Below, in pieces: positions 1 to 64,000 of a stretch of DNA of 64,000 nt. Source of the DNA: Vulcanimicrobiota bacterium. Its GTDB lineage: Bacteria > Vulcanimicrobiota > Xenobia > Xenobiales > JADMJV01. The stretch is taken from assembly GCA_050250895.1 (NCBI GenBank), contig JBFWNU010000005.1, positions 352,001-416,000 on the forward strand, read 5' to 3'. Position 1 is the stretch's first letter. Each line of letters starts with the position of its first letter. A program made the translations under genes and the position numbers. The notes beneath the pieces were generated by a model. The model was not told where the DNA came from. It made no database searches and saw only the letters and a list, made by a program, of their open reading frames with translations.

Positions 1-2
1 GG

Positions 3-983
3 GTGGCCGTCGAGTCGGCCCTGGAGTGGTCGCAGGCTAAGACCCACGGCCAGCCCGTCGAGATGGGCGACGAGATGATGGGTCTCACTCTCGATATCGT
101 GGGCCGGTCCTTGTTCGGGTCAGAAATGGGCGAGCAGGCCCGCCAGGTGGCCCGATCGCTCGATGCCTTCTACGGCCTGGTCGACCGGGTGGTGGCCCTG
201 GGGCCGCTGGCCTTCTTTTTGCCGACTCCCCGCAATTTTCGTTTTCTCTGGTGCTTGTTTCGGTTGAATCGCTTCGTCGACCAGATGATCCGCCAGCGAG
301 AACGGGAAGTTCCGCGCGACGACTTTCTCTCGATGCTGGTCCATGCCGAAGAAGATGGCCACAAGATGAGTTCGAGCCAGGTGCGCTCGGAGGCGCTCAC
401 TTTGCTGCTGGCCGGACACGAGACGACAGCCGTGGCCATGACCTGGATCTGGTATCTACTCTCGCAGAATCCTGATTGCGAGCGGCGTCTGCATCGGGAG
501 TTGGACGAGGTGCTGGAGGGGCGGCCGCCGACGGTCGAGGATATGGACCGCCTCGATTACACCCGGCGCGTCGTCACCGAGAGCATGCGCCTGTATCCGC
601 CGGCCTATCTTGTCGACCGCCAGCCCAGCCAGGATTTCGAACTGCACGGGTATCGCATTCCGCGCGGGTCCTATGTCTTCGTCAGTCCGTATCTGACCCA
701 GCGGGAGGCCGAGTTCTTTCCCGACCCGACCCGCTTCGATCCCGACCGCTGGTTGCCCGAAGTGGCTGCCCAAAGGCCGCAGCACTCCTATTTTCCCTTC
801 GGAGTCGGCCCGCGCGCCTGCATTGGCCAGTCCTTCGCCTGGATGGAGTCTATTCTCGTGCTGGCCACGCTGGCGCAGACTTGGCGCGCCGAGCTTGACC
901 CGGACCAGGTGGTCGACACCGATGCCAAGATAACTCTGCGGCCTCGTTACGGCATGAAGATGACCTTGCGACGCCGCCAGTAG
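3..983 (+). CDS. Cytochrome P450 (5' end outside window)
   Basis: I-helix AGHETT, K-helix ESMR (ExxR), FDPDRW (PERF-like), heme-ligand motif FGVGPRACIG; ORF is open at the window edge. Confidence 0.97.
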   Translation: MAVESALEWSQAKTHGQPVEMGDEMMGLTLDIVGRSLFGSEMGEQARQVARSLDAFYGLVDRVVALGPLAFFLPTPRNFRFLWCLFRLNRFVDQMIRQREREVPRDDFLSMLVHAEEDGHKMSSSQVRSEALTLLLAGHETTAVAMTWIWYLLSQNPDCERRLHRELDEVLEGRPPTVEDMDRLDYTRRVVTESMRLYPPAYLVDRQPSQDFELHGYRIPRGSYVFVSPYLTQREAEFFPDPTRFDPDRWLPEVAAQRPQHSYFPFGVGPRACIGQSFAWMESILVLATLAQTWRAELDPDQVVDTDAKITLRPRYGMKMTLRRRQ

Positions 984-988
984 GAAGT

Positions 989-1006
989 TGTCACACTTTT
1001 GTAATA
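989..1006 (+). promoter_or_regulatory. Heptamer-N4-heptamer direct-repeat box (winged-helix regulator site candidate)
   Basis: TGTCACA-CTTT-TGTAATA, 11-bp period, AT-rich, 78 nt upstream of the ATG at 1085; similar boxes at 13906, 43124, 49661 and 62163. Confidence 0.4.
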
Positions 1007-1084
1007 TCTGCCCCGGTCATGCGGGGCGCTCTGTGATCGTGTCACTCTATTCTTGACTCACATCGAATCAGGAGGAGAACACAA

Positions 1085-1915
1085 ATGAAAATCGCAGGTC
1101 CCAACCCCTTTGCCTACAACACGCCCGGCATCCCCGCCCCCCCGAAGCCTCGCCCGTCTCTGAACGCTTCCCCAGCCAACTTCTTGAACAATAGCGAGGA
1201 GCGCATCGCCCGTCACGACCTCGACCAGGGTTTGCAGAACTTCGCCGGTGGTGGCTCGCCCAAACCCGGCACCCCGGGTGACCCCGGGGGCCCTCACGGT
1301 CACGGCGGCCCCGGTGGTCCCGGTGGTCCAGGTGGTCCAGGTGGTCCCCAGGGCGGCCAGCAGGCAGGCGGCCAGAACAACTCCTTCACCGATCCCAACG
1401 GCAACAAGGTGACCCACACCAAAGACGGCTATACCGTCATCGAGAATCCCGACGGCTCGACCAAGACCCTAACTCCCGGCGGTTACGAGGTCGCTTACGA
1501 TCCCAACAGCAGCACTTTGACCATGACCAACATGCGCACCAAAGAGTCGACCACCGTCTTTGGCGACCCGCACGTGGCCGAGTCCGATGGGGGAGGGGAC
1601 TACTGGGACTACGACCAGGCGACAAGCTCCTTCGTGCTGGCCGACGGAACCAAGATTACGACCGAGGCGACCAGCGCCAACGGCACCTTGACGGATGTCG
1701 ACATCTATTCGGGGAAGGGGCTGACGCATGTGTCGCAAGATGCCAACGGCACCACGGTTTCGTCGGATCGCTTCGCAGCCGACGCCCAGCAGAACGATGG
1801 CACCGTGTATTACGGCAGCGTCAGTGCCAATGACTGGTATCGCGACGCCGGCCGGACCCAGGAAGTGGCCTCGGTCAACGCTGGCTTTGAGGGTCTGCCC
1901 TACTGGGGGACCTAG
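1085..1915 (+). CDS. DUF1521-like protein with Pro/Gly-rich N-terminus and GDPH motif
   Basis: RBS AGGAGGAG before the ATG; TVFGDPHV...SFVLADGTKIT resembles DUF1521; GGP repeats in the linker. Confidence 0.75.
   Translation: MKIAGPNPFAYNTPGIPAPPKPRPSLNASPANFLNNSEERIARHDLDQGLQNFAGGGSPKPGTPGDPGGPHGHGGPGGPGGPGGPGGPQGGQQAGGQNNSFTDPNGNKVTHTKDGYTVIENPDGSTKTLTPGGYEVAYDPNSSTLTMTNMRTKESTTVFGDPHVAESDGGGDYWDYDQATSSFVLADGTKITTEATSANGTLTDVDIYSGKGLTHVSQDANGTTVSSDRFAADAQQNDGTVYYGSVSANDWYRDAGRTQEVASVNAGFEGLPYWGT
1304..1348 (+). repeat. Intragenic 9-bp tandem repeat encoding (GGP)x5
   Basis: ggcggcccc ggtggtccc ggtggtcca ggtggtcca ggtggtccc. Confidence 0.9.
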
Positions 1916-1917
1916 TC

Positions 1918-2433
1918 CTAGTCCAGATGCAACTTGAAGGCCAGTTCGCGGGCTTCGGCCCCGGGCTGGCCGGCCTTCAAGTAGAACCTCAGCAGCCCCG
2001 GGCCGATCCGCTCCACCGAAAAGGCCGCGGCCGGCCCGAGCACCACCAGGACCTGCTCGGGTTGGGCGGGGGCCTTCAGCACCAGCTTGTAGTCGCTCAG
2101 GCCCACCGTGGCCGGAGGGGCGAGGTCGGGTTCTCCGCTCGCATCGAGCAGCAAGATGCCGTCCGAAGTGAAGCGGTAAGGACGCATCACCACCTGTTGG
2201 CTGGCCCCGGCGGCAGGCTCGATCAGGGCGGCTCGCGACAGGGCGAAGGTCAGCTTCTGGCGGGCCAGGCGCAGGGCCAGTTCGGCATCGGCAGTCGATT
2301 CGGCATGGCCCTGCGAGCGCTTGCTCTGGGTCATGGAGATGGCCATGAAAGTCAGGACCACCAGCAGCAAACCACTGACCACCATCAATTCGAGCAGGGT
2401 CGTGGCTCTTATGGATAGCTGTCGTAATAGCAC
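1918..2433 (-). CDS. PilW/PulJ-like minor pilin (pseudopilin)
   Basis: RA|TTLLELMVVSGLLLVVL prepilin-like helix with Glu5; third gene of an overlapping triad. Start taken as GTG at 2433 (track extends to 2472). Confidence 0.7.
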   Translation of the reverse strand: MLLRQLSIRATTLLELMVVSGLLLVVLTFMAISMTQSKRSQGHAESTADAELALRLARQKLTFALSRAALIEPAAGASQQVVMRPYRFTSDGILLLDASGEPDLAPPATVGLSDYKLVLKAPAQPEQVLVVLGPAAAFSVERIGPGLLRFYLKAGQPGAEARELAFKLHLD

Positions 2434-2795
2434 CAGAGCCTGGTGGTCTGCTCGCCCTGGCGGTCGCGCCACCAGAGGATCACAGTCACTTTCTTGAGAG
2501 TGGGAGTGGTCGGATGGTTAGGTTCGACCTCGATGGCCGCCTCGAAATCCAGGGCGTCGGAGAGGGGGCTGCGGACGCGGCTCACATCGGCGGCAAAGTC
2601 TTGCTCGAGTTGTTCGGCAACCTCGGCCTGGAGGTCGAGGCTCAGGTCTCGAGCGCGTTGGCGCAGGGTGTCCTTGACCTGGGCCTGATGGTAGCGGGTC
2701 TGCACGGCCAATACGGCCAACAGGGCCATGGCGCAGAACGCGACGGCCAGAACCAGTTCGAGAAGGTTAGTACCGAACGGTCGTCTTGTAGACAT
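2409..2795 (-). CDS. PilV/PulI-like minor pilin
   Basis: RRPFG|TNLLELVLAVAF prepilin-like motif with Glu5; C-terminal LKKVTVILWW typical of PilV-like proteins. Confidence 0.75.
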   Translation of the reverse strand: MSTRRPFGTNLLELVLAVAFCAMALLAVLAVQTRYHQAQVKDTLRQRARDLSLDLQAEVAEQLEQDFAADVSRVRSPLSDALDFEAAIEVEPNHPTTPTLKKVTVILWWRDRQGEQTTRLWCYYDSYP

Positions 2796-4173
2796 ACTCG
2801 TCGTCGCGGGGGACTCCGCCGATTTCTAGTTCTCTGACCGTGCCGTCGGGCAAGCTCAGTTCAGACCAGTCGGTTTGGGTTCGCTTCCACAGGCGCTGAC
2901 CAGCCGCCTCTTCGGCGTGTTCATAGAAGTAGAGACTCTCCTCGGCGTCGAGGAAAGACTGAACCCCCGCGGTCATGGTGGCTGGGGGAGAATTGACGAG
3001 GTTCCATTGGCCGCCTTTGAATTCCAAGACACATCCCTGGCCACCGGTCACGACGCTGGCCAGCACCCGACCTTTGCTTCCCAGGGCAAGTCTTCCCACT
3101 CTGGTCGGCACCGAAGGGTCGAGTTCCAAACCGTTGGCGGTCGCTCGCGGGCGAGGGACGGGCGGCAAGAATCCCCATTGGCCCTGAGCCTCGCCCAGGG
3201 CGATGGTCGACGGGTTGTTGCCGAGGTGCATCACCACCGCCACTTTGCCGTCGCGAGCCACCACCTGGTCGAGACTGGTGGTACCCTGGTCGTCGACCAT
3301 CAGGCTGCCGTCGTGGTCATAGACTCTGGCCGGAGGGCCGGTGCCGACCAGCCAGTTGCGATTCTCGATCGAGTAAGCATAGAGTTCACGACGGATCTGG
3401 TTGGGATTGGCCGGATTCGGCGCGGTGTTGAGCAGCACCGGCTGGTTCTTGACCAGGTAGAGGTGGTCACTATCGGCGGCGGCCGTTACGTCGGGCGACA
3501 GCAGGTTGGTGGTGTCGGGCAAGGGGATCGTCTCCCAACTCTGCTGGCCGGCCCGGAACCTGGCAAAGGAGAAGGCCGCCACCGAGCCGGTCATCGCCGA
3601 GCGCAAGGCAAAGAGGTCGCCTTCGAGGTTGGCCGCCGTGGCGAAGGTGATGACCTGGTTGGGGACCCCGGTATAAGGTTCGTGCGAGTCGGCCAGAAAG
3701 AAGCTGGAGGGTGGCTCGGGCAGGGGCCGCCATTCGAGCTGGGTACCCTCGAAGCGGGCCATCAGCAGTTGCTCTTCGGTTGCTTGTTGGGTGCGGGCGT
3801 AACCTACCGTGTCCTTCTTGTTTTCTTGCCGCAGCACGCGGGTAAAGCGGCTTCGCCCGACCTCGGCGGTCAGATGGAACAGTTCGGGGTCGTCGGCATC
3901 GGCGCGCAGTTCGGCCCGATAATGAATTCCGTCGAGTTGTCCCTGGGTATTCCAGGGGGGAGCCTGGGGAAGGCGTCCGGCCGTGTGAAACTGGTCCACC
4001 AGGACCGCTGTGACCGAGCGGGCCGTCAATTCTTCCTGGTCGTGCGAGCGCAAGCCGGCGCCGGCCTGAGCAAGGGCCCGGAGACGGGCCAGACCCACAG
4101 TGGAGAGGAACATCGCGATCATGACGACAATTAGTGCCGTGATCAGGACGTAACCCCGCATCCGTTTCCCCAT
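2767..4173 (-). CDS. PilX/PulK-like minor pilin with beta-rich (kelch/propeller-like) C-terminal domain
   Basis: MRG|YVLITALIVVMIAMFL leader lacking Glu5, as in PilX; repeated W-x-x-L-P-x-P motifs. Confidence 0.7.
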   Translation of the reverse strand: MGKRMRGYVLITALIVVMIAMFLSTVGLARLRALAQAGAGLRSHDQEELTARSVTAVLVDQFHTAGRLPQAPPWNTQGQLDGIHYRAELRADADDPELFHLTAEVGRSRFTRVLRQENKKDTVGYARTQQATEEQLLMARFEGTQLEWRPLPEPPSSFFLADSHEPYTGVPNQVITFATAANLEGDLFALRSAMTGSVAAFSFARFRAGQQSWETIPLPDTTNLLSPDVTAAADSDHLYLVKNQPVLLNTAPNPANPNQIRRELYAYSIENRNWLVGTGPPARVYDHDGSLMVDDQGTTSLDQVVARDGKVAVVMHLGNNPSTIALGEAQGQWGFLPPVPRPRATANGLELDPSVPTRVGRLALGSKGRVLASVVTGGQGCVLEFKGGQWNLVNSPPATMTAGVQSFLDAEESLYFYEHAEEAAGQRLWKRTQTDWSELSLPDGTVRELEIGGVPRDDEYVYKTTVRY

Positions 4174-4189
4174 GGCGACAAGTATAGCA
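4174..4189 (-). promoter_or_regulatory. Extended -10 promoter, probably giving a leaderless mRNA for the pilin triad
   Basis: Minus strand reads TG-C-TATACT, 7 nt, then ATG at 4173; no RBS present. Confidence 0.5.
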
Positions 4190-5238
4190 TGCCTTCTTCT
4201 CGAGCCTCAACCGAGTTTCGTCTGAGCCTGGCCCAGTTGCGTGGGTTTTTTACCCAATTGCATCTGCTGGTCGACTCGGGCATTGGGCTCCTGGACGCCC
4301 TCGAGGCCATGGCCCGCGAGGCACCCGAGATCGACCAGACGGTGGAGCGAATCAACCTGAGGTTGCGGGCCGGCAGTGAACTCGAGGCGGCCTTCGCCAA
4401 AGCCTCGAGCAGCTTCGACCGGCTCACCATCGGATTGCTCCGTCTGGGGCGTGAAACGGGCATGCTGGCCAAGGTGTTGGGGCGTCTGGCCGAACGAAGC
4501 GAGGAGCGTTATCGACGCTTTCAGCATCTGCGCTCGGCTTTGAGCTATCCCGTTGGGATTCTCAGCCTGGCCGGGTTGTGTTGTCTGGTCATCACCTGGA
4601 TTCTGTTGCCGCAGCTCGCCTCGGTGCTCGAGAGCTTCGGAGCGGAGCCTCCGCTGCCCACCCGCATACTGCTAACGGTCGCCCACTATCGGTTCTGGCT
4701 GTTCAATCTGATGGCCGCTCCCCTGGTAGGTCTGGCCTTCTTCTACCGGTTCCGCCGCGAGCGTTGGGACCGCTGGTGGCGCGAGAGTCTCTTTCGGCTA
4801 CCGCTGGTGGGCAAGCTATGGGTAGCCCGGGGCCAGGCTGATCTGGCCGAAGACCTGGCTTTAGCCTCAGAGGCCGGCCTGGCTCTGGTCGAAGCCTTCC
4901 GTTTGCTGGCCCAGAGCAGCCAGGATCCCTTGCTCGGCCCGGCTCTCGCCCGGGTGGCCAGGGCTCTTGAGCACGGCGACGAGATGGAGCAAGCGCTGGC
5001 CCAGGAGGCGGCCCTGTCGTCCAATCTTCGCCATAGCCTGGTGGTCGGCCTGAACACGGGCAAGCTGGAAGTTCTTTTGAAAGCCACCGCGCGCAACCTG
5101 GAGGAAGAGTTGCGTTTTCGGACCGATCAGTTGCTGGCCTTGCTCGAGCCGATGGTGATGGCCGGTCTGGGCTGCATCACCGGCTTTGTGGTGGTGGCCA
5201 GCCTGTTGCCGATCTATTCCGTGGTCAACTCGGTTTAG
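4189..5238 (+). CDS. Type II secretion / type IV pilus platform protein (GspF/PilC family)
   Basis: FFTQL..LVDSGIGLLDAL, GRETGML, ALSYP, PLPTRILL, LPLVGKL, LLEPMV: two T2SSF repeats. Confidence 0.92.
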   Translation: MPSSRASTEFRLSLAQLRGFFTQLHLLVDSGIGLLDALEAMAREAPEIDQTVERINLRLRAGSELEAAFAKASSSFDRLTIGLLRLGRETGMLAKVLGRLAERSEERYRRFQHLRSALSYPVGILSLAGLCCLVITWILLPQLASVLESFGAEPPLPTRILLTVAHYRFWLFNLMAAPLVGLAFFYRFRRERWDRWWRESLFRLPLVGKLWVARGQADLAEDLALASEAGLALVEAFRLLAQSSQDPLLGPALARVARALEHGDEMEQALAQEAALSSNLRHSLVVGLNTGKLEVLLKATARNLEEELRFRTDQLLALLEPMVMAGLGCITGFVVVASLLPIYSVVNSV

Positions 5239-6979
5239 CCTCGGGCAGCGGCAGATCGGCCCGAAAGAGGGCTCCCGACTCGACCTCGAGACACTCTAAC
5301 CGGCCGCCCAGTCGCTCGGCCATCTGGCTCGACAGATAGAGCCCCAGGCCGGTGCCGGCCCCGATAGGTTTGGTAGTGAAAAAGGCCTCGAAGATGGCTT
5401 GCCGCCGCTCGACCGGCACGCCCGGGCCGTTGTCTTTTACCTCGAGCCAGGCTCGGTCATGTTGGCGCATCAGGCTGAGCCGCAAGCGCCGGGGCGGCTC
5501 GACGGTGGCCAGCGCGTCGCAGGCGTTGAGCAACAGGTTGGTGACGATGCCGTAGAGGTCCAGGGGTTGGCCCCACAGTTGCAGATCGTCCCCCAGCTCG
5601 GATTCGAACTCGATATTCTCGCGCAGGCGCAGTTTGAGGACGGCCATTGCATCCTCGAGCACCTCGTGAGCCCAAAACAGGCTGGAGGGCTGTTCGGCCT
5701 GGTCCGGTCGGGCGTAAGAGTTGAGACGCTTGACCGTCTGTTGCGCTCGAGTCACCGCGCTCAGGATGCCCTTGAAGACCTCCTCCAGACGCTCGGGCTT
5801 GCGCGTGCCCAGGTTCTGCCCGTATTCGGCCGAAAGCCGAATGGCCCCCAGGGGAGTGTTCATTTCGTGGGCCACCCCGGCCGCCAGCCGGCCCACCGCC
5901 GCCAGTCGCCCCTGAGCCAGCATCTGGGTCTGGCTCTTGCGGGTCTCTTCGAGGGCGTCCACCACCTGCCCGTGCAGGCGCGCGTTTTCGAGACTGGTGG
6001 CCAGAATGCGGGCCAGCATCAGGGCCACTCTCTGCTCTTCGTCGGCGAGTTGACCGCTCACCAGCGGGGCCTGTCCTTCCAGGCTCGAGGGCAAGGCCAG
6101 ACCGGCCTGACAAGCAACCAGCTTGCCCTCAAGCCTGGCCTGGACCATCGCCCGAGTCACCTCTGGATCGGTTACCTCGTTTTCCCACTGCAGTCGGGCC
6201 TGGGGGAGCAGCTCGCGCAAGCTGACGGTGAAGGCCTGGCGCAGGCTGGGCAGGTCTTGCAAGACGGCCATGCGGTTGGCCGCTTGAATCAGGCCGGCCA
6301 GTCGTCCTTTCTCGCCCTCGGCCTGCTGCCAGGCTTGCTTGAAACGGTCAGCCCGAGCCTGGCTCTGGTCGGCTTTTCGATAGAGGCGAGTGAGGGTCGA
6401 AAAGAAGTCTTCGCGGGCGCAGGCCAGGGCGGCTACCAGAGGGAGCAGGGCTAATCCCGTCAGCGGCTGGGCGGCCAACAACTGGCCCCAGGCCAGGGCC
6501 ACTCCCGGGGCGGCCAGGACGATCAGCAAGTCTTCGCGGAAGGGGCCTTTGCGGGCCGGCACGAGAAAGGCCACGAGCAAATAGACCTGGCTGGCCAACA
6601 GAGCTTGAGCCCCATCGGCCGCGTCGGCTGCCACGGCAAAGGCAGCCGTCACCGGCAACAAACCGCGTCCGGCCTGCTGCACCAGCCCGGCGTCGAGGCG
6701 CTTGCGACCCAACAACATGAAGAGGGTGCCCAGCAACAGGCCAAGCAAGGCACACAGCTTGCCGGGTTGGGGCAGGTAGAGCCCGGCCAGGGCCACCGCC
6801 CCGCTCACCCGCGACACCCTTTGCCAGCCACAGACCAGCACCAGCAGGTCGGCGAAGACGACGGTCACCAGCATGAGAAAGTGGCCCATGGCCGGAGCGC
6901 CGGCCGCGGCCTGGCTGACGAACAAGCCTCCCGCCAGAAAAAGGCCCCACGGCCAGGCTGCCAGCAGAAAACGCTTCAC
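5225..6979 (-). CDS. Membrane sensor histidine kinase
   Basis: Several N-terminal TM helices; H-box AHEMNTPL, N-box NLLLNA, DNGPG, FFTTK..GTGLGL. Confidence 0.95.
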   Translation of the reverse strand: MKRFLLAAWPWGLFLAGGLFVSQAAAGAPAMGHFLMLVTVVFADLLVLVCGWQRVSRVSGAVALAGLYLPQPGKLCALLGLLLGTLFMLLGRKRLDAGLVQQAGRGLLPVTAAFAVAADAADGAQALLASQVYLLVAFLVPARKGPFREDLLIVLAAPGVALAWGQLLAAQPLTGLALLPLVAALACAREDFFSTLTRLYRKADQSQARADRFKQAWQQAEGEKGRLAGLIQAANRMAVLQDLPSLRQAFTVSLRELLPQARLQWENEVTDPEVTRAMVQARLEGKLVACQAGLALPSSLEGQAPLVSGQLADEEQRVALMLARILATSLENARLHGQVVDALEETRKSQTQMLAQGRLAAVGRLAAGVAHEMNTPLGAIRLSAEYGQNLGTRKPERLEEVFKGILSAVTRAQQTVKRLNSYARPDQAEQPSSLFWAHEVLEDAMAVLKLRLRENIEFESELGDDLQLWGQPLDLYGIVTNLLLNACDALATVEPPRRLRLSLMRQHDRAWLEVKDNGPGVPVERRQAIFEAFFTTKPIGAGTGLGLYLSSQMAERLGGRLECLEVESGALFRADLPLPEAKPS

Positions 6980-9162
6980 ATTCCAAGTTTCGCCTTCTGC
7001 AAAGTTCGCACCAACTCGATGCTCGGTTCGCTGCCAAATTCGTTGAGCAGCAAAATGCGCACACGCTCATACTGGCGCACTGCCTCTTCGGGTCGACCCT
7101 CGGCGATGTAGGCCTCCATGGTGAGTCGGTGGGCATTCTGGTGGCTCGGTTCGAGTTCGAACAAGCGGCCTGCCAACTCGAGCGTCTCGCGGGGATGTCC
7201 CAGTTCCAGGCACAGTTCGGCCAATCGCTCGGTGAAGGTCTCGTATTTTAGCTCGTAGTGCCGGCGGGCCGGCAAGGCCCATTCCATCGGGCAGTCTTCA
7301 AGATAGGGTCCGCGATAGAGCCTGAGACTGTCCTTCCAGACTTCGCGCGCCGGGGCCGGTTGGCCGGCCTCGAGCAGGCGTTGGCCCTCTTCTAAGCCCT
7401 GGTCGAACTCCTCGAGGTCGCTCCAGGCCTCGAGTTCGGGATTGAGTCCCAGGCCGGTGCCTGAGCGGGTGAAAGGATCGACGGTCAGACCCAGCGCTTT
7501 GCGTGCGTCGCTGACGGCCTGGTAAAGGTTCTTGAGACCTCGCTCGGGAGCCGAACTGGGCCAGAACTGGTCGACCAAGGTCTCTTGAGGCACGGCCTTG
7601 CCGTTTCGCGCCGCCACGCAGGCGAGCAAAAAGCGAGCCTTCTGGGTTCTCCAGGCCCCGCTTTCGATGGGCTGGGCTCCCACGGCCACCTCGAAGCAAC
7701 CCAGGCTGGCCAGGCGCAGGCGAGGTCTGGCCTCGCTGCCGCGCAACTGGCGGGCCCGCTGACGGACCTGGGTCGAACTTGACTCGCTGAGCCTGTCGAG
7801 TACGGCCGGGCTTTCTCGGGCTAGTCGTTGCACGACCCTTCGGTGCAGACCAGTGTCCAGACTGGGAAGACGCTCCAGCAGAACCGGCAGCAGCCAGGGC
7901 GCGCAGGAAACCAGCAAATCATGCCGGTGCGGCTCCCCCAGCTTCTCCAGGGCCCGGTCGAGACCGGTCTGGTCGCCCTCACCCAGACACCACAGAGCGA
8001 TCGTCGCCTTGGCCCACAAGCCACCGTCGAGTTCGGCGGCGGCCTCGCGCAGCAAAGTCTTGCCCTCGAGAAAGCCACCCTGAATGGCCACCAACCCGGC
8101 TTCGAGGCGAAGCTCGGCGGCTTCTTGCCGGGCCAACCTGGGCAGCAGCCGCACCAATCCGTTGAGGGCCTGGCGGGCATGCTCGATAGCCCCCGAGCGC
8201 TGATGGAGCCGGGCCAGGCTCAGCCAGCCCTGGCCCCGGGTTCGGCTGGCGCCTTCGCCGGCCACCAGCCGGTTGAGGGCCTCTTCGGCGGCGGCCGGCT
8301 GGCCCGAGGCCATCAAGGCTCGGGCCAGTCCCAGCAAGGCGCCCTCAGAGTTGCGGCCCACCGCCTGGGTGGGGAGGCTACGATCGAGGAAGGCTTGACC
8401 CAGGGCGCCCGCGGGCTCGAGCCCTCGGGTCAGGGCCACGGCATAGGCCCCGATGCCCTCGGGACTTGGCTCAAACCCGGGTTGCTCGTCCAGGCGCCGG
8501 GCCAGCCCGACCACCTCGTCCGGCAGCGTCTGCACCAACAGGCTGCCGGGATCTTCGAACTCGTCACTCTGGCGCAACAGGTGCAGCAGCACGGCCGCCT
8601 CCAGGGTGCGGGCCGTCTCGGCCGAGAGCTGGTAGTGCAGGGCCACGCGATGAGCGGCCGAGGCCGCCTGGCGCCAATTCCAGGCCGACCCCACCGGCGA
8701 GAGATCGTGGGCTCCTGAAAGGCTGGCCAGGGCCCAGCTCGCCAGTTTCTGCCCGGCCACCTTCTGGCGTCTGAGGCTGCGCTTGCCCAGGGCCATCCTG
8801 ACCAGTCCCTCGAGGGCCGCCAGAAAGTCCTTCATGGCAAACGGCTTGCGCAGGTAGTCACCCACCCCCAGGCGGATGGCCCGGATCGAGTCAGCCTCAG
8901 AGGCGAAGCCGGTGATGACCAGACTCAACAGCTCGGGGTTGGCCTCCTTGAGTTGGCCTAGCACTTCCAGCCCGTCGGGACCTGGCAGGCGCACATCGAG
9001 TACCATGATTTCGGGGTCGAGAGCGGGCGCTTTCTCGAGAGCCTCGCGGGCGTCGGCGGCCACGGCCACCTGGTAGCCTTCGTCTTCGAGCAACCAGAAC
9101 AGGGCCTCGCGAAGCTCTACTTCGTCTTCGAGTATGAGCAGCCGCGGCGGTCCCTCTTCCAT
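6976..9162 (-). CDS. Response regulator: REC + TPR-like + winged helix/BTAD (SARP-like) activator
   Basis: ILEDE, LDVRLPGPDG and KPF receiver motifs; C-terminal LGCFEV..WRTQKARFLL, LYRGPYL, AHRLTM, EFGSEPS BTAD motifs; 4-nt overlap with the kinase. Confidence 0.9.
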   Translation of the reverse strand: MEEGPPRLLILEDEVELREALFWLLEDEGYQVAVAADAREALEKAPALDPEIMVLDVRLPGPDGLEVLGQLKEANPELLSLVITGFASEADSIRAIRLGVGDYLRKPFAMKDFLAALEGLVRMALGKRSLRRQKVAGQKLASWALASLSGAHDLSPVGSAWNWRQAASAAHRVALHYQLSAETARTLEAAVLLHLLRQSDEFEDPGSLLVQTLPDEVVGLARRLDEQPGFEPSPEGIGAYAVALTRGLEPAGALGQAFLDRSLPTQAVGRNSEGALLGLARALMASGQPAAAEEALNRLVAGEGASRTRGQGWLSLARLHQRSGAIEHARQALNGLVRLLPRLARQEAAELRLEAGLVAIQGGFLEGKTLLREAAAELDGGLWAKATIALWCLGEGDQTGLDRALEKLGEPHRHDLLVSCAPWLLPVLLERLPSLDTGLHRRVVQRLARESPAVLDRLSESSSTQVRQRARQLRGSEARPRLRLASLGCFEVAVGAQPIESGAWRTQKARFLLACVAARNGKAVPQETLVDQFWPSSAPERGLKNLYQAVSDARKALGLTVDPFTRSGTGLGLNPELEAWSDLEEFDQGLEEGQRLLEAGQPAPAREVWKDSLRLYRGPYLEDCPMEWALPARRHYELKYETFTERLAELCLELGHPRETLELAGRLFELEPSHQNAHRLTMEAYIAEGRPEEAVRQYERVRILLLNEFGSEPSIELVRTLQKAKLGM

Positions 9163-9175
9163 CCCTAACGGTTTA

Positions 9176-10321
9176 TCAGGCTTCTCGCCCTTCCCTGCGG
9201 GCCTGGCGGGCTAGCTTGAGAATGGCCCGCAGGCGGCCCAGCAGTGATGTGGTCAGGCGCGGGTCCAGGCGACTCAGGTTCTCCCACTCCGAACGCTCTT
9301 CGAGCAAAGCGAGCAGACGTTGCACTACTCCCCAGGTGACCGACTGGATGCGCCTCAGGTGGGCCGCGTTGTAGTCGCTCTCTCGGGGGGCGAAGCCGGT
9401 CAGGTCGGTGTCGGGGTTCTCGACCATCGCGAAGGCTTCCACTCCAGGCAAGCCCAGGTCGTGGCGAACGATCGCCTCAAGACTCAGACCGTCGCTCACC
9501 AGGTGGATTCGGCTCGGCCCCTTCAGCTCTATGGGTAGGCGGATGGCCAATCCCGCCCTGGCTGGAGTAAAAGGCCAGCCAAAGAGGTCGAGCACCAGGG
9601 GCGTGCCCGCGCTTTGTCTGAGATAGACAAGATCGAGGCGCCGGTATGTGTCCCCATCGGGCAGCTTGACTCGCAACCCGCTCTCATTGGGCAGATAGGC
9701 GTCGCAAAGCGATTCTGGTCTCGGCCAGACGGCTTGCAAGGGCTGGCCATCGACGAATACCGGCACGGGTGACCAGCGATGGCGCTCGAGGGCGGAGCCC
9801 TCTTTTCGCGTCGTCAGGCCGCCATACCAGGGCTTACTCAGTTCGAAGCGGCAATCGCCCGGGGCCACCGGACAATCTTCGACTGTAGTCGCTCGCAGGC
9901 CACGCTTGGGATGAGCCTCGAGTAAGCAGGCGCCCCGGCCCGTCGTCAGCACCAGCCGGGCCGAACGGTGACTTCGCAAGCTGGCAGCTAGACCCTGACC
10001 CAGATGTCGTAAGGCTCGATGGCCGGCCGCCAGCGGGTTCTCGAGGGCGGCCATCACGGCGTGCAGATCGCCGAAACTGCTCGGCTGGCGAAAGTCGACT
10101 CGCACCAGCCTTCGACCGTGGCTGACCTCGACCTGAGTCGAATCGGCGGCAATGCCAGCCTGGATCAACTTGCAGAGAAAAAGCTCCGGGGACGGAAGGG
10201 TGAATTGGCCTAGCTTGGCCTTCAGATTGGAGGCGTCGAGAGTGAAGGCGCCCTCTGACTCGAAGCGGCCGGATCCGGCCATCTTTTCGAGAAATTCGTC
10301 GAGTTCGCTCCTTTCGTCCAC
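9176..10321 (-). CDS. Hypothetical protein with possible degenerate GHKL/HSP90-like N-terminus
   Basis: SEGAFTLD..KLGQFTLPSP..FLCKLIQA segment; 13 nt from the response regulator, same strand; family call tentative. Confidence 0.65.
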   Translation of the reverse strand: MDERSELDEFLEKMAGSGRFESEGAFTLDASNLKAKLGQFTLPSPELFLCKLIQAGIAADSTQVEVSHGRRLVRVDFRQPSSFGDLHAVMAALENPLAAGHRALRHLGQGLAASLRSHRSARLVLTTGRGACLLEAHPKRGLRATTVEDCPVAPGDCRFELSKPWYGGLTTRKEGSALERHRWSPVPVFVDGQPLQAVWPRPESLCDAYLPNESGLRVKLPDGDTYRRLDLVYLRQSAGTPLVLDLFGWPFTPARAGLAIRLPIELKGPSRIHLVSDGLSLEAIVRHDLGLPGVEAFAMVENPDTDLTGFAPRESDYNAAHLRRIQSVTWGVVQRLLALLEERSEWENLSRLDPRLTTSLLGRLRAILKLARQARREGREA

Positions 10322-10336
10322 CGCCAGATTCTAGCA
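10322..10336 (-). promoter_or_regulatory. Extended -10 promoter, probably leaderless
   Basis: Minus strand reads TG-C-TAGAAT, 6 nt, then GTG at 10321. Confidence 0.45.
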
Positions 10337-10442
10337 CAAGGCGGCTCCACCAGGTTGAGCACTCGCTTGCAACACCGCAGGCCGGCCAACTCGAAGCCAC
10401 CGAGATGGGACCGACGGATCTCGCGGCGGTGCGCCCATCCAT

Positions 10443-10512
10443 CCCCTGTGGCTGCGTTCCGCTTCCCTTACATGTTGCCATATGCGCGGTCAGACGTGCC
10501 TTGCCACAGGGG
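10443..10512. other. Perfect 10-bp inverted repeat in the purC upstream region
   Basis: CCCCTGTGGC (10443-10452) and GCCACAGGGG (10503-10512) with a 50-nt loop; function unknown. Confidence 0.45.
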
Positions 10513-10626
10513 CGCCTCGACACCGGCGATTGGTGACCAGCACGGACCTGCAACTTGCGGCAATCTGATGTTTGCTCGCTTCGAGCCCCGGGCACATGAA
10601 GTGAAAACCTCTCAGGGAGTAGAGCT

Positions 10627-11559
10627 TTGCTATCTAACAAGATCTCTCAGGCCACCCCGGTGGCCGGGGTCGACCTCGACGGGTTCGGCCCTAAACAGTC
10701 CGGTAAGGTGCGTGACGCCTATCTGCTGGACGGACGCCGCATTTTGATCACCACCGACCGGGTGTCGGCTTTCGACCGCGTGGTCGGATTGATTCCTTTC
10801 AAAGGCCAGGTGCTCAACCGCCTGACCAATTGGTGGTTCGAAAAGACCAAAGACCTGGTCTCGAACCATCTGCTCGAGAGCCCCCACCCCAACGTGGCCG
10901 TGGTGCGTGACGCCGAGCCGCTGCCGGTGGAAGTGATCGTGCGCGGCTACATTACCGGTGTCACCGGCACCTCGCTGTGGACCCTCTACCACAAAGGCGT
11001 GGACAAGCCTTATGGGCTGGACCTGCCGGCCGGGTTAAAAAAGAACGACAAGTTGCCCGAGAACGTCATCACCCCCACCACCAAGGGCGGCCCCGGCCAA
11101 AAGGACGAGCGCCTCACCTGTGCCGAGGTGGTCGAGCGCGGTCTGGTCAGCGCCGAGCTGTGGGCCGAAGTCGAGCGAGTAGCCCTCGAGCTGTTTCGCC
11201 GCGGCCAGGAAGTGGCCGAGAAGGCCGGTTTGATTTTGGTCGACACCAAGTACGAGTTCGGCCTCATCGACGGCAAGCTGAGCCTCATCGACGAGGTGCA
11301 CACGCCCGACTCCAGCCGTTACTGGCTGGCCGGCACCCAGGCCGACCCGGTCTATCGCGACAAAGAATTGTTGCGTCTGTGGCTGGCCGAGGTCGGTTTC
11401 ACCGGCGAGGGTGAGTCGCCGCCGATTCCCCAGGAGAAAGCCAACGAGATGGCCCAGGTCTATTGCGAACTGTTCGAGCAGCTGACCGGCGAGACCATCG
11501 AAGTTCCTGGCAAGTCTATCGAAGAAGCCATGCTCGGCCTGAAGTCGGGGGTGGCCTAA
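10627..11559 (+). CDS. purC: Phosphoribosylaminoimidazole-succinocarboxamide (SAICAR) synthase
   Basis: GKVRDAY, TDRVSAFD, PVEVIVRGY, LVDTKYEFG, DEVHTPDSSRYW; TTG start with GGAG RBS. Confidence 0.98.
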   Translation: MLSNKISQATPVAGVDLDGFGPKQSGKVRDAYLLDGRRILITTDRVSAFDRVVGLIPFKGQVLNRLTNWWFEKTKDLVSNHLLESPHPNVAVVRDAEPLPVEVIVRGYITGVTGTSLWTLYHKGVDKPYGLDLPAGLKKNDKLPENVITPTTKGGPGQKDERLTCAEVVERGLVSAELWAEVERVALELFRRGQEVAEKAGLILVDTKYEFGLIDGKLSLIDEVHTPDSSRYWLAGTQADPVYRDKELLRLWLAEVGFTGEGESPPIPQEKANEMAQVYCELFEQLTGETIEVPGKSIEEAMLGLKSGVA

Positions 11560-12051
11560 ATGAAACCGCTCGTTCCCATTTTGATGGGCTCCGGTCGCGA
11601 CCTCGACCGGGGCAAAGCGATTGCCAAGCACCTCGAGAAGTTCGGCCTCGAATCAGAGATTCGGGTCTGTTCGGCTCACAAGACTCCTGAGCACGCCCTC
11701 AACATCCTGAAGGCTTACGAGGCCGACGGGCGGCCCAAGGTCTATGTGACCATCGCCGGCCGCTCCAACGCTTTGAGCGGCTTTGTTGACGGTCAGGTCA
11801 AGGCGCCCGTGGTGGGCTGCCCGCCGCTTTCGGCTGATTATGCCGGTATCGACGTGTGGTCGACCCTGCGGATGCCGTCGGGGGTGGCTCCGGCGACCGT
11901 GCTCGAGCCCGAAGCCACGGCTTTGCTATGCGCCAAGATGCTGGCTTTAGCCGTGCCCGGATTGGCCGACAAGGTCGGTGACTATCAGCAACGGATGCGC
12001 AAGGAAGTGACCGAGTCCGACGCCGGGCTTCGTCCCGCCGAGGTAGGTTAG
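11560..12051 (+). CDS. purE: AIR carboxylase / N5-CAIR mutase
   Basis: ILMGS, SAHKTP, AGRSNALSG, STLRMPSGV; abuts purC. Confidence 0.96.
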   Translation: MKPLVPILMGSGRDLDRGKAIAKHLEKFGLESEIRVCSAHKTPEHALNILKAYEADGRPKVYVTIAGRSNALSGFVDGQVKAPVVGCPPLSADYAGIDVWSTLRMPSGVAPATVLEPEATALLCAKMLALAVPGLADKVGDYQQRMRKEVTESDAGLRPAEVG

Positions 12052-13527
12052 ATGATCGAACAGGGTCCCCGCGAGGCCTGCGGCGTTTTCGGGATCTATG
12101 CTCCCGGACGCGACGTGGCCCGCATGACGTTCTTTGCTCTTTACGCCCTGCAACATCGGGGCCAGGAGAGCGCCGGTATCGTTACCTGTGACGGCAAGGG
12201 GGCCATGTTGCACAAGGGCATGGGGTTGGTCTCGCAGGTTTTCAACGAGGCCAACCTCAAGCCGCTGGGCGGCCATCTGGCCGTGGGTCACACCCGCTAC
12301 TCGACCACCGGATCGTCGCATCCGCGCAATGCCCAACCCATCGTCATCGAGACCATCCATGGTCCGCTGGGGGTGGCCCACAACGGGAACCTGGTCAACA
12401 CCCGCGAGCTGCGTCAAAAGCTGCTCGAACGCGGGGTGGGGCTGGTGTCGGGCAGCGATTCCGAGGCTATCACCCAGATTCTGGCCGCTCCTCCCGAGGT
12501 TTGGGGCGAGCACGGCGACGACGAGGGCGACCGCTGGTTGGCTTCCATTCGCGCTTTGATGCGAGTGGCCAAAGGCTCTTACTGCCTGACCATCTTGACC
12601 CGCAAGGCCATTTACGCCGTGCGCGACCCGATGGGCATTCGGCCGCTCTGCCTGGGCGAGGTCGACACCGGCTGGGCGGTGGCCTCCGAGTCGTGTGCTC
12701 TCGAGACCATCGGAGCTCGCCTGCTGCGCGAGGTCGAACCCGGCGAGATCGTGCGCATCGACAAACGCGGCATCCAGTCGTTTCGCGGGGCCGAGCCCGA
12801 ACGCCGGGCTTTCTGCGTGTTTGAATATGTCTATCTGGCCAGGCCAGACTCGATCATCGAGGGGCGAGGGGTGCACGAGGTGCGCCGACGCTTCGGCGAA
12901 GCTCTGGCCCGTGAAGCTCCAGTCGAGGCCGATGTGGTGGTGGGCGTGCCCGACTCGGCCATCTCGGCGGCTATCGGTTACAGCCTTGCCTCGGGTATTC
13001 CTTATACCGAAGGCTTGATCAAGAACCGCTACATCGGGCGCACCTTCATCCAGCCGGACGATGCCTTGCGCAAAGTCGGGGTGGGCCTCAAATACAATCC
13101 GCTTCACTCTAACCTCGAGGGCAAGCGAGTAGTGCTGGTGGACGACTCCATCGTGCGCGGGAACACGGCCGGGCCGCTGGTCGACCTGCTGCGTTCGGGC
13201 GGGGCCGCCGAGGTGCATGTGCGAGTCGCCTCGCCACCGGTGCGGCACCCTTGCTTTCTGGGGGTCGATATGGCCACCCGCAATGAACTGGTGGCGCACC
13301 GCCTCGACGTGGAAGGCATTCGCAAGTGGATTCGCGCCGACAGCCTGGCCTATCTGACCCACGAAGGCATGTTGGAGGCGGTGGGCGAGGGCCTCGACGA
13401 TCGCAGGGGGCGTTGCACAGCCTGCTTCTCGGGCAGCTATCCGATGCCGATTCCCGAGCGCTTGTTCGCCGAAGAGAGCGAGAAAGAAGTGCTCGAGACT
13501 GTCTGGCAGCAGAAGGCTGGCGTCTAG
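12052..13527 (+). CDS. purF: Amidophosphoribosyltransferase (propeptide, Fe-S type)
   Basis: REACGVFG Ntn cysteine, LQHRGQE, GHTRYST, VDDSIVRG PRPP motif, Fe-S cysteines CVFE, HPCF, CTAC. Confidence 0.99.
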   Translation: MIEQGPREACGVFGIYAPGRDVARMTFFALYALQHRGQESAGIVTCDGKGAMLHKGMGLVSQVFNEANLKPLGGHLAVGHTRYSTTGSSHPRNAQPIVIETIHGPLGVAHNGNLVNTRELRQKLLERGVGLVSGSDSEAITQILAAPPEVWGEHGDDEGDRWLASIRALMRVAKGSYCLTILTRKAIYAVRDPMGIRPLCLGEVDTGWAVASESCALETIGARLLREVEPGEIVRIDKRGIQSFRGAEPERRAFCVFEYVYLARPDSIIEGRGVHEVRRRFGEALAREAPVEADVVVGVPDSAISAAIGYSLASGIPYTEGLIKNRYIGRTFIQPDDALRKVGVGLKYNPLHSNLEGKRVVLVDDSIVRGNTAGPLVDLLRSGGAAEVHVRVASPPVRHPCFLGVDMATRNELVAHRLDVEGIRKWIRADSLAYLTHEGMLEAVGEGLDDRRGRCTACFSGSYPMPIPERLFAEESEKEVLETVWQQKAGV

Positions 13528-13528
13528 C

Positions 13529-13562
13529 AAAAATAAGGCCAGTCCTGGCTGGACTGGCTTTC
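13529..13562. terminator. Probable bidirectional intrinsic terminator
   Basis: AAAAATAA, stem GCCAGTCC-TGGCT-GGACTGGC, then TTT; lies between convergent purF and the small ORF. Confidence 0.7.
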
Positions 13563-13613
13563 TCGAGTCTCTCGGACGAGTCGGGGAGGGGAAGCGACCC
13601 GTCCTTTCCAAAC

Positions 13614-13823
13614 TTAGCCGATGTAGTGGCTGGTGTCGGCCGGAGCCGACTTCTTCTGGGCTTCTACCGAGGCCCAGAATCCCGGCTGCTGGTGGGCGCC
13701 GATGCCCACCGCCATACCGGCACTGCCACGCTGATCCCAGGAAAACTGTTCGATACGGTTGGACTTGTCCTTGCCGAAGGGGATCGCTCCGGATGGTGTC
13801 CAGTTATAGGTTACGTGAGTCAC
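13614..13823 (-). CDS. Small hypothetical protein (69 aa)
   Basis: GTG start with GAGAGG RBS; fills the intergenic gap; terminator downstream and repeat box upstream. Confidence 0.55.
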   Translation of the reverse strand: MTHVTYNWTPSGAIPFGKDKSNRIEQFSWDQRGSAGMAVGIGAHQQPGFWASVEAQKKSAPADTSHYIG

Positions 13824-13905
13824 GAGCCTGACCTCTCTCTGCCGTGGTGCTTGATTTCATTAAACGGTACCCGATTGGCGTTCTCCTTGGTGGTCGATTC
13901 TTGAA

Positions 13906-13923
13906 TATGAACACAGTGTTAAA
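13906..13923 (-). promoter_or_regulatory. Heptamer-N4-heptamer direct-repeat box
   Basis: Minus strand TTTAACA-CTGT-GTTCATA between divergent genes; resembles GTTAACA-TTCT-GTTCACA at 49661. Confidence 0.4.
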
Positions 13924-13981
13924 GGTGTGTTGCCGGCTTGTGAACAACATGGCGGGGACGTTGGGGGACAAATCTATCTAG

Positions 13982-14386
13982 ATGCAGACCTTTGTAGTGC
14001 CGAGACGGTTTGGCGGCTCGCCGATGCGCGAGATGATCGAACTGGTATTACCAGTTCTCAAAGGCATTTTTGGGGCTCCCGTGGGCGAGCCGGACTGGCA
14101 TCACTTCGCCAACGCCAAGTCGATGAAGATCGGAATGCCGGTGGGTCCTCACCTGGCCGGGGAGTGCGGCCTGGGCATCGTCGACCCTTACGCTGGCGGG
14201 GTCGATTGGTGGGAGCGCTTCGAAGCCCGTGGCTTCGAGGGCCTGACTTTCAATCTTACCCTGGAGGACCACGTGAGGTCACACAGCGAGTTGCGTTTGG
14301 ATCTGGAGGGTCCCGAGGAGGTGGTCGAGCCGATTCGCAGCGCCCTGGCGCCGGTGCTGGCTCGGCTGGTCCTTGGTCGGAATTGA
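13982..14386 (+). CDS. Hypothetical protein
   Basis: 134-aa ORF with protein-like composition and a GGGGGA RBS-like element. Confidence 0.65.
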   Translation: MQTFVVPRRFGGSPMREMIELVLPVLKGIFGAPVGEPDWHHFANAKSMKIGMPVGPHLAGECGLGIVDPYAGGVDWWERFEARGFEGLTFNLTLEDHVRSHSELRLDLEGPEEVVEPIRSALAPVLARLVLGRN

Positions 14387-14451
14387 CGGGAGTTTTTCCT
14401 CCGAAGTAGAAGACGTAGAGAGGCCTGGGGTGGCAGAATCGGAGGTTGGGT

Positions 14452-16248
14452 GTGACACGAAAAGGCATGGCGCTGGTCACGACTCTGATGGTCGTCGGCA
14501 TCTTGATCCTGATGGCTGTGGCCGTCATCACGTCGGTAAATCAGGGAATGTCCCTCACCAAGAGCTATCACGACGAGGTGGCCGCCCTCTATATTGCTGA
14601 AGCCGGCCTGGCCGACGTCATGTCTCACCTCGAGATCGACACCGCCTGGATTGACGGGTTCAACCGCGAATCCATGACCCACCGACCCGGCGACTATACT
14701 GTCTATTTCAATCAGTCCGGCACGAATTTCGAGCGTTGGCACTCGGTCAACAACCTGACCGGAACCGTGCCCGTCGACGGCCCCCGAGGACCCCTCAGCG
14801 TCCCTGCCTACTCGGCCGTGATCGTGGTGGTTGGACGGGCCGGTAGTGTCCAGCGGCAGCTCGAGGCCGTCGTCTACAGCGAGGGCGTGATCAACGTAGA
14901 GTATCCCTTGATGACCTCAGGGGTGATTCACCTGAGCGGCGACGTCGAAGTGACCGGCCTCAAGAGCCTGCACGGCTTCGAGCGCGTGGCCGCGGGCGTT
15001 CACTCTAACAGTGGTGGAGGACGCCCGGGCTCGACCATCGAGTGGGAGAAGGACCACTCCTGGGACAAAGTGCTGGTGACCGGCAAGGTGAGCGCGGTCG
15101 ACCCCCGACCGGACGCCATCGATTTCGGTTCAGACCCTGACGACTACGATGTCGGAGCCTTCGAAAAGGACGCCGCCCGCCGGATGTTCCCCACCGTCGG
15201 GGACATCAGTCACCTGGTGGGGCTGCGTTCGGACAAGCCGACCCCTACCATCGTCGACGGGGGCACCACCGAGCTGACTGCCGGTGAGTTCTATCAAGGC
15301 GGCGACCTCGAGGTCCAGGGGGATCTGGTGCTCGATGGCACCGACCTCTACGTTGACGGCGACTTGATCGTCAACGGCGGTATCTCGGGGGAAGGGGCGG
15401 TCTGGGTCTCGGGCAAAACCGAGTTTCGGGGCGACGCCACCCTGCGTTCTAGCGACAAAGCGGCCATCATGAGCGAGGGGCCCGTGACCCTCATGGGCTT
15501 CGACGGAAACGACTATATGGAAGCTTTCGCCGACCGCGACCCCGACGTTCGATTGCTATGGGATGCTTCCAAGCAGACTCTGGGCGAGATCGCAACCAGC
15601 CTGGAAGAGGGCGATCCGGCCACCACCATGGGCCCCGACGGAAGCCTCGATTTACTGGGGAGAAAACTTGGCGAGCACGCCGAGAATCCTCCTGCCATTC
15701 CGGGCGATCCGCTGGTTAGCGGCGACTATCTGGGCCAGTTGGTGGAACGACTCGAGGCCGAGCCCGAAAGTAGCGCTCGTGACTTCATGATCTCGAAACT
15801 CGACGGCTATCGCGACTTCTTTAGCGAGACCTCGTCGGCGCATGACGAATGGGTGGCCGAGAACTTTTATGAGGACCCCAGAACCCGTCGGGGGGCCTTT
15901 GATGCCGTGGTGGATAGCGGCTATAGCGATGCGGCCGGCGCCCTGTTGACCCAGGTGGCCACGGTCAACTACGAGAAGCTCGGCGCCTCCTACTTTCAGG
16001 GGATCATCTATACCAACGGGTCGTTCTTTGCGGCCAACAACGTCACCGCCCTGGGAACCATTCTGGTGGACGGCAAAGGCAGCCATACCACGCCAAATCC
16101 TCTCAACCCGAGCCAGAATCTCCGGCCTGGAGATCTGGTGATGACCCGCGGCGCCAACTTGACCTTCATCGAGGACTTCTTCCAGGAGGGCGCGGGAGCG
16201 ATCCACCTGCGCGGGCCCGTTCGGGTGCGAACCTGGGCGGCGCGTTGA
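14452..16248 (+). CDS. PilX-like minor pilin with large beta-rich C-terminal region
   Basis: RKG|MALVTTLMVVGILILMAV leader, AALYIAEAGL PilX motif, repeated GDL-x-V-x-G strands; GGAGG RBS favours GTG at 14452. Confidence 0.85.
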   Translation: MTRKGMALVTTLMVVGILILMAVAVITSVNQGMSLTKSYHDEVAALYIAEAGLADVMSHLEIDTAWIDGFNRESMTHRPGDYTVYFNQSGTNFERWHSVNNLTGTVPVDGPRGPLSVPAYSAVIVVVGRAGSVQRQLEAVVYSEGVINVEYPLMTSGVIHLSGDVEVTGLKSLHGFERVAAGVHSNSGGGRPGSTIEWEKDHSWDKVLVTGKVSAVDPRPDAIDFGSDPDDYDVGAFEKDAARRMFPTVGDISHLVGLRSDKPTPTIVDGGTTELTAGEFYQGGDLEVQGDLVLDGTDLYVDGDLIVNGGISGEGAVWVSGKTEFRGDATLRSSDKAAIMSEGPVTLMGFDGNDYMEAFADRDPDVRLLWDASKQTLGEIATSLEEGDPATTMGPDGSLDLLGRKLGEHAENPPAIPGDPLVSGDYLGQLVERLEAEPESSARDFMISKLDGYRDFFSETSSAHDEWVAENFYEDPRTRRGAFDAVVDSGYSDAAGALLTQVATVNYEKLGASYFQGIIYTNGSFFAANNVTALGTILVDGKGSHTTPNPLNPSQNLRPGDLVMTRGANLTFIEDFFQEGAGAIHLRGPVRVRTWAAR

Positions 16249-16646
16249 GACGAGGCTTCACCCTTGCCGAGGTGATGATCGCCCTGGGCATCCTGGCGGT
16301 GGCTGTGCTGACCATCATCGCCACCTTCACCGGCGCCCTTCAACTTAGTTCCAAGTCATCGGAGATCACGGCCGCCACCGGCGTCGGACAAGATTTCCTC
16401 GAGGCAGTGCGCGACGGGGGATACGACTTCGTCCCGGACGGCACTTTCTCGTTTGACGGACGTCGAGGAGACCCGGCGATCGATGGATTTCCCCCCGATC
16501 CTTATCCGGTTGCACAGGTGGACGGACGCGACTATAGTTTGAAAGTCCGGGTCGACCCCAAAGGGGCGACTCTCAAGGTTGTGTCTGTCGAAGTCTTTTG
16601 GGGAAACCAGAGCCGAATTGCGCTGGAAACTTACTTTTACCCCTGA
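16245..16646 (+). CDS. PilV-like prepilin
   Basis: Canonical RRG|FTLAEVMIAL N-methylation motif; C-terminal LKVVSVEVFW. Confidence 0.9.
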   Translation: MRRGFTLAEVMIALGILAVAVLTIIATFTGALQLSSKSSEITAATGVGQDFLEAVRDGGYDFVPDGTFSFDGRRGDPAIDGFPPDPYPVAQVDGRDYSLKVRVDPKGATLKVVSVEVFWGNQSRIALETYFYP

Positions 16647-17256
16647 TTGCGGCCTGAGCCGTCGCCGCGGAATGGTGCTCGTCGAGATGATGATCGCCGG
16701 CGCTGTCTTTTTGCTCTTGACCGCTGCTCTCTTCATGATCTTTTTCATGGGCGCTAAGGCATGGCGCAAGTCGGATCAGCGGGCCGACGTCACCCGAGAA
16801 GCCCAGCTGGCCACGGCGCGCCTGGTGCGTGAGGCTACCCGCAGCAGCATTCTGAGCCTGTCTTTGACCCCGGATGGCCGAGGCGTGTCATTTCTGTCAC
16901 CGATAGACGACCAGGGTCAGTTCGTGTTCGACGCCGCCGGCAATACTCGCTGGCAACGCTTCGTGATCTACTATTTCGATGCCGCTAGCGCAGAGCTGCG
17001 AAGGCGCGAGGTTCCCTTGCCCGTGGGCTCGACGCTGTCGCAGTTTCCTGAGCCCATCGAGCGCCTCAACCCTCCCCAAACGCTGGCCAGCTATCTGGTG
17101 GGAGGCCGCGTGGTGGCGCGCGACCTGACCGAATTCGGAGCCTGGACGCCCATGGGCAGCCGCCGGCTCAACGTGACCGTGAGCGTGAAGAAGTCGGTGC
17201 CTCGCGAGCCAGACGCTACCGCTACCGTGACCACCGGCGTGCTTCTTCACAACTAG
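16579..17256 (+). CDS. PilW/PulJ-like prepilin (start uncertain)
   Basis: RRRG|MVLVEMMIAG with Glu5 and a hydrophobic helix; true start probably near 16620-16670. Confidence 0.8.
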   Translation: MCLSKSFGETRAELRWKLTFTPDCGLSRRRGMVLVEMMIAGAVFLLLTAALFMIFFMGAKAWRKSDQRADVTREAQLATARLVREATRSSILSLSLTPDGRGVSFLSPIDDQGQFVFDAAGNTRWQRFVIYYFDAASAELRRREVPLPVGSTLSQFPEPIERLNPPQTLASYLVGGRVVARDLTEFGAWTPMGSRRLNVTVSVKKSVPREPDATATVTTGVLLHN

Positions 17257-17306
17257 ACTCTGGTTGGGAATGGTACCGGGGGGGATCGGTAGAACGGACT
17301 GCCCCT

Positions 17307-20300
17307 ATGGGTATCCATGTTGCGCTTCGGCACAAGACTTCGTACCTCTACGACCGACCGGTCACCCTCGACCCGCACCTGGTGCGCCTGCGTCCTGCCC
17401 CCCATTGCCGCACGCCCATCCTGAGTTATTCCCTGCGGGTGGCGCCCGAGCAGCACTTCATGAACTGGCAACAAGACGCGTACGCCAACTACCAGGCGCG
17501 ATTGGTCTTTCCCGAACTGGCCCGCAAGCTCGAGGTCGAGGTGGATGTGGTGGCTGACATGACGGTCATCAATCCCTTCGATTTCTTCATCGAGCACACG
17601 GCCGAGCACTTTCCCTTTCCTTACGCCGAGGGGTTGGCCCGCGAATTGGTACCCTTTCTCGAGATTCGGCCGGCGGGCCCGAGGTTGGAAGCCCTGGTGG
17701 CCGAGCTGCGGCAGCAGAACGTGCGCACGGTGGACTACCTGGTCGAGATCAACCAGCACCTGTCCAATCGGATCGACTATGTCATTCGCCTCGAGCCCGG
17801 CATCCAGACCCCCGAAGAGACTCTCACCCGCGGGCGCGGCTCGTGCCGCGACAGCGCCTGGTTACTCGTTCAGATCTTGCGACGCCTGGGGCTGGCGGCC
17901 CGGTTTGCCTCGGGCTATCTCATTCAGCTGACCCCCGACGAGAAGAGCCTGACCGGCCCCAGCGGGCCGGCCACCGATTTTACCGATCTTCACGCCTGGA
18001 CCGAGGTGTTCGTGCCCGGTGCCGGCTGGTTGGGCCTGGACCCGACCTCGGGGCTGGCGGCCGGCGAGGGGCACATTCCCCTGGCCTGCGCCGCCGACCC
18101 CTTGAGTGCTTCCCCCATCCAGGGCAGCTTCCGGTTCTTGCCCTCCAAGCCCGAGGACAAGGTGACCGAGGAGTTTGGCTTCGAGATGGAGCTGACCCGC
18201 CTCGAAGAGCGCCCCCGGGTGACCAAGCCCTACACCGACGCCCAGTGGAACGATATTCTCGGCTGCGGTAGCCAGCTCGACCGCCGGCTGCTCGAGCGCG
18301 ACGTGCGGCTGACCATGGGGGGCGAGCCGACCTTTGTGGCCGTCGACGCTCGGGATGAAGAGGAGTGGAACGTCACCGCACTGGGTCGCCAGAAGCGCGA
18401 GCTGGCCGGAGCTCTCTTACGGCGCCTGCGCTCGCGCTTTGCTTCGGGCGCCTCGCTGCACTTTGGCCAGGGCAAGCAGTATCCGGGCGAGAGCCTGCCT
18501 CGCTGGGCGCTAGCTTGCGTCTGGCGCAAGGACGGGGCGCCCTTGTGGACCAACCCCGAGGCCGAGGCCGACGAGACCGTCGACTACGGCTACGGCACCT
18601 CTCAGGCCCGCCAGTTTCTGGGCGCTCTGGGTCACCGCCTGGGGGTGGGCTCCGACCATATTCTGCCAGGTTATGAAGATGCCGCCTACTATCTGTGGCA
18701 AGAAGGCCGCTTGCCCGTCAACGTCTCGGTCGAGGATGCTCGTCTGGACGATGCCGAGCTGCGGGCGCGATTGCAGCGGGTGTTTGACCGAGGATTGGGC
18801 GCGCAGATCGGGTTCGCCATGCCCCTGGGCTATGAGGACGGTTGGACCACCGGACCGTGGAAGCTGCGGCGAGAGCAGCTGTTTCTCATTCCCGGCGATT
18901 CGCCCATGGGCTATCGGCTACCGCTCAACACGCTGCCCTGGGTCGACGAGTTGGAATATCCCTATCTCGAGCCGCCCGACCCGTTCGAAGAGCTACCGGC
19001 GCTCACCAGTCGCCAGGCTTATCGAGTGGTCGAACCCGACACTCGCAACCCGCTGCCGGGCCAATCGGCCTCGTGGGTGGTGCGCACGGCCTTGTGCGTC
19101 GAGCCTCGCGAGGGACGCCTCTACGTCTTCATTCCCCCGCTTGAAGACGGCCAGGGCTATATCGAGCTGGTCGAGGCCATCGAGGCCACGGCCGCCGAAC
19201 TGGGCATGCCGTGCTTGATCGAAGGCTATGCGCCGCTGGATGACCCTCGCCTGGCCCATTTCGCCATCACTCCCGACCCCGGGGTGCTGGAGGTCAACAT
19301 CCACCCTTCCTCGAGCTGGGAAGAGCTGGTCGACAAGACCCGGATTCTCTATGAAGAGGCCCGCCAGGTCGGTCTGGGAGCCGAGAAGTTCGCCCTCGAC
19401 GGTCGCCATGTGGGCACCGGCGGAGGTAACCACGTGTTGCTCGGTGGCCCCACTCCTGCCGACAGCCCGATCCTGCGCCGGCCCGACCTGCTGCGCAGCT
19501 TGCTGACTTTCTGGAACCACCATCCCAGCTTATCCTATGTTTTCTCGAGCCAGTTCATCGGCCCCACCAGCCAGGCCCCCCGAGTCGATGAAGCCCGCAC
19601 CGACGCGGTTCACGAACTCGAGCTGGCTTTCGCTCAGCTGCCCGAGCCGGGTCAGGCATGCCAACCCTGGCTGGTCGACCGGGTCTTTCGCCATCTGCTT
19701 GTGGACCTTACCGGCAATACCCACCGGGCCGAATTCTGCATCGATAAGCTGTATTCACCGGACGGCCCCAGCGGGCGCCGTGGCCTGGTCGAAATGCGCT
19801 CGCTCGAGATGCCTCCTCACTACCAGATGAGTCTAGCCCAACAGCTGCTGTTGCGCAGCCTGGTGGCCTATTTCTGGGACCGGCCCTATCAAAAGTCGCT
19901 GGTGGAGTGGGGCAGCGAGCTGCACGACCGCTTCATGCTCGGCCATTTCGCGGCCGCCGACCTGCACGATGTGCTGGCCGAACTGCGCCAGGCCGGCCTG
20001 CCTCTGCAGAACGACTGGTTTGCTCCTCATCTCGAGTTTCGCTACCCGCTCATCGGCCGTTTCGCCTCGGCCGGGCTCGAGGTCGAGTTGCGCGAGGCCA
20101 TCGAGCCGTGGCATGTGCTGGGTGAGCAACCTGGTATGGGCGGCGCGGTGCGCTACGTCGACTCGTCGCTCGAGCGCATCCAGGTCAAGCTGCGCGGCAT
20201 GATCGACCCCCGTCATCGGCTGGCCTGCAACGGCGTCGAAGTGCCCCTGCATCCCACCGGAGTCAATGGCGAGTTCGTGGCCGGCGTGCGCTTTCGGGCC

Positions 20301-20615
20301 TGGCAGCCGGCCAGCTGCCTGCATCCCACCATCGGCGTCCACTCCCCGCTGGTTTTCGATGTCTTCGACACCTGGTCCGAACGAGCCGTGGGTGGCTGCA
20401 CCTATCACGTCGCCCATCCGGGTGGCCGCAGCTACGACCGCTTTCCCGTCAATGCCTACGAGGCCGAGGCCCGACGCAGTTCGCGCTTTCTGGTCGAAGG
20501 CCACACCCCCGGCGGCTATCCCCTACGACCCGCTCCCCAGAGTAAGCGTTACCCCTTTACCCTTGACCTTCGCTGGGCGAGGAGCGGCCCTTCGGGCCGG
20601 GAGAAGGAACTCTAG
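17307..20615 (+). CDS. Transglutaminase-like domain fused to DUF2126 (putative amidoligase)
   Basis: VRLRPAPH, GSCRDSA (Cys), DLHAWTEV (His), GLDPTSG (Asp), then TMGGEPTF, GESLPRW, PDPGVLEVN, GNTHRAEFCIDKLY and terminal TLDLR. Confidence 0.95.
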   Translation: MGIHVALRHKTSYLYDRPVTLDPHLVRLRPAPHCRTPILSYSLRVAPEQHFMNWQQDAYANYQARLVFPELARKLEVEVDVVADMTVINPFDFFIEHTAEHFPFPYAEGLARELVPFLEIRPAGPRLEALVAELRQQNVRTVDYLVEINQHLSNRIDYVIRLEPGIQTPEETLTRGRGSCRDSAWLLVQILRRLGLAARFASGYLIQLTPDEKSLTGPSGPATDFTDLHAWTEVFVPGAGWLGLDPTSGLAAGEGHIPLACAADPLSASPIQGSFRFLPSKPEDKVTEEFGFEMELTRLEERPRVTKPYTDAQWNDILGCGSQLDRRLLERDVRLTMGGEPTFVAVDARDEEEWNVTALGRQKRELAGALLRRLRSRFASGASLHFGQGKQYPGESLPRWALACVWRKDGAPLWTNPEAEADETVDYGYGTSQARQFLGALGHRLGVGSDHILPGYEDAAYYLWQEGRLPVNVSVEDARLDDAELRARLQRVFDRGLGAQIGFAMPLGYEDGWTTGPWKLRREQLFLIPGDSPMGYRLPLNTLPWVDELEYPYLEPPDPFEELPALTSRQAYRVVEPDTRNPLPGQSASWVVRTALCVEPREGRLYVFIPPLEDGQGYIELVEAIEATAAELGMPCLIEGYAPLDDPRLAHFAITPDPGVLEVNIHPSSSWEELVDKTRILYEEARQVGLGAEKFALDGRHVGTGGGNHVLLGGPTPADSPILRRPDLLRSLLTFWNHHPSLSYVFSSQFIGPTSQAPRVDEARTDAVHELELAFAQLPEPGQACQPWLVDRVFRHLLVDLTGNTHRAEFCIDKLYSPDGPSGRRGLVEMRSLEMPPHYQMSLAQQLLLRSLVAYFWDRPYQKSLVEWGSELHDRFMLGHFAAADLHDVLAELRQAGLPLQNDWFAPHLEFRYPLIGRFASAGLEVELREAIEPWHVLGEQPGMGGAVRYVDSSLERIQVKLRGMIDPRHRLACNGVEVPLHPTGVNGEFVAGVRFRAWQPASCLHPTIGVHSPLVFDVFDTWSERAVGGCTYHVAHPGGRSYDRFPVNAYEAEARRSSRFLVEGHTPGGYPLRPAPQSKRYPFTLDLRWARSGPSGREKEL

Positions 20616-20795
20616 CTTCGCTCCAGGGATAAGGAGCGGCCTTCGGCCGGGAGAAGGGGCGAACTGAGCTGTCGCTCAGTTCGGGAGCGGCGAAGCCGCC
20701 CTTCTCAGCCGCAGGCTGCTCCCTGTCGACGCGCAGGGACGAAATCTCCGCGCGAAGCGCACGGCTCCTTCTCCCGCCGACACAGTCGGCGCTCC
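20581..20795. repeat. REP-like multi-hairpin repeat cluster
   Basis: GGAGCG-[hairpin]-GGGAGAAGG at 20581-20607 and 20633-20657, inverted copy at 20767-20795, and a 10-bp stem CGAACTGAGC/GCTCAGTTCG at 20660-20683. Confidence 0.75.
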
Positions 20796-20798
20796 CTG

Positions 20799-21596
20799 TT
20801 AGCGGTCAAAATGCTTGCGCAAAAAATCGAACAGGCCGAGGCGGCGCATCAGGGCTTGCAGGGTCTGAGGGGCCAGCGCGTGGAGCACGGCCAGGGGCTT
20901 GAACGGGCGGCCGCTGACCACGATTTCGGGGCGGCCTTCTTTGAGGGCGGTCAAGACCGCGGCCACCACCTGGCGGGGCGACACTTCGCTCAGATAAGCC
21001 GGAGCCTTGATGCCGTGAGAGGCGAACATTCCTGTTTCGGATACGAAGCCCGGGTTGATCACCGAACTACTCACACCGGTGCCCTCGAGTTCGACGGCCA
21101 GGGACTGGCTCCAGGCCGTCAGGGCAGCCTTGGTTCCGCTGTAGGTGGCCGCGTAGGGAAGGGCGACCTTGCCGGCTAGTGAAGCGATGGTCACGATGTG
21201 ACCCTGGCCCCGTTCGAGCATTCCGGGTAGCAGCAGGCGACTCAAGAGCAGAGGCGCGGTAAGGTTGGTGGCGATCACCTGCTCGACTTCCTCGCTGGTC
21301 TTGCTGCGAAAGCTGCCGCCGTTTTCTACCCCGGCGTTGTTGATCAAGATGTCGATGTCGCCCAGTTGGGCCCGAGCCTCGGCCACCACGGTCTCGACCT
21401 GGACAGTGTCGCTCAAGTCGGCCGGAATGGCCACGCAGTTGGGAAAGCGCGAGGCCACCTCTTCCAGCGGCTCGGGGGTGCGGGCCACCAGGGCCAGATT
21501 GACCCCTTCGGCCGCCAGGGCCTCGGCGATGAGCGGGCCGAGGCCGCGCGAGCCCCCGGTGAGAATAGCGTTTCGGTTGCGAAGACTACTGAGCAT
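20799..21596 (-). CDS. Short-chain dehydrogenase/reductase
   Basis: TGGSRGLG, NNAG, YSGTK (YxxxK), NPG; ATG at 21596. Confidence 0.96.
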   Translation of the reverse strand: MLSSLRNRNAILTGGSRGLGPLIAEALAAEGVNLALVARTPEPLEEVASRFPNCVAIPADLSDTVQVETVVAEARAQLGDIDILINNAGVENGGSFRSKTSEEVEQVIATNLTAPLLLSRLLLPGMLERGQGHIVTIASLAGKVALPYAATYSGTKAALTAWSQSLAVELEGTGVSSSVINPGFVSETGMFASHGIKAPAYLSEVSPRQVVAAVLTALKEGRPEIVVSGRPFKPLAVLHALAPQTLQALMRRLGLFDFLRKHFDR

Positions 21597-21635
21597 GGGG
21601 CGGCCTTCGCTCCCGAACACGGTGGCCCTCTCGGG

Positions 21636-21862
21636 TCAGGCTTGAGCTGTTCCGGCCCGCCCGAACTGGACCACGCTCGGGTGCAATCCGTGGCCGGCCA
21701 CGTGCACCACGTGGAGAGCGCTGGGATACTGGCTCAGATTCGAGGCGAGCTGGTCGCGAAAGCTCCCCAGATCGGTTCGAGCCTGGTGTCTTCATCGGTC
21801 ACATCGAACCGCGCAGTGATCATCACCGGTCGCGTGGTGCTGCCGTTGGGTTGAATCTTCAT
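21636..21862 (-). pseudogene. Probable gene remnant with clostripain (C11)-like fragment
   Basis: ATG with GAGG RBS gives MKIQPNGSTTRPVMITARFD... stopping after 42 aa; another frame gives SFRDQLASNLSQYPSALHVVHVAGHG, resembling the C11 YP...HG segment. Confidence 0.4.
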
Positions 21863-21965
21863 CCTCGTTTTAGGATTCAATAAAGTCGATTTCGACCCTC
21901 TATCCGGGTCTTGCGCCCGACCGTCTCAACGGCTAGAATAAACGGGTCATGCTAGGGGGTCAGTT

Positions 21966-23156
21966 GTGGCGCGTGTAGCCAGCCCACCTGTCTTCAAAGC
22001 CTATCGGGATCTCTTCGCGAAAGAGCCGGCAGGCGGACCTTGTCCACTCTTTTTACGGCCCACCGATCGCCAGCGTCTCGAACGCTATTGCCTGGCCCTG
22101 TCCCGTCAATTGGTCAGCCTGACCGAGGAGTATTTCGCGGGCCAACACAGTGACACTCTGTGCTTTGATGCCGAGACCGAACGCCTGCTCAAGCTCGACG
22201 CCGCCTGGGCCGACCCGCGGGGGCTCTGGCGTTTTGATGTCTTCTACTGGCCGCTGAGCTCCTCGGGTAAGGGACGGGTCATCTTGCGCGGTATCGATGG
22301 CGAGGACGGCGTGCTCTTACATGCGATCGACTGCGCCGTGGCCCAGCTGGAAGAGACCCCGGTCATGCTGGGTCTGCATCAGCGATTTGAACTCAGCAAG
22401 GATGACCTGGGAGACGGTCACCGTCGCACCCTGAAAAATCGCCATCGCCAGTTCTTCGAGAACGCCGGCGAGGCCAGCCTGGCTTTCTGTACGCCGCGCG
22501 AGGCTGACATTCGCCTGGCTCACGAGGCTCTGGCCGAGACGCTTCGCAATCGAGGTTGGGCGGCCCAGGTCGGAGACCCCGAGCAGTTTGAGTATCGCCA
22601 GGGCGCTCTGTGGCTCGATGGAGAGAACGTCGATCTGATCTGCGGCGACGGCTTGGGCGGCCTCAGACATGACGGCGGGCGCCAGGTGCTGGCTGCCTAT
22701 CTCGACGGTAAAGCTTGCCTGGCCAGTTCTCTTTGCTCGACGTTAGCCGAGACGCCCGGGGTTTTCGAATTGCTCTCGACCGCCGAGCTATCTGAAGAAC
22801 TGGCCGGGTCGGTGCCGTGGACCCGCCGGGTCACCGACCAGATCCTGGAAGAAGGCGTCAAGGCACAGAAGAACCTGGTGCTCCAGTCGGCCGAGCGCCG
22901 GGTGCCGGGAGCCGAGACTTCGCGCAAGCAATGGAAAGAAGCCCTTGACCAGGCTGTCGACCAACCCGGCGAGTTCGTCCAGAGCGCCCAGAGCGGCCCC
23001 ACCGAGCGGTTTCCGCAGTTTGACGAGCAGGGTGCCTTTCGCGGCTTCGAGCAAGATCTGGTTGGGCTGTCTTGTTGGGTTTTCGGGGGCAAATTCGTGG
23101 GCTGTTGTGCCCGGGTGGGTCCCCAGCAGAGACTGGCTCCTGTTTATTTCGCCTGA
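21966..23156 (+). CDS. Circularly permuted ATP-grasp / GSP-synthase-like protein, probably degenerate
   Basis: WRFDVF, DPEQFEY..GALWLDG..VDLI, VPWTRRV, WVFGGKFVG..ARVG; the expected E-x-N and VLKP motifs are not seen. Confidence 0.7.
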   Translation: MARVASPPVFKAYRDLFAKEPAGGPCPLFLRPTDRQRLERYCLALSRQLVSLTEEYFAGQHSDTLCFDAETERLLKLDAAWADPRGLWRFDVFYWPLSSSGKGRVILRGIDGEDGVLLHAIDCAVAQLEETPVMLGLHQRFELSKDDLGDGHRRTLKNRHRQFFENAGEASLAFCTPREADIRLAHEALAETLRNRGWAAQVGDPEQFEYRQGALWLDGENVDLICGDGLGGLRHDGGRQVLAAYLDGKACLASSLCSTLAETPGVFELLSTAELSEELAGSVPWTRRVTDQILEEGVKAQKNLVLQSAERRVPGAETSRKQWKEALDQAVDQPGEFVQSAQSGPTERFPQFDEQGAFRGFEQDLVGLSCWVFGGKFVGCCARVGPQQRLAPVYFA

Positions 23157-24007
23157 ACCACGACCCGGATGGCCGCGGGAATGACGGTCACATCCAGAGG
23201 TGTTTCGCCGCCAGCCTCGCCGTCGAGCCAGACCGTCTGAGGAGGCTCGACCGTGACCCGAATATGGCGGCCTTGACGCCGATGGGCGTGCAGTTTGTTC
23301 TCGAGCAAGAAGCTGGCCAGTACACCCGGATGGGTGGCCTGGTCGCTGACGATCAAGACATCCAGCAGCCCGTCACTGGGAGAGACATCGGGCAAGGCCC
23401 GCGCAATTCCCCCCAGGCTGCCGGCGTTGAAGATAAAGCATGAATAGCCCTGGTCTTCATAGACGGTTTCGTCGACCTCGACCCGATAGGTGACCAATTT
23501 CAGATTGGCCAGCACTCGCATGGCCGCCAGGGGATAGGCGAGAAAACCGAGGCGGTCCTTTTCTTCGCGGCTGGCCACATCTTCGGCGCGGGGCCCGGTG
23601 TAGGCTCGCAACAGGAAGTAGCCGCCCGGGCAACGCGCCAGGTCGACGGCCCGAGTGGCCTCGCTTTCACACACCAGGGTGGCGGCCTCACGCAGAGTGC
23701 GAGGGATCTCTAACTCGAAGGCCATGGCGTTGCCGGTGCCTCCGGGCAGAATGGCCAGCGGCACCTCACTTCCCACCAGAGCATTGGCCACTTCCATCAG
23801 AGTGCCGTCGCCACCATAGCAAGCGATCACATCGGCGCCAGCCTCGAGCGCTTGGCGAGCCAGACGGGTGCCATCGCCGGCCTGCCGGGTCAGGTGCACC
23901 TGCCAGTCCAACCCTCTGGGCGTAAAGATGTCGTTGAGGGGGTTGAGAATCGGCTCGTCTTTGCCCGAGGCCGGATTGATGATGACGTGGATACGCTGGT
24001 AGCCCAT
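23144..24007 (-). CDS. Diacylglycerol/lipid kinase (YegS/DgkB family)
   Basis: IINPASG, GGDGTLMEV, ILPGGTGN, SDGLLDV, LDGE; ATG at 24007. Confidence 0.95.
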   Translation of the reverse strand: MGYQRIHVIINPASGKDEPILNPLNDIFTPRGLDWQVHLTRQAGDGTRLARQALEAGADVIACYGGDGTLMEVANALVGSEVPLAILPGGTGNAMAFELEIPRTLREAATLVCESEATRAVDLARCPGGYFLLRAYTGPRAEDVASREEKDRLGFLAYPLAAMRVLANLKLVTYRVEVDETVYEDQGYSCFIFNAGSLGGIARALPDVSPSDGLLDVLIVSDQATHPGVLASFLLENKLHAHRRQGRHIRVTVEPPQTVWLDGEAGGETPLDVTVIPAAIRVVVQAK

Positions 24008-24101
24008 GGCCGGGCAGTTTCTCGTTGGGCCAGGCGATTCCCGCAAAAGAAGAACAAGCGTTCCACAGGTTTGACGGCGCCTAGCTTGAATTTCCTTCAC
24101 T

Positions 24102-25418
24102 GTGTTACCAGGAATCTTGATTCTTCTGATCTTTTTAGCCTTTGCGGGTCTGATGATGACGCGCAAGATGGCTGCTCTTTTGGCTCTGCCGACGATGTCG
24201 TTCCTGATCGCCCTGGTGGCGGGGCTGTTCTACGATTTCGAAGCCCTGACGGCCGACGCGCCGGGACCGAAGACGCTGCAAGATTTCCTCTTCACGACGG
24301 TGCTCACCGAAGGCCCAGGTCGCCTGGCCGGGGCTATGATGTTCGCCATTTTCGGAGCTATCCTATCCCAGGTGGTCATGCGCGCCGGCATCGCCCAGCG
24401 CTTGATCAGCGTAGGCGCCGAGTATGCCGGCGAGAGCAAGTTCTTGCTGGCCTTCATGATGACCCTGATGGTGGCCTTTTGCTTCACCTCGGTGACCGGC
24501 CTGGGCGCCGTCATCATGGTGGGTTCGCTGGCCCTGCCCATCATGATCGGAGCCGGTCTGTCGGCCGACTTTTCCGCCTGCCTGATGCTTTTTGCCATCG
24601 CCATCGGCGGAGTGTTCAACCCGGCCATTTTGGGCGTCTATCAAGACACGCTCGGAGTGCCGCTCGAAGTCGTCAAGACCTATGTCAAGATCTACGGCGG
24701 TATCCTCGCTTTGACGGCGGCCATCTTCCTGGTGGTGGGCGCCCAGTCCGAGAAAGACTCGTTCTCATGGGCGGCCCAGGTGGAAGAGATCGAGGCCCGT
24801 CCTCACGTGCCCACCATCGCGTTGCTGACCCCGATCCTGCCGATCCTGCTCATCATGAGCCCGCTGCCTGTCCCCATCATCCCGGCGTTTCTGATCGGTA
24901 TTCTCTACGGTGCCCTCACGACCACTCCCAAAACGGCCATCAACGCCATTACCGCCGCCACCCTCGAGGGACTCAAAGACATCTCGCCGGTGATCGGCCT
25001 CTTCATGGGCATCGGGATGGCCCTCAATGCCATGATGGCCGACCCCACCAAAGCTGTCATGGCGCCCTTCCTCAAAGCCATCATTCCCACCAGCCCGGTT
25101 GGTTTCGTGGTCTTCTTCACGCTGCTGGCGCCACTGGCGCTCTATCGAGGGCCGTTCAACTTCTTCGGGCTCGGAGCCGGCATCGCCGGGCTGATCCTGG
25201 GCGTGGGCCTGCTGCCCCCCGTGGCCGTGATGGCCGCTTTCTTCGCCGTCGGCCAGGTGCAGGGGGTGTGTGACCCCACCAACACCCACAACGTCTGGCT
25301 AGCCCAGTTCAGCAAAAGCTCGACCGAGGTCTTCCTCAAGAAGACCCTGCCCTATGTCTGGGCTTTCGTGGCCGCGGCTCTCTGCTATGCCGCCTTCGTG
25401 GGCCACGCCCTGGGCTAG
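24102..25418 (+). CDS. Ion-transporter superfamily permease (citrate/gluconate-transporter-like)
   Basis: About 11-12 hydrophobic segments; ALYRGP and CDPTNTHNVW motifs. Confidence 0.85.
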   Translation: MLPGILILLIFLAFAGLMMTRKMAALLALPTMSFLIALVAGLFYDFEALTADAPGPKTLQDFLFTTVLTEGPGRLAGAMMFAIFGAILSQVVMRAGIAQRLISVGAEYAGESKFLLAFMMTLMVAFCFTSVTGLGAVIMVGSLALPIMIGAGLSADFSACLMLFAIAIGGVFNPAILGVYQDTLGVPLEVVKTYVKIYGGILALTAAIFLVVGAQSEKDSFSWAAQVEEIEARPHVPTIALLTPILPILLIMSPLPVPIIPAFLIGILYGALTTTPKTAINAITAATLEGLKDISPVIGLFMGIGMALNAMMADPTKAVMAPFLKAIIPTSPVGFVVFFTLLAPLALYRGPFNFFGLGAGIAGLILGVGLLPPVAVMAAFFAVGQVQGVCDPTNTHNVWLAQFSKSSTEVFLKKTLPYVWAFVAAALCYAAFVGHALG

Positions 25419-26206
25419 TAGATGCACTCCAGGTCCGAACCTGCCGCCGCGAACTGCTCGTAGCTCTGGCCCGGGTTCTGCAAGTCTAGATAGACGGCCC
25501 GCATCGCGCCTTCTGCCTGGGCCTGCACGGCCCACAGGTGCAACCCGTCCGAACTGGCCATGGTCAGCTGGTTGCCGTCGTGGTCGTAGCGCGACATCTT
25601 CCAGCCGCAGGGCGTCCCCCAGAACCGCGCCTGCACGCTTTCGGTGCGAACCTCACCCGGATACTTGGCGGTGTCCACCCCGCTTTGGTCCTGCTGGTGC
25701 AATTCACCCAGAGACTGCTTGAACTCGGCCGCCATCTGCAAGGCCTGGGCCGGAGTCAGGCAGCGCTCGTCGTGGGGAACCACCAGCTCGCCGCAGCTCT
25801 CGAACGCCTCGAAGTCGGGGCTGGCCCAGTGCAGGTTGCCGTCGAGCGCTGGCACGGCATCGCTCTCGACCCACTGCTGCACCCGCCCATTGAGGGCCAT
25901 GCCCACGATCTGCTTGTGGTCGGGAAAGCGCGTGGTGATCCGGCGCCACTTGTCTTCGCCGAAGTCGACCGACTGCGAACAGCCGTCGCCTTCCTTCTCG
26001 TAGCGCACGCCGGACTCGGTTTCGATGCGCTTCCAGCCGTCGATGAGAAAAAGTTCAGGGTACTGCAGTCGAGGGTCGGCCAGGCTACCCACGGGCTTGT
26101 GAAAGCCAAGCCCACGCAGCTTCTCTACCAGGTCCGGGGGGACGCAGTTGCGTTCTTTGCATCCCGGACAAACCTTGACTCCGTAACCAATCGGTGTTGA
26201 CGTCAT
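25415..26206 (-). CDS. Hypothetical protein with N-terminal CxxC
   Basis: CPGCKERNC near the start; AGGCAGGTG RBS-like element; 4-nt convergent overlap. Confidence 0.7.
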   Translation of the reverse strand: MTSTPIGYGVKVCPGCKERNCVPPDLVEKLRGLGFHKPVGSLADPRLQYPELFLIDGWKRIETESGVRYEKEGDGCSQSVDFGEDKWRRITTRFPDHKQIVGMALNGRVQQWVESDAVPALDGNLHWASPDFEAFESCGELVVPHDERCLTPAQALQMAAEFKQSLGELHQQDQSGVDTAKYPGEVRTESVQARFWGTPCGWKMSRYDHDGNQLTMASSDGLHLWAVQAQAEGAMRAVYLDLQNPGQSYEQFAAAGSDLECIY

Positions 26207-26337
26207 AGTACGTCACCTGCCTTCGGTTCAGGCCAACTCGCAATTTTAGCCTAGCATCGCCAGGCCCGGATTGTGTTGCCAGGAGTTTGCTTTCGCGGCG
26301 GGCGGGAGAGCATTGCGCCGGAACGGAACTCAGGTCG

Positions 26338-27258
26338 ATGAAGAACTGGATCGTGCTCTTATGTTTGGCCCTGGCCGGCCCCGCTCTGGCCGAGGAGAGC
26401 TGGACGCTCCAATTGCGAAATCTACAGGGTGGAGCCAGTCTCCACCGATTCGCCGTGGCGCTGCACTCTGACGGAACGCTTTACTTTGGGAGTCCACCAG
26501 GTCTCGATGGCGAGCGCGATCGGGTCTTCGAGATCGGCGGCGACGACCAGGTGCGTTTCTACTATGATTCCGACTATGCGGTGACGAAGAGCGTACGGCT
26601 GACGCCTGCGATGGCCGCTGGGCTAAGAGACGCCTGGCTCGGGAGCGAGCCCGAGAGCCTGGACAACGAGTACCCGTCGGCCATCGAGTATGCTTGCGGG
26701 ACAAGCCACCGAGTGGTCGTCGTCCGTCAGGGTGAGGGCACTCGGCGCTGGAGCCTGGACCACCCGGAGCACAGTGCCTACGATGCGGGAGTTCGGCGCT
26801 TCCTGCTTGGCTGGAAGGCTTTGCTCGACCGGTTGCCCGAGGGATGGGCGGCGGAGTTCGACGAGGGGATCGCCAGGCACACCGAGCCCCGCGGCTACCA
26901 GGTTGACGGGCTGGGGCTGGGGACCAGTCTCCCAGCAGCCTGCGAGCACCTGGGCGAGCCACTCGAGGTCCACCCGCTCCAGCCACGTGCCCCAGGGCGG
27001 GTGGTAGTTTGGGCTCAGAACCTGGCTTTCTTCTCCGGGACGAGGAGTTTGCAGGGTCTCTCTGGGCGGGTGGTAGAGTTTGAGGGCCGTCGGCTCGAAG
27101 TGGGGATGACCCGAGAACAGGTGGCCGAGGTCTTGAATGGGGAGGCCCCCCGCAGCCTGTATCTGATGTTTGATGAGGAGGGCAAGCTAAAGGCGCTCTA
27201 TGCCGGCCTCGACGAGCCCGGTGGACCCCTTCGCGAGTTGGTGGGTTCGGAACGATGA
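26338..27258 (+). CDS. Secreted hypothetical protein
   Basis: Signal peptide MKNWIVLLCLALAGPALA; ATGA overlap with the next gene. Confidence 0.75.
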   Translation: MKNWIVLLCLALAGPALAEESWTLQLRNLQGGASLHRFAVALHSDGTLYFGSPPGLDGERDRVFEIGGDDQVRFYYDSDYAVTKSVRLTPAMAAGLRDAWLGSEPESLDNEYPSAIEYACGTSHRVVVVRQGEGTRRWSLDHPEHSAYDAGVRRFLLGWKALLDRLPEGWAAEFDEGIARHTEPRGYQVDGLGLGTSLPAACEHLGEPLEVHPLQPRAPGRVVVWAQNLAFFSGTRSLQGLSGRVVEFEGRRLEVGMTREQVAEVLNGEAPRSLYLMFDEEGKLKALYAGLDEPGGPLRELVGSER

Positions 27259-29741
27259 GGGTGGGTGCCTGCTGTTTGGCCCTGCTGTTGATGCTGGCCC
27301 CCGTGGCCAGGGCCGACAGCCTGGAAGAGATCACCGAGCAGTTCTTGACCGAGACCCAGCCGGTAAAGCGTCTGCATCCTCTCGAGTACCTGGTGCCTGG
27401 GCTCGAGTTCTCCAAAGGTGTCGACAGTGGCCGGATACTGCAGGCTTGTCGGGAGCGCCCCGAGCTCTACCGACTGGTTTTCAATCTCTTGGAGCCGACG
27501 CCTGAGACTCAGAGTGAAGTCAGGGAGCACTATCGTCCGACCGAGGAAGAAATGGAACGATGGGTCGCTTTCTGGTCGGAGCTCCGAAAGAGCGGAGAGC
27601 CTGAGGACACCGAGTTCTCCCCGACTGTTGTAAAGAAGCTCGAACGGCATGACACTCGTGCGCAGGCGGTTCGAGTACTGCTGGCCGGTGAGCCGACTCC
27701 TGAGCGTCTACGTCCGCTCTTGCCCTGGATTGAAGAGGAGAACTGGTGTTCTGGCCCATCGCAGCGCGCGCTCTTCGTGGCGCTCCAGAAGGTTCGGGTA
27801 GAAGAAGCCTCGGGACCCCTGCAAAGGCTGTTGGAAAGCGGCCAGTCTAAACATCTTGACCAGGCAGCGCTCGCCCTCGCCGTTCAAGCCGGGCGGTCGT
27901 CCGAGGACCTGATCCGCAAAGCGATGCGAGATTATGACGATGGTCCCGGCTTTCTCGAGGCTCTCCACTTGTTGGGGTGCTTGCGGCGGGACGATGTCGT
28001 CTCGAGGTTGGATCCCCCCTACGGATCGGCCGTTGCCAGGTGGCTTCGTGACCGGAAAGACCCACCGGTAGAGGTCTGTGGCTGGATATTGGGTGCCCTA
28101 CCCGAACTCGAACGCCGGGAATCTTATACGGGCTCCCGTTGGATTACCCTGGCTCTTCAGTGGGACCGGCCGGAGGTAGACGACTTCCTGGTCGCTCGAT
28201 TGATGCGCGAAGAGGTGACTCCAGTGGGGCTCGCGGGCCTGTTATCGCGGGCTCCCCTACGTCCGGATTTGAGTAGGCTCGACCTCTCCGGCTACAAATG
28301 GGGCTACGTGGCTCTTCTCTCCAGGAACGAAGCCGCGCTGGCCGACATCTTCGGCTCTTCTGATCGGCGTGCCAAACGGGCCGTTCTGGCCGGGGCCCGG
28401 AGGATTCATTATCGATTACCAGAGACGATTGTCGATGCCGCCCTCACTGACCCGACCGTGGTGGATGCTGCTTACCTATATCTCATAGGCTGCTACGAGC
28501 CTTGGGCCCGCGAGGCTCTGAAGGGACGCGCCCCGGCCGGCCTGGTGCTCGGGCGTGACGGCGGCGCTCCATCGGAGAGAGAGCGGCCCTTTTTAGGTGA
28601 GTTGGCTGATCCTGAGGGGCCCCGCAGAATCGTCACATTCTTCCAGTATTGGGGCTACGCGCACGCCGAGACTTCGGTAATCCGTGAATGGGGCGACCGA
28701 GCAAGCTACTGGTGGGAGCCTGACCCCTACCGTTATGTCGTGGCTGACCTCCAGTCGGCGAGGCTTGCGGGGCTAATGTCGTTGCTCGAGGAACCGAGCA
28801 CATCCACTCTGCCCGCCCTTGGTTCTGGCTGGAGCCACCCCGCTGGCTTTCTTCTCACTTACCTGACGAAGAGCGAGCGCTGGCGCATCGAGAGCGAGGT
28901 AGACATCACGACTTACCACCCCTATCTGAGAATGGAACTCCTGGAGGCCGTTCAGGGGCCGCATCTCCGCTTACTCAAGGAATTTATCAAGCTCCAAGAC
29001 TTGGGCGAGCTTCGTTACAAGGTGATCGACCAAAAGGGTGGTCGCGTTTTGAAGGCTGACCGAACTCGCCACCTAGAGAGTGATCGTAATCTTCACCATT
29101 CGGTAGTCAGACTGAAGACGATGGCCGGGAATTTGGTGGCTGACCATCGGGGTTTGGTTTTGGACGAGGAGGTCGTGGCCAAAGGCTATTTCATGGACGC
29201 GGCCGTATCCTCGGATGGAAGATGGGTTGCCGCCAGTACCAGGGTGAACGAATCAGCGCCGCCGGAAGCCCTCGTGCTCTTCGATGCCAAAGAGCTGGCT
29301 GCCAGGCCAGCGCGTTTGGCACAGAGTTTTAGCATCCATCCACTTCGCTACATTCCAGAGCTCGAGCGGTTCCTGGTGTGGTGTCCTCAACGAGACCAGC
29401 CGGAGTTCTTTCTGGTCAATCCCCAGACCGGCGATTGGCAGGCAGCCGAAGGGGAACTCTCGCCTTATACTCACAGCTGCGACTTTCAGACGAGTTCCTG
29501 GCCAGACTGGGTTTGGGCCACTCGAATCCGTCAGCAGGGCGATGTGGACGTGACCGAGGTCGGTCTCTACCACCGTTATCAGTTTGTGTTTTTGCCCGCT
29601 GGAACCTATCCGCATCTGCTAGCGAAGTCCAACGAGATCGAGGTGCTTCCCGACCAGCGGGTGGTCCGGGTGCGGCTGGTCAACGACGAAATCGAGCTTC
29701 CGCTCGACACCGTTCCAACCCCCACTTCCAGCTGGAAGTAG
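27255..29741 (+). CDS. Large secreted hypothetical protein (helical-repeat N-half, beta-rich C-half)
   Basis: Signal peptide MRVGACCLALLLMLAPVARA; AVSSDGRWVA propeller-like motif; codon usage looks less GC-biased than core genes. Confidence 0.75.
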   Translation: MRVGACCLALLLMLAPVARADSLEEITEQFLTETQPVKRLHPLEYLVPGLEFSKGVDSGRILQACRERPELYRLVFNLLEPTPETQSEVREHYRPTEEEMERWVAFWSELRKSGEPEDTEFSPTVVKKLERHDTRAQAVRVLLAGEPTPERLRPLLPWIEEENWCSGPSQRALFVALQKVRVEEASGPLQRLLESGQSKHLDQAALALAVQAGRSSEDLIRKAMRDYDDGPGFLEALHLLGCLRRDDVVSRLDPPYGSAVARWLRDRKDPPVEVCGWILGALPELERRESYTGSRWITLALQWDRPEVDDFLVARLMREEVTPVGLAGLLSRAPLRPDLSRLDLSGYKWGYVALLSRNEAALADIFGSSDRRAKRAVLAGARRIHYRLPETIVDAALTDPTVVDAAYLYLIGCYEPWAREALKGRAPAGLVLGRDGGAPSERERPFLGELADPEGPRRIVTFFQYWGYAHAETSVIREWGDRASYWWEPDPYRYVVADLQSARLAGLMSLLEEPSTSTLPALGSGWSHPAGFLLTYLTKSERWRIESEVDITTYHPYLRMELLEAVQGPHLRLLKEFIKLQDLGELRYKVIDQKGGRVLKADRTRHLESDRNLHHSVVRLKTMAGNLVADHRGLVLDEEVVAKGYFMDAAVSSDGRWVAASTRVNESAPPEALVLFDAKELAARPARLAQSFSIHPLRYIPELERFLVWCPQRDQPEFFLVNPQTGDWQAAEGELSPYTHSCDFQTSSWPDWVWATRIRQQGDVDVTEVGLYHRYQFVFLPAGTYPHLLAKSNEIEVLPDQRVVRVRLVNDEIELPLDTVPTPTSSWK

Positions 29742-29752
29742 CGGCGGCTAAA

Positions 29753-29787
29753 TGTTGTGATCTCTTAATATTGGAGATTTCGCAACA
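29753..29787. other. AT-rich imperfect hairpin (terminator or element end)
   Basis: TGTTGTGA-TCTC-TTAATATTG-GAGA-TT-TCGCAACA, 11 nt after the stop at 29741. Confidence 0.5.
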
Positions 29788-30025
29788 GAGGTCCAAAGGC
29801 ATCGGGCCAGAGAGGCCATCCCCAGGCCGGTCCAGCAGGGCGGCCACGGCGTTCGGTGCCGGACAGGCCGGATCGAGTCATTTTCACCTCGGCAGTCTCC
29901 CACGCCGCATCCTGTCGTGTCGCGCTAGAACGCTTTAACCATGCCGTTTGGCTGCGTTGATTCACAAGGCGAAGTTGAGTAAAATAAGATCATTCCTTGA
30001 TTGTTTCTCGCCCGGAGGTCTTCTC

Positions 30026-31390
30026 ATGTCACCGACTCTTTCCGAACTCTCGCACTCCCTGCAACGACTGTCCCACCAGGACCTACACCAGCGCAATTGC
30101 CAGGCCGGCACCCGTGCCTTTGGCTGTGAGTGGGAACTGGCTGCCCACCTGTTGGCCACCGAGCGCAGCGGTCTCTATCGCCACATGGGTTGCGGCAGCG
30201 TGGTCGGCTACGCGGTGACTCACCTGAACCAGCACCCGCAAAAGGCCGGCGAACTTCTTAGCCTGGCGCGTGTGTTCGAGAAGCTGCCTCTTCTGTCCGA
30301 AGCCTTTCGAGAGGGGAAGCTTTGCTGGAGCAAAGCCCGGGCGCTCAAGCGAATCACCACCCCTGAAAACGAGCGGGAGATGCTGGATTTCGCCCTCAAG
30401 AACAAGGCCCAGACGGTGGAGCGGGCGGTGGCTTTGACGCCTGCTCAGCACAAACGCGGTCAGGCCTTGAAAGCCTCGCTCGAAGCCAGCGAAAGCCAAC
30501 CCGAATTGTCCCTTGGCGAGCAGCCGACGGCCGCCGCGCCCGTGGTCCAGCCGGCGCCGGTTCCCGAGGTGCCGAAGCTGATCCAGGTGACTCTACTGTT
30601 GACCCCCGACCAATACGCCGTCTACGAACAGGCCAGGCGCCTGGTCGAGGCGCGCCAGGGTAAGCGAGTTAGCAAGGAAACCGCTGTGACCGAAATGGCA
30701 AGCCAGACGCTGGCCTCTGCGGACAACCGCAGCAAGGTGCGCCATCAAGTCATCGTGCACGTGAACGCCGAGTCCGGTGAGGGATTTTACGATACCGAGC
30801 GGGGGCTCTTGCCGGCCGAGCCCGCAGCCGTGGACGAAGCCCTCAAGCAAAAGGGGATCGTGGTGGCTGGTGCTAAGACCGAACTTCCAGGTGGAAGTCC
30901 TCAGGCCGAGCAACTACCGTTGCTGCCCCCGCCATCCAAGACCCGGCCCTCGATTCCTGTGGACTTGCTGCGCGCGGTCTTCACCCGCGCCTGCGGTCGC
31001 TGTGAGCGATGCGCGCACGCGGGCGGCAATCTGGTGGTGTACCATATCCGGGCCTGGTCCGAGACCCGCCGCCACCGGCTCGAAGACCTGGAGGTGTTGT
31101 GCCCGGGCTGCCACGCGGCCGAGCATACCAAAGACTTTGCCGAGAAGCCAGTTGGAAGGCCGCGCGGGACGCCGCCCGCCAGCGCCGAACGCCATCAGGG
31201 TAAACGGGCGGCGGCAGAGATCGGTTCGAGGGGAAGCCGTCTACCAACCTTGCTGCTCACCGACTTGCTTGCCGAGCAAACCGGCGCAGAAGGGTGCGGC
31301 GTCTTGCGTGACCAGCGTTGCGGCGATGGGGATCATTCGTTCGAGGAAGATCTGCATTTGCTCTTGAGTCCGAGACACGGCTCGCCTTAG
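30026..31390 (+). CDS. DUF222-like / HNH endonuclease; likely frameshift near the 3' end
   Basis: GGAGGT RBS; AFREGKLCWSKAR helix motif; CERC..YHIRAWS..LEDLEVLCPGCHAAEH; an alternative frame ends at TAA 31203. Confidence 0.8.
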   Translation: MSPTLSELSHSLQRLSHQDLHQRNCQAGTRAFGCEWELAAHLLATERSGLYRHMGCGSVVGYAVTHLNQHPQKAGELLSLARVFEKLPLLSEAFREGKLCWSKARALKRITTPENEREMLDFALKNKAQTVERAVALTPAQHKRGQALKASLEASESQPELSLGEQPTAAAPVVQPAPVPEVPKLIQVTLLLTPDQYAVYEQARRLVEARQGKRVSKETAVTEMASQTLASADNRSKVRHQVIVHVNAESGEGFYDTERGLLPAEPAAVDEALKQKGIVVAGAKTELPGGSPQAEQLPLLPPPSKTRPSIPVDLLRAVFTRACGRCERCAHAGGNLVVYHIRAWSETRRHRLEDLEVLCPGCHAAEHTKDFAEKPVGRPRGTPPASAERHQGKRAAAEIGSRGSRLPTLLLTDLLAEQTGAEGCGVLRDQRCGDGDHSFEEDLHLLLSPRHGSP

Positions 31391-31905
31391 GTCCTTCTGC
31401 TCGCAGGCGAAGGGTTCACCGGGGTCATCCTCGGGACCGTCATATCGGAACTCGACCCGGCCATCCTGGACGTCAACGCGCAGGGAGGGATGACCTATGC
31501 CGATATATAGGCACGGAGACGCCTGGTCGGAAGTTCCAGCGGCCCGCCAGTCTTTGAGGTCTCGCAAGGTCGCGCAACACTGTGGCCAACACACATCGTC
31601 GTCGGCGTCGCGAAGAACATAGCCGCCATCCAGCGCCAAAGGAGGGATGTCGTCGAGTTCTTTGCCCAACAGAGCATAGCGCACCGGGCGGCCAATTCGG
31701 TCTGGCCGTCGAGACTCTGGAGTTCGACAAACAGCGAGTCTCCCAGTGAACGGAGGTTGCCGAAACCAAATTCGGTGGTAGCCTGATTCCAGAAGCGCCG
31801 CCAGTTTTCGTCGCGGGGAAACGGGTCGATGGGGAAGTCGGGGAGGATGCGCCACGGCGCGATCTCGACAACCGGGACAAGAAGGGGCAGGCGCACTGTG
31901 TTCAT
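31241..31905 (-). pseudogene. Frameshifted hypothetical gene
   Basis: N-half MNTVRLPLLVPVVEIAPW (ATG 31905, GGAGAG RBS) and C-half LDGGYVL..PQCCATLRDLKDW..GHP are in different frames, switching near 31680. Confidence 0.6.
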
Positions 31906-31965
31906 GGTCTCTCCGCAGGTCAGGTCCCACTGGAACGCGTAGTGGAAAAGTGGGAGGTCCGTGAG

Positions 31966-32475
31966 ATGAGAGTTCTGATTTTGCTTCTAGCACTCCTGGC
32001 CGTGGCCAGCGCAGACGGTATCACCGGACCGGGGGAGTATCAGCAACCGGATGGAGTCTACTGTCTTTCGATTCCCTCTGGTTGGTCGACGACGCCGGGG
32101 ACCCCGGCGACCGAGCTGATGATGCGTAAGGACGGCACCGGCCTGCAACCGCGCCTGACGGTGCGCCTGGAGAAGGGCGGCTATACGCCCACGAAGGACT
32201 CGGTGGAAAAGGACTTCGAGCAGTTCGAGAAGCTGTTTCCGGATCACCAATTCAAGCTGACCAGCGTGAAGAAGGTCAAGGTGGGCAAGATGGCTGGATT
32301 TCGCCTGGTCGGCACCGAGAAGGGGCCGAAGGTGTACACCACCCACGTGATGCAAAAGCTGGCGATGCCCGACGGCCGGGTCCTCAATGCCCACGGGCGG
32401 GCCGAGTCCGCGAGCCAGCAGGCGAGTAGCGCCAGCAAAGAATTGCTCGAGATTCTCGATAGCATGAGGCCTTAA
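31966..32475 (+). CDS. Secreted PsbP/DcrB-like protein
   Basis: GGGAGGT RBS, signal peptide MRVLILLLALLAVASA, YCLSIPSGW and C-terminal ILDSMRP. Confidence 0.7.
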   Translation: MRVLILLLALLAVASADGITGPGEYQQPDGVYCLSIPSGWSTTPGTPATELMMRKDGTGLQPRLTVRLEKGGYTPTKDSVEKDFEQFEKLFPDHQFKLTSVKKVKVGKMAGFRLVGTEKGPKVYTTHVMQKLAMPDGRVLNAHGRAESASQQASSASKELLEILDSMRP

Positions 32476-32476
32476 G

Positions 32477-32974
32477 ATGGACTACCGCCAGGCGGAGCCG
32501 GTTGCCGGCTCTGAGTTTCACTCCGACCCGAACCAGGGGATTTATCGGGGCGAACTGGGCGAAGCTGTCTACAAGCGGGCCGATTCGATGGTCGTGGTCG
32601 AGGACGAGCCGTGCCATCACAACCCCGCCGAGCAAGGCGATCGGGCTGGCCACGGTCGCACCTTGACCCGCTGGGTCTTTTCAGAAGACGGATCTAAGGC
32701 CGAGGGGCTGACCCACTCCGGATTCAACCTCCTGGTCGATTTCTATCTGGAACCGGGGGTAGCCGTGGGGCTGCACCCTCACCACGACAAAGAGGAAGTC
32801 TACTATGTTCTCGAGGGCGAACTGGACGTGACGACCGAGACCAGCCAGGGGGCGGTATCGGCGCGGCTTGGCCCGGGCGACGCCCATTTCATCCGCCTGG
32901 GGCAGTCTCACTATGCCGTGGCCGGGCCGGCGGGGGCCAGAGCCATCGCCGTCTGCTTCAGTAGCGCTCGATGA
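32477..32974 (+). CDS. Cupin domain protein
   Basis: GLHPHHDKEEVYYVLEG and LGPGDAHFIRLGQSH cupin motifs. Confidence 0.9.
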   Translation: MDYRQAEPVAGSEFHSDPNQGIYRGELGEAVYKRADSMVVVEDEPCHHNPAEQGDRAGHGRTLTRWVFSEDGSKAEGLTHSGFNLLVDFYLEPGVAVGLHPHHDKEEVYYVLEGELDVTTETSQGAVSARLGPGDAHFIRLGQSHYAVAGPAGARAIAVCFSSAR

Positions 32975-33569
32975 CCTCGGTGTAGCGGACCGAGCCGATC
33001 TGGCTAGCGATCTGCCATTCTTCATTAGGGCCCATGGTGATGGTCTGGCGCAGGGGCGAGTCGCCGAGCTTGCCATAGACCTCGACTTGATCACCCTCTT
33101 TCACGACCTTCGCGGCGTAGCGTTGGCCTCCGACCTCGCCACTCATGTAGGCCAGGTGAAAGCCGTCGTTGCTCATGTCAAGAGCCAGCGAGGTCGAGAA
33201 CTCGACACTGCCGGCCTCGCCGTCGACTCCGAAGCCTCGTCCGCCTCCGCGCAGCAGGCTATCGATGGGGCCTCCCGGCGTGTCGCCGACGGTGCGGCGG
33301 CCGCGGGGGGCGGGCACGGCCTCGAGAGTGAAGGGCTGGCCGTTCATCTCGCCGGTGTAGTCGAGCTTGCGGTCGCCGGGCCTTTGCTCGTAGGTCATCA
33401 CCTGGTCGTCGCTAGTCACGGTTACGCGGCCGGCCAGAGGGCCGAGCACCAGGCCCACCCACAGGTCCGCCCCGGGCATGACCATGGCTTCTTCGGGCGT
33501 GTCGATAGACGACAAGTCGAAGGCAGGTTGTGAGAGCGAGCGAGGGCGGACGGTCACTGAACCGATCAT
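32958..33569 (-). CDS. Hypothetical beta-strand-rich protein
   Basis: GAGGTG RBS-like element before ATG 33569; repeated G-x-x-G-G hairpin-like units. Confidence 0.7.
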   Translation of the reverse strand: MIGSVTVRPRSLSQPAFDLSSIDTPEEAMVMPGADLWVGLVLGPLAGRVTVTSDDQVMTYEQRPGDRKLDYTGEMNGQPFTLEAVPAPRGRRTVGDTPGGPIDSLLRGGGRGFGVDGEAGSVEFSTSLALDMSNDGFHLAYMSGEVGGQRYAAKVVKEGDQVEVYGKLGDSPLRQTITMGPNEEWQIASQIGSVRYTEVIERY

Positions 33570-33635
33570 AGGCACCTCGAAGCGGAGCTTAGTGGATCAA
33601 CCGAGCCGGGATGTTACCGGCAAGCGAACATCGGG

Positions 33636-35390
33636 TCAGACGCAGGTCGTGACCAGCTTGTCACAGCGAGACCCCAGTTCGACCAGCGAGTAAGGTTTGG
33701 GCAGAAAGTCCGAGCGAGCCGGACGCTCCTGGAGCCGTTCTTCAGTATAGCCCGAGACCAGCAGAATCGGCGTCTGCTCGTCGATTGACCGGATTCGGCC
33801 GGCCAGCTCGTTGCCGTCCATGCGGGGCATGACCACGTCGCTGATGACCAGGTCGAAGGTTCCTGGTCGGAACAGCTGCCAGGCCTCTTCGCCATCGGCC
33901 GCCTCGGTGACCTGGTGCCCGCGCCTGCGTAAGAACTTGCAGAGCACAGCTCGCACCGAGCTTTCGTCTTCGGCCACCAGGATCTTGAGGTCCTGGGTTG
34001 GAGACGGTGGGAGCGAAGGGTCGAGCGCTGGGGCGAACCTGGCCAGCACCAGTGGCAGGCTCACCACGAAGCGCGTCCCCTGGGGGAGGGGCTCGGCCCG
34101 GACGCTCCCGCCCTGCTCGCGGGCCAGGCGGTGTACGATGGTCAAGCCCAGGCCGGTTCCGTCTTCTTTGGTGGTGAAGAACGGCTCGAAGAGGTTTTCC
34201 AGGTCTTCCAGGCCCGAACCCGTGTCGGTGACGGTGACCTGCACTTCCGTGTCGACCTGGGCTAGACCCAACACCAGCCTACCCTGGCCCTGCATGGCCT
34301 GGTCGGCGTTGACAAAGAGGTTCAGCAGAATTTGGTAGACGGCCGAGAGGTTGACGGCCACTCGCGCCTCAGGGCACTGGTTCTCGAGGCAAAACTCGAC
34401 CCCGCCCGAGAGCGAGCGTCGCAGCAGACCGGTCAGTTCGCTCAATAGCTCGTGGGTGGTGAAGACGCGGCGATGGTTGCGGGCTTGCCCGGTCATGTCG
34501 GCCAGGCGCAGGGTGAGTTCGGCCGAGCGGCGGACCGCGTTCTCCATGTCGGTCAAGACTTCGCGATCGTCGCTGGCCAGGGCCGGGTCTTCTTCGATGA
34601 GAGTCAAGTGGCCGCCGATGGCCGTCAGCAGGTTGTTGAACTCGTGGGCGATGCCGGCCGTCAGGCGCCCGAGCGACTCGATGCGATGCTGGTGCCAGAG
34701 GGCCTTTTGCAGGGCAGCCTCGTCCATTTTCATCTGGCGCACCCGTTCGAGGCGATCTTCGAGTTCGAGGGAGCTGTTCTTGACTTCCTCGTCCAGACCG
34801 TCGCGCAGGGTCCGGCTCAACCCCAGTGCCTGGTTGAGCGAATGCTGAACTTTGACCTGATCTTGAAAGGCTCTGAATTGTTCGGCCAGGGCGGCCAGGC
34901 GCTCGGTGTACGAGACCCAGGCTAGCAACACCGCTACCAGCACCACGATCGGGGCTAGCCCCAATTCGCCGGCGTAACTGGCGCAGGCAACCCAGGAACC
35001 CAGCACCAGTGAGCCGTTGGCCAGAAAACAGCGGGTGCGGGTCTCGGTCACGCCCAGGGTCACCAGCAAGAGCAGAAAATAGGCTGTGTGAGACACCTCT
35101 GGCTCGAGCACTTTGCCCATCAGAGTCGCGGCGCTCAGCACGGCATAGCTGAGGAAGGCCAGGGGATTCGCCAATTGCGAGGGCAACCTCGGCAATTGGG
35201 TAAGCTTGAGATAGCCGACGTAGAAGATGGCCAGAAACAGGTCACGCCACAAGAGAGACTCCATGATCTCGGCCGGCGCCTGAAGCGCGTCGCTGATGGT
35301 GATCAGCGCCATCGCCATCAAGACCAGGCGCGAGGTCTCGCAGAGACCGTACAGCTTGAGCCGATTGAGGTGCTCGTCAAATGGAGTCAT
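33636..35390 (-). CDS. Hybrid membrane histidine kinase with C-terminal receiver
   Basis: AHEFNNLL, NLFVNA, DTGSG, FFTTKEDGTGLGL, then AEDE, SDVVMP and KP; start MTPFDEH at 35390. Confidence 0.95.
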   Translation of the reverse strand: MTPFDEHLNRLKLYGLCETSRLVLMAMALITISDALQAPAEIMESLLWRDLFLAIFYVGYLKLTQLPRLPSQLANPLAFLSYAVLSAATLMGKVLEPEVSHTAYFLLLLVTLGVTETRTRCFLANGSLVLGSWVACASYAGELGLAPIVVLVAVLLAWVSYTERLAALAEQFRAFQDQVKVQHSLNQALGLSRTLRDGLDEEVKNSSLELEDRLERVRQMKMDEAALQKALWHQHRIESLGRLTAGIAHEFNNLLTAIGGHLTLIEEDPALASDDREVLTDMENAVRRSAELTLRLADMTGQARNHRRVFTTHELLSELTGLLRRSLSGGVEFCLENQCPEARVAVNLSAVYQILLNLFVNADQAMQGQGRLVLGLAQVDTEVQVTVTDTGSGLEDLENLFEPFFTTKEDGTGLGLTIVHRLAREQGGSVRAEPLPQGTRFVVSLPLVLARFAPALDPSLPPSPTQDLKILVAEDESSVRAVLCKFLRRRGHQVTEAADGEEAWQLFRPGTFDLVISDVVMPRMDGNELAGRIRSIDEQTPILLVSGYTEERLQERPARSDFLPKPYSLVELGSRCDKLVTTCV

Positions 35391-36783
35391 TGGTGCTCTC
35401 CTCAAACCAGACCTGGAAGGTCGAGCCACCGCCCGGGCAACTGGAGGCCTCGATCTTGCCACCGTGCTGGTCGACGATGCCTCGCACCGCCGACAGACCC
35501 AGGCCCGACGTAATGGCACCCCGCTTGGTCGAGTAAAAGGGCTCGAAGAGCTGGTGGGAGAGTTCCTGGCGAAAGCCGACTCCGCTGTCGGTGAGGCGAA
35601 AAGCGACTCCAACGGCTTGACGGTATACGGTCAGGCTCAACCGGCCGCCATTGGGCATGGCTTCACAGGCGTTGGTCACCAGATGGAGCAAGACCTGTCC
35701 GAACTGCATCCCGTCAACCCGGATCACGGCCTCGGGACATTCCACTTCGAGGTTCGTTTCGATGCGTTCCTGGACGAAGCACATAAGCGTTGGCCAGTGC
35801 TCCTCGAGCAGGTCCGCCACCCGCCAGGGGCGGATCATCAGCTCTTGCTTGCGGCTGAAGGCCACCAGCTTGCGGGTAAGGTCGCTGGTGCGCTCGACCA
35901 GTGGGCGCAGGGCCGTAAGGCACGACGACGAGGCCGGCGAGAGGTTGGGAACTGCTTCGAGCAATTCCAGGCCGCCGCCCACCACGGTTAGCACGTTCTT
36001 GAAGTCGTGCGCCACCGAGCCGGCCAGGTTGCCGAGCGAGTCGATGATCTTGGCGTTCTCGAGTTGTTGGCGCAGTTCGCTCTGCTCTTGAGCGCCGCGT
36101 TCAAGTTCTTGCAGGGCGCTCAGCAGTTGGCTTCGCTTCTGGGCCACCCGGTGGGCCAAAACGCTACGGCTTTGTTCCACCGTAGCAATGGCGGCCTCGA
36201 GTCGCTTGCTCTGCCGGCCGACCTTCTGCGAAAGCCGAAACTGCTCGGCTAAAACGTGGCGTCTTAGCTGCAGAAACATCGCCGCTGCCCCCAGGGCGAT
36301 GACGATGATCGAGCCGTGCTCGAGTAGCTTGGGGTCATTGCGGGCCAGCACGACCAGGCAGGTGCTGGCGGCCGTCAGTCCGGCCAGACTGGCCCAGAAC
36401 CGATCCAGGACCAGGACCCCCACTGCCAGGATCAACACCTCGAAGAGCTCGGTGAAAATCTGGACGCCCCTCAGCCTGTGGCTGAGCAGGATGTTGGCGC
36501 TGCAAACGGCAGTCAGCAACAGTGTCAGAGGATTGGCCCACTCGGCCGAGATCTCCCGTTGGAGCAGGGCCAGGCACAGGGCGACGGTGGCTGCCGTCGA
36601 AAGATAAATCAGATAGACTCCCGGAGCCGGCGCTTGAGCCTCGATCGGCAAGAAAACGAACTCGACCAGAATCATGGCCACCAGAATGCGGCCCATCGAT
36701 TCCCGCACGATTTCGCGGAAGTAGCCCTCGACTTCCGGCGCTTCCGGACGCAACCATTCGGCGATGCCAAAGATATTGGCCAC
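35377..36783 (-). CDS. Membrane histidine kinase
   Basis: TM N-terminus, AHDFKNVL, LVTNACEA, DSGVG, FYSTK..SGLGL. Confidence 0.94.
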   Translation of the reverse strand: MANIFGIAEWLRPEAPEVEGYFREIVRESMGRILVAMILVEFVFLPIEAQAPAPGVYLIYLSTAATVALCLALLQREISAEWANPLTLLLTAVCSANILLSHRLRGVQIFTELFEVLILAVGVLVLDRFWASLAGLTAASTCLVVLARNDPKLLEHGSIIVIALGAAAMFLQLRRHVLAEQFRLSQKVGRQSKRLEAAIATVEQSRSVLAHRVAQKRSQLLSALQELERGAQEQSELRQQLENAKIIDSLGNLAGSVAHDFKNVLTVVGGGLELLEAVPNLSPASSSCLTALRPLVERTSDLTRKLVAFSRKQELMIRPWRVADLLEEHWPTLMCFVQERIETNLEVECPEAVIRVDGMQFGQVLLHLVTNACEAMPNGGRLSLTVYRQAVGVAFRLTDSGVGFRQELSHQLFEPFYSTKRGAITSGLGLSAVRGIVDQHGGKIEASSCPGGGSTFQVWFEESTNDSI

Positions 36784-36903
36784 GTTCGTCCCCCTTCACT
36801 CGGGTGATTGCCCCTGGGGGCCGACGACCCTTGCGTCATTCGGAGTTTGGGAGCGAACAGACGTTTCGGAGGGCCGGACCGGTGCGAGATTGAATTTCCT
36901 TCT

Positions 36904-39027
36904 ATGAGTTCTACCTATCGAGTCGGCATCGATGTCGGCGGCACTTTCACCCACGCCGTGGCGATCGACAACGCTACCCTTAAAGTGGTGGCCCACCACG
37001 TCACCCCCACCAGCCATTCGGCTGAAGAAGGGGTGGCTCGCGGCATTCTCGAGGCCTTTGCCAGCCTGCAACAGAAGCTGCCGGAAGGCCATCGCATCGT
37101 ATTTCTGGCCCACAGCACCACCCAGGCCACCAACGCCCTGCTCGAGGGCGATGTGGCCCGAGTGGGCATCGTGGGTCTGGGCAGCGGGCTAGAAGCCGTC
37201 AAGGCCAAAGCCGACATGGCCGTGGGTGACATCGAACTCTCGCCCGGCAAGTTCTTGCACAGCGGCCTCGAGTTTCTGGCTCCAGACGGCAATCTGACTG
37301 CGGCCATCGCTCGCCATAAAGAGGCCGGCGCCGGGGCGCTGGTGGCCGCCGAGGGGTTTTCGGTCGACGATCCCCGGGGTGAGTTGCGGATCATGGAAGC
37401 CTCTCGTCGGGCCGGCTTGCCGGCCTGCGGCACCCACGAGATGTCGGGGCTCTACGGTTTGCGGGTGCGCACTCGCACCGCCGTGCTCAACGCCAGCATC
37501 CTGCCCAAGATGATCCAGACCGCCGAGATGACCAGCGAGGCCCTGCGGCGCAAGGAAGTCGACGCGCCCTTGATGGTCATGCGCAGCGACGGGGGAGTGA
37601 TGAGTCTCGACGAGGTGCGCCGGCGGCCGGTGATGACCTTGCTTTCGGGTCCGGCGGCCGGAGTGGCCGCGGCCCTCATGTTCTTGAAGGCCAGTGATGC
37701 CATCTTTCTCGAGGTGGGCGGCACCAGCACCGATATCTGTCTGGTGAAGGACGGACGAGCCGCCGTCAAGTCGGCCAGTATCGGCGGACACCCCACCTAT
37801 CTCAAGACCCTCGACAGCCGCACCCTGGGCATTGCTGGCGGCTCGATGATCGGGCCCGGCGCTGGCGGGCTCGAGGTTGGTCCTCGCAGCGCCCACCTGG
37901 CCGGTTTTCCCTACGCAGCCTTCGCCGAACCGCTGAGCGGCCCGCTCAAGGTGGTCGAAGTGCGACCGCTGGCCGATGACCCGATCTACTTCGTGGTCGA
38001 AGACGAGAGCGGACGCCGGGTGGCTCCCACCACCACCTGTGCCGCCAACCTGCTGGGCTATATCCAGCCGGGCGACTATGCGGCCGGCAATCTCGAGGGG
38101 GTGCGAGCCGTCTTCGAGGCCCTGGCCACCAAGCTGGGGGGAAGCGCCGACGAGGTGGCCCGCCGGGTGCTTGACCGGGCGGCCGAAAAGGTGTTGCCTA
38201 CGGTCAAGCAACTGATCGACGAATACAAAGTGGGCGATCGCGCGCTCAAGCTGCTGGGGGGCGGGGGAGGGGCCGGCGCCATCGTGGCCTACCTGGCCGA
38301 AAAGATGTCACTGCCCTTCGAGATCGCCGACCGGGCCGAAGTGGTCTCGGCCATCGGGGCGGCCCTGGCCATGGTCAAAGAGACCATCGAGAAGAATATC
38401 GTCAATCCGTCCCAAGAAGACCTGGCCCAGCTGCGGGCGGCGGCCGAGAAGGCGGTGGTGGCCATGGGGGCCGACCCCTCCACCGTTGAGGTCACGGTCG
38501 AGGTCGACAGCCAGAAGAACCTGGTGCGAGCCTCGGCCACCGGCTCGGTCGAGTTCGTGGCTCAAGACCTGCTTGAGTCGGACCCCGGCCCCGAAGAGCG
38601 TTTGGCCACTCTCAAAGAGGCGGCTCCCAAAGAGCAGGCCTACACCCCTCTGGGGCAGACCGATTTCTATTACCTCTATCGCAGCGACCGGGAAGAGCGT
38701 TATCTGTTTAACCTGATGCGTCGCACCAAGAGCACCATCTGGGTGACCGATGGGCGGGGCAACGTGAAATTGCAGGTTCCCGGAGGCAAAGTGCAGCAAA
38801 CGGTGGGCGAGCGCATGCTCGACAGTCTCAAACAGGTGCTGGCTCAGCACACCCAATACGGCGACGCTGGCGCCATCATTCCGGCCGTGCATGTGGTGGC
38901 CGGACGCAAGCTAGCCGACCTCACGGCTCTGACGGCTGCCGAACAGGCGGTGGCCCTGGCTCGCGAAGAACTCAAGACCATCTCGACCGCCGAGCCCATC
39001 TACTTCCTGATTCATCCGCCCAGCTGA
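36904..39027 (+). CDS. Hydantoinase/oxoprolinase A-type protein
   Basis: GIDVGGTFT, HSTTQATNALLEG, MRSDGG, LSGPAAG, EVGGTSTD, IAGGS, SAIG. Confidence 0.93.
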   Translation: MSSTYRVGIDVGGTFTHAVAIDNATLKVVAHHVTPTSHSAEEGVARGILEAFASLQQKLPEGHRIVFLAHSTTQATNALLEGDVARVGIVGLGSGLEAVKAKADMAVGDIELSPGKFLHSGLEFLAPDGNLTAAIARHKEAGAGALVAAEGFSVDDPRGELRIMEASRRAGLPACGTHEMSGLYGLRVRTRTAVLNASILPKMIQTAEMTSEALRRKEVDAPLMVMRSDGGVMSLDEVRRRPVMTLLSGPAAGVAAALMFLKASDAIFLEVGGTSTDICLVKDGRAAVKSASIGGHPTYLKTLDSRTLGIAGGSMIGPGAGGLEVGPRSAHLAGFPYAAFAEPLSGPLKVVEVRPLADDPIYFVVEDESGRRVAPTTTCAANLLGYIQPGDYAAGNLEGVRAVFEALATKLGGSADEVARRVLDRAAEKVLPTVKQLIDEYKVGDRALKLLGGGGGAGAIVAYLAEKMSLPFEIADRAEVVSAIGAALAMVKETIEKNIVNPSQEDLAQLRAAAEKAVVAMGADPSTVEVTVEVDSQKNLVRASATGSVEFVAQDLLESDPGPEERLATLKEAAPKEQAYTPLGQTDFYYLYRSDREERYLFNLMRRTKSTIWVTDGRGNVKLQVPGGKVQQTVGERMLDSLKQVLAQHTQYGDAGAIIPAVHVVAGRKLADLTALTAAEQAVALAREELKTISTAEPIYFLIHPPS

Positions 39028-39395
39028 TGAGGGTGGTGGAACGCGCTTTAGCTCGAGTCGAGGGCGGTCCGCTCGAGGCGCTGACCGCGCGGGGGTTCGA
39101 GCTGGTGGAGGCTGACCTGCGCTACGGCCCGGTGGTCTTGCGTGGTCGCATCGACCTCAACAGCAAACGACTGACCTATGACCCCACCGTGCTCGCCGGG
39201 CTGGGCCAGGCCATGCGCTGGAAGGGGCTGGCCGGCGACCCCTTCGAGATCATGCTCGCCCACGAGCTGTTTCACCTGCTCGAGCCCGGTTGCCGCGACG
39301 AAGACCAGGCCCACGAGTTCGCGGGCCGGCTGCTGGGTCTTGATTACCATCCGCGCGAGTTAGACGCGCTGGAACGGGAGTACCGATGCCGTTAA
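39027..39395 (+). CDS. Small HExxH (zincin-like) protein
   Basis: LAHELFH..DEDQAHEFA; TGATG coupling to the upstream gene. Confidence 0.75.
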   Translation: MRVVERALARVEGGPLEALTARGFELVEADLRYGPVVLRGRIDLNSKRLTYDPTVLAGLGQAMRWKGLAGDPFEIMLAHELFHLLEPGCRDEDQAHEFAGRLLGLDYHPRELDALEREYRCR

Positions 39396-40954
39396 GAATT
39401 TTGCTGTTGATCGCTTTGCTGGGCTCGCTGGCCCAGGCCGATACGCTGCTGGTGCCCATTGACGACCGGCCTGCCAATCTGCTGTTCGTGCGGCAATTGG
39501 CCCGGGTGGGCGGAGAAGAACTGGTGGTGGCTCCTCGGCATTTGCTCGGGCGCTTCTTGCGACCTGGCGCCAGCGACACCCTGGTGGCCTGGCTCGAGGC
39601 CACGGCCCGCTCAGGCGATACGGCCTTCGTGTCGTCCGACATGCTGGCCTATGGTGGGTTGGTGGCTTCGCGCAATCGCGAAACCCCGGCCGAACTGGCC
39701 CTGACCCGCTTGAGCGTGCTCGAGCGGTTGGACGGAGTCGACCTGCAGGTCCTGGCCACTTTGCCCCGCCTGTCCTTGCGCACCTCGGACGGCCAGGCTC
39801 CCTTCGAGCGCAAGCTGGCCGAGTGGGCCACCAAGCCGGGACTCGAGCCCCCGGCCGATGTGCCCGCCGAGATCGTCGCCGAGTATCTGGCCGTGCGCCA
39901 GCGCAACCTTGGAGTTCTGCTGCGCCTGGTCGAGATGGCTCGCCAGGGCAAGCTTGCCCGGCTGGTGATCGGACAAGACGACTCGCACAAGACGGGCTTG
40001 CACCAACAAGAGCAAGAGCAGTTGCTGGCGGCTATCGATGGCGACCCGCGCATCACCTTGATTTCAGGGGTCGACGAGCTGACCATGGATATGCTGGCCG
40101 GGCATTTGCCGGGTAAGCCGGTGCCGGTGCGGGTCGTCTATTCGGATCCCGAAGCGGCCGACAAGGTGCCCCCCATCGAAAGCTTGCCCCTGGGCCAGAT
40201 GGTCGAGCAACACCTGGGGCTGGCCGGGGCCAGACCCGTAGACGACGATTCGGCCGAGGTGGACCTGTTCATCTATGTGCCCTCGGCCAAGCCGTGGAAC
40301 GTGCCGGGGGAAGAGGGCAAGCCCCCGGCCCAGGCCTTTCTCGAGCAGGTCAAGCAGGCCCAACAGGCCGGCCGGCGGGTAGCCGTGGCCGATCTGTCGC
40401 TGGTCAATCGCATGGATCCCTTCCTGGCCGAAGGGGTGCTCGAGGAGCTCGATTTGCCGAGGTTCGCGGGGTTTGCTTCCTGGAACACTCCGGCCAATAC
40501 GGTGGGCACGGTCATCGCCCAACTGGTAGCTCATCGCCGGGCCGAGACCTCGGCCTGGAACGTCTATCGTCGGCTGGAAAGCGAAAAGACCCACCAGGCC
40601 TTTCTCCTGGCGCGGATGATCGACGATTACGGCTATCAGACGCTGGTGCGCGATGCCGTGAAGGGTCAGGTGAACGGATTGCCCTCTGACCCCGACCCGT
40701 TGCTCAATCTTTATGGCCCGGTGGGAGTCGACATTCGTCTCCGTCTCATCGAGTTCGCCCGCCGCCTCTACGACGAGCATTTCAAAGGTCACGAGATCGA
40801 AGTAGCCCCACTGCCCGAAGCCTATCGCTTCGGGCGCATGGAGCTAGAAGTCGTCTTGCCGTGGCCGCGCATCTTCGAGGTCGAGGCGCGTCTAGATGTG
40901 CGCCTCGAGTCGGTTCAACGCAAGTCGACCAGCATCTCTTCAGGGATCCGGTAG
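39386..40954 (+). CDS. DUF4127 family protein with signal peptide
   Basis: VPIDDRP, DMLAYGGLVASR, GQDD, GVDE, SWNTPANTVG, DDYGYQ, LPWPRIFE. Confidence 0.85.
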   Translation: MPLRILLLIALLGSLAQADTLLVPIDDRPANLLFVRQLARVGGEELVVAPRHLLGRFLRPGASDTLVAWLEATARSGDTAFVSSDMLAYGGLVASRNRETPAELALTRLSVLERLDGVDLQVLATLPRLSLRTSDGQAPFERKLAEWATKPGLEPPADVPAEIVAEYLAVRQRNLGVLLRLVEMARQGKLARLVIGQDDSHKTGLHQQEQEQLLAAIDGDPRITLISGVDELTMDMLAGHLPGKPVPVRVVYSDPEAADKVPPIESLPLGQMVEQHLGLAGARPVDDDSAEVDLFIYVPSAKPWNVPGEEGKPPAQAFLEQVKQAQQAGRRVAVADLSLVNRMDPFLAEGVLEELDLPRFAGFASWNTPANTVGTVIAQLVAHRRAETSAWNVYRRLESEKTHQAFLLARMIDDYGYQTLVRDAVKGQVNGLPSDPDPLLNLYGPVGVDIRLRLIEFARRLYDEHFKGHEIEVAPLPEAYRFGRMELEVVLPWPRIFEVEARLDVRLESVQRKSTSISSGIR

Positions 40955-41259
40955 ACCCCCTCGGGACCGAACATGAAGAGCACGTTATCCTGGCGCAAGA
41001 ATCGGTAGGTTCCCTTGAGCTTCACGGTCACAGGGTCGGCGGCCCAGCTGGATTGGCCTTTGAAGGCCTCATTGGGCACTTCCACCAGTTTGCCGTCAGG
41101 CAGTCGGACCACCCGATGAGTCGAGGAGGTGGAGAGCACAATCGCCGGCATGATGATCTGGTCTTTGATATTCAGGTCGGCCGGTCTGGTGGCGTCGGCG
41201 GCCCAACCAGTCGAGAAAAGCGTTGCCGTGAGTGCTAGAATTGCCAGAGTGTGTCGCAT
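40915..41259 (-). CDS. Small secreted hypothetical protein
   Basis: AGGAGG RBS; signal peptide MRHTLAILALTATLFSTGWAA. Confidence 0.8.
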   Translation of the reverse strand: MRHTLAILALTATLFSTGWAADATRPADLNIKDQIIMPAIVLSTSSTHRVVRLPDGKLVEVPNEAFKGQSSWAADPVTVKLKGTYRFLRQDNVLFMFGPEGVYRIPEEMLVDLR

Positions 41260-41357
41260 GTCGACCTCCTATGGCTCTAGAATAGGCTAGAATCGCCTCC
41301 TTTACGGGCTTCTGCCGCAGCTTCGGGGGGCATCCCCGGGGATAGTTCTGGGGCGGC

Positions 41358-43070
41358 CTAGAGCCCCTGCTGCGTTTCCAACAGGCCGCGAAGATAGGCG
41401 CCCTCGTATTGCCAGAAGTCAGTCCCGATATAGGTGCCATCGTAACGGGCCAGCTCTTGATTGAAGAACTCCGGCAGGCTCATGTCGGCGGGTCGGGCTC
41501 GGTCCATGAGGTTGACGCCCGATTGGTCGGCGGTGGCCAGGGCCGTCCCGCGCAAACTGTCGAAAGGTTCGGCTCCCAGAGCCCCAGACACCTGATTGTA
41601 GGCGTAATCGGCATAGTCGGCTTGATCCAGTAGCGGGCCTGCGGCCATTCCGGCTCCCATCAGGGTCAGGCCCACCGGGTTCGCCCCGATCAAGCCGCCG
41701 GCACCACCCATGATCGGTCCTGGGACGCCTGCCCAATTGCCCTGAGTAGCCTGGTAGACCCCTGAGCCGATGGAGAGATAACCCGACAGTCGGGAGGCGC
41801 CATTGGCGAACTGGCCCAGCCTGGAAAGCTGACCGCCGAAGTTGGCCAGGCTGGCCGTTCCTGAGGCCAGGTCGGCCAGGTTGGAGGCGCCGGCCAGAAC
41901 GTCGGGGGAGCCCTGGCCGTTGCCGGTCTGAAAGGCGTTGTAGGCAAGCGCGGCGGCGTTGGTGAAGCGGCCGCCACCGTAGAGGGCTCCGGGGGCCGAG
42001 GGCAGACTGGCCGGGCTGCTCGGGTCGAGGTTTTGGATAAAGCTGTCGAGCTGGTCTTTGGGAACGCCCAGGGCCTCACCCGCCGCGGCCAGTCGCTGGT
42101 CGGCCCCCTGGGGTCGGCCGGCTCGGTCGATGCCGGCCAGCAATCCCAGGCTGTCGTCGAGTGCGTCCTTGCGCTGGCCGGTGAGGCTAGTGCTCAACTC
42201 CTGGGCCACCTGGGAATAGACGTTGTTGGTGTCCTGGCCCCGACCGAGGGAGGCCAGTCCGTCGACCAGGTCGCCGGCCCACTGCTGGCCGGTGGGAGTG
42301 TAGCCCATGGTCCTGGCCATATCTGAGTAGAAATCGGCCTGGCGGACCGGGTCCCAGTCCTGAAAGTTTTCTTTGAAGACGGGGTCATTCATCTCTTTGA
42401 TCATCTTCTGGGTGGCTGCGTCCATGGGGGCGGCCACCTGCTCGAGCTTCTGGTTGTCCTTGTCGATCAGGTTCTGGCGTTCCTCGGGGCTCATCAGTTG
42501 AGCGGTGGTGCCCTCGAGTTCGGCTTTGGCGGCCGCTTGTGCCTGGACCGCCGCGGCCTGGTCCTCGACTCCGGCCAGAGCCTGGTCAAAGTTGTCGCGA
42601 ATCGACTCGATCTGCTGATTGACCGCCGAGAATTTTTCCAGGTTGGTCGGTCCCATAGAACCTAAACCGTAGTTGTTCGTGTCGATGTCGTGTTGGATGG
42701 TTTGGACCAGCGTTTCTTGCTGTTGGGCCAGGGCATGATAGTCCTCGACTCGTTGGGTGTCTTCGGGGCTGAGCTGGTCGTCTTTGTCGTCCTGGGGAGC
42801 CTCGGGGTCCCTGGGGTCTTCACTCAAGGCGTTGGTGACGGCGTCAGCGTGGCTGCCGGGCTGGTCGGCCTCAGCCTCGGCCGCCCCCGATAGCGAGACC
42901 TGGTCGGTGGGCTCGGACCGGTTCGACTCGTGGCTCTCGCTGGTGCCGGCTTGTCCGGTTTGCCCGGTCTGTTCAGTTTGCCCGGTCTGTCCAGTACCGG
43001 CCGACTGGCTAGTGCGCGTCTCGGTGGATCGTCCAGCACCTGAGCCGCCGCCTACTCCTCCTGCTTCCAT
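41358..43070 (-). CDS. Hypothetical protein: low-complexity leader, coiled-coil middle, Gly/Ala-rich hydrophobic C-terminus
   Basis: GGTGGTG RBS, (QTG)n repeats, PTDQVSLSG motif, C-terminal GVPGPIMGGAGGLIGANPVGLTLMGAGMAAG. Confidence 0.8.
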   Translation of the reverse strand: MEAGGVGGGSGAGRSTETRTSQSAGTGQTGQTEQTGQTGQAGTSESHESNRSEPTDQVSLSGAAEAEADQPGSHADAVTNALSEDPRDPEAPQDDKDDQLSPEDTQRVEDYHALAQQQETLVQTIQHDIDTNNYGLGSMGPTNLEKFSAVNQQIESIRDNFDQALAGVEDQAAAVQAQAAAKAELEGTTAQLMSPEERQNLIDKDNQKLEQVAAPMDAATQKMIKEMNDPVFKENFQDWDPVRQADFYSDMARTMGYTPTGQQWAGDLVDGLASLGRGQDTNNVYSQVAQELSTSLTGQRKDALDDSLGLLAGIDRAGRPQGADQRLAAAGEALGVPKDQLDSFIQNLDPSSPASLPSAPGALYGGGRFTNAAALAYNAFQTGNGQGSPDVLAGASNLADLASGTASLANFGGQLSRLGQFANGASRLSGYLSIGSGVYQATQGNWAGVPGPIMGGAGGLIGANPVGLTLMGAGMAAGPLLDQADYADYAYNQVSGALGAEPFDSLRGTALATADQSGVNLMDRARPADMSLPEFFNQELARYDGTYIGTDFWQYEGAYLRGLLETQQGL

Positions 43071-43123
43071 ATCACCACCCTAATGGTCGCACAAGTAGGA
43101 TCTTGTTGAAAATGACCGTGAAT

Positions 43124-43141
43124 TGTAACAAGTTTGTATAC
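43124..43141. promoter_or_regulatory. Heptamer-N4-heptamer box
   Basis: TGTAACA-AGTT-TGTATAC, 53 nt upstream of the start at 43070; shares TGT[A/T]ACAAGTTTG with 62163. Confidence 0.45.
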
Positions 43142-43244
43142 AAAATCTGACACGAGTGTTCATAAGCGCGTTCGTTGGGGCGATCGGACGTTGCGGACGG
43201 AAATAGTTTTCCGCCACAGAAGCTGTCACCTGGGACTTACCCGA

Positions 43245-44360
43245 CTACCGTCTACCGTCTCGTCGCCGGGCCACCACCAGCACCACCACATCGTCATCCT
43301 GGAGTTCCAACGGTACCTGAGCCATCAGGACGTCGGCCAGTTCGGTCGGCTCTCCCAGGTCGGTCACCAACTCCAGCAGACGCTCCTCGCTCATGCGGGT
43401 CCCGTCGGGCTGGGGAGCCGTGGTCAGCCCATCGGTGTACCAGACCAACAGCTCACCGACAGCCAGATTCCGCCGTTCGGCCGTGATGGCCAGGTCGGTC
43501 ACGACCCCCAACGGCATCCCCGTGTTGTCCAGGCTCTGGAGCTGGCCCGACTCACCGCGGATCAAGCCGGGGTCATGGCCGGCGTTGGCAAAAATCAACT
43601 CGCCCGAGCCCAGGTCAAGCTCGGCATACAAGCAGGTCACGAACATCATGTTCGGCAGGTGGGGCTCGAGCCGGGCGTTCAGCTCTCGCAATACCTGTTC
43701 GGGGGTTCCGGCTGCGGCTGCGTCGCGCAAAGCCCCGCTGAGCAAAGCCGTCACCAGGGCGGCCGGAGGACCTTTACCCGAGACGTCGGCTATGCACAGG
43801 CGCAGCCTATCGCCCTGCTGCTTGATCTCTACGAAGTCTCCGCCGAGCCCTCGCGCGGTTCGCCGATGAAGAACGATTTCGACCCTTGGGTCGGTGGGCA
43901 GAGGTTGGTCCAAGAGGGCTGCCTGAACTCGCATGGCCGCTTCCAGGTCCAGGTTGATGCGGGCATAGGCGTGGACTAGCTCGGCCTGGCGCTCGGCCAG
44001 TTGCTGGCTGCGTTCTCGACGGGCGGCGGCGCCCACTCCTACCAGTGTCCAGAGGATCGTCCGCAGGCCCTGGTTGATCCATTCGAAATGAGGTAAGAAG
44101 CCGACCGCCAGGTTGTCGGCGAAGAGGGCCGAACCGGCGGCGAACACGGCCGTGGCCGCGGCTGCCACGCTTCCCTCGAACCAACCAACGCACAGGACGA
44201 CCAGGGCGTAGAAGACAGAAAACTGAAGGGTTAGCCCGGTCAAGTAGTCGAGCCCTGCGATGGCCGTAACCATCAGCACGTAACCCAGGCAACGTGCCCA
44301 CTGAGGCAGCGTCGAGAACTTCTGACCCAGGCTCTCGAGGAGCGTGGAAAAACGGCTCAC
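43245..44360 (-). CDS. Membrane PP2C/SpoIIE-family phosphatase
   Basis: N-terminal TM helices; LGGDF, IADVSGKG, FVTC, NAGH, YTDGL, DDVV; start GTG at 44360 inferred from the RBS. Confidence 0.93.
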   Translation of the reverse strand: MSRFSTLLESLGQKFSTLPQWARCLGYVLMVTAIAGLDYLTGLTLQFSVFYALVVLCVGWFEGSVAAAATAVFAAGSALFADNLAVGFLPHFEWINQGLRTILWTLVGVGAAARRERSQQLAERQAELVHAYARINLDLEAAMRVQAALLDQPLPTDPRVEIVLHRRTARGLGGDFVEIKQQGDRLRLCIADVSGKGPPAALVTALLSGALRDAAAAGTPEQVLRELNARLEPHLPNMMFVTCLYAELDLGSGELIFANAGHDPGLIRGESGQLQSLDNTGMPLGVVTDLAITAERRNLAVGELLVWYTDGLTTAPQPDGTRMSEERLLELVTDLGEPTELADVLMAQVPLELQDDDVVVLVVARRRDGRR

Positions 44361-44397
44361 GCACGGTGATTCCTGTCCTTTCCAGGGTGTCCTGCGA

Positions 44398-46971
<2,574 letters not shown>

Positions 46972-47171
46972 CGAGGCACCCCCTCACCAAGTCACTTTGT
47001 GATGACCTCGGGTCGACTCCTTCCCGAACCGCGTCGGCTCTCGAGCAGCACGGTGACCTTTTGGCGCCTAGCCAGCTCTTCCAGCGATCTGGCCGCGGCC
47101 ACCTCGGTGGTCTTACGCAACTAGCGGAGCGAACACAGGATCGAGTCAGCTTTTGTTGAATAAGTCTCAAG

Positions 47172-48317
47172 ATGCTGCGTCGCATTTTGTCTCCGTTGTT
47201 GTCCGCGGGTGGGTTTGCTCTAGCGCTGGTGCTGCTTCGACCGCAGCTGCAGTCGCTGCCGGGCGCACTCACCCAGACCCTGAGCTGGCTGCCCTACGCT
47301 GCCTTTGCCGTCGGCACCGTGCTGGGCTGGTATTTCCGCCGCTCGCGAGTGGCCTATCTGGGCGGGGCTCTCGCTCTGACCCTGTGGTGCCTCGAGCACC
47401 CCAGCCCCGAGCTGACGGCCCTGTTGGCGCTGCTGGTGCCGCTCAACCTGATGTTTCTGGCCTTTTTCGAAGATCGGTCGCTCGACTCGGTGTCGGGGCT
47501 GTTAGGTCTGGCCTGGTTGATGAGCCAGGTGGCTCTCACCCAGTGGCTGATGCAGCCCCTCAACTACGCCATGCTGGGCGCTCACCGGGGCGAGATGGCC
47601 ATCTTCCTGGCGGCCGTATCCACCGCTCTGTTGCTGGTGCGTTATTGGAAGATCCGCAATCCCCTCGAGTGGGGCGTGCTGGCCACCTTCGGAGCCACCA
47701 GCCTGGCGGTGCTGGCTCCTTACAGCTTGTTCGAGCAGAGATTGCTGCTGTCATTCTCGGGGCTGGCCCTGGTGGTCTCGGTGGTGCGCCTGTCGTACGG
47801 CATGGCCTATATCGACGAACTGACCGAACTGCCTGGCCGGCGAGCCCTCAACGAAGAGATGAAAGAGTTAGGTCACCGCTATGTGGTGGCCATGCTCGAC
47901 GTGGACCACTTCAAGCAGTTCAACGACACCCACGGCCACGACGTGGGCGATCAGGTGCTGCGCATGGTAGCCTCTCGCATGAAGCGCGTCGGTGGGGGAG
48001 GGCGCCCCTTCCGCTACGGAGGCGAAGAGTTCACCGTGCTCTTCCCCGGCAAGGATGTCGAGACCACCCTCGAGGCTCTCGAAGCTCTGCGCGAGTCGAT
48101 TGCCAATAGCCCGCTGGTGCTGCGTGGCGACAATCGTCCCCAGAAGAAACCCAAGACTCCGTCCCCCCAGAAGGGGCCGCGCAAGTCGGTTTCGGTCACC
48201 ATCAGTATCGGAGTGGCCGGACCAGGCGCCAAGCAAACGCCCGAGCAGGTCCTCAAAGAAGCTGACAAGGCCCTTTATCGAGCCAAGAAGAAAGGGCGTA
48301 ACTGCGTCTGCCATTAA
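47172..48317 (+). CDS. Membrane diguanylate cyclase (GGDEF)
   Basis: DELTELP, DVDHFKQFNDTHGHDVGD, RYGGEEF, ADKALYRAK. Confidence 0.96.
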   Translation: MLRRILSPLLSAGGFALALVLLRPQLQSLPGALTQTLSWLPYAAFAVGTVLGWYFRRSRVAYLGGALALTLWCLEHPSPELTALLALLVPLNLMFLAFFEDRSLDSVSGLLGLAWLMSQVALTQWLMQPLNYAMLGAHRGEMAIFLAAVSTALLLVRYWKIRNPLEWGVLATFGATSLAVLAPYSLFEQRLLLSFSGLALVVSVVRLSYGMAYIDELTELPGRRALNEEMKELGHRYVVAMLDVDHFKQFNDTHGHDVGDQVLRMVASRMKRVGGGGRPFRYGGEEFTVLFPGKDVETTLEALEALRESIANSPLVLRGDNRPQKKPKTPSPQKGPRKSVSVTISIGVAGPGAKQTPEQVLKEADKALYRAKKKGRNCVCH

Positions 48318-48337
48318 GAGTTCTCGATCCCGGTCTG

Positions 48338-49549
48338 GTGGTCTTGGTGGGCTGTTCGGGGGCGGGCAAATCGACCTTCGCCGCCCGCCATTTTCTGCCC
48401 ACCCAGATCGTCAGTTCGGACACCTGCCGAGCCCTGGTGGGCGACGACCCCAACGATCAGACGGTCACCCCCCAGGCCTTTGCTCTGGTCGACTTTCTCA
48501 TCCACCAGCGCCTCTCGCTCAAGCGCCTGACCGTGGTCGACGCCACCAGCGTCAAGCCCGAAGATCGCAAGCGGCTGCGCCTGCTGGCCAAAGAGCACGA
48601 CCTTCCGGCGGTGGCGATCGTGCTCGATGTCGACCGTGAGACGCTGCGGCGCCGTCGCCTCGAGCGTAGCGACCGCAGCGTTCCCGAGGAGGTGCTGCAG
48701 ACCCAATTTCAGACCTTGCGCGACAGCCTTTCAGGGTTGGCCAGGGAGCGGTTTAAATACACTCACCACCTCCGTCACGGATTTGATCAGGTCGAGATCC
48801 AGCGCGTGCCGCTGCGCTGCGATCGCCGTTACGACCCGGGACCGTTCGACATTATCGGCGATCTTCATGGCTGCTATCCGGAGCTGCTCGAGTTGTTGGG
48901 CAAGCTGGGTTATCAGGGCACCACCCCACCACCGGGGCGCCGGGCCTTGTTTCTGGGGGACCTGACTGACCGCGGGCCAGACTCGCCGGCCTGCCTGCGG
49001 CTGGTGATGGACATGGTCGGCCGCGGCCAGGCACTTTGTGTGCCCGGCAATCACGACGACAAGCTGGTGCGCTGGCTCAAGGGGGCCCAGCTCAAAGTCG
49101 GCCGCGGTCTCGAGACCACCGTGGCTCAACTCGAAGGCCTCGAAGATGACTTTCGCCAACAGCTACTAAGCTTCTATGAAGACCTGCCCACCCATTATGT
49201 GCTCGACGGGGGCAACCTGGTGGTGGCCCACGGAGGCATGCCCGAGCATCTCCAGGGCCGGAGCAGCGGTCGAGTGCGCTCGTTCGCCCTCTATGGGGAC
49301 ACCACGGGCAAGACCGATGCCCAGGGCTTTCCCATCCGCCGCGATTGGGCCCGCGACTACCGCGGGCAGGCGCTGGTGGTCTATGGACACACGCCCATCG
49401 AAGAGGCCCAGTTCATCAACAACACCATCAATATCGATACGGGCGCCGTTTTCGGAGGCCGCCTCACTTGCCTGCGCTACCCTGAACGAGAACTGGTGTC
49501 GGTGCCCGCCCAGCAAACCTACTATGAGCATCCTTTGGCGGAGCGGTAA
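48338..49549 (+). CDS. Polynucleotide kinase-phosphatase (Pnkp kinase + metallophosphoesterase), no ligase domain
   Basis: GCSGAGKST, SSD..R, VDAT; GDLHG, GDLTDRGP, GNHD, HGG, YGHTP, NIDTG; possible CTG start at 48302. Confidence 0.92.
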   Translation: MVLVGCSGAGKSTFAARHFLPTQIVSSDTCRALVGDDPNDQTVTPQAFALVDFLIHQRLSLKRLTVVDATSVKPEDRKRLRLLAKEHDLPAVAIVLDVDRETLRRRRLERSDRSVPEEVLQTQFQTLRDSLSGLARERFKYTHHLRHGFDQVEIQRVPLRCDRRYDPGPFDIIGDLHGCYPELLELLGKLGYQGTTPPPGRRALFLGDLTDRGPDSPACLRLVMDMVGRGQALCVPGNHDDKLVRWLKGAQLKVGRGLETTVAQLEGLEDDFRQQLLSFYEDLPTHYVLDGGNLVVAHGGMPEHLQGRSSGRVRSFALYGDTTGKTDAQGFPIRRDWARDYRGQALVVYGHTPIEEAQFINNTINIDTGAVFGGRLTCLRYPERELVSVPAQQTYYEHPLAER

Positions 49550-49660
49550 CATCCCCTCCGGTCTGCAGCGACCAAAGCGTGTTGGTAAAGGCTTCTCGGC
49601 AACGGAGGCGAGGTTCACAATGTTAACTGGATTTGAACAAGTTGTTGCCAATGACCGGGC

Positions 49661-49678
49661 GTTAACATTCTGTTCACA
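49661..49678 (+). promoter_or_regulatory. Heptamer-N4-heptamer box
   Basis: GTTAACA-TTCT-GTTCACA, 58 nt upstream of ATG 49737; further half-sites near 49613-49640. Confidence 0.45.
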
Positions 49679-49736
49679 CATTGGAGGCCCAAAACCGATT
49701 AGATTCACTCTTGGAAATCATCACGCGGGAGGCGGA

Positions 49737-50096
49737 ATGACCCAATTTGCAACACTGGCCGGCACGAACGCCGCGGTCGATCTTCGGACGCCGCGCTCGA
49801 CTTACGATGCGTTCTGCCGTTCGATTCTCCAGGGCAAGACGGAGCAGCTCTGGAGCGTCGTGCACCCGGAACTTCGGTTCCTGTTGCAGCGCCAGTACTA
49901 TCAGATGGGGGAATTCCGTTTCCTTAGCTCTCTTCGCGACTTGGTGGCTGGTGGGGGACTACGTCTATCCCTGGGCAACCCCGAACCGGTAACCTCCGGG
50001 ACGGTCCGTTGCCCCCTGCTCCGCTCCGGCCACCAAGTCGGTCAAGCCAGATTCTCGTTTAGCGAGAACTCCTGGCTCCTCTTCTCTTTAAACTAG
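49737..50096 (+). CDS. Small hypothetical protein (119 aa)
   Basis: GGGAGG RBS and ATG at 49737 (the 3' part of track ORF 49176-50096); TAGTG overlap with the NYN gene. Confidence 0.7.
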   Translation: MTQFATLAGTNAAVDLRTPRSTYDAFCRSILQGKTEQLWSVVHPELRFLLQRQYYQMGEFRFLSSLRDLVAGGGLRLSLGNPEPVTSGTVRCPLLRSGHQVGQARFSFSENSWLLFSLN

Positions 50097-50881
50097 TGGC
50101 CGCAGTAATTACCCCCCGCAACGACGAGGCCAACCTGGCCCTCTTTATCGACTTCGACAACCTCGCCATCGGCGTGCGCCAGTCGGGCTATGACAAATTC
50201 GATATCCATCTGTTGATGAAACGCCTCCTCGAGAAGGGGCGTATTTTATTTCGTCGAGCCTACTGCGACTGGTCGAATTTTCCCGAGTACAAGCGCCCTT
50301 TCCATGAGGCAGCCATCGAGATGTTCGACATCCCTCAGCGCAGCATCGGCGGCAAGAACTCGGCCGACATCCGGATGGTGGTGGACGCTCTCGATCTGTG
50401 CTACACCCGGCCCCACATCGACCTTTTCGTCATCGCCTCCGGCGATTCCGACTTCTCGCCGCTGGTCTCGAAGCTGCGCGAGAACAACAAGCGCGTCATC
50501 GGCGTGGGGGTCAAGAACTCGACTTCAGACCTGCTGGTCGACAACTGCGACGAGTTCGTCTTTTACGAAGATCTCATCCGCGGTCGCCGCGTGACCCACC
50601 ACCTCGACAACCTGCCCAAGAAAAAGCAAGAACTCTTCTCGTTACTTGAAGACGCCGTGCAGGCGCTGCAGCGCCAGAACAAAGAGATCCTGTGGAGTTC
50701 GATGGTCAAGCAGATGATGAAACGCTTGCGGCCGACCTTCGACATGGACTACTTCGGCTATCGCACCTTCTCGAAGCTGCTCGAAGACGCCGAGAAGCAC
50801 AAGGTCGTCAACATCGAGCGCGACGAGCGGAGCGGGTCTTACATCATCCTCGACCTGGGAGAATACGCCCCGGGGGCTTGA
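50096..50881 (+). CDS. NYN-domain protein with C-terminal OST-HTH/LOTUS domain
   Basis: FIDFDN, KNSADIRMVVDA, SGDSDF, CDEF; FDMDYFGYRTFSKLL LOTUS motif. Confidence 0.94.
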   Translation: MAAVITPRNDEANLALFIDFDNLAIGVRQSGYDKFDIHLLMKRLLEKGRILFRRAYCDWSNFPEYKRPFHEAAIEMFDIPQRSIGGKNSADIRMVVDALDLCYTRPHIDLFVIASGDSDFSPLVSKLRENNKRVIGVGVKNSTSDLLVDNCDEFVFYEDLIRGRRVTHHLDNLPKKKQELFSLLEDAVQALQRQNKEILWSSMVKQMMKRLRPTFDMDYFGYRTFSKLLEDAEKHKVVNIERDERSGSYIILDLGEYAPGA

Positions 50882-50902
50882 CCTTGAGAGGTGTGCTCTC
50901 GA

Positions 50903-50935
50903 GGTGAAAACCGCAAAGGCGCTGAGGCGCCGAGG
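50903..50935 (+). repeat. Left 33-nt imperfect inverted repeat of the ATPase cassette
   Basis: GGTGAAAACCGCAAAGGCGCTGAGGCGCCGAGG; 27/33 identical to the reverse complement of 53508-53540. Confidence 0.8.
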
Positions 50936-50995
50936 GGTGGGCGTCTGGGTGAACCGCGGGGGTCCGCGGAGTGGTTGAGGTAGCGTCGGCGCCTG

Positions 50996-51898
50996 CTAGT
51001 CGGGGCACTTCCAGCCAGACTCGGTTCGGAGAGAGCCTTTTTTCTTGGTCGGCACGTGATGAAGGTCGCCGGGTGAACCCTCTTCGGGCGGGGCCCCGAA
51101 TTGAACCACATTGATCTGGTCTAGGCCAATTTGCTGGACCAGGTTTGGGTTAATGATAAAGACATCCCAATGGCGAGTCACGCCCGGGGTATTCGGCGGT
51201 GCCCAGAAATTGTTCAGTCGATCGACGAACACAGGCTTGGATTGATGGGTTGTGACGGCTACGGTGTCTCGCTTCCACCACTTCTCGGCCGGGCAAAAGG
51301 GGCATCGCGCGCCATCAGCCGCCCCGGGCAGGCGCCAATCATAGCGGGTCGTCCACGGTTGTTCTAGGTGGCGGCGGTGATACACGCACGCAATCTCGAC
51401 CGGGTTGGGGGTCCTCGGCTGAAGATACAAGCGCCACCGAAGCGGCTCGTCGAGCACCGTGTCTTTCGCTTGATGTCTCTTGAGGTTGCGACCGAGAACA
51501 GGCTTGCAGAGCAGGAACGGGGTCTTATTTGCTCGGATGAGATGCCAGGCGGCGGCCGCCATCCGGTCGGGCCAATCGCTCGAGAGTCCGGCGCTGCCGA
51601 ACATCGACTTGAATCCCCAGGCAAAGTCGGTTGGTGGGGTCGATTCCGGCTCGGACACCGGAGAAAATTTGGCAGGGGTCCCTACTTTCCGAAACTGGCT
51701 CAAGCGAAGGTCAAGTCGCGGGGATTTCTGTTGTAGGGGGCGGATGAGTTCCAGCCAGAGTGGGTTCCAGTAGTCGGGAACCGCCCAAAGCGTAGCCCCG
51801 ACCGCTCGGAGAAACTGCAGAATGAAGTCCAGGTCCTGACACAGGTCATTTTCATCAGGACTCCCCGCGAAGAAGGCGGGATCCAGTATCGCATTCAC
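50996..51898 (-). CDS. Uncharacterised protein with putative toxin-RNase-like C-terminus
   Basis: GTGA overlap with the ATPase; C-terminal FVDRLNNFW..HWDVF..INV..GDLHH. Confidence 0.75.
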   Translation of the reverse strand: MNAILDPAFFAGSPDENDLCQDLDFILQFLRAVGATLWAVPDYWNPLWLELIRPLQQKSPRLDLRLSQFRKVGTPAKFSPVSEPESTPPTDFAWGFKSMFGSAGLSSDWPDRMAAAAWHLIRANKTPFLLCKPVLGRNLKRHQAKDTVLDEPLRWRLYLQPRTPNPVEIACVYHRRHLEQPWTTRYDWRLPGAADGARCPFCPAEKWWKRDTVAVTTHQSKPVFVDRLNNFWAPPNTPGVTRHWDVFIINPNLVQQIGLDQINVVQFGAPPEEGSPGDLHHVPTKKKGSLRTESGWKCPD

Positions 51899-53439
51899 AG
51901 ATTGGGTTCGTCCGACGGGTCATGAACAATTCTCAACGAAGAATAGTCGGCCGCTGGTTCCTTCGCAAGACTGGCGTAGTAGATGGCTGAGTCTTCTTCA
52001 CTTCCCTCGTCCATAAAGTCGTCCGGCCAGCACTCCAGGCCGCCAGTTGAGGTTAGACGCGACTCCCGTATGGTCGAGTGACCTTGGCAGTCCTGTTCGA
52101 CTTCGTAAATGACGACATTGTTGATCAACCAGGACTCGATTTCACTCTGGGCCGGAGCTCGCGCGACTAGACCGCGCAATCGGCGCACCAGATGGTCGCT
52201 GTGTGTCTCGACGAGAATTCGCCGATTGCTCCGGGCCAGACCTACTAACCAATTCGCCAAACGGCTCTGCACCTTTGGATGCAGGTGGGCTTCCGGTTCT
52301 TCCAAGGCAATGTGCGACACCTGGTTGCAGGCACTTATGTAATCAGGGAGTGGCAGATTCCCGTGAGCCTCAAACCTGAGCGGATCTGCCAGCAGACCTA
52401 GTTCAACCAACGGCAACAGGTAGGTCAACCCCCGTCCGACATGGGGCAGGCTGGCGTTTCCGAATAATAGACGAAAACCCACCTCCTGTACCTCTTCAAC
52501 GCTCAGATCGACATTGATCGAGAGTTCCTTTAGAACGTCGTTGACAGCCTCTACCAACGAACGCTCGTGAACCAGTTCCGGTGGCTCGGCAGTCGGAAGG
52601 GTATAGTGAACCAGATCGTTCTGGCGTCGATGAAGAAGCTGGGCCGCGAGTTCCCCACTCACGCCAATCTCCTGGGGAGCTACGTTGGATGTCTTGTACA
52701 GGCTCGGAGGGGAAGTTCGAATTGAGCCCAGGTATTGAAAACCCGCCAATAAGCGCTTTAGCGCCTCCAGAGGTTGGCTGAAAAGGAGGTGGAACGCATT
52801 GAAATAGGCTCGTTCGCGATCCCTAGGACCAACCTGGCTACGGTCTATCAATAAATACGGGAGAAAATGGTCGAGTTCGACCTCGAGCTTGGCTGTTTCG
52901 ATGTCGCGATACCAACAGCGCCAGCCAGTTTGGATAGACTCAAAGCGGAAGAGCTCCTCTTTCTCGAGCCCCGAAGACAAGCCGATCTCGGAAATCGACG
53001 TAGTGCCGCGAACCTCTTGGGTGTGGAGTCGCAACTTTGACGTCAAGGGGCTGGGGATGTTGTCGAGCCATTCCAATTTGGAGTGCTTCTTGAGATTCGC
53101 GATATCCGGCTGTCGCAACTCCCCTAGCGCCCGGTCCACATCGATCTCGGCCTCCCAACGAAGAGTCATGCTGGGACCATCCACTACATCCCCTGCTTTG
53201 GGCCACCCGGTTGTGAGTTCCCTTAAGTTGAAGGCGCTCAGATAGTTGCCGTCGAGCTGAATTTGAACTTCGGGACGAGGCTCGCTGAGTGTTTGTTTGA
53301 GCAAAAGGAGACTTTGAATAAGGCTGCTCTTGCCGCTATTGTTTCGTCCTAGTAGAACCGTCAATGGAGCCAGACGCATATGAGCGGGCGCAGCGAAGCT
53401 CTTGAACCTTTCGACCTCTAGAGACAAAATCTGACTCAT
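51895..53439 (-). CDS. ABC-type ATPase (AAA_15/AAA_21-like) with DUF3696-like C-terminus
   Basis: FKSF, Walker A GRNNSGKS, Walker B/D-loop LEEPEAHLHP, H-loop ETHSD, C-terminal WPDDFMD. Confidence 0.92.
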   Translation of the reverse strand: MSQILSLEVERFKSFAAPAHMRLAPLTVLLGRNNSGKSSLIQSLLLLKQTLSEPRPEVQIQLDGNYLSAFNLRELTTGWPKAGDVVDGPSMTLRWEAEIDVDRALGELRQPDIANLKKHSKLEWLDNIPSPLTSKLRLHTQEVRGTTSISEIGLSSGLEKEELFRFESIQTGWRCWYRDIETAKLEVELDHFLPYLLIDRSQVGPRDRERAYFNAFHLLFSQPLEALKRLLAGFQYLGSIRTSPPSLYKTSNVAPQEIGVSGELAAQLLHRRQNDLVHYTLPTAEPPELVHERSLVEAVNDVLKELSINVDLSVEEVQEVGFRLLFGNASLPHVGRGLTYLLPLVELGLLADPLRFEAHGNLPLPDYISACNQVSHIALEEPEAHLHPKVQSRLANWLVGLARSNRRILVETHSDHLVRRLRGLVARAPAQSEIESWLINNVVIYEVEQDCQGHSTIRESRLTSTGGLECWPDDFMDEGSEEDSAIYYASLAKEPAADYSSLRIVHDPSDEPNL

Positions 53440-53507
53440 CGACCGTCCGTTCGACGTGTGGCACCACCCCCCTTCGGGCCCGGCTCGGCCGCGGGGCTTA
53501 CCCCAAG

Positions 53508-53540
53508 CCTCTGCGCCTCGGTGTCTTCGCGGTTTGCACC
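53508..53540 (-). repeat. Right 33-nt imperfect inverted repeat of the ATPase cassette
   Basis: Minus strand reads GGTGCAAACCGCGAAGACACCGAGGCGCAGAGG. Confidence 0.8.
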
Positions 53541-53552
53541 GTCGGGCTCAGC

Positions 53553-54584
53553 CTACCAGGGCACAGGCTTGGGGCAGATGGAGTCATAGCCCATCTGATG
53601 CCAGTAGGGATAGGTGGGATGGCGGCGGCTGACCTGGTCGAGGCGCTCGAGTTGGTCGCTCGAGAGCTCCCATCCCACCGCCTCCAGGTTGGCCCGCAGC
53701 TGTTTTTCGTTGCGGGCGCCGACGACCAGGTTGGCTACGGTGGGCCGGGTCAAGAGCCAGTTCAGGGCCACCTGGGGCACGGTCTTGCCGGTCTCTTCGG
53801 CCACCTCGAAGAGGACATCCACCACGGAATAGAGGTATTCGTCGTCGACCTGAGGGCCGCCCACGTCGCCGCCGGATTGGATGCGGCCCTTCTCCATGGG
53901 CTGGCCGCGCCGGATCTTGCCGGTGAGACGAGCCCAGCCGAGCGGGCTCCAGACCATCAGGCCCACCCCCTGGTCAAGGCCCAGCGGCATCAGTTCCCAC
54001 TCATAGTCGCGCCCGATCAGCGAGTAATAACCCTGATAGGCGGCAAAGCGCGTCCAACCGTGCCGGTCCGAGGTGGCCAGGGCCTTCATCACTTGCCAGC
54101 CCGAGTAGTTCGAGCAACCGATGTAGCGCACCTTGCCCGCCCTCACCAGGTCGTCCAGAGCGCGCAAGATCTCTTCCACCGGGGTCTTGGTGTCGGGGCC
54201 ATGCAAGAAATAGAGGTCGATATAGTCGGTGCCCAGGCGTTTGAGGCTGGCCTCGCAGGCCCGGACCAGGTGGTAGCGCGACGAGCCCCGTTCATTGGGC
54301 GTGGGGCCCATGGAGAAGGTCGCTTTGGTCGAGATGAGGGCCTTATCGCGCTTGCCCTTGAGGGCTTTCCCCAGGATGGTCTCCGAGTCGCCGTTGGAGT
54401 AGACGTCGGCGGTGTCGAAGAAATTGACTCCCGCCTCCAGGCAGATGTCGACCAGGCGAGTAGCCTCTTTGACCTCGGTCTTGCCCCATCGCTCGAAGAA
54501 CTCGCCGGTGCCACCAAAGGTGCCGGTCCCGAAACTGAGCACGGGCACATGCAGGCCCGATCTACCTAACTGACGGTATTCCAT
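53553..54584 (-). CDS. Aldo/keto reductase
   Basis: MEYRQLGRSGL, FDTADVY, SLKRLGTDYIDLY, GKVRYIGCSN, WSPL; AAGGAG RBS. Confidence 0.97.
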   Translation of the reverse strand: MEYRQLGRSGLHVPVLSFGTGTFGGTGEFFERWGKTEVKEATRLVDICLEAGVNFFDTADVYSNGDSETILGKALKGKRDKALISTKATFSMGPTPNERGSSRYHLVRACEASLKRLGTDYIDLYFLHGPDTKTPVEEILRALDDLVRAGKVRYIGCSNYSGWQVMKALATSDRHGWTRFAAYQGYYSLIGRDYEWELMPLGLDQGVGLMVWSPLGWARLTGKIRRGQPMEKGRIQSGGDVGGPQVDDEYLYSVVDVLFEVAEETGKTVPQVALNWLLTRPTVANLVVGARNEKQLRANLEAVGWELSSDQLERLDQVSRRHPTYPYWHQMGYDSICPKPVPW

Positions 54585-54678
54585 AGCGCTTCTCCTTAGA
54601 CCCATCGACTACGTGGCCAGGCCCGCGTGGACCTGTCGCAAGGCAGGATACCCCTCCGCCAACCAGAACGGTCCCGGC

Positions 54679-57102
54679 ATGAAATCGCGAGGCTGGGTGT
54701 TGGTAGGCCTTTTTTTGCTTTCGGCATCGGTCCTCGCCTTTCAGGTGTTGCTGACCCGAATCTTTTCCTTTATCACCTGGTATCATTTCGCCTACATGAT
54801 CGTCAGCATCGCCCTGCTCGGCTACGGTTCGGCGGGCATCGCGGTCACGCTCAAGCTCTCACCTGAAACCTCCGAAGCGCGGCTCGAGCAGATGCGCAAG
54901 TGGGCCCTGACTTACGCCCTGGCGGCTCCCGGAGCGGTGATCCTGATCAGCCGTCTCCACTTCTATCCGCTGGCGCGCGGGCTGGATGCCGGCAATCTAG
55001 CCACCCTGTTGATCTATTACACCTCCATCGCGGGGGTGTTGTTTGCGGCCGGGGTGACCGTGGTCACAGGCTTTAAGCTACTGGCCGAAGAGGTGGGCTT
55101 GCTGTATTTCGCCGACCTCTCGGGAGCGGCCTTTGGGTCTTTGATGGTGTTGGGCATCTTGCCCGTCTTCGGAGGCTTCGGCTCGGCTGCCCTGGTGGGC
55201 TTGCTGGGAACGCTATCGTCCCTGGCCCTGGCGGCCGCCTCTGGCAATCCGCGCCGGGGCTTGCTGGGCGCTCTGGCGGCGGGAGCCTTCTGCGGCTGGA
55301 TCATGGTGGCCCACCCATTCGAGTTTCCGGTGAGCGCCAGCAAGAACATCTTCACCTGGCAGAAGCCCTACGAACGCGAGAGCGCGATCGAATGGACCAG
55401 TTGGAATCCCATCGCCCGGGTCGACGTGACCCGCATGCTCGAGTTGCCCATCTTCACCACCGGGGGGGCCATGGGCGCTCCCTATGTCGAGCAGCGGGCC
55501 TTCTATCACGTGGTGATGCAAGACGGGGCCTCGCCCACGGCTATCACCGTGATGGACCGGCCCATCGAGAAGATGGAGTTTCTCGACGGGTATCTGCAGA
55601 CCTGTACCTACATCCTCAACCCGGGGATCAAGCGCGTCATGGCCATCGGTTCGGGAGGCGGCGTCGACATCCTGATCGGTCTTTTTCACGGGGCCACCGA
55701 ACTGGTGGCCGTCGAGATTAATCCCGATATTGCCAACCTCTTGCGCACCCGCTACCGCGACCAGACGGGAGGGCTGGCCTGGCTTTCGAACGTCCAGATG
55801 GTAGTGGCCGAGGGTCGTCACTATATGGCCCGGCCCCAGGACCCCTATGACCTGATTCAGCTCTCGGCCAGCGACACCAACGCGGCCGCCTCGTCGGGTG
55901 CCTTCACCTTCGCCGAGAGCTATCTCTACACCGTCGAGGCGGCCCATCGGGCTCAGTCGCTGCTGCGCCCGGGCGGGCTGCTCTCGTTTTCTCGCTATGC
56001 CGGCGGGCCGCCCAAGGACTCGCTGCGACTGGTGGCCGTCTTGCGTCAGGCCGGCGAGGAATTGGGCCTGCCCGAGGCCCGAGAGCGCACGGTGGTGCTG
56101 TCTTCAGAAACCTGGATCGAGATCGTGGTCGGTCGCGATCCCTTCTCGACCGAGGCCGTCGAGCGACTCCACGAGTGGGCCGGCCGGATGGGCTTTCAGG
56201 TGATTTATGACCCTTTCCACCCGGGCGACACGCCATATCACGCCTTTCTAAAAGCTTCAGGACCCGAGGTCGAAGCCTTTTACGACAGCTATCCCTTCGA
56301 CGTGCGGCCGCCCACCGACGACCGCCCCTTCCTGATGCAATTCTATAAGTTCTCGAACTTGCCGCAACTGTTCTGGGCCCGCAACTTCCCGCTGGCCTGG
56401 ACGGTTCTGTTGGCCAGCCTGGTGCAGATTGGAGGGCTGTCGATCGCCGGCTTGTTGTGGCCGGTGCTCAAAGACCGTCAGAAGCTGCACACCCCGGTGC
56501 CGCAGATGATCCGCTTTTTCATCTACTTTGCCTGTCTTGGTCTGGCCTTCATCGTGGTCGAGGTGTCGATGATGCAAAAGCTCATCGTCTTTCTGGGCGG
56601 CCCCACCCGCTCGTTCGCCGTGACCTTGTTTTCGCTGTTGCTGGCCTCTGGCGTGGGCAGTTATCTGGCCCGCGACAAGAACCCCGATTTCTTGCTCAAG
56701 GTCGGGCCGGCCCTGCCGGTGGTGCTGGTGGTGCTGGCCGGGGTCATTGGTTACATCACCGAGCCTTTGTTGGCTCAGCCGGATCTGGTGCGCTACGTAT
56801 TGAGTGGACTTTTGCTGGCCATCCCCGGCGTGCTGATGGGCATGCCGTTTCCGCTCGGACTCAAGCTGGTCGAATCGGGCTATCCCGACCTGTTCAGCTG
56901 GGCCTGGGCGGTCAACGCCTTCTGCTCGGTGCTGGGGTCGATCCTGACCATCGCCTTTAGCATGGTGCTGGGCTTCGGCAAAGTGCTGGTGCTGGCTGCC
57001 GGTCTCTACGTGGTGGCGCTGGTGATGCTGCGCCAGTTGCTGCCGGTGGTCGCCTCAGGCGAAGGCGGCCAGCAGGTCGTCGAGGCTACCTTGCCCTCGT
57101 AG
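54679..57102 (+). CDS. Integral-membrane SAM-dependent (spermidine-synthase-like) protein
   Basis: TM blocks flanking IGSGGGVD, AVEINP, AEGR, ESYLYTVEA, PTDDRPF; WAWAVN near the C-terminus. Confidence 0.9.
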   Translation: MKSRGWVLVGLFLLSASVLAFQVLLTRIFSFITWYHFAYMIVSIALLGYGSAGIAVTLKLSPETSEARLEQMRKWALTYALAAPGAVILISRLHFYPLARGLDAGNLATLLIYYTSIAGVLFAAGVTVVTGFKLLAEEVGLLYFADLSGAAFGSLMVLGILPVFGGFGSAALVGLLGTLSSLALAAASGNPRRGLLGALAAGAFCGWIMVAHPFEFPVSASKNIFTWQKPYERESAIEWTSWNPIARVDVTRMLELPIFTTGGAMGAPYVEQRAFYHVVMQDGASPTAITVMDRPIEKMEFLDGYLQTCTYILNPGIKRVMAIGSGGGVDILIGLFHGATELVAVEINPDIANLLRTRYRDQTGGLAWLSNVQMVVAEGRHYMARPQDPYDLIQLSASDTNAAASSGAFTFAESYLYTVEAAHRAQSLLRPGGLLSFSRYAGGPPKDSLRLVAVLRQAGEELGLPEARERTVVLSSETWIEIVVGRDPFSTEAVERLHEWAGRMGFQVIYDPFHPGDTPYHAFLKASGPEVEAFYDSYPFDVRPPTDDRPFLMQFYKFSNLPQLFWARNFPLAWTVLLASLVQIGGLSIAGLLWPVLKDRQKLHTPVPQMIRFFIYFACLGLAFIVVEVSMMQKLIVFLGGPTRSFAVTLFSLLLASGVGSYLARDKNPDFLLKVGPALPVVLVVLAGVIGYITEPLLAQPDLVRYVLSGLLLAIPGVLMGMPFPLGLKLVESGYPDLFSWAWAVNAFCSVLGSILTIAFSMVLGFGKVLVLAAGLYVVALVMLRQLLPVVASGEGGQQVVEATLPS

Positions 57103-57750
57103 CCCCGGGCGAGTATCGCCCGAGCCGATCCACCAGGCGCCCATCCCGAGTTCTAGAGCCGGCTCCATGTCGTTGCTCCAGTCATCACCCACCATCAGCG
57201 CCGCCTCGGGGGCGCAGTCGATCATCGTCAGAATCTCGCGATAGTAGGCCAGGTGTGGTTTGGTGCTGTGCATATTGTCATAGGTGGTGACCAGGTCGAA
57301 TCGCTCCTGACCGAGGCCGGCCCAGGCCAGGCGATGTTCGATGGCCAGCTGCGGAAAGATGGGGTTGGTGGCCACCACCACCTGCCGGCCGGCGGCCTGG
57401 CAGGCCCTTACCAGAGCGAGAGCGGCGGGACGCGGTTGGGTGTGTTCGCGCAGGCGGGGAAAATCGTTCTGATAGAAGCTGACCAGTTCTCGCTCGAGGG
57501 AGTCGACGCACAGGTCGGTGTTGCGCTCGCGAAAGACGCGCCAGAAGACATCCCGGTTAGTGGTGGCCGGGTCCAGGTCGGTCATGGCCGCCCGGGTGCA
57601 GGCCATCAGTTCGCCCAGAAAACGCTCGGTGGGCATGTGCCGGGCCGCGAAGGTGCCCAGCAGGCCAAAATAGGCGGGCAGAAACCGCTCCATCGAGTTG
57701 CCCAGCAGAGTGTCGTCGAGATCGAGCAGGATGGCGCGATAGTTACGCAT
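57055..57750 (-). CDS. HAD-superfamily hydrolase
   Basis: DLDDTL, ATNP, KP, MVGDDWSND. Confidence 0.95.
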   Translation of the reverse strand: MRNYRAILLDLDDTLLGNSMERFLPAYFGLLGTFAARHMPTERFLGELMACTRAAMTDLDPATTNRDVFWRVFRERNTDLCVDSLERELVSFYQNDFPRLREHTQPRPAALALVRACQAAGRQVVVATNPIFPQLAIEHRLAWAGLGQERFDLVTTYDNMHSTKPHLAYYREILTMIDCAPEAALMVGDDWSNDMEPALELGMGAWWIGSGDTRPGLRGQGSLDDLLAAFA

Positions 57751-58627
57751 GGCCCGGATTCTCCAGGGGCTGAAAGCCGCCTCCGTAGGCCTGATGAGAA
57801 ACTCCGATGGTGAGGAAGGCGGTGGGGTCGACCTGGCTGACGGTGTGCTTGAGATCGTTGACCTGGGGCCGATTGACCGTGCACATCACCATGCCTCGCT
57901 CTTGCTTGCTAAAGCCACCCACCACTCTCCAAAAGCTGGCTCCCCGGCCGAGGTGTTGGATTAGCGCCTCGGTCACTGCTTCAGGCTTGGCGGTGACGAT
58001 GGTGGCCGTGCGCACCGCGCTGGGCCCTTCCAGCACGTAGTCCGAAGCCAGGCCGTTGAGAAACAGCGTCAGCATGGCCACCAGCGCAGCCTCCCATCCC
58101 ATCAGCAGGCCGGCCAGGATGATGATGCCGCCATCAGTGTAAAGATAGATGGAGGAGAGGGGAATACCCCATTTTTGCTGCAAAATCCGGCCCAGCACGC
58201 CGGTTCCGGCCAGTGAGCCGCCCGCCCCAAACACGATGCCCAGACCCACCCCGCCGACGACGCCGGCATAGATCGAACTCAGCAGCAGGTCGTCGCTGAG
58301 CGGAAAGCTCTCTAAATGGCTGGGGGCCCAGGCCAGCATGAAATCGGAGCCAAAAGAGAAGATGGTGACTCCGTAGACGGTCTTGGTGAGAAATTGCCAA
58401 CGGCCCAGATACTTATAGCCGAGGGCCATCAGGGGAATGTTCATGATCCAGATCATCGTGCCGACCGGCCAGTCGACGTAGCGGTGGATCAAGATGGCGA
58501 TACCGCTGACTCCTCCGGCGGCGATGCCGTGGGGCACCTGAAACAGGGCGTAACCCATGGCCGCGATCAGAGAGCCGATGGTGATGACGATGTACAGGCG
58601 CAGTTCGCGCCGCCACGACTCTTTCAT
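57743..58627 (-). CDS. YitT family membrane protein
   Basis: GGVSGIA, NIPL, GGSLAG, RGAS, DPTAF..GGGF. Confidence 0.92.
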   Translation of the reverse strand: MKESWRRELRLYIVITIGSLIAAMGYALFQVPHGIAAGGVSGIAILIHRYVDWPVGTMIWIMNIPLMALGYKYLGRWQFLTKTVYGVTIFSFGSDFMLAWAPSHLESFPLSDDLLLSSIYAGVVGGVGLGIVFGAGGSLAGTGVLGRILQQKWGIPLSSIYLYTDGGIIILAGLLMGWEAALVAMLTLFLNGLASDYVLEGPSAVRTATIVTAKPEAVTEALIQHLGRGASFWRVVGGFSKQERGMVMCTVNRPQVNDLKHTVSQVDPTAFLTIGVSHQAYGGGFQPLENPGHA

Positions 58628-58673
58628 ACCACGCCCTTCGCAGATTGCGGGCCGGGGCCTGCTAGCAGCGGCT

Positions 58674-61600
58674 CTACTGCCCGTCTTTCCAGCGTTTGAG
58701 GCGGTCGAGCACGCCCCGGATCTTGTCGATCAGCTCACTGGCAGGGGGGTAGGTTGTGTTGCCAGCGGCCACTCCCCATAGCCCGGTCATGACCAGGGCC
58801 TGCTTCTCTTCCTGCGTCTTCCAGCCGGTGGCCAGCCACAGCTTGTGGCGCTGGTTGAGGGTCAGTTCGGGATAAAGCGGCAACAGGATGGTCAGACGGC
58901 CCTGCTTGACGCGAATCGACGGCGCCAAGAGATCGCGAGCTCGCAGCTTGAGTTCCATAATCGCCAGCAGGTTGACGGCCTCTTCGGGCAACGGTCCGAA
59001 GCGGTCGCGCAGCTCGGCCTCGATATCCTCGAGGTTCTCGAAGCTGATGACGGTGGCGATTTTCTTGTAGAGGGCCACCTTCTGGTGCGAATCGGGCACG
59101 TAGTCTTCGGGCAGACAGGCTGGGATCGGCAGCTCGACCACCACCGGATGGTCGGTTAGCTCCATCTCGGCCTTCTCGCCGCGCAACCCGCGCACGGCAT
59201 CGCGCAACATCTGGCAGTACAGCTCGAAGCCCACGGCCGCGATGCTGCCCGACTGTTCGGCCCCCAAAATGTCGCCGGCGCCGCGGATCTCGAGATCGCG
59301 CAAAGCGATCTGAAAGCCCGCTCCCAGCTGGGTGAAGTCGCGGATGGTCTCCAGGCGCTTTTCGGCCTCGGGAGTCAGCTGGCGCGACGGGGGATAGAGC
59401 AGGTAGCAATAGGCCTGGCGCGACGAGCGGCCCACCCGGCCGCGCATCTGGTAGAGCTGGGCCAATCCGAAATAATGGGCGTTATTGACAATAATGGTGT
59501 TGACGTTGGGCATGTCGAGTCCGCTCTCGATGATGGTGGTGCACACCAGCACGTCATACTCGCCCTCGAGAAACTCCATCATGACCTTCTCGAGAGGTTC
59601 GTCGCCCATCTGGCCATGGGCCACGCCCACCCGAACCGTGGGCAGCATGCGACGGATGTCGGCGGCCACTCGCTCGATGCCGTCGACCCGATTGTGCACG
59701 AAATAGACCTGGCCCTCGCGAGCCAACTCGCGAGTGATAGCCCCCCGGATGATATCGGGGTGCGACTCGAAAAGGTAGGTCTTGATGGGAACGCGGTCCT
59801 CGGGCGGCGTCTCGATGACCGACATGTCGCGGATCGAAACCAGGGCCATGTTGAGGGTTCGGGGGATGGGAGTGGCCGTCAGGGTCAGCACGTCGACATT
59901 GTGACGAAGCGCCTTGATCTTCTCCTTTTGCTTGACCCCGAACCGTTGCTCCTCGTCGATGATGAGCAGTCCCAGCGTCTTGAAGCGGATATCCTTCGAG
60001 AGCAGCCGGTGGGTACCGATGACCACATCGACATCGCCCAGAGCCAGGTCGTCGAGCACCTTCTTGACCTCGGCTTTGGAGCGAAAGCGACTGAGCACCT
60101 CGACCCGCACCGGAAAGGCGGCCAGCCGTTCGGAAAAGGTCTGGTAGTGCTGGTGGGCCAGCACGGTCGTGGGCACCAGCACGGCCACCTGGCGGCCTTC
60201 GCTGGCGGCCTTGAAGGCGGCTCGCACGGCCACTTCGGTCTTGCCATAGCCGACATCGCCGCAGACCAGCCGGTCCATGGGACGAGGCCGCTCCATGTCC
60301 TTTTTGACTTCGTCGATGACCCTGAGCTGGTCAGGGGTCTCCTCCCAGGGGAAGGCCTCTTCCATCTCGGCCTGCCAGGGGGTATCGGGAGGGTAGGCGT
60401 GGCCCTGGGCGGCCTCGCGCTGGGCATACAGGCGCAATAGCTCTTCGGCCATCTTGTCGGCGTCTTTGCGGACCTTGCCGCGGGTGCGAGTCCAGTCGGC
60501 CCCGCCCATCTTGGACAGCTTGGGGACGCGCTCTTCGAGACCTTTGTAACGCTGGATCAGATCGAGTTGCTCGACGGGCACGAAGAGGCTATCGCCTTTG
60601 GCATATTCGATGGTGAGGAAGTCCCGGGCGTTGCCCTGGATATCGAGCGATTTGACGCCCACGTAGCGACCGATGCCGTGCTGGAGGTGCACGACCAGAT
60701 CGCCGGTGTTGAGCTCTTCCAGGCGCAGCAGGCTGGCCCGGTCGGCTTTGCGACGACTGCGCCGGCGTCGGACCGAGCCCATCATCTCGCGGTCGGTTAA
60801 AAGCTCGAGAGCGCCACTGGGCGTGGGCAGGCGGAAACCCTCGCTGAGGGCCGCGTTGACGATGGTCGTCTTGCCGGGCTCGAGTTCGCGGCCCATCCAG
60901 CCTCGCTCTTCCATGAGTTCGGTCAGGCGGGGGGCCTGGCGGCTGACCAGTAGCACCCGCCGTTGTTGGGTAATCCACTCGGGCAGGCGGCCCATCATAC
61001 CCTCGACGCGCTCGGGAAAGACCCGCTGCACCTCGAAAGGAAACTCCAGGCTCTCGGTCGCTTGAGTGGCAGCCCGCTGCTCGGCGTCCTCCCAGCTGGT
61101 GAAGAAGACCTGGCGCATCGGAGTCAGCAGGGCCAAGACGTCGCCCCACTGGCCGCCGCCGCCCTCGTGGGCCCACTCCATGGCGTGCAGGCGGATCTGG
61201 GCCGGTTCTTCCAGGCAGGCGACCGTGCCCCGGGGCAGGTAGTCGGTGAGATGCGAGCCCCCCTCGTCGTGGGTAGCCGGCAGAATGACCACTTCTTCCA
61301 CTTCGCGAATCGAGCGCTGGGTGTCGCGGTCGAACATTCGCAGCGATTCGACCTCATCGCCGAAGAGTTCGACGCGGACCGGTTCGCCGGTAATGGGAAA
61401 AAGATCGATGATGTCGCCGCGCTGGGCGAATTCGCCGCGGCGCTCGACCATCGAGCTACGATGGTAGCCTTCCGAGACCAGCAGTTCCAGCAAGAACTCG
61501 GTGTCGATGGGCTCGCCTTTGCGTAAGACCATGCGGCTCTTCTTGAGACGTTCGGTGGACAGCGTCTTCTGGAGCACGGCTTTGATGGAAGCCACCACCA

Positions 61601-61982
61601 CCTGGGCCCGCCCCTGGGCCACGGCCTCGAGGGTGTCGACCTGCTCGGGGTCGACCACCGCCGCGGCCGTCTCGCCCTGAGGCACCTCGCGCTCAGGAAA
61701 ATGGAGAGTGGTGAGACCGGCGAAGAACTGTAGGTCTTCGGCCAGACGTTCGGCCGAGTCCGAGGTGGGAGTGATCCAGAGCAGGGGAGTGTCGACGGCC
61801 TGCTTGAGGCTGGCGATCACCAGCGGGCGCGCCGAGCGCAGCACGCCAGCGCAGGTGACGGGCTGGCTGGCTCGCACCAGTTCCAGTAGGCGACGGCTGG
61901 GCTCGAGCCCTTCGAAGAGATCGAGCATCGCCCGGGAAATGTGGGTATGTTCAGCCACAACAGCGGTCATGGCTAGCCGCAT
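58674..61982 (-). CDS. mfd: Transcription-repair coupling factor
   Basis: [51 protein letters not shown] and a TRCF C-terminus; start may be 61970. Confidence 0.99.
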
Positions 61983-62162
61983 TATGCGCAGGGCCCGCCG
62001 ATCCTGCTAAAACCCACCTAACGCGCGACCAAACCTCGTCTCGCGACGCTATCACGCTCAACTGCTGCGTCGCGGTCACCACGGTGGTGCTTAAATACCT
62101 TCGGCCCGGCTACGCACCAGGCGGGTTAAACCCATCAGTATGGCTCCTCGGGACCGGGCGTA

Positions 62163-62180
62163 TGTTACAAGTTTGCTAAA
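62163..62180 (+). promoter_or_regulatory. Heptamer-N4-heptamer box
   Basis: TGTTACA-AGTT-TGCTAAA, 76 nt upstream of TTG 62257. Confidence 0.4.
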
Positions 62181-62256
62181 TTGAAGCAATTTTGGAGAGT
62201 CTGGTAGGGGCCTTCTGCAGCGGCACAGAAAATTTTCGAGAAGCAGGGAGGTAGTC

Positions 62257-64000
62257 TTGGATATTCAACGCGCCACAGGGTTTCACGCCGCCGGAGCCGC
62301 CGGACCAGTTCGCCGCGCCAACGGCGGTCAACCACACGTTTCCAATCCCGCCGAAGCCACGGCCCCTCCTCAAGATCAGGCCACCGTTTCGGGGGCTCAG
62401 CCCGGCCAGGTCAAAACCAGCGCCTCTGGAGTCAGCGTCCAGTATCGCACCGATGCGTTAGGCACCGGCTTCCGAGCCGCCCTGCCGGCCGGCGCGCTTC
62501 TGCCTGCCCCCTTGATGCTCGAAGCGGTCGAGGGCCGGGTGCTGGCCCGGGTCGAGGGTAGCGACAAGAACCTCGAGGCCGGCTTCTTGCCTGACGGTCG
62601 CGTCTATGTCAACGCTGACCCCGCCAACGCCAGCGCCCCGCTGGTGCTGTTCAATCCCGACAATCTGGACTACGGGATGATCTCGAAAGAGCAGCAAGGT
62701 CCCCAGGGCACCACCCGCAGCCTTCAGGAATACATCCACGCCGATGGCGGACGAACGATGGTGCAAAAGGACCAAGTGCGGAGCGATGGCACCCGCTCGT
62801 TCAACCAGATCCATCAAGATGTCCAGGGCAACCTTCGTGGCGGCCACGTGGATGTCGACGCCACCGGTAAAGCCAACTGGACCGAGCTGAAAACGTCTGT
62901 CAACGACAGAGGCGGGGTGACCCTCGAGGGGCCGCCGGCTGCGCCCGCGCGCTCGCTCTGGAGCCATCTGGCCGAGGCTTACAAGCAGCCCTTCAACACC
63001 AAGACTCCGCTCTGGGATTGGCAGAAGGAGAAGAAGCTGGCCGGCAAGTCGTCGGTGGTGGCGTCTTTCGGAACCTTCAGCTCGGCTCTGGCCAATGCGG
63101 CCGGCGGGATGGCTCCCGCTTTTTTGGCAGCCCTGATGCCGGCCCCGGCCGCGGCTCCCGCGCCCCAGGCCGCTCCCCCGCCCAGCCCTACGCCCGCTCA
63201 GGGCGTGAACGTGGTTGACGGCGATATCACGCGCACTCCAGCCGAAGGCATTCTCACCGCCGTCAATTCGTTTGGCGACTGGAGTGGAGGAGTCGACCGA
63301 GCCATCGCCCGCACAGCCGGAGGTCAGTATCATCAGCAGTTGGCCGATCTTGGCGAACTCAAAGAGGGCCAGACCTTCGTGGCCGGCAAGACGGCCGACC
63401 ATCCGGGCAGCTTCGAGAAGGTCGTCTTTGCGGTTGACAATCTCAATCAACCGTTGGGCGAAGTGATTTACAACGGTCTCAAAGCGGCCAACGAAGCCGG
63501 TCTGCGCTCGGTCAATCTGCCGGCCATGCGCACCGGAGCCATGGCCGGCGTGCGCGAAAGCGAAGACGAGGCAGTTCAAGCCACGGCGGGCGCTATCCAG
63601 AAGTTCCGCTCGGAGTCGCCCGAGAATCTTCAGGCCATCAATCTGGTGGTCTATAACAATCCCCAGTTGGCGGCCAAGTTCAACCAGGCCCTGACTCAGG
63701 CCCAGGCGCCACCGGCGCCAGAGCCGAGCGTGGGGGCCGCCGCCCTCGAGAAGTTGCAGACCCTGGAAGGCGGCTACACCAAGGCCCACAGCGAGCGGGC
63801 TATCGATCTCTACGCGCTGCCGCTGGCCAAAGCTCTCGGCGTCTCCGCTACGGGTCTGGCCACCTTGCAGGCTTCGAGAGGCGTCTACGACATCGGCAAA
63901 ACGGTGCTACCAGACAACCTCTTCGAGAACCGGCGGCTCGAAAAACACGAGTTCGAGCAGATGAAGGATCACGTTCGCGAAGAGAAGATCGGGGCGATTC
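62257..64000 (+). CDS. Multidomain protein: low-complexity leader + unknown domain + macrodomain + HD-GYP-like domain (3' end outside window; not in the ORF track)
   Basis: Translated by hand: GGGAGGT RBS, TTG start, no stop in 581 codons; macro motifs VVDGDIT, TAVN, SGGVDRAI, SVNLPAMRTG; HD-GYP-like YTKAHSER, YDIGK, EFEQMKDH. Confidence 0.88.
   Translation, partial: MDIQRATGFHAAGAAGPVRRANGGQPHVSNPAEATAPPQDQATVSGAQPGQVKTSASGVSVQYRTDALGTGFRAALPAGALLPAPLMLEAVEGRVLARVEGSDKNLEAGFLPDGRVYVNADPANASAPLVLFNPDNLDYGMISKEQQGPQGTTRSLQEYIHADGGRTMVQKDQVRSDGTRSFNQIHQDVQGNLRGGHVDVDATGKANWTELKTSVNDRGGVTLEGPPAAPARSLWSHLAEAYKQPFNTKTPLWDWQKEKKLAGKSSVVASFGTFSSALANAAGGMAPAFLAALMPAPAAAPAPQAAPPPSPTPAQGVNVVDGDITRTPAEGILTAVNSFGDWSGGVDRAIARTAGGQYHQQLADLGELKEGQTFVAGKTADHPGSFEKVVFAVDNLNQPLGEVIYNGLKAANEAGLRSVNLPAMRTGAMAGVRESEDEAVQATAGAIQKFRSESPENLQAINLVVYNNPQLAAKFNQALTQAQAPPAPEPSVGAAALEKLQTLEGGYTKAHSERAIDLYALPLAKALGVSATGLATLQASRGVYDIGKTVLPDNLFENRRLEKHEFEQMKDHVREEKIGAI

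Follow-up and report, generated by a model that had tools for sequence, protein, structure and literature searches.

A two-gene ATPase–effector cassette with the NsnB–NsnC layout of Menshen and an Ntox17-like toxin domain, a candidate stand-alone defence module

The window analyzed here, a 64,000-nt stretch of DNA from a Vulcanimicrobiota bacterium, contains an ABC-type ATPase gene and a downstream partner gene that together have the NsnB–NsnC layout of the Menshen defence system, without the NsnA sensor. The layout is assigned because the ATPase matches NsnB best and the partner combines PIN-like and Ntox17-like domains. The pair is a variant of a known ATPase–effector type of system, not a new type. 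We consider it fairly likely that it forms a self-contained, horizontally acquired, two-gene anti-phage abortive-infection module of an NsnB-like ATPase and an NsnC-like effector, with no NsnA. What the data show directly is the anatomy of the genes, their family relations, the strict pairing, a patchy distribution, and, for some loci, a defence-island context.

Menshen, as dissected by Li et al. (NAR 2025; PMC12065111), consists of NsnA, NsnB, and NsnC. NsnA is described there as a ParB-DUF262 + ParBDB protein whose gene immediately precedes that of NsnB, and NsnC as an inactive PIN domain plus a swapped toxin domain.

The cassette and its ATPase

The two genes are joined by a GTGA stop/start overlap (Table 1). 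Both are real genes rather than chance reading frames, because the partner family comprises 113 cluster representatives at E ≤ 0.001 and the ATPase family at least 548. The G+C content of the pair is 0.564 (0.546 for the ATPase gene), against a window mean of 0.631 (sd 0.019), and nowhere in the window is it lower: no other of 616 equal-sized windows reaches so low a value. To the left lies a convergent NYN+OST-HTH gene (50096..50881), near which a Pnkp-like kinase-phosphatase gene is found (48338..49549); to the right, upstream of the ATPase, lies an aldo/keto reductase gene. The overlap, the AT-richness, and the housekeeping type of the flanking genes had all been read correctly in the first-pass annotation; in contrast, the inverted repeats that it saw bracketing the cassette did not hold up. 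The only inverted-repeat pairs that span the cassette (I2, 19 nt at 79% complementarity; I10, 13 nt at 92%) are at chance level, and each cassette end has local GC-rich hairpins within intergenic DNA. Neither end shows any sign of the terminal repeats of a mobile element, and a promoter and terminator scan gave nothing noteworthy above shuffles. The window neighbours of the pair are ordinary genes, with no defence genes among them.

Table 1. Features of the cassette; coordinates are those of the window, residue numbers those of the encoded protein
Feature	Coordinates	Strand	Remarks
ABC-type ATPase gene	51895..53439	-	514 aa, ATG start
Walker A GRNNSGKS, residues 31–38	53326..53349	-	G31, N33, G36, K37, S38 invariant in 24 ATPases
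Signature-motif position GRG, residues 335–337, in HVGRGLxYLLP	52429..52437	-	G335, G337 invariant
Walker B/D-loop EEPEAHLHP, residues 380–388	52276..52302	-	E380, E381, E383, H385, H387, P388 invariant
H-loop ETHSD, residues 411–415	52195..52209	-	E411, T412, H413, S414, D415 invariant
C-terminal tail, residues 452–514	51898..52086	-	DUF3696-like helix region (WPDDFMDE) and acidic end
GTGA overlap of ATPase stop and partner start, 4 nt	51895..51898	-	read from the sequence
Partner/effector gene	50996..51898	-	300 aa, GTG start
PIN-like alpha/beta domain, residues 1–135	51494..51898	-	strand–helix order in the model
Middle beta-meander and helices, residues 136–186	51341..51493	-	ahead of the Ntox17-like core
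Ntox17-like toxin core, residues 187–282	51053..51340	-	hhalign; Pfam Ntox17 in 6/73 members
HWDV, residues 243–246	51161..51172	-	counterpart of the Ntox17 "ExD" motif EWDV; candidate catalytic centre
HH, residues 280–281	51056..51061	-	counterpart of the Ntox17 C-terminal conserved His

Judged by its profile matches, the ATPase is an NsnB-like member of the OLD/AAA_15 clade with a DUF3696-like C-terminal tail. Among the PADLOC models, NsnB (Menshen) scores highest (2.1e-56, model positions 3–336 of 345), followed at lower significance by PDC-M55A (8.5e-34), HEC-03B (3.3e-31), and AriA (5.5e-21); Pfam gives AAA_15 (1.5e-19) and AAA_21 (6.1e-17), and the NCBIfam PtuA match is marginal (0.0045). 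Conservation was judged on alignment A4 (24 sequences), where all ABC ATPase hallmarks (GRNNSGKS, hhhhEE, GRG, ETHSD) are present and conserved; the Walker A, Walker B/D-loop, and H-loop motifs picked out at first pass vary little or not at all. The signature motif is the GxG variant (GRG), and NsnB is likewise described as having GxG instead of SGG (PMC12065111). The Walker B acid pair is EE, neither DE nor EN, whereas EN is given for S. silvestris NsnB (PMC12065111). The label "DUF3696-type", also from the first pass, stands in part: the Pfam DUF3696 match at residues 452–478 (E = 0.0053, 17.4 bits) is below the cut-off of 22 bits, but the tail aligns with, and is homologous to, that of a DUF3696-positive paralogue. 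Trp471, Pro472, Phe475, Met476, Asp477, and Glu478 of the tail are invariant in the 24 sequences. Homology to the genome's own HEC-03 ATPase is full-length, tail included (27% identity, E = 2e-27).

Structure prediction of the complex, proposed at first pass as a check, passes its controls narrowly: the ATPase–partner score is 0.65 (runs 0.65, 0.64, and 0.68) against 0.45 for the best control, a clearance of exactly the required 0.20. The score mark is reached by 58 of 80 solved complexes and by 2 of 110 mismatched pairs. The runs share at least 75% of their contacts, and the partner pLDDT is at least 83. The predicted interface joins ATPase residues 481–514 to partner residues 41–70 and 88–118. 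Here, the ATPase tail is predicted to sit on the PIN-like domain of the partner; the tail would be the docking site for the partner, and the PIN-like domain would bind it. The same tail-to-PIN geometry is predicted for NsnB–NsnC (PMC12065111).

The partner and its toxin domain

The partner is an NsnC-like two-module protein (AF2 model pLDDT 94.7, pTM 0.91). It has no match in Pfam, NCBIfam, or the 5027 PADLOC models at E ≤ 0.1, and the PADLOC models of NsnC are among those not matched. A PIN-like start had been proposed at first pass; the sequence MNAILDP is there and PIN domains (1w8i, 3zvk, 1v8p) are the top Foldseek matches of the partner, but the scores (E = 0.26–1.4) are non-significant. 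For the PIN-like domain, TM on target is 0.39–0.44, and the best match has E = 0.26 and probability 0.44. In PIN nucleases, four conserved acidic residues (D-E-D-D) form the metal site. This set is absent from residues 1–135 of the partner in 73 sequences, Asp6 (with Pro7) being the only conserved acidic residue there, and the domain is probably catalytically inactive. In the ESM Atlas, no usable match was found for residues 1–135, and residues 195–300 matched unnamed clusters. Conserved residues of the middle module are Arg137, Asn138, Glu151, Trp155, Arg176, Trp182, Thr183, and Arg185.

At the level of profiles, and through divergent bridging members, the C-terminal domain of the partner is homologous to Ntox17. 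Comparison by hhalign of the partner-family alignment A2 with 94 true Ntox17 domains gives 94.9% (E = 4.3e-8, score 53.5) over residues 187–264, a permissive alignment extending to 158–282; controls do not exceed 11.4% (score 25.5 for the reversed and 22.0 for the best of 20 column-shuffled alignments). Single Ntox17 sequences yield 70% and 58%, the 94-sequence profile being required. Pfam Ntox17 (PF15524) is matched at E ≤ 1 by 6 of the 73 partner-family members, and the divergent member P0099 reaches 25.7 bits (gathering score 25 bits); the window partner itself gives no match at E ≤ 10, either as the whole protein or as its C-terminal 114 aa. These comparisons bear out the first-pass reading of an Ntox17-like tail, made from the motif FVDRLNNFW..HWDVF..INV..GDLHH, which is present.

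True Ntox17 domains came from the class to which the Pseudomonas locus belongs, in which 2 of 400 genomes were positive; each of the 120 domains sampled forms the C-terminal toxin tip of a polymorphic toxin of the CdiA, Rhs, or MafB type. A six-frame scan of this genome for Ntox17 found none, even at E ≤ 10, and none was found in 401 genomes of its phylum. The two families share a core of about 95–125 residues and the elements LP, G, FxP, DxxGNxW, [E/H]WDV, NV, and G..H. His243 and Asp245 of HWDV are invariant in the 73 sequences, and Trp244 and Val246 are at least 90% conserved; they align with Glu76, Trp77, and Asp78 of Ntox17 (each 100% conserved) and Val79 (96%). The first catalytic candidate, Glu of ExD in Ntox17, is thus an invariant His in the partner family, while WDV and the last His are kept. 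His281 is invariant and His280 at least 90% conserved, and the HH pair aligns with Ntox17 His109 in the extended alignment, at low confidence. In addition, the partner family has about 10 residues inserted ahead of the last His, and an extra N-terminal beta-meander. Ntox17 is a secreted C-terminal tip, paired with Imm31 immunity in polymorphic toxins (Zhang 2012), whereas in the window it is an intracellular domain that follows a PIN-like domain in one protein and has an ATPase as its partner.

The toxin domain is predicted as a compact globule (pLDDT 96.6). Foldseek found no solved or viral relative (best E = 1.1 in PDB and 0.2 in BFVD), with nothing at E ≤ 0.001 for the whole partner or the C-domain against PDB or for the C-domain against BFVD; a sequence-profile search of PDB with A2 gave noise (best E = 0.19). 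A colicin E3-like fold, suspected from an EWD..H motif, was dropped because Foldseek gave nothing at E ≤ 0.001. The term "predicted RNase" for Ntox17 is a database annotation, quoted under another toxin name in a review (PMC4436062), and the description in Zhang 2012 is only "mostly beta; ExD, H". Accordingly, of the ATPase-controlled RNase proposed in the first-pass annotation, the layout of an ABC ATPase plus an effector stands, but RNase is a database prediction for a fold without a solved relative.

Known relatives and a proposed mechanism

Similarities to Menshen extend over the whole pair. The ATPase is NsnB-like, shows GxG at the signature position, and ends in a DUF3696-like tail; the effector encoded downstream joins a PIN-like N-domain, probably inactive, to a C-terminal polymorphic-toxin domain; the predicted contact is again tail-to-PIN; and methylase or restriction genes are sometimes linked to the pair. 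As regards NsnC, both the position downstream of an NsnB-like gene and the two-module build are found, while support for the PIN fold is weak (Foldseek E = 0.26). Beside the Walker B pair, the window ATPase differs in length, exceeding the 345-position NsnB model by about 170 aa, and the Ntox17-like domain is not among the 15 NsnC-C families of the main text (PMC12065111). An Ntox17-like NsnC might be present among the 1997 tabulated Menshen loci, e.g., under "PB-UF1", which the main text of PMC12065111 ties to T6SS toxins with Imm15, not Imm31. No NsnA (ParB-DUF262) is encoded at the window locus, and a scan of 20 flanking ORFs from related loci found none; in this genome, the two genes with GmrSD_N/DUF262 matches are both on contig C1, the pair being on C5. 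Sensor-less pairs fall outside the published Menshen survey, since the latter was seeded on ParB-DUF262 (PMC12065111).

Another relative is HEC-03, an ATPase+PIN pair reported to defend E. coli, with both genes needed (Payne et al., bioRxiv 10.1101/2024.01.29.577857). The two pairs are alike in having two genes with a 4-nt stop/start overlap and no separate sensor, ATPases homologous from end to end, DUF3696 tail included, and a partner that begins with a PIN-type domain. In contrast, the HEC-03 partner is a 161-aa VapC-like PIN domain, itself the presumed effector, whereas the PIN-like domain in the window is without the acid set and is followed by an extra 165-aa toxin module. The window partner has no profile similarity to the HEC-03 PIN partner (hhalign 0.2%) and no match to the HEC-03 partner model. 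A true HEC-03 copy exists elsewhere in this genome (models 3.8e-137 and 1.5e-27), the first value far exceeding that of the window ATPase on the HEC-03 ATPase model.

PARIS and Septu likewise pair an OLD/AAA_15-clade ABC ATPase with a nuclease-type effector, which the ATPase holds and then releases or activates. The window pair probably works in the same way. Its components are different: the AriA match is far below that of NsnB, the PtuA match is marginal, and the partner has neither a Toprim/DUF4435 nor an HNH domain, matching no AriB or PtuB model and nothing in Pfam, PADLOC, or NCBIfam. The first-pass annotation was therefore right that neither system is matched, but not in calling the cassette undescribed: a DUF3696-tailed ATPase with an inactive-PIN/swapped-toxin partner is the NsnB–NsnC module described in PMC12065111, and a sensor-less ATPase+PIN pair is known as HEC-03, neither of which that annotation mentions.

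For partner binding, gating, the trigger, RNase chemistry, and phage protection, we infer the following. The ATPase would oligomerise and its C-terminal DUF3696-like tail would dock on the inactive PIN-like domain of the effector, keeping the C-terminal Ntox17-like toxin domain silent. A phage cue would be sensed by the ATPase itself, the candidate sensor being its large, variable insert that separates Walker A from the signature motif; the cue would alter ATP binding or hydrolysis, and the toxin would be released or activated. Most likely, the toxin would cut RNA without metal, with His243, Asp245, and His281 as candidate catalytic residues, and RNA cutting would halt growth of the infected cell. 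A more specific version, namely, a free-standing defence system in which the ATPase is the phage sensor and the effector is a nuclease whose fold, without a solved relative, is that of Ntox17, seems to us possible but doubtful.

Current defence finders would miss the pair, as the partner goes unmatched in PADLOC, Pfam, and NCBIfam and the Menshen rules require NsnA; the partner family (about 100 sequence clusters in several phyla) is for this reason an unlisted defence candidate. If the favoured reading is true, the pair, together with HEC-03, suggests that the Menshen ATPase–effector core can stand alone, which bears on how NsnB is triggered; linking Ntox17 to an intracellular, tractable two-gene system would also offer a convenient route to its biochemistry and structure. 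Under the free-standing version, assaying or solving the effector would provide the Ntox17 family as a whole with its first activity and structure, and the NsnB–NsnC core would be an autonomous module onto which sensors get added. That warfare toxins and defence effectors exchange toxin domains is well established, and the pair overturns no current ideas even if the reading holds.

Distribution, setting, and rival explanations

Locus scans used alignment A1, A2 being too diverse. The ATPase is directly upstream of the partner, with a tight junction (estimated gap 0–21 nt), in all 31 evaluable loci of 36; non-pairing of homologues had been named at first pass as a ground for rejection. The lone Limisphaerales locus (L011) is one of the five loci without evaluable pairing. 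Named hosts of the pair include Myxococcota, cyanobacteria, Pseudomonas, Magnetococcales, and a beta-proteobacterium. No conserved third gene accompanies the pair among related loci. The partner is damaged in 2 of 14 genome loci (a frameshift in L013 and a truncation in L014). In 401 genomes of the class of genome G401, the ATPase clade was found at E ≤ 1e-40 only in G401, a count that is a floor because at most three candidates per genome were scored; no case of the ATPase clade with a different effector was found among them. The pair was found in 0 of 60 related genomes searched, a same-genus genome included. In the latter, synteny stops at the stop codon of the neighbouring NYN gene, and no clean boundaries of an empty insertion site are seen for this reason. 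No partner was found by tblastn on 72,556 plasmids and 50,697 phage records, nor by a viral-contig scan.

Some loci show the expected defence-island setting of homologues. The L008 pair is flanked by DrmMI (E = 0) and DrmA (1e-284), which places it inside DISARM; DrmA-like neighbours occur in 6 loci and DrmMI-like in 4; in L010, XhoI and a methylase are directly upstream. For most related loci such a setting is not seen, most of the 31 paired loci, the window included, having no DISARM gene within the flanking DNA examined. Another AAA_15/21 ATPase is upstream of the pair in L026 and L028, followed in L026 by a DUF3226 protein.

Several other explanations share part of this evidence. The toxin could be ATPase-gated but attack DNA, a nucleotide or cofactor, protein, or membrane instead of RNA. 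The absence of a solved relative in Foldseek and of any activity assay in the papers found to bear the name or accession of Ntox17 leaves room for such a target; however, the shared polar set (E/H, D, N, and H in a small beta-rich soluble domain) looks acid–base catalytic rather than pore-forming, the domain is predicted to be compactly globular, and in the published account at least 12 of 15 NsnC effector families are likely nucleases, 9 with BECR RNase folds (PMC12065111). We regard a non-RNase target as unlikely. Distinctly unlikely, in our view, is a toxin–antitoxin-like addiction module that stabilises the DNA carrying it, with the ATPase as antitoxin and no role in phage defence, even though the tight operon with its stop/start overlap, the patchy distribution, the low GC, the decaying copies, and the Pfam label of AAA_21 ("putative AbiEii toxin, Type IV TA system") all agree with it. 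Addiction modules are common on plasmids and phages, whereas none of the records searched carried the partner; the nearest characterised relatives, NsnB and HEC-03, belong to defence systems, and several loci are inside DISARM operons or next to restriction-modification genes.

The same loci could also mean that the pair is an accessory module that needs DISARM or a restriction-modification system, the window copy being a functionless orphan, and about 28% of Menshen operons are reported as linked to BREX or R-M genes (PMC12065111). We consider this very unlikely: most paired loci show no DISARM gene in the flanking DNA examined, neither window ORF is damaged or has lost any invariant residue, and genes embedded in other systems defended alone in the HEC study (bioRxiv 10.1101/2024.01.29.577857). 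Finally, the adjacent NYN nuclease and the Pnkp-like kinase-phosphatase allow for a housekeeping RNA-processing pair acting with them. This is highly improbable and, given the distribution, close to refuted: NYN and Pnkp are not conserved beside the pair in the 36 related loci, none of the 60 relatives searched yielded the pair, its GC is foreign to the window, and the same-genus genome has the NYN gene on its own.

Gene pair and setting

The pair, an ATPase gene and the gene of its partner protein, is best read, with moderate confidence, as a variant of the ATPase-gated toxin defences typified by Menshen and HEC-03, one that has no sensor and is armed with an Ntox17-like domain; that it is gated, cuts RNA and protects against phage is what we infer. 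Both ORFs of the two-gene cassette described in the first-pass annotation are present, and the four bases GTGA are common to the ATPase stop and the partner start. The pair is AT-richer than its flanks, as had been noted: its G+C content is 56.4%, against 63.1% on average across the window (sd 1.9, windows of equal size), the lowest in the window scan, with none of 616 equal-sized windows as low. The flanks are ordinary genes (NYN+OST-HTH, aldo/keto reductase, and others), which agrees with the housekeeping-type setting proposed. The inverted repeats said to bracket the cassette, however, are not found: the only arm pairs spanning it are one of 19 nt with 79% complementarity and one of 13 nt with 92%, and the intergenic DNA at both ends contains only local GC-rich hairpins.

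Features of the pair, its neighbours in the window, and the HEC-03 pair of the same genome (C4, contig; L020, locus)
Feature	Position	Strand	Remarks
ATPase ORF	51895..53439	-	514 aa; ATG start
Partner ORF	50996..51898	-	300 aa; GTG start, directly after ATPase ORF
NYN+OST-HTH gene	50096..50881		convergent with pair
Pnkp-like kinase-phosphatase	48338..49549	+	neighbour of cassette
GGDEF protein gene			neighbour of pair
Aldo/keto reductase	53553..54605		upstream of pair
HEC-03 ATPase	C4:557002-558354 = L020:1447-2799	-	3.8e-137; DUF3696 1.7e-9
HEC-03 partner, PIN-like	L020:965-1450	-	161 aa; 1.5e-27

Synteny with the same-genus genome G088 (C141, L051), examined at 50872-50995 of the window, breaks off right at the NYN stop codon, and the 11.9 kb of G088 past this stop match nowhere in the 64-kb window; therefore, the cassette lies at a rearrangement breakpoint, not at a clean insertion site. 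The Pnkp-like protein (403 aa) has the kinase and phosphatase halves only, as its match to TIGR04075 (1.8e-170; 569 bits, short of the cut-off, 750) spans model positions 11-423 of 851 and hence lacks the ligase half. In G088 the corresponding place has no such gene, its flanking genes being separated by 165 nt, and the gene thus counts as a second variable insert, which lies 1.4 kb away from the cassette. An ORF of 306 aa without a Pfam match, its last 128 codons (49713-50096, forward strand) showing 66% protein identity to G088, ends at the base at which the NYN gene begins, and is probably a genuine small gene that shares a transcript with the latter.

ATPase, partner and predicted complex

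The ATPase matches AAA_15 (1.5e-19) and AAA_21 (6.1e-17) in Pfam and reaches no NCBIfam cut-off. The top PADLOC model is NsnB of Menshen (2.1e-56), matched over positions 3-336 of 345, followed by PDC-M55A (8.5e-34), HEC-03B (3.3e-31), and AriA (5.5e-21). For DUF3696, the type proposed earlier, the Pfam match is sub-threshold (17.4 bits, cut-off 22). The motifs named in the first-pass annotation are kept: in an alignment of 24 orthologues, Walker A (GRNNSGKS), Walker B (hhhhEE, then PEAHLHP), and the H-loop (ETHSD) are invariant, as are the GxG at the signature position and the tail motif WPxDFMDE. At E<=1e-20 the clade comprises 548 or more clusters; its named members are mostly just "AAA family ATPase" or "predicted ATPase". 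Of the 120 matches listed, none has a precomputed DUF3696 annotation. Longer forms of ~690-713 aa (P0271, P0275, P0278, P0295, and others) exceed the usual 530 aa by some 160-180 aa, and the extra part could be an added sensor domain.

The partner has no match in Pfam, PADLOC or NCBIfam, and its family is small (10 clusters at 90% identity, 113 representatives at 50%), nearly all members being near 300 aa long. The public gene call (P0001) has 220 aa, 73% of the ORF; the 300-aa reading is preferred because homologues from other phyla span 99% of the GTG-start ORF, including the conserved LDP start, and the start is probably mis-called in the public record. The AlphaFold2 model (73 sequences; pLDDT 94.7, pTM 0.91) places an alpha/beta N-domain at about residues 1-135, ahead of a C-terminal part rich in beta structure; residues 133-300 modelled alone yield pLDDT 96.6. 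The PIN-like start suggested earlier is weakly supported: the best Foldseek matches of the whole model are PIN domains (1w8i, VapC2 3zvk, PAE2754 1v8p), but they are non-significant (E 0.26-1.4, TM on target 0.39-0.44), and D6, followed by P7, is the sole conserved PIN acid. The modelled N-domain, with its weak fold match, fits the description of an inactive PIN domain. The C-domain has no Foldseek relative among PDB structures (best E 1.1) or in BFVD (best E 0.2).

The likeness of the tail to Ntox17 noted earlier is confirmed at the profile level. Pfam Ntox17 is matched by 6 of 73 family members (best, P0099: 25.7 bits vs. the cut-off of 25, residues 174-246 on model positions 7-81 of 98), the window's own partner not being among them. 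Authentic Ntox17 proteins were collected from genomes (two) and by protein search (120); all of the latter contain PF15524, C-terminal in each case, in CdiA, Rhs or MafB-type proteins. When the partner family was compared with 94 distinct Ntox17 domains in hhalign, partner residues 187-264 aligned with a probability of 94.9% (E 4.3e-8, score 53.5); the reversed control scored 25.5 (11.4%) and the highest of 20 column shuffles 22.0 (4.1%). Under permissive settings the alignment takes in residues 158-282 and the entire Ntox17 domain. Common positions are LP, G, FxP, DxxGNxW, WDV, NV, and G..H; where "ExD" of Ntox17 has Glu, the partner has an invariant His (H243), and its H281 corresponds to the last Ntox17 His. 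Ntox17 is described as "mostly beta; ExD, H", with immunity Imm31 (Zhang et al., 2012; PMC3482391); one review, under another toxin name, calls PF15524 "a predicted RNase" (PMC4436062), and another places "NTox_17" among predicted pore formers (PMC12288458). In the searched text of papers carrying its name, name variants or accession, we found no Ntox17 assay. The His/Glu plus His acid-base pair would be compatible with a metal-independent RNase.

A single complex was predicted from full ATPase and full partner, each with its own alignment, a check proposed earlier. Its score of 0.65 (runs 0.65, 0.64, 0.68; best control 0.45) just attains the mark, as did 58 of 80 solved complexes and, among mismatched pairs, 2 of 110. 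Contacts agree between runs to 75% or more, with partner pLDDT at or above 83; confident predicted contacts link ATPase 481-514 to partner 41-70 and 88-118, with few at 156-168 and 206-210. The model supports putative ATPase–partner binding.

Comparison with Menshen and HEC-03

The first-pass assignment of the parts, the Ntox17 likeness included, is largely right; "undescribed system" is too strong, given what is available on Menshen for the NsnB–NsnC build and on HEC-03 for a sensor-less ATPase with a PIN protein. In Menshen, a ParB-DUF262 protein, NsnA, is the DNA sensor; NsnB is an ABC ATPase ending in a DUF3696 tail, its signature SGG replaced by GxG; and NsnC has an inactive PIN domain and, after it, an effector from one of 15 families, mostly nucleases; in AlphaFold 3 models, the PIN domain is clasped by the DUF3696 tails of the NsnB dimer (Li et al., PMC12065111). 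The window pair shares the NsnB–NsnC build and the GxG, and its predicted ATPase–partner geometry is the same as that predicted for NsnB–NsnC. In contrast, it lacks NsnA: no ParB-DUF262 domain is found by Pfam scan in 20 flanking ORFs of related loci, and both DUF262 genes of its own genome are on a contig other than the pair's. Further, the Ntox17-like domain is outside the main-text effectors, where relatives of Ntox18 and of Ntox21 are named but not Ntox17, and Walker B has EE in the window ATPase clade but EN in S. silvestris NsnB (PMC12065111). Since the Menshen survey was seeded on ParB-DUF262, sensor-less pairs fall outside it; its main text, under the terms searched, mentions neither an NsnA-less form nor HEC-03 (PMC12065111).

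E. coli is protected by HEC-03, in which an ABC ATPase is paired with a VapC-like PIN protein and both genes are needed (Payne et al., bioRxiv 10.1101/2024.01.29.577857). The pair on contig C4 is clearly a true HEC-03, the second sensor-less ATPase+PIN pair of the genome; its genes overlap by 4 nt, with a BTAD/TPR regulator gene upstream. Its ATPase aligns full-length with the window ATPase (27% identity, E 2e-27), whereas the two partners are without profile similarity (0.2%).

Pairing and defence neighbours in other genomes

Scanning with the partner family yielded 14 loci in species genomes and 22 in metagenomes. In the co-occurrence check proposed earlier, the ATPase is directly upstream in all 31 loci with enough upstream DNA (estimated gap 0-21 nt); L011 (the sole Limisphaerales locus), L032, L035, L036, and L040, with <100 nt upstream, were left out of this count. 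Named hosts include Myxococcota, cyanobacteria, a Pseudomonas, Magnetococcales, and a beta-proteobacterium. All-against-all clustering of flanking ORFs yields no third conserved gene. The partner was found in none of 60 related genomes, the same-genus one included; the ATPase clade is found in none of 400 further genomes of the Pseudomonas-locus class, a floor, with three candidates scored per genome; and no copy is seen in plasmid, phage or viral-contig collections.

Several loci have defence genes nearby. In L008, the pair lies between DrmMI (E 0) and DrmA (1e-284), separated from the latter by a PLD protein; DrmA-like neighbours occur in six loci and DrmMI-like ones in four, and in L010 XhoI and an Eco57I-type methylase are directly upstream. 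Metabolic neighbours are seen elsewhere, e.g., aconitase (L004) and prolyl oligopeptidase (L023). A further AAA_15/AAA_21 ATPase is directly upstream of the pair in L026 (4155-6118; PADLOC PDC-M38A/AbiLi-like, followed by a DUF3226 protein) and L028 (4428-5570), each locus being a stack of two ATPase-based candidate systems.

The partner gene is damaged in L013 (8001-8892, frameshift) and L014 (8001-8582, cut at about residue 197), with an intact ATPase at each locus; the effector copies there are in decay. In the metagenomic proteins P0105, P0115, and P0120, the last 45-70 partner residues are joined directly to an Eco57I/DrmMI-like methylase or to an N- or C-terminal portion of the ATPase, as would be expected if DISARM-embedded copies had undergone deletion or been assembled into chimeras.
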